A stretch of DNA of 20,000 nt, from the NCBI GenBank assembly GCA_000934665.2, contig JYFJ02001950.1, positions 45,848 through 65,847 on the forward strand. Reading direction: 5' to 3'. The notes under the pieces were generated by a model. It was not told the DNA's origin. It saw only the letters and a list, made by a program, of their open reading frames with translations, and did not search any database. Shown piece by piece: positions 1 through 20,000 of the stretch; the first letter of the stretch is position 1, and every line of letters starts with the position of its first letter. Source of the stretch: Catajapyx aquilonaris. Taxonomy: Eukaryota. A program made the position numbers and the translations under genes.

Positions 1-1
1 C

Positions 2-1905
2 TCAAAGGAATCAGAGAGTAGCAGCTCGGAGGAGGAGGAAACCAGTTCGGCCAGCGAATCCGAGGAGGAGGAAGAGGAGGTGGCACCACCGCCTCCGAAG
101 GAGAAGGCCAAGAGCGAGCGAGAGCTGTCCAAAACGGACATCGGGCCGCTGCTGGCCAGGAGCGCCAATGCTCGGGACAGCGGAACCAAAAAGGACGACG
201 TACCGCCTCCGTCCCCTTATTCCACTAGGCCTAGAGGGTCCGTCAGTAGTACGGGTTCCAGTTACACGCGAAACGACCCGGCGCCTGCTGCTTCGTCGTC
301 GTCGACGTACGGAGGTGAGCGTGAAAATAGTTACGCAAGTCGGTACGGACTGAGAGACCGAGACAACGACAGAGACAGAGACACGTACGGAACTAGAGAC
401 AGCGGCAGCAGCACTTACGGGTCGAGCGCTAGAGACACGAACGCGTACGGATCTCGAGACTACGGCACGTCTAGAGACAAGCCGGACTATTCGAGCGGTA
501 TTACCCGGAGTAGAACCACCGGCGGAAGCTTGTACGGGCGGGACGAACCGACGTCGACCACCGAAAGTAGCCGGTACCCGTTGACCAGCAAGTACGCTCG
601 CGCCAGGGCAGCCGCGGTGGAGGAAGAGCCTCCTCCGACGTCCCGGTACACAAGCCGGTTCCTAAACCGCAGCAAGAGTTCCGCTGCCATCGCTCCGGAC
701 AAAGAGGAAGAGGAGGAAGAGGAGAAACCAGCGTCGCGACGGCTGTCCGGAGACGACACCATGTATCCGAGTGGAAGGTCTCGGTACACGGCCCTGAAGG
801 ACCGCCGGTCCAGAGTGGCTCGTAGCAGAAGCTCGCACGACCTCGGCTTGCCGGACGAGGAGGAGCCGGAAGCAAGCACCGGTGGATCGTCGTACCTGAG
901 CCGGTACGGCGCCGGAAAGACCGCGTTGAAATCTAGGGAGAACTCCCCGGAGAAAGCAGACAAGGACGGCGCGAGCGGGTCGTCGTCTCTGAGTAGCTGG
1001 GCTCGGTACCTGAAGAACAAGTACGGCAGCCGTACCAAGGACGGCGTCGGGGCCACCCCGTCTGCGTCGGCCACGTCGGTGTCGTCTGCTGGCACAGCTT
1101 CGAGCGGCACCGCCGGACAGCAAGTGCCACGAAGCCGCAGCTCTCTGGCGTTGGGGTTGCCGTCCCGTACGGCAAGTATCGAAAGCTCTGACGACGACCA
1201 AAAAAACTCGCCTACCTCCCCCACTTCCCATACAGCAGCAGGTTTCGGCGATTTACCTAGAAACCAGTACCTGCAGAAAAGGCGGCTCCTTTTTAAGATC
1301 GGAAGTCGGGGGAGCGAACCGGGTTATTTCACTTGGCCGCGAGGAGTAGCCGTGGGACCGGACAACACGATCGTGGTTGCAGACTCGAGCAACCATCGCG
1401 TCCAGGTGTTCGACGACACCGGGACTTTCGTGAAGGAGTTCGGGACGTACGGTAATGCAGAGGGCGAGTTCGATTGCTTGGCGGGCGTGGCAGTCAACCG
1501 GATCGGACAGTACATCATAGCCGACCGGTACAACCACCGGATACAAGTGTTCGATCCCTCAGGCAGATTCTTGCGAGCGTTCGGAAGCCAGGGAAGCTCC
1601 GACGGTCGCTTTAACTACCCTTGGGGCATCACCACCGATGCACTAGGGTTCTTGTACGTTTGTGATAAGGAAAACCACAGGGTGCAGGTCTTTCAGTCGG
1701 ATGGCACCTTCGTGGGCAAGTTCTGCAGCATGGGCAACAAGTCGGGACAGCTGGAGCACCCGCATTACATCGCCGTCAGCAGTACAAACAGGGTCATCGT
1801 GTCCGACTCCCACAATCACCGCATTCAAATCTTTGACGTCAATGGGAAAGTGCTCACATCATTCGGCACTGAGGGGTCGGAGGAGGGACAGTTTAAGTTT
1901 CCCAG
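2..1905 (+). CDS. nhl-1: TRIM-NHL protein (nhl-1/abba/thin-like), large internal exon, 5' partial: S/R/E/Y-rich low-complexity region followed by NHL repeats 1-4 and the start of repeat 5
   Basis: Frame is open from position 2 (SKESESSSSEEEE...), so the GTG at 80 is not the start. NHL repeats: FTWPRGVAV..ADSSNHRVQVFD, FDCLAGVAV..ADRYNHRIQVFD, FNYPWGITT..CDKENHRVQVFQ, LEHPHYIAV..SDSHNHRIQIFD. The exon ends FKFP-AG|gtact (donor at 1906, phase 2). RING/B-box domains are expected upstream, outside the window. Orthology is recalled similarity only. Confidence 0.9.
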
Positions 1906-3957
1906 GTACTGTGACACTGCTGATGACATGATGACATACCTCCATGCCACCAACCACCAGCACCGCCTGTCTTTTATTGCTATTCTTTACCTGCAACTTC
2001 TTGATGATTACGATGATGATCATGGGGACGTCATCCTCTTGTGCATGCCTCATTATCTTCCCTTGCTCCTCCTCTGTGCATTGTTACCGCCGCTCTTTTA
2101 CGCCATTGCACACGTGCTGTTGCTGGTCGGCCTGATCTCTACGGCGGATCTTGCGTACCGGTGCGGGGTCGTGGGTTGCCCAGTCCGATAAAATAATAAC
2201 CGTGTGTCTCATAATTTAGCTGACATCCGTATAGCATACGCCCAGAAGTTCTGTTGACACCCTGAAAATCATGGGAGGAGATTTGCGCCGCTTTTAATTT
2301 TTAAAACAAATTTAAACCAATACACGGGTGTGAGCTAAATTTTTTCACAAGCTGCACTGTAACTCGGAACACACTGAGCAGAAAAAGGGGGTCGGGATGG
2401 GGACGATGTAATTCAGTGGCCGCCACTTAATCTGCTACTTACAAGTATTGGGGGCAGCATGTCGCAAAGCGGGTTGCAAAGTGCGGTCGTAAAATGACGA
2501 GGAAAGGTACAGTACACGTAAGGGTTCTCTTTACGAGTCAATAAAAAATATATACGCTGCTTGTGCACCGTGTGTGTCGTCTTCTCTCTTTTTTTGCCAA
2601 AATAAGAAAAGGAAGCTCCTTGCTTAATTTTGTAGCAAACTTTCTGAAACTTTCGAGAAGCAATTACTTGTTGCCTTATATCCGTGCCAAGTCTTTTCCA
2701 CTGCATGATCAAAGGACAAAATAGGTAGCAGATTAAGCCAAAGCCCACTGTTAGACAGAGAGAGCAACTAAGCATCGCATTTCACACTTGCAAGATTGTT
2801 TCGGAGCAATACCCGGATCAAGTACACAGTCTTTGTACTAATCACTTCCGATTGGATCTGTAAAGAGTTTGAATGTATTGGTTCACTTTCTTCTAGGTCT
2901 GTCGCCCATTAAAATCGATCGTGTGAATTTGTAAGATATGTTTTCATTCTTTGGCATTCATTGTTTCTACACAACCCTTGTCGTATCCCTTGTTTCCGTC
3001 CCTCCATCATTTTTCTTTGGTAGACCATGTTGTTGTTGTCGTCAGTGATTGTCGTTTGTATTTTCTGGGTGGCGTACTGGCTGCATGTTGTTGAAACAAC
3101 AATTATTCGGACACAGACAGACAGACAGTACGGCGCTTAGTTCGATCGGGGAAAGAAAATATTACATTGTTGTCCATTAATGTGTACTTTTCCCTTGCAG
3201 CTAAACCGAACGAGGCTCCTGTACTGTGTAATATTCAGAGAGTTGTGGGGGAGAATGTCACATTTCACGTATACACACTTGCCTCTGATATGTACTCCTC
3301 AAAAAAATAGTGTGGTTTGCAGAAAAAAATGTGAATTATAATAACCACTCTCTAGGAGTGTTGCATTTTCTTGCATGTATTTTTTGCTCTCCACTTAAGT
3401 AGCATCGGTTTGTTGGATCGTATGACTCACGTGCATATTTCTTAAAAAACTTTCACGCAGCGTTTCTCAGACTTTCCAAAGGTATTGATCCGACTATTAT
3501 TTAAACACAAAAACGCAGTGGGCTTCACTTAATCTACTATCGGCAGGCATATAGTAATGACTCCTAAAAGTGTCGACAGTGCTTTTTTTCCACATCGAAT
3601 ACTCTTTTTGAACCCTGTTTGTACCGATTCAATTTTTTGTCTTTTTGTGAACTAATCTCTAATGTGTGCAGCATCCTTTCCCCACACCCTGCTTACAATT
3701 TTTATCAAATAACGTTGATCATTGCTTGCTTTTTTTCCAGGAAGTGATATACAAAACCAATCATAGCTCTCTCAATAAACGTTAATTAACTCTCCTGGCA
3801 CAAAAATTAATGAAGGCACTCAACAAAATGAATGCGAATAATTTTTTGAGCTAACTTCCACTCGGGTGGGATTTCTCTCTATGCAGCATGTAACTAAACA
3901 GGCCACTTTAAAACTGAGTGCTTTTTTTGTGTTAAATATTCCAGTGCATTTGGCTTG

Positions 3958-4065
3958 GGCCCTGTTCACATCAGGCTTTTCGTTAATTGCATTTGGCGTT
4001 TTTACGTCTGTAAAAACGCGACGTTTTTTACGCCGCGTTTTAAAACGCTTGATTTGGTCAGGTCC
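3958..4065. mobile_element. Degenerate PIF/Harbinger-like MITE in the last intron of the NHL gene
   Basis: Imperfect TIRs ggccctgttcacatcaggc / gcttgatttggtcaggtcc. Flanks ttg / tta fit a decayed TTA duplication. Internal palindromes gcgtttttac..gtaaaaacgc and gcgttttaaaacgc. Confidence 0.5.
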
Positions 4066-4222
4066 TTACCCTCTTGTCAACTTGATGCTTGGCCAGCAGA
4101 TAAAGTGAGCCTCTTTAAAATTTTTGGGGATGTTGAGAATCCTGCGTGTAAGTCAACTATTTGTCATTCAACCCAATACTGTTGTACGCTGACGTACCTC
4201 TTTCTCTTTTGTGTGTGTCCAG

Positions 4223-4436
4223 AGGGGTAGCTGTCGACGACCAGGGCTACATCTTCGTGGGGGACTCGGGAAACAACCGCATCCAAATCTTCCATCCGGA
4301 CGGCAACTTCCTGCGAGCATTCGGCTGCTGGGGATCGGGGGACGGAGAGTTCAAGGGACTGGAGGACCTCGCCGTCATGTCCAATGGCAGCATCCTGGTG
4401 TGCGACAGGGAGAACCACCGAATTCAGGTCTTCTAA
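4223..4436 (+). CDS. nhl-1: TRIM-NHL protein terminal exon (rest of NHL repeat 5 and repeat 6)
   Basis: Pyrimidine tract ctctttctcttttgtgtgtgtccag ends at 4222. AG+A restores FPR|GVAVDDQGYIFVGDSGNNRIQIFH...CDRENHRIQVF, with stop TAA at 4434-4436. Confidence 0.93.
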
Positions 4437-4989
4437 CTCCATTGTGAGTATACAGTAGTTTGAGGGTAATTTCGCGGCAATAGCACCAGGGACTTGATGA
4501 GCCTAATTTTAGTTCGCTGCAAAAGAGTCTAAAAGAAGTGTATTTTCTTAGATGGAGTCTGGTAAGAAAATCCGAGGGAATAAAACCGACTTCTTCTTTT
4601 GTCGCTCCGACCCGATTCAATCCCATCGCTTTTCCGTCTCGTCTTTTCAGCGACGGTAATTAACGGCGGCCATTACAATCCTTTATGGAGGTAGGCAGCA
4701 GTGTTACCAGCTTTTGGGATGCAACGGAGGGATCCTATTGGCCTCCAGACTCCAATCCCAAGATCTATTTAGCTCTCCAAACTCAGAGCTTTTGTTTTTC
4801 TCGGTGCCGTCAACTATATGGCTGCAAGGTTGCTGGAAAATGACACGTGCAGACATTGCCTAGAAAGACAGGGTGTGACATAAACCTGCAGGGAAGTTTG
4901 GAGGGTCCAACTTGCGAATTGTACGTCCCAGAAACTATAGGTTCTGAAGTAAACAATTTTTTCTCGTATATTTAGGTGTTGAGTGCTGA

Positions 4990-5399
4990 AATTATAGCCT
5001 GTGGGTTGCTGTTAGCATTTTGTAAGCTGAGAGTTAACAATGCCACCACAGCCTTTTACATAACATGCACGAACAAGGGCATCCAACCGAGAGCTAAATA
5101 TATCAATTATCTCGCAAAAAATTGGCTTCCAGAAATTGCTAAAAGGAATATCTAACAGAGAAACAGGATGTAAACATTTCCGAATTATAGCCTGTGGGTT
5201 GCTGTTAGCATTTTGTAAGCTGAGAGTTAACAATGCCACCACGGCCTTTTACATAACGTCCATGAACGAGGGCATCCAACCGCGAAGCGAACTAAATAAA
5301 GTAAATTTGTCACATTATCTTGCAAAACAATGGGTTTCCAGGAATTGCGAAAAGGAATATCTATAACAACGCGAAAAACAAGCAGGATGTAAACATTTC
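4990..5399. repeat. Tandem duplication, two copies, period ~193 bp
   Basis: 4990-5049 is identical to 5183-5242 (aattatagcctgtgggttgc...gccaccac). The rest aligns with substitutions and indels, and both copies end in caggatgtaaacatttc. Confidence 0.92.
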
Positions 5400-8300
5400 A
5401 ACATTCTGTCACATCTACGAAACGTATCCCACAAAGTTTGGTAAAAATACGAAGCCAACAAGTAGAACATGTTGGGGTATTAAAAAATGCAGAAGTCATA
5501 ATGCGTTTGTTTATGTGCCAGGACGCACCGTGAATTAATGAAAACTGGGACCCGGGAAATAGCGGCCTCCTGACACAATTGGCATAAAAAGTCGCGAATT
5601 GCGAGGCATGAAAAGGCTCGAAACGTAAAATTATTGCCTTTTCCAACACTCTCGAGGTTCGTTTCGGGGGTATGAAAAATGCTCGGAAATGGCGGCACGC
5701 GAAATAAGCGTAAAGGCATTAATTCACATTTAACCGTTTAGATGCTTGACGCATCAAACTACTAACGCAAAAATTTTAGTGAAGAAGTGAGTTGTTTACT
5801 GCGCAATATTTTGCTTAATTACTGCGAGTCGCCCAGTAGTTAGCAGTAGTTTGGGAAACGGAGATTACCCACCACTCATGTAGGTTTGTCAAGCCTTCGC
5901 CGCCAAAAGCACTGGATTAATCCTCTCAAACCTGAGAAAAGCGCTTTTGGTATATATTCATCTAGCTAAAGTCCAAAGACGTACAAAAGAAGCCTCCTTT
6001 GAGAGGCTGAAAATGGTGGGCATCTGCAAGGAACGCCAAGTATTGCTCGCCTTTAGGGGATGGGAGCCCAAAGGGATAGATCGACAGGCTGAGGAGGGGC
6101 TAAGTCTTCTCCATCAATCCTTTAGCTTCCTTGGTATGTGCCGGCACCCAGATAAGGATGTTAATCATAATTCCTAAGGATCCTCCGGGTTGGAGCCCGG
6201 ATTTCGTCCCGGAATATTGGAGGGGCGCATCAAATAGGATCGGATGGTTTTTCGTAAAAAGGCGTGGGGCTTGCGTCGTTAGGATGGAGTCAAAGTGATC
6301 TGTTTTGAGAATGTCATCTATCTATCTGGGGCATGCCCACAGGGTGCTTCGTAATGTCTGAAGACAGATTACTAGCCGCATTATGTAACATACTGTCTTG
6401 TAAGACGACCAATGAATGTTCTCCATGTCGATACTATTAAAATCATTCGTTGTATAACAGAGGCTTCTGATTGGCCCGCCGTTTGTTTGCGCGACACGAT
6501 TGGCTCCCGTTCTGCTACTGCGCAATGGGGGAAGCAGCGCCTCTGGTGGGCGAGAAGGGGAAACCAGTACGAATATGTCAGTAACAAGGCGAATTTCCTG
6601 ATTACGACACACCCTGTGTATGTGGAGGTCGTCGATTTCCAACCCAAATAGATCGGGTGGTAATAAACCGAGCGTGGATTTGATCGGCGTGGATTCCCTT
6701 CTTTTACGGCCCGCATTTCCCCACGTGTTTCCCCGGAGGAACGACCCGGTTTATGCGTCGTCACTGCGGAAAGATATGGCCTCCGGATGCGGCCAAGTAG
6801 CACCCATATCCTCTATAGACCTCTCCTTACTATCGCCCATGCTGATGACATTGCCTGCCAAACTCTCCTCGTTCCGTCCCCCCTCCCCAAAAGGGAACAA
6901 TCATTGGTACAAGTCAATTAATCAAACCCACTGGATCACCTTTTTGGGGGTGTGCGACAATGGGACCGTTAAGCCAACCGACACTCTCAGAGGCTGTAAG
7001 ATTTCTCTTAACGGTTCATTTCGTCTGACTTCTGGCGGTTCGATGGTTTCCCAAGCGCCACTCAATTTACGACTAAAAGCGTTCCCAATTTTTTGACCTG
7101 TTTATTACCACGCAAGAGACGCCACGTTAGCAGTGATTTCAGAAAACACTTTGATCGTTAGGAAAAACCGTTACGTGATCGTTATTTCAAATTCTGCACT
7201 TAAATTATTCTAGGCCTCCTCACACACTCTGGCCACGAGTACCACATTCTGCTCTAAAAATACTCGTAGGATGCTTGCTCTAAAATGGGTGGAAACCTTT
7301 TTTTTTCATTCTTCTTTTCCACCAGGACTTGGATCAGATGTCTGTTACAGCTGATTCGACTGCACGAAACTTCCATTTTCACCCTGCCTGTTACGGCACT
7401 CTGGGAAAACGTACATATAGGTATAATGCTGTCAAATTGTATGTGCCGTAGAGATCTACCTCTGAGGAGTGCTGAAGGGCTGATCAAACACGGGGAAAAG
7501 GATAAGGTTAAAGTATGTTTTCCGACATTAAAATCCTATTGATTGAAGTCCTTGCGCTCTGGAGCAGTCTGGGTTCCAACAGAAAATCAAACAGTTATTA
7601 CGGGAATAAAATGCCATCGTATCTTCCTACAATCCTTCTTTAAGAGTAGGCACGTAACGACCAACCGGCCCTGGCTTTTAATGTTGCTGTTTTATTTCCC
7701 TTGCTCCGACCTCTAAGAAAAGCATCGTTACATCGGAAGGGTTGCATAACCCTAGCCTTGTAATACTTTTCAGCCGACTGATAATGGGGAATAATTCGAG
7801 TATAAACATGGTGGCAGCCGAATGGTTGGACGCAGACAAATTGCTGAGTTGATGCATTGCGGTGACAAAACAGGCATATGTCTAACTGATGTGTTCCGCT
7901 GGGAGGGGATGAGGGATTATGTGGGCTGCCAACACATTTTTTGACGTCCTTTTCACACCGATGCCGATGGCGGGTTTCATTCACCCTTGCATGATCTCGA
8001 GAGGGGAGCGACAAAAATCAGAGCTATTAAGTAGAATGTGTCAAAACAACAAAAATGTTGCAGACAAACTGTACAACAGACTGTCATCACTCTAAGCATA
8101 TTAGGGTACTAACAAAGTAGTTTCACCTTGCATGATGCTGATTTTGCATTTTTGCATGTCACACTCCAAAAAGTACTGTGGACAATAAATTACTGCCACA
8201 ATGATATTTTGCATGCAAAATGTGTCACGTACTGACATCCATTTTCTTTCCTCTGAAGATGTAAGAAGACTCGGAGGGCTCATCCTGTCACAGCGAGGGC

Positions 8301-10078
8301 ACAGGAGGTCGAAGGTCATCCGGTGCTTCACAACCTGCACCGTCATCCTCCTCGACGTCGTATTGTGGTCCTGTCCTCTCCGATGCATCATCATCAAAAT
8401 GCGTCGCCTTCGCTACCGAATCACCGTCCACCACAGGATTTGGTCCTCCCTGGCAGTACAATATTTAGCTCGAAGGCTCCCAGGAATATTTTTATCAGGC
8501 GTTAAAACCATGCCCAGCTGGTGTTTTTTTATTTTATTGTTATTTATTTCTTTTTAAGGCTATTTGCGACTTTTGCTCCGTTTCCCCAAAAAATATTGTT
8601 TGTCGATCGGCGAACGACTTTATTTATTTCGACCTGTTTCGAAGCATTTCTTTTCGTTGTTGTTGTTGTTTTCTTAATTTGGTATAAAGTAGCGGATTAC
8701 GCCGCCCAAGTAATTAGTAAATTTTTTGTGATCTTTGATACTGCTCAGTAGAATCCGTTGGTTATGTTTTGGCCACGGTATACAGTACATATAGGTACGT
8801 CTCACCTCGCTTTGTTACAGCTTACTGTCACTGTGATTGTAGAAAGTTCACACTGCCTAAAGGACTTACAAGGGGTTGTCGAAAAATACCTATTAATACT
8901 ATTTGTACAAACACGTTGTTAAAAAAAGCAAGAACCGTTTGGATATTGTTGAATAAAGCTGATGAAAAGCAAATAAGTGGCCTGCAGCTTACACCTCACG
9001 CCTGGACCAGTACTTTTTTTTAATGACAGCTGCAATGTCTGCAATGTCAGACGACATCATAAGGCATTAGGTACCAGCTTCATGGCTCCATATCCGTCCG
9101 GTCTGCCCGTGCCATTTGACCGTAATTAATAATATCTGAAAGTGTCGTAAAGCTTCCCACTACATAAACCGCGACGAACAAAATAAACGAGAGCTTGTAA
9201 CACGCATCGGCTTTCACCGCGTAATGATGGCTCTCGACCGCATCGCATATGTGAACGTGCACTGTATGACCGCACTTCTGGGTGTGAGTGCGTGTGTTTT
9301 CGAACCGGACAAAAAGCCTTTCGTCAAGTTAACTCATGTCACCTGCTATCAGTGTTTACAGATATTCTGATAGGAAATATTCGTTTACTTGTGGAGCTTA
9401 CAGTACCTGCTGTCCTCTCCGATTGTGTAGCGACAAAATACAGTTTTCGTGTAGAAGACAGTTTTTGGCACCGGTCATTGAGAAGGAACCTTGGGCGTCT
9501 TTTACTGGTAAAAAGTAAGTAAAAAGTATTAATACAGTCTGCATGTATGGAAAAAACCCCTTTTAACTTTTAACCTTGCTTTAAGTTAAGGGATTCTTAA
9601 AGGATATCTGAAAAACAGTTAAATGGATATTTCCTATTTATGGAGACTTTCAGACACCACACTGCACTGTCGGGTAATAATCGGATAGTTAAAAAAAGGT
9701 AAATAATACTAGAAGAAGCACAAATTAACAAAAAAAGGAACTAGTACCATGTGGTACCATTTAATAGCAAAAGGTAATAAAATATGCAGTTTAAAAAGTA
9801 AAAAATGATACACAAATTGAGATTACAACAGTACATTAGACTCCTAGAGGGTTTGAGATTTAAATAATATTTGGGCGCCATGTTTTTTCTCTTAACTGGA
9901 TCCAGAAGAGCATAGCTGCTACTTTCAGCTGCTAAAAGTAACATATCTTCAACTTCCTATGAAAACCCCGTTCAATAACCCGAATTACTCCCAGCATCGC
10001 TTCCATAGTGTAGGGCCACCTCCCCGTGTATATATATATCGGCACTAAAATTATACATTATATTTTTGAGCTGGTGTT

Positions 10079-10091
10079 GGGGGGGGGGGGG
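10079..10091 (+). repeat. G13 homopolymer
   Basis: 13 consecutive G. Confidence 0.9.
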
Positions 10092-11004
10092 TGTGGGAAG
10101 CCCTTTCTGAATCCCGCGACAGCAAAAGTGCATTAGAGGTAATGACGCTAGCAATATGGGCTTCCCCCACTTTCTGCTTGCTTGCTTACTGGCCTGGAAA
10201 TGAAAAGGAAGGTAGTGCCGATATAATACTCTGGGAGCTCCTGATGATGATGTACTGTGGGTGGAGATCGATTCACCTTTCCAAGCAGTGCTTCAAACTG
10301 GGGATGCTGATCCGAGCAGGTTCAGTATGCATTCCCATTACAGTCGGGATGGGAGTGACACATGTACAGAGTTGAGTCAGCAAAATATACAAAGACGTAG
10401 AATTTCCCAATTTTAGTCAGCCCAGCCTGAATGTAAACATCGGTTTGTAAACGGCGCACTTTGGAGCCTCCAGTCTCTTGTTACGTATCTGTTTCATTAC
10501 TGTAAATAATTTATATGTACCGCAAATTATCATGTGGGATGGCCGCAAAAGGGGGCGTTTGGGAAACATAGGCTCGTTGTCGCGGTTCGGTTAGGTGCCT
10601 GTGTTTGCGTTTACGTGACCCAAACCCTGGTTTTACAAAATGATGTGAGTGACCCTAGGGTTGAGCCTAGTCAATAATGGAAAGCACCTGGGGAGCTTTG
10701 CGGATTTTAGTGCTGTGCAGGGACGCAACAATGGTGGTTTTGGGAGTGGTTGGGGTTGCGGAATTAATCAGCTTTTTTTGTCTTGTTAAGAGAGGTGTAA
10801 AATCTATCAGAAAAAGTTTTGGCCACTTTTGACACAGTTTTCCCTTCATTTTTGGCCGAAACTTTTTGTGACAGAATTATAGTAGCCTACATGTCCTGGC
10901 TCCAGTCGTGTTGTGATTTGGGTGTGTCAAATAAGCAGAGTGAAACAACAGAACTTTTCTTTAATGAATATAACACCTTGAAACTGCACTCGATGCTTAA
11001 TTAA

Positions 11005-11010
11005 TTTATT
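11005..11010 (-). promoter_or_regulatory. Candidate polyadenylation signal of the NIT-GC gene
   Basis: AATAAA on the - strand (tttatt on +), ~650 nt after the stop, followed by GT/T-rich sequence on the - strand. Confidence 0.45.
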
Positions 11011-11658
11011 GAAAATATGTTTCACAATCATACAAGGTGATTCCAAAAAATACACGGCCTAATTTGTACGTGGAAGTGTATGACATATATTGGCACTGTC
11101 ACCAGTGAGGTATCAATTATTTCGGTAACTATAAAATCTATGCTGGGTCATACACGCACAAATATTACGACCTGGTTGCTTCAAACAGCGAATTAAAACT
11201 ATTTAACCTACCGATGAGGTACTTGTGTACTATTTTAAATAATCTACTGACGCATTACAATGTGTACCAGCTATAAAGCCTCATGTTTTTCTTCATAACA
11301 ACTCTACAGTAAAAATCAGTCTCCCGGGTGTAGTCTTATCCTTATGGCCTTAAAGCGTGTCATTAAAAACCCTACTTGACATTCATGGAAGTGCGGACGT
11401 GTGCGTACATATCAGAACAATAACAAATATCTTCTCCTGAGTGGAAAATCTTATCAGGTCCTGTGCCAGACATGAAAATAAAGTGGCTCTGAAGCAGGGC
11501 TTTCTCTCTCAAAAAAAATCTTACTTTTTTTTCCCTGCAGTCGCCTCAAACTGATGCGAGAGATTAAAGTGGCCGCAGGATTATTTATGCTAAGAAATGT
11601 AGTTTTAAAGGACGGCTTGGCTTTCTAAGCTGCGGAACATCTTCGTGCCACTCTTTGC

Positions 11659-11817
11659 TTACGTGGGACTCGTCACGTCATCCACCTCGATTTCTAGAAT
11701 CTCGCGAAGAAATTCCGGTTCCGTGTCGTCCATGAATCCGGGCGTATCCATCTCCACAGAGCGAGTAATTCCTCCGTCCTTTCCGACCAACCAGAAGGTG
11801 TCCATTGCACCCTTTCC
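11659..11817 (-). CDS. NIT-GC terminal exon 13
   Basis: ttttatcatag| acceptor. [52 protein letters not shown], then stop TAA (11661-11659). Confidence 0.93.
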   Translation of the reverse strand, partial: GKGAMDTFWLVGKDGGITRSVEMDTPGFMDDTEPEFLREILEIEVDDVTSPT

Positions 11818-14800
11818 CTATGATAAAAAGAGTGATGCAATCGCATTAGGAAAACTTGTTAAACAAAGAGTGAACACTGAACAATTTAGCATATACCTTA
11901 ATGTCAGTCTTGCCTCTGTGCTCCACAATGTATCCGCCGAGTTCATCCAGAGCCGTCTTGGTCTCCAACGTCAAATGAATCTTCATGGCTGAGATATCCG
12001 CATTAACCTTTGACCTCCACTGACTAATGGCAATGGTGATACTTTACCTTCTCCTGTTGACTCCATTCTGGACGCGGTGTTGATAGTGTCTCCAAAGAGG
12101 CAGTACCTGGGCATCCTTGTGCCGACAACCCCTGCGACGCATGGTCCTGTGTTGATGCCCACCCGGATCTGGATGTGGTGACCTCTCCGGTGAGGTATCT
12201 CGTAGTGCTGGATCCCACTTATCAAGTCCAGTGCCATCGTGGCTATCTCGCCGGCGTGTTTGTTGCCTACAAGTGGGGCCGAAACAAGGTACAAGTAATT
12301 ATTGGGGTCAAGCAGTAGATTTATAGCGGTGTCCACTTACCATTCCTCTGGGGGATGCCTGACACGACCATGTAGGCGTCGCCGATGGTTTCGACTTTGT
12401 ACACGTCGTAATGCTCCAGACGGGAGTCGAACAGCTTGTACAGAGAATTCAGGAGGCCCACCACCTGCGTATACAGTATATTATACAAGTGGAGTTGAAC
12501 AATTGGCGGAATTTTTGCCCAATGCACTTGTCCAGAGGACACAAAAGACCAGCTCTAGCCCAATTACATGACTGATCATGGATTGAAAATATTCGTCTTA
12601 TTTATTGAATGTTGTCACTTGTCAACAATAAACATAGCAGCAAGATTAATATTTTGGTGTTTGGAAGAAAATGCACAATAATTCCGTTGGCCTAAATAAT
12701 TTTGAGTGTTACATTGGCTGAGCTGTCTTTCAGCGAAAATTGTTCGGGAAAAGCTTTATGTAACCCTCATAATCAAACCACTCAGCCAAAAAATTCACTT
12801 GCTCATACATCTACAGGTTTTAGATTTCGATGCATTGTTTATGCAGCTGTGGCTTTTTACTACATATATTCATATTTTTCGCGATATTAATTTCATGTGA
12901 ACAAATATTGTTGCATTCAAAATTAATTATTTAAATGCGGAAAGTAAGCGGGAGTTAGTTTCCATCCTGTATGTGCTGTATATGATGCTTGCTCGTCTAA
13001 AGTTTAGACAAACATGCATCATTTATAGCATACTCTAAAATATTCAAAATCTACTACCCAGTAGCGAGACGGAGAGGCGTAGTGGCATGTTAACTATGAT
13101 GCACCACAGAACCTTGTAAACTGTGTCAACAAGTTCAAATTAATTGTTCTAGTACGGTAATCCAAATAATGCATTCTCGTTAAAAAAATTTATCCAAGAC
13201 CCTATCATTTCGTATGAAATCAGTTTACCCCTCGCCATTTCCAGAGCGAATTTTTTTTGTATTAAAGGATGCCCAGACTGTAATACAGTACTTGTGGTGT
13301 TGGGCAGTAGGTGTGCCGAAGTGCGCGTTATCCAGATCGCACTGCTTCAGGCCATCCAGTTCGGCCTCGTATGCCACAGGAACAGACAAGACGGAGTGTG
13401 GGTTAGCTAACTGCCAGGATATGAAAATGGCGTGGAAAAGCAGCAGAGATGCCTAGCTGGAGTGACAGTTTGTTCCAGTAAATGAGTGAAAGCGGATTTC
13501 AGTTGCAAGTGCTTATGAAAGTCTCCTATTTAATTAAAATATAATTGTCATTTCGTTATAAAATTTTACTTTAAGTTTCGATCTCATTACGAAGAAAGCA
13601 GTCTCAGAAGTGAAAGAAGTGTCGCAGGCTGCAGCGACGCGACGTTTAAATAGTAAATATGAGTATTTTATTGGTGCTAATTATCTCAGTAAGGAGGATG
13701 AGATATATTCACAAAATAATGATCTTAAAATGCCCAAGGGTTCACCCTAATGTTTGTCTGAATATAGCTACTAATAGCTGCGTACTATCGCCAAAACATT
13801 AGACAACGATGATATTATAATAATTATGGCAATAGAGTTACTTGGGCAATGTATTAAAATAATAGTGAACTTGTTACAGTTTTACCTACGCAATATGATA
13901 GGGCTCACAGCAATGCGTAATACTAGCTTGGAGCTTCGTGGAGTTTTAGTCCGAAGTATATATAATCGTTGCATAATTTTGTTATTATAATTTTTTCAAA
14001 ACTCACATTTTGCAATGCTCTGGTGCGGAAATGTAAACTGTATGATACTACAGCTTTAGTTTTACCTAGAGTTTTACAAACTCAGCGCATCTGTTTACGT
14101 AAAATATATACCTCCTGCGGGAAAACGATAATTTAACTCTGGGAACTTTTGCACAAAATATATAGCGTTTGATTTAGCCTTGTATTTCGTATTTGCAGTC
14201 TGCACTGACAACAATCCAGGCTAGAGCGATGTTAATAATTTTTAACACCCATTATTTGAAGCGTGGTATGCTGTATTTTTTGTTATTGTCGCATTGATGT
14301 ATTGCAAGTACGAGATTATACATGTAACAGTATAATTATGCACATCATGTCCAGCTGTAAATGACATCTTACGTTCCCTTTGTGATGAGAACGGACCATC
14401 AAGATCTGCTGTTGCTTGGATCGTCATCTGGCAGTGTAATAGTACTGAATACAATCCACTGACATCACGTATTACATTTTTAAATAGCTTTTCTTTTACA
14501 AAGAGACCATTATTTTTGAAACATACCTCCAGAGGAGAACTGGAGGCAGAAAGGCGAGTGAATCCGACAATGTCACTGAAGTAGACCGTCCCGGATTCAA
14601 AGGCTTCTGCCGGAACCTGTCGGATTCAAATGTGTGTCAGTAAGCTCATAGGGTAACACATCCTACACACGAATCAAACGGCTGGTTCTCTGAAAGAATG
14701 AGAAAAAGGACCTGTTTTTTCTGCTTGAGCTGACGCGCCACGGCCGCTGGGAGCATCTGGCACAGGAGCCTGTCGCTTCGACGCTTCTCCTGGCGCAGTT

Positions 14801-17800
14801 TCTCGCTCTTTACCGACAGGGTTGCTGCGAATGCCTGCCGGGAATAAGGAAAATCGGGTTTTATATATACGCAATACAGCAGGCATCACACGGCTGATGG
14901 CGTCTCAGTCGCGCCCCAACTGATGACACTCTGCCTGGAAGCGGAATTGCTGGGAACAAAAGTCTCTCACTTTTTGATATAGGCTATAGGGCTAAGTTGA
15001 AAGGAATCTGAAAGATCCTAAATTAACTACGGTAATTTCCTCTTATAAATTCGCACAAGCAAAGCTGTATAGTGGTGGAAATTAAACGATAAGCATAAGT
15101 ATTGCCGCCTGGCCGTGTAAAAGAAAAGCTCCGCCAGACGGCAATACTTGTACTAATCCATTAATTTTCACCACTGTACTCTGTACCACACTCAGAAATG
15201 GTTCAATACCGTCAGTCCGTTGTAATTGGATATGGCCAATTAGGCTATGCTGGTAGTCTTATTTCTTCAGACGGCAAAATCGGTTGTTAGGGCATGTCAT
15301 TTAAGGTTGTGTAATCATACTTATTTGAACCTATCGTGATCAGTTCGTGAGGACCAATACCAGTAATATGAAGGCTAAAAATATCCGCTGAGAAGGCTCG
15401 TCTTGTTTTTCAAGCAACGTTCATTACTCGGGGGCCATTTCCATGGCGACAGTAGATTATTTTCCGTACCTGCACAGTGATGGTTATATTTTTAACCATG
15501 AAGATTATGGCCGGTCCGATGACCAATGTGAGTAAGAGGAGGCTGATGGCGATGCTTTGCTGCTGGGTGGCGGCTAGAATGTCCAGGTGTACTTGCATCC
15601 TTTAAAAAAATCGTCCAGTACTTGGATTCATAGTTACATAGCATTAAATTCGCGACGTACATGATCAGATCCTTCAGCTTCCATTGGTAACCCCGAAGCT
15701 CGTCGGTGTAGGAGGTCATTCCGTTGTAATACTCGTCAGCAAGGGTCAAGTTCGGTGCTCGAGCATTATTTTGATAGATTTGCTCCTTGTTGTTCATTAA
15801 CTTATTGTACGAGCCAAACTTGGCGATGAAGGTTTCATACTTGCCCATTATGTCCAACGAGAAATGTTGGGCCGCGTTGAGGTAGTCTTGTGCCAGCGAA
15901 TCGTGTCGTATGAACTTAATGAAGCTGGGCATGCTCAATCCACCTTTTCCAAAATAGTACAGTCCGTACACCATAGAGATGCTCAAATTCTCTATGCAGC
16001 GGATCATGTTTTGAAACGCAATCAAGTGCCTGAAAGTTTGGCTGCCATGTAGGCATATATTTTTTATATAAATTCGCAAAAGATTATGCAAAACGATCCA
16101 AGTCCAAAAAACAATCCGTTTCCTTGTACATTACAGCCTCTTAGGGAAATTTTCGAATAAAGAAAATTGGGCAATTCATCAAATTCTCCTCAAATCATGG
16201 CGACTTTGATTGTTCTGCATTTTTTGTCTTCGTATACAACCTCCAGACAGTAGATGTGGATCCCTTTCTGATTCTGGTAGTGAGCTGGTCCAAAATGAGG
16301 TCGTTGGCAATGTTGTACCACTGCATCTCTTCAAGAGCCGTATGGTCTGCTCTGGTTAAATCTTTCCTGAAACAATCTCGTTAATGAGAAAATTGCGCGT
16401 GTGTATATACTGTAGGAGAGTCGTGTTTACGTACGTTATTTCCAATATTCCTCTCCGGTTTTTTCTACGCGTGAAGTTAGCGAGCTGCTTTAGTTTACAA
16501 TTAGCGTAAAAGGGAAAGAGATATTTTGTTTCATATACTTACTGGAACGAGTCCAAATGAAACGATAAGGAGCTCTTGCTTCTGAAAATGCTGTTCCAAG
16601 TTGATGACGACGTATTCAGTGATTCTGACATTTTTTGCATGGCTATGTCTGTTGTGGTGAAAGTTGATTCCAAGTCCGTCCTGAAAGAAATTCTACTTGG
16701 CGCTTTATACTCATTTCTTTGCAAATCGCAGAGGTAACGTATAAAGTGCCCCATTTTTTCACAAATATTTACACACTCCTGAATGCATTACTAGTTTACG
16801 ACCATATCGAAAATGCTACATAGCCATGTATATCGCGTGATTCTATCTAGGCTCACTCTAATATTTAAGCGTGTAATAAGCAGATTTAATAAATGCGCAG
16901 AGTTTGATGCAGGCATGCATATATTATGCTCTGATTGGATACGTAATAATGCACTTTCTTAATTAAAGCGTTTCTCGGAAGAATCTCATATGTCAAGTGA
17001 CAACAATTTTCCAGGAAACAAAAAAAGTGCCCATGGGTTATACTAATTGCTTTGGCCAGTCTGTTTTATATGTTAGTGTATATGATACACACTTGCATTC
17101 AACTATTCAAATTAGACACTATAATGCTATTTTAAATTATCATAATATTATTTTGAAATTCTTGTGATTTTTCCGGAATTATCACAAAAACTACCTTCTT
17201 TTTATGGAAATACATGCTTATATGCATTGATTCATCGATCACACCAATTTCCTGATCATCTGGGAGGATAGAACGTCCTCTAATCAGATACACGTGTATT
17301 ATTGCGGTGGACCATCGTGTAGATTGTAGAGGAACCGGACGACTGATAAAACTTCAAGATGCTGTTCCTTTTCCTATGCATGAGACTGAGGTTTCAGTTT
17401 TATCGACACACACTACAATCCTGTACTACACAAAATTGTAACATGTACTGCATGTATCACTTCGAGGCGTGCCAAACTTTAAATTGTAATTCTGCATGAA
17501 AATCTTGCAGTAATGAAAATCTTCCAGTAAACTTTGTAAGTCACATGAATATCTGGCTTACTTTCGTCCAATGTATGAGGCTGACAGAAAGCCTTTCAGG
17601 AAGGTAATATACATACCGCTACGTGAATATTTCTGGCGCGAGTATAGTGAGACTGATTAGCCTTGAATGCCTTAACATGTTTCATGATGAACATCAACGA
17701 CATGTCCTGGGGTGGTGCTTAGATAATTTGGGAGTATACCATGTTTTACAAGATACTCCTGAAGCCTTCTAATCCTATGATTTCATGAAAAATCTCACAT

Positions 17801-19143
17801 GTCACCACTGATATGTGCTGGGATTCTTCCGGGAAATCACAAAGGTTGGAATGATCTGATATTATTTTCCCTTCAATATCTGCAACAACAGTGGAGTTTT
17901 TTTCAGAAATAGGAGATGAGCATTGGATGGAGGGCTTCCGAAAGTATGTACGGTATTACTACCCTTAACTCATTTTTTTCAAATTTTATGACATATGGGG
18001 TTATTCCGAGAAACGCTTCACTGAATTATTTGGAGTGTTTCCCAATTGAAGTGGTTTCCAGCAATATTTTAAATAAACCTTCTCTTTCAACTGCCTCAAT
18101 TAATATTTAATATTATATTTTACTATTCATTACTCTCCCTATACTTTTTCAGTAACAATAATATATTTTACTGACATCACCAAAACCTCAATTGAGCTAA
18201 AAATGTAATTCACTACATGAGGACCACTGCTACATAATTTAGAGGACTGCATCAATGAGTTTCGCTAAAAATTGTGCATGAACAGAGTAGTTTACTGCTT
18301 CAGTGCGCCATTGGTAAAAACTTTCCTGTAAAATACGATGGATTGCTCTCTCCAGTAGCGCATGCGCACTCGTCCTCTTCCGCTACACATCGGACGAGTA
18401 ATGCGCCTTCACGACTGGAGAGAGTAATCAATCAAGTTTTAACATTTGATATTCCACGCTGTATATACTATCCTTATTGCAGATTCCAACTCATATCACA
18501 GCCTATTATTTACCCTCCAGTACTTCACTGAATCCCTCAAGTGTTGTGACGATCGCACTGACCTGTTTCCATCCGTGAAAATATAATAGGCCACATCGCC
18601 TCTTTCGCTTTGCAAAGCCGTCAGCAATCTCCCAATCTCAACAGTCGTGTCAATCTGCAATAATATAAAAGATAGTATAGTGATATCTTTGTGTGTGTGT
18701 GAATAGTAGAAAGCGAGAGAAATGCACCCATCACACGCCACCTCTCTTTCTATCTCTTTGGATTCCCCGCGAAATATGACGGCAGATCCCATCGTAATGG
18801 TGTTCTGCACAAGCAGAGCCGCTATGGGAATGAAAGGCAGGATGATCATCTGCAATAGCTGGACTCTCTTGCCCCACTGGGAGAGAGGATTGGGTCGACA
18901 CATTCTGTTTCTCAAGGATATCACCGAAGACCCGTCTCCATTAGAGGGTGTCCTTCTGGTTCACACCGGTACAGGCACAAAATTTGTTGATAAAAATGTT
19001 GGGAACATGGACAAATCGGAAAGTTCTTACCCGCCGAGTGTGGAGAGTTCTCTGTCAGATGCGTTGTAACTGTGATGAGAGCAGCGTTCCATTGTATCTC
19101 CGAGAGTATGGCCTGCTTTGGCAGGCGTTACTTTCAACGGCAT
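11659..19143 (-). CDS. NIT-domain-type two-TM guanylyl cyclase (NIT-GC), whole gene model, 13 coding exons, 662 aa
   Basis: complement(join(19031-19143,18742-18955,18563-18654,16543-16680,16241-16366,15661-16029,15470-15599,14712-14834,14527-14616,12341-12464,12048-12266,11897-11988,11659-11817)) = 1989 nt. All introns are GT-AG and there is no internal stop. Domain order: TM1, NIT-like helical region (LQSERG), TM2, signalling helix ([14 protein letters not shown]), class III cyclase domain. Confidence 0.88.
11897..11988 (-). CDS. NIT-GC exon 12, cyclase domain
   Basis: [31 protein letters not shown], after a 59-nt intron. Donor AAG|gtatat. Confidence 0.93.
12048..12266 (-). CDS. NIT-GC exon 11, cyclase domain
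   Basis: [14 protein letters not shown]...[40 protein letters not shown] with the GTP-specifying Cys and catalytic Asn/Arg. Confidence 0.96.
12341..12464 (-). CDS. NIT-GC exon 10, cyclase domain
   Basis: [41 protein letters not shown] with the GTP-specifying Glu and second metal-binding Asp. Donor |gtaagt. Confidence 0.96.
14527..14616 (-). CDS. NIT-GC exon 9, cyclase domain start
   Basis: [30 protein letters not shown] with the first metal-binding Asp. Donor GAG|gtatgt. Confidence 0.95.
14712..14834 (-). CDS. NIT-GC exon 8, coiled-coil/signalling helix
   Basis: [41 protein letters not shown], the typical pre-catalytic LL.QMLP..VA..L motif. 123 nt, phase 0-0, in a different frame from track ORF 14674-14889. 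Confidence 0.92.
15070..15176. mobile_element. Tc1/mariner-like MITE, 107 bp, in NIT-GC intron 7
   Basis: ~44-bp imperfect inverted arms (tagtggtggaaattaa...aagtattgccgcctggc / gccagacggcaatactt...ttaattttcaccactg) flanked by TA at 15068-69 and 15177-78. Confidence 0.72.
15470..15599 (-). CDS. NIT-GC exon 7, second transmembrane helix
   Basis: tttttttaaag| acceptor. [43 protein letters not shown]. Donor CAG|gtacgg. Confidence 0.88.
15661..16029 (-). CDS. NIT-GC exon 6 (NIT-like domain, C-terminal half)
   Basis: actttcag| acceptor. [31 protein letters not shown]...[23 protein letters not shown]. Donor |gtacgt; 369 nt. Lies inside track ORF 15492-16091. Confidence 0.88.
16241..16366 (-). CDS. 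NIT-GC exon 5 (NIT-like domain)
   Basis: gtttcag| acceptor. [41 protein letters not shown]. Donor AG|gttgta; 126 nt, phase 2-2. Not in the ORF track. Confidence 0.82.
16543..16680 (-). CDS. NIT-GC exon 4 (NIT-like domain)
   Basis: tttctttcag| acceptor. [45 protein letters not shown]. Donor |gtaagt; 138 nt, phase 2-2. Confidence 0.82.
18337..18433. repeat. Imperfect inverted repeat / hairpin in NIT-GC intron 3
   Basis: Outer arms gattgctctctccagt (18341-18356) / actggagagagtaatc (18414-18429) match 15/16. Inner arms actcgtcc / ggacgagt. Confidence 0.75.
18563..18654 (-). CDS. NIT-GC exon 3, start of NIT-like domain
   Basis: ttattgcag| acceptor. [30 protein letters not shown] contains the LQxERG motif. 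Donor AG|gtcagt. Confidence 0.85.
18742..18955 (-). CDS. NIT-GC exon 2, first transmembrane helix
   Basis: ccag| acceptor. [71 protein letters not shown]. Weak donor |gtggcg. Confidence 0.82.
19031..19143 (-). CDS. NIT-GC coding exon 1 (probable start, [37 protein letters not shown])
   Basis: Acceptor cttacag| four bases before the ATG (19143-19141). Donor GG|gtaag at 19030; phase 2 joins the next exon in frame. No recognisable motif, so the start is less certain. Confidence 0.65.
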
Positions 19144-19220
19144 TCGCCTGTAAGATATGTTTGGATTGTTTGTGAACTATTAATATTAATTTCGTGCTTT
19201 TTAAAAATTGCAACTTATAC

Positions 19221-19585
19221 CAGGGTGTTTCCTGTAATTCGGGACAGACTTCTAGGATGTGTAGGGGATGCCTAGAGAAGCAATTTGGGATAGGACACCA
19301 ATGGTCGGAAACCCGTCCCAAATTAGCTAGAAAGCCTCAAATTGTAGCAATATTTCTTATATTTGTCAGATGAAATTGTTTATAACAGCTATAAACAATG
19401 AGCACAATAGAAAACACAACAATAATGGATTGTTACAACAATACAATGGGATGACAATGGGCCTTGGAGGCTCCGTAGCTCCATAGTGATGGGTTTCCGA
19501 CTATGGGTGTCCTATTCCAAATTGCTTCTCTAAAGCATCCCCTACACATCCTAGAAGTCTGTCCCGAATTACAATCTCCACCCTA
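19221..19585. mobile_element. MITE with ~100-bp terminal inverted repeats (CAGGGTG end, Tc1/mariner-like)
   Basis: Arms ~19221-19320 and ~19486-19585, including a perfect 39-bp inverted match (19233-19271 vs 19535-19573). AT-rich interior with acaat(g/a) repeats. TA target duplication is not clean. Confidence 0.8.
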
Positions 19586-19756
19586 GGCCTATACAGTATA
19601 CTGATCAACTTTACGTTCTGTAGCTGAAGCCGTGGTCCACTGCTCCCACAATATGCTTAAAATATAACATCCCAGATGTTAATTGAACGAAAAGTTCTAA
19701 CAAGTGAGCCAATGGAAGTTTTAAGACACTGAGCAGAGCGTTCCGTAATAATCTAA

Positions 19757-19903
19757 ATCCTGTTTCACAAACTCGACGTTGCGAGAGCGCGGCGCGGCGC
19801 GTGAGTTGCGCGTGAGTTGCGCTGGCGTCCAACCGGGTGGACTTTCTGCGGCCGGGGAGCGGCAAGCCCCCTCTGTCGCAACGCCGAGTTTGTGAAACAG
19901 GCT
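19757..19903. mobile_element. PIF/Harbinger-like MITE, 147 bp, TAA target-site duplication
   Basis: 28-bp TIRs atcctgtttcacaaactcgacgttgcga / tcgcaacgccgagtttgtgaaacaggct (2 mismatches). TAA on both sides (19754-56, 19904-06). GC-rich interior. Confidence 0.82.
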
Positions 19904-20000
19904 TAAGAGCGCGCTCTACCCTTCCCCTCCCAGCGAGTTGGGAGCAGGTCGAGGTCCGTCCCGCCAGTTTGACTCCTCTTCCTCTCGCTGTGACGGGCAC

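What the first reader, a model, noticed from the sequence alone, without database searches (positions are those of the whole stretch)
11659..19143. Intact animal receptor guanylyl cyclase with a bacterial-type NIT sensor layout and no kinase-homology domain
Seen: 13 phase-compatible exons give TM1 - long helical region starting LQSERG - TM2 - signalling helix - cyclase domain with all catalytic residues (SDIVGFT, GDAY, NTASR) and the Glu/Cys guanine-specificity pair (KVETIG, RYCLFG). Established: canonical animal receptor GCs have one TM and a kinase-homology domain, and soluble GCs use H-NOX. NIT is a bacterial nitrate/nitrite-sensing domain (NasR, some chemoreceptors), and NIT-GCs have been reported in invertebrates such as Platynereis in connection with NO signalling. 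Inference: this is a probably active homodimeric cGMP sensor with chemoreceptor-like two-TM topology, from a family I know of no functional work on in arthropods.
Basis: partly seen in the sequence, partly recalled or inferred. Interest (0 to 1): 0.72.

Follow-up and report, generated by a model that had tools for sequence, protein, structure and literature searches.

The report
Intact arthropod NIT-domain guanylyl cyclase gene
This is a complete 13-exon animal gene for a membrane receptor that joins an outside nitrate/nitrite-type (NIT) sensor directly to an inside cGMP-making enzyme; it is real and looks functional, but it belongs to a family already described in many invertebrates, including arthropods.

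Summary
On the minus strand, 19143-11659, 13 GT..AG exons join into one open frame of 645 aa. The layout is TM1, a helical ectodomain starting LQSERG, TM2, a signalling helix, then a class III cyclase with every catalytic and guanine-specifying residue. There is no kinase-homology domain.

The ectodomain is a NIT domain:
- Pfam NIT matches exon 6 alone, below cutoff.
- All 15 long relatives scanned carry NIT at E<=0.01, 13 of them above the cutoff.
- A relative's ectodomain folds onto NasR (VIA Z 28.1, next 11).

One contig of a same-species run joins exons 6 and 7 exactly where predicted.

The nearest relatives (45-48% identity) are predicted proteins of insects and crustaceans.

The TM-NIT-TM-cyclase family was published in 2020 (PMC7400543) and noted in the lobster genome. 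One annelid member makes cGMP in response to an NO donor. So this is a new member of a known kind.

Open point: the sensor keeps the counterpart of NasR Arg50 but apparently not of Arg176. It also has Gln where 41 of 48 relatives have Arg, so the ligand is not settled.

The parts
19031..19143 (-). Exon 1: ATG at 19143, aa 1-37, cytoplasmic N-terminal tail. Weakest part of the model.
   Evidence: Read by hand. The donor GT follows 19031, and the frame joins exon 2. No relative aligns to most of it.
18742..18904 (-). Exon 2: holds TM1 (aa 52-70, window 18808-18864).
   Evidence: Profile match E 6.7e-13. Junction found. Hydropathy peak 2.29.
18563..18654 (-). Exon 3: start of the NIT domain, helix 1 with LQSERG (E109, and R110 at 18601-18603).
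   Evidence: Profile match E 8.9e-9. Among relatives, Q is kept in 27 of 34, E in 26 of 34 and R in 28 of 34.
16543..16680 (-). Exon 4: NIT helices 2-3 (F..TD motif). An alternative in-frame acceptor lies at 16692.
   Evidence: Profile match E 0.003. The two acceptors score 48.8 and 49.1. It aligns with relatives.
16241..16366 (-). Exon 5: NIT helix 4. The Q169 codon spans the exon 4/5 junction.
   Evidence: Profile match E 3.6e-10. tblastn of 5 of the 6 relatives whose rows were printed hits it. R is found in 41 of 48 relatives at the Q169 column.
15661..16029 (-). Exon 6: second four-helix bundle of NIT (R221, E224, N225).
   Evidence: Pfam NIT E 6.3e-4, 20.6 bits, profile positions 117-234 of 239. 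Profile match E 9.4e-43. 179 relatives at E<=1e-3. AF2 pLDDT 93.8. NasR TMq 0.73 but E 1.8. In the Atlas, 25 of 30 hits fall in the NIT set.
15470..15599 (-). Exon 7: holds TM2 (aa 350-368, window 15497-15553).
   Evidence: Profile match E 5.6e-8. Hydropathy peak 2.66. One contig of run X5 joins it to exon 6, skipping exactly the 61-nt intron.
14712..14834 (-). Exon 8: signalling helix / dimerisation coiled coil.
   Evidence: Pfam HNOBA E 2.7e-6, but only profile positions 181-216 of 216. Profile match E 2.1e-17.
14527..14616 (-). Exon 9: start of the cyclase domain, with metal-binding Asp433 (FSDIVGFT).
   Evidence: Pfam Guanylate_cyc E 3.7e-4. Profile match E 2.6e-14. Residue position.
12341..12464 (-). 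Exon 10: cyclase, with Glu473 (guanine specificity) and Asp477 (metal).
   Evidence: Pfam E 4.5e-13. It aligns to GC-C and NPR1, and [13 protein letters not shown] is identical.
12048..12266 (-). Exon 11: cyclase, with Arg543, Cys545 (guanine specificity), Asn552 and Arg556 (transition state).
   Evidence: Pfam E 8.4e-26. Matches GC-C at 3.1e-24 and NPR1 at 5.7e-23. [18 protein letters not shown] is shared.
11897..11988 (-). Exon 12: cyclase C-terminal part.
   Evidence: Profile match E 2e-10. Junctions found.
11659..11817 (-). Exon 13: end of the cyclase domain, C-terminal tail and stop codon (11661-11659).
   Evidence: Profile match E 2.4e-7. Translation ends here. AATAAA at 11010 and ATTAAA at 10965 lie downstream.

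Best explanation
This is an intact, spliced gene for a member of the metazoan NIT-domain guanylyl cyclase family (NIT-GC) in an arthropod, probably an insect.

The 645-aa protein has these parts in order:
- a short cytoplasmic N-terminus;
- TM1;
- an extracellular or luminal NIT domain of about 240 aa, a double four-helix bundle;
- TM2;
- almost immediately, a signalling helix;
- a class III cyclase domain.

Shown here: the gene structure, the domain order, the NIT fold in the family, and the full set of catalytic and guanine-specifying residues in a single chain.

Inferred: the protein acts as a homodimer, like GC-A and GC-C, with two symmetric active sites. A ligand-induced change in the NIT bundles passes through TM2 and the coiled coil to the cyclase and raises cGMP, much as a two-TM bacterial chemoreceptor or sensor kinase signals.

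The most likely ligand class is NO or an NO-derived nitrogen oxide (nitrite or nitrate). This rests on analogy with Platynereis NIT-GC1. The ligand was not tested here and the binding pocket differs from that of NasR.
For: Gene structure.
- 13 GT..AG exons give one 645-aa frame that aligns end to end with a profile of 19 relatives (832 bits).
- Pfam on single exon ORFs finds NIT (E 6.3e-4), the HNOBA tail (2.7e-6) and Guanylate_cyc on three ORFs (down to 8.4e-26).

Relatives.
- Exon 6 finds 179 relatives at E<=1e-3.
- Of the 15 long ones scanned, all 15 have NIT at E<=0.01, 13 of them above the curated cutoff. 12 of 15 have NIT plus the HNOBA tail plus Guanylate_cyc. The other 3 are N-terminal fragments.

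Fold.
- Relative P0033 is 96 of 276 aligned residues identical to the model. Its AF2 model has pLDDT 92.9.
- Its only Foldseek hits at E<=1e-3 are the two chains of NasR, 4akk (1.6e-5, TMq 0.78).
- VIA gives Z 28.1, rmsd 3.6, 266 aligned residues. The next entry scores Z 11.0.

Cyclase.
- The cyclase exons match GC-C (8fx4) and NPR1 (9bcv) best, with identical catalytic motifs.
- The key residues are D433, D477, E473, R543, C545, N552 and R556.

Expression.
- One contig of same-species run X5 (168 nt, at least 99% alike) skips exactly the predicted 61-nt intron 6. DNA run X1 shows no such joint.

Literature.
- The TM-NIT-TM-GC family is reported in animals including arthropods (PMC7400543, passages).
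- Platynereis NIT-GC1 makes cGMP after an NO donor, and this needs its NIT domain (bioRxiv 10.1101/2023.08.02.551600, passages).
Against: - The whole spliced protein could not be sent to Pfam or to structure prediction. NIT on the window's own sequence therefore rests on one exon, which scores below the Pfam cutoff (20.6 against 24.9 bits).
- That exon's fold match to NasR is not significant on its own (E 1.8).
- A profile of the family's NIT regions did not find NasR by sequence.
- Transcript evidence is one low-depth contig (depth 2.2) from a run whose kind is not on record. It covers one junction only. It also carries a 1-nt deletion at 15511 relative to the genome.
- The join of exons 1-7 to the cyclase exons is supported by homology only.
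- The pocket differs from NasR. In the stretch that the structural alignment allows for NasR Arg176, neither the relative nor this protein has Arg or Lys.
- This protein has Gln169 where 41 of 48 relatives have Arg.
- No activity, ligand or dimer was tested.
Confidence: 0.9

Rival explanations
1. The protein is a NIT-GC by descent, but its NIT domain does not sense nitrate or nitrite as NasR does. It binds another ligand (NO itself, another anion, or a protein), or serves only as a dimerisation scaffold for a constitutively or intracellularly regulated cyclase.
For: - NasR needs Arg50 and Arg176 for its nitrate response (PMC9581486, passages).
- VIA aligns 266 residues, model 13-286 onto chain 9-278. 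The model-to-chain offset can therefore only lie between 0 and 12.
- In that window the relative reads AIENIGVSAVYGIN and this protein [14 protein letters not shown], with no Arg or Lys.
- Across relatives, the residue after the near-invariant Glu (135 of 140) is N in 74, S in 24, H in 18 and C in 11 of 139. Arg is not among the six commonest residues.
- Gln169 replaces an Arg kept in 41 of 48 relatives.
Against: - The Arg50 counterpart (R110) and the LQ.ERG motif are kept.
- Arg221 lies one turn before Glu224 on the same helix, is kept in 109 of 138 relatives, and could take over the role of Arg176.
- Moroz et al. state that the critical residues are present in placozoan NIT domains.
- The equivalence to NasR residues comes from alignment ranges, not from a residue-level superposition.
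Confidence: 0.3
2. The protein works only as a heterodimer with a paralogous cyclase subunit, as soluble guanylyl cyclases do, rather than as a homodimer.
For: Animals often hold several NIT-GC paralogues: 15 in Platynereis and 12 in Trichoplax. Two distinct Penaeus japonicus relatives appear among the hits.
Against: All residues that the two sGC subunits contribute separately are present in this single chain. The closest solved cyclases are the homodimeric GC-C and NPR1. No genome is held for this window, so paralogues could not be sought.
Confidence: 0.1
3. The locus is a non-functional or silent gene copy whose open frame is kept by chance or by recent origin.
For: No RNA run is on record as holding it. 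The only spliced contig has a 1-nt deletion in exon 7. Gln sits at a mostly conserved Arg position.
Against: - There is no stop or frameshift over 1938 nt in 13 exons.
- All 12 introns have GT..AG ends.
- Every catalytic residue is intact.
- A spliced contig at least 99% alike exists, while the DNA run shows no intron-less copy.
Confidence: 0.04

Closest known systems
Metazoan NIT-domain guanylyl cyclases (NIT-GC): Moroz et al. 2020, PMC7400543; Platynereis NIT-GC1 and NIT-GC2, bioRxiv 10.1101/2023.08.02.551600
   Same: Same architecture: TM, NIT (PF08376), TM, short coiled coil, then a class III guanylyl cyclase, with no kinase-homology domain. The protein matches a profile of such proteins end to end. 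The family is reported in arthropods and in the lobster genome (PMC8221624).
   Different: Only 45-48% identical to the nearest full-length cluster representatives: Neodiprion, Schistocerca and Penaeus. It has Gln169 where most relatives have Arg. I made no direct comparison with the Platynereis or placozoan sequences, which were not in hand.
Predicted insect and crustacean proteins. Examples: XP_046596117.1 (Neodiprion), XP_047111602.1 (Schistocerca piceifrons), KAJ4430764.1 (Periplaneta americana), XP_042875536.1 (Penaeus japonicus), B0WDM1_CULQU (Culex)
   Same: Colinear over nearly the full length, with the same three Pfam families.
   Different: These are computer predictions, mostly named 'uncharacterized protein' or after unrelated receptor cyclases. 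None is the same protein; the best identity is 48%, or 51% over the NIT part alone.
NasR NIT domain (PDB 4akk), the bacterial nitrate/nitrite sensor
   Same: Double four-helix-bundle fold (Z 28.1 for a family member). The helix-1 motif LQ..RG with the Arg50 counterpart is present.
   Different: - Sequence identity is 14-16%.
- NasR is soluble and coupled to an ANTAR RNA-binding domain. This protein is membrane-anchored by two TM helices and coupled to a cyclase.
- No Arg sits at the place expected for Arg176.
Receptor guanylyl cyclases GC-A/NPR1 and GC-C
   Same: Closest solved cyclase domains, with identical catalytic and specificity motifs and a preceding signalling helix.
   Different: Those have one TM helix, an ANF-receptor-type ectodomain and a kinase-homology domain. 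None of these features is present here.
Naegleria NIT-TM-cyclase receptor (earlier scan note e1-675363)
   Same: A NIT sensor coupled through the membrane to a class III cyclase in a eukaryote.
   Different: It is reported there as an adenylyl cyclase of an amoeba. I did not compare it here.

Membership tests
Metazoan NIT-GC | NIT domain (PF08376) in the region between the two TM helices | tested here: met
   Exon 6 alone scores NIT E 6.3e-4, 20.6 bits against a cutoff of 24.9, covering profile positions 117-234 of 239. All 15 long relatives have NIT, 13 of them above the cutoff. The model aligns colinearly with them at 832 bits. In the Atlas, 25 of 30 hits fall in the NIT set. The whole spliced ectodomain could not be scanned directly.
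Metazoan NIT-GC | NasR-like double four-helix-bundle fold of the ectodomain | tested here: met
   Tested on relative P0033: Foldseek finds only NasR at E<=1e-3 (1.6e-5), and VIA gives Z 28.1 against 11.0 for the next entry. On the window's own exon 6, NasR has the best TMq (0.73) but E 1.8, so that test is inconclusive alone.
Metazoan NIT-GC | Two transmembrane helices flanking NIT | tested here: met
   Kyte-Doolittle 19-residue peaks of 2.29 (aa 52-70) and 2.66 (aa 350-368), and no others reaching 1.6. No dedicated TM predictor was available.
Metazoan NIT-GC | C-terminal class III cyclase with Glu/Cys guanine specificity and a full catalytic set | tested here: met
   Residues D433, E473, D477, R543, C545, N552 and R556. 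The motifs are identical to GC-C and NPR1.
Metazoan NIT-GC | No kinase-homology domain between the membrane and the cyclase | tested here: met
   TM2 ends at aa 368 and the signalling-helix exon starts at aa 378. No kinase family appeared in any of the 13 ORF translations scanned.
NasR-type nitrate sensor (function) | Pocket arginines equivalent to NasR Arg50 and Arg176 | tested here: inconclusive
   The Arg50 counterpart, R110, is present and kept in 28 of 34 relatives. There is no Arg or Lys in the stretch allowed for Arg176 by the VIA ranges. The mapping is indirect, and R221 lies one turn away.
Canonical receptor guanylyl cyclase (GC-A to GC-G type) | ANF-receptor ectodomain, single TM helix, kinase-homology domain | tested here: not met
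   No ANF_receptor or kinase hit in the exon ORFs. There are two hydrophobic segments, and the ectodomain is NIT.
Soluble guanylyl cyclase | N-terminal H-NOX haem domain | tested here: not met
   Only the last 36 positions of the HNOBA profile (the coiled coil) match. There is no HNOB hit.

The most novel reading that the evidence does not exclude
Arthropod NIT-GCs, this one included, have a remodelled sensor pocket. The second arginine that NasR needs for nitrate (Arg176) is replaced by Asn/Ser/His next to an invariant Glu. In this protein that Asn forms an N-L-S glycosylation sequon, and this protein has further lost the family's Arg169. They would then not be nitrate sensors at all, but would detect a different extracellular cue and report it as cGMP.
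Probability: 0.2. Interest if true: 0.5.

Novelty: new member of a known kind. Interest (0 to 1): 0.3.

Why it matters
NIT-GCs are a recently recognised second route from nitrogen oxides to cGMP in animals, alongside soluble guanylyl cyclase. In the papers I searched, only one member, from an annelid, has been tested.

A clean, full-length arthropod gene model gives a ready construct for asking whether this route exists in arthropods and which ligand it reads: NO, nitrite, nitrate or something else. The pocket differences noted here (N225, Q169) give specific residues to test.

As a genomic finding it is ordinary. The family, its layout and its presence in arthropods are in print, and relatives are already predicted in many insect and crustacean genomes.

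Tried and rejected
- Whole genome: none is held for this window, so paralogues and copy number could not be examined.
- The search for homologous proteins with exon 6, longer proteins: 88 candidates, none at E<=0.001. The full-library HMMER search then found 179.
- Extra exons in the long intron 3. The ORFs at 18239-18431, 17746-17955 and 17132-17353 have no family hit or no profile support. That stretch is repeat-rich. I rejected them as exons.
- Sequence route to a solved NIT structure. A profile of 22 NIT-region sequences against PDB sequences gave no NasR and nothing better than E 0.063. P0148 alone gave only cyclases among the 60 of its 63 matches that were listed.
- RNA evidence. No RNA holder is listed among the 5 runs. 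Four DNA runs of one sample, possibly the source of the window, hold the stretch. Only run X5, whose kind is not on record, gave one spliced contig. Cover was absent over the other exons.
- Rfam on the whole window: 0 matches.
- Residue-level alignment to NasR: not obtainable with the tools. I used alignment ranges instead.
- Earlier scan notes: none for this genome. A word search gave one note, on Naegleria.
- Complex prediction for the homodimer: not run.

Full report
**What is in the sequence**

All coding signal between 11659 and 19143 lies on the minus strand. I scanned 13 stop-to-stop ORF translations against Pfam. The hits were:
- NIT (PF08376): E 6.3e-4, 20.6 bits against a cutoff of 24.9, profile positions 117-234 of 239, on the ORF at 15492-16130.
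- The last 36 positions of HNOBA (PF07701): E 2.7e-6, on 14646-14885.
- Guanylate_cyc (PF00211) on three ORFs: 3.7e-4, 4.5e-13 and 8.4e-26.
- The other eight ORFs gave nothing, or only chance-level hits with E>=0.04.

**Relatives**

No genome is held for the window. A word-indexed search with the NIT exon found nothing. The full HMMER search found 179 proteins at E<=1e-3, 49 at E<=1e-10 and one at E<=1e-30.

I scanned 15 long hits against Pfam:
- All 15 have NIT at E<=0.01. 13 are above the curated cutoff; P0005 and P0045 are below.
- 12 carry NIT, the HNOBA tail and Guanylate_cyc together.
- The other three are N-terminal fragments.

I looked up source names for 20 of the hits; 18 carry a name. 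They are predicted proteins of:
- insects: Neodiprion, Orussus, Schistocerca, Periplaneta, Diploptera, Bemisia, Cloeon, Culex, Clunio and Arctopsyche;
- a springtail, Folsomia;
- crustaceans: Penaeus, Amphibalanus and Lepeophtheirus;
- more distantly, Saccoglossus and Asterias.

Most are named 'uncharacterized protein' or after unrelated receptor cyclases.

**Gene model**

A profile of 19 relatives of 480-900 aa matched 12 minus-strand ORF pieces in colinear order. Eleven scored E<=2.4e-7 and one scored 0.003. All other pieces scored E>=2.8.

For each of the 11 junctions between these pieces I enumerated every in-frame GT..AG pair near the match ends (6-37 candidates per junction) and scored the joined peptides. 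Each best junction has a good donor and a good acceptor. Exon 1 and its junction were read by hand.

The 13 exons are:
- 19143-19031
- 18904-18742
- 18654-18563
- 16680-16543
- 16366-16241
- 16029-15661
- 15599-15470
- 14834-14712
- 14616-14527
- 12464-12341
- 12266-12048
- 11988-11897
- 11817-11659

Together they give 1938 nt, or 645 aa, with one terminal stop. The protein aligns with the family profile over positions 14-620 of 628 at 832 bits.

The best full-length relatives are 48% identical (Neodiprion over 626 columns, and Schistocerca) and 45% identical (Penaeus japonicus). The cockroach fragment is 51% identical over the NIT part.

Weak points of the model:
- Exon 1 has essentially no homology support.
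- Exon 4 has a second in-frame acceptor 12 nt upstream with an equal score.

**Transcript evidence**

Four DNA runs of one sample hold the stretch. No RNA run is listed. I laid a same-species run of unrecorded kind (X5) and one DNA run (X1) on the region.
- One X5 contig (168 nt, depth 2.2, at least 99% alike) covers 15687-15660 and 15598-15469 and skips 61 nt with CT..AC ends on the plus strand. This is exactly the predicted exon 6/exon 7 junction.
- X1 shows no such joint, so an intron-less DNA copy is unlikely.
- The contig lacks one base at 15511. At this depth I cannot tell an error from a variant.
- The join of the sensor half to the cyclase half is not covered by any read.

**Domains and topology**

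Hydropathy gives two peaks only, at aa 52-70 and aa 350-368. Basic residues flank both on the sides that must be cytoplasmic. The roughly 240-aa region between them therefore faces outward.

That region aligns motif by motif with relatives: LQ.ER.., F..TD, W, YN, VWR.L..YKN.LRAIE..G.

Fold evidence for NIT:
- The ectodomain of relative P0033 shares 96 of 276 aligned residues with the model. Its AF2 model has pLDDT 92.9.
- Foldseek finds only NasR (4akk, chains A and B) at E<=1e-3: 1.6e-5, TMq 0.78.
- VIA gives Z 28.1, rmsd 3.6 and 266 aligned residues. The next entry scores 11.0.
- The window's own exon 6 folds confidently (pLDDT 93.8). NasR gives its best TMq (0.73, rmsd 3.2), but at E 1.8. 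A lone four-helix bundle is not specific.
- A language-model look-up of exon 6 put 25 of 30 hits in the NIT set.

TM2 is followed within about 9 residues by the signalling-helix exon and then by the cyclase. No kinase-homology, ANF-receptor or H-NOX match exists.

**Cyclase**

Exons 10 and 11 match GC-C (8fx4) and NPR1 (9bcv) best, and [13 protein letters not shown] and [18 protein letters not shown] are shared. The key residues are:
- D433 and D477: metal binding.
- E473 and C545: guanine specificity.
- R543, N552 and R556: transition state.

That these positions define an active guanylyl cyclase, and that GC-A and GC-C act as homodimers, is established knowledge of class III cyclases. It was not tested here.

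**Mechanism**

The most likely reading is a homodimeric, two-TM receptor. A ligand-dependent change in the outward NIT bundles would be passed through TM2 and the coiled coil to the cyclase.

The ligand is inferred only. Platynereis NIT-GC1 makes cGMP after an NO donor, and this requires its NIT domain. The authors could not exclude nitrite or nitrate as the ligand (passages).

In NasR, Arg49, Arg50, Arg176 and Arg236 line the nitrate pocket, and the R50A and R176A changes abolish the response (PMC9581486, passages). Glu175 and Arg176 lie on helix 5 (PMC7496416, passages).

In this protein:
- The Arg50 counterpart is kept. R110 is an Arg in 28 of 34 relatives.
- The VIA alignment leaves only 8 model residues and 4 chain residues unaligned. 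The model-to-chain offset can therefore only lie between 0 and 12.
- In the stretch this allows for Arg176, the relative and this protein have no Arg or Lys.
- Next to the near-invariant Glu224 (135 of 140), relatives have N, S, H or C.
- Arg221, one turn earlier, is kept in 109 of 138 relatives and might substitute.
- This protein has Gln169 where 41 of 48 relatives have Arg. The codon spans the exon 4/5 junction, and no alternative junction gives Arg.

These points leave the ligand open.

**Comparison with what is known**

- The family and its TM-NIT-TM-cyclase layout were described by Moroz et al. 2020, who list arthropods among its holders (PMC7400543, passages).
- The lobster genome paper mentions such cyclases (PMC8221624, passages).
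- Three full-text searches found no functional study in an arthropod. The library lacks most subscription journals, and I read no supplements.
- An earlier scan note reports a NIT-TM-cyclase receptor in Naegleria. I did not test it.

**Verdict**

The locus is a new member of a known kind.

Noticed in passing
window 2-2191 (+) and 4152-4436 (+): A neighbouring gene on the opposite strand, convergent with the cyclase gene, encodes a long Ser/Glu-rich region followed by NHL repeats (Pfam NHL 1.2e-38 and 3e-18). Its NHL part matches the NHL region of Drosophila Thin (TRIM32-like) at E 1.8e-140, which fits an insect or other arthropod origin.
   Followed up: partly
window 16934-18203 and 14902-15155: Word depth in DNA run X1 is 128-182 and 135 here, against about 23 elsewhere, with many short divergent contigs. 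This points to repeated elements inside introns 3 and 7.
   Followed up: no
window 19222-19584: Inverted repeat with arms 19222-19271/19535-19584 (50 nt, 90%) and 19273-19341/19464-19532 (69 nt, 81%). It begins about 80 nt upstream of the ATG and looks like a MITE-type element. A second inverted repeat lies at 19752-19792/19868-19908.
   Followed up: no
window 15511: The only spliced contig (run X5, depth 2.2) lacks one base here, inside exon 7, relative to the genome. It could be an assembly error or a variant; this is not resolved.
   Followed up: no
window 16680-16692: Two in-frame acceptors for exon 4 lie 12 nt apart, differing by 4 residues, with equal profile scores. This could be alternative splicing or simply an ambiguous model.
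   Followed up: partly
proteins P0027 (5880 aa) and P0127 (1269 aa): Two very long library proteins match the exon 6 query in 8 and 6 separate stretches. They may be multi-copy NIT-like or coiled-coil proteins. I left them out of all alignments.
   Followed up: no
cluster of P0144 (Culex): The 50% cluster of the Culex relative also holds Ndc1 nucleoporin entries and fused predictions of 1166 and 1289 aa. In Culex the NIT-GC gene therefore seems to neighbour Ndc1 and to have been merged with it in some annotations.
   Followed up: no
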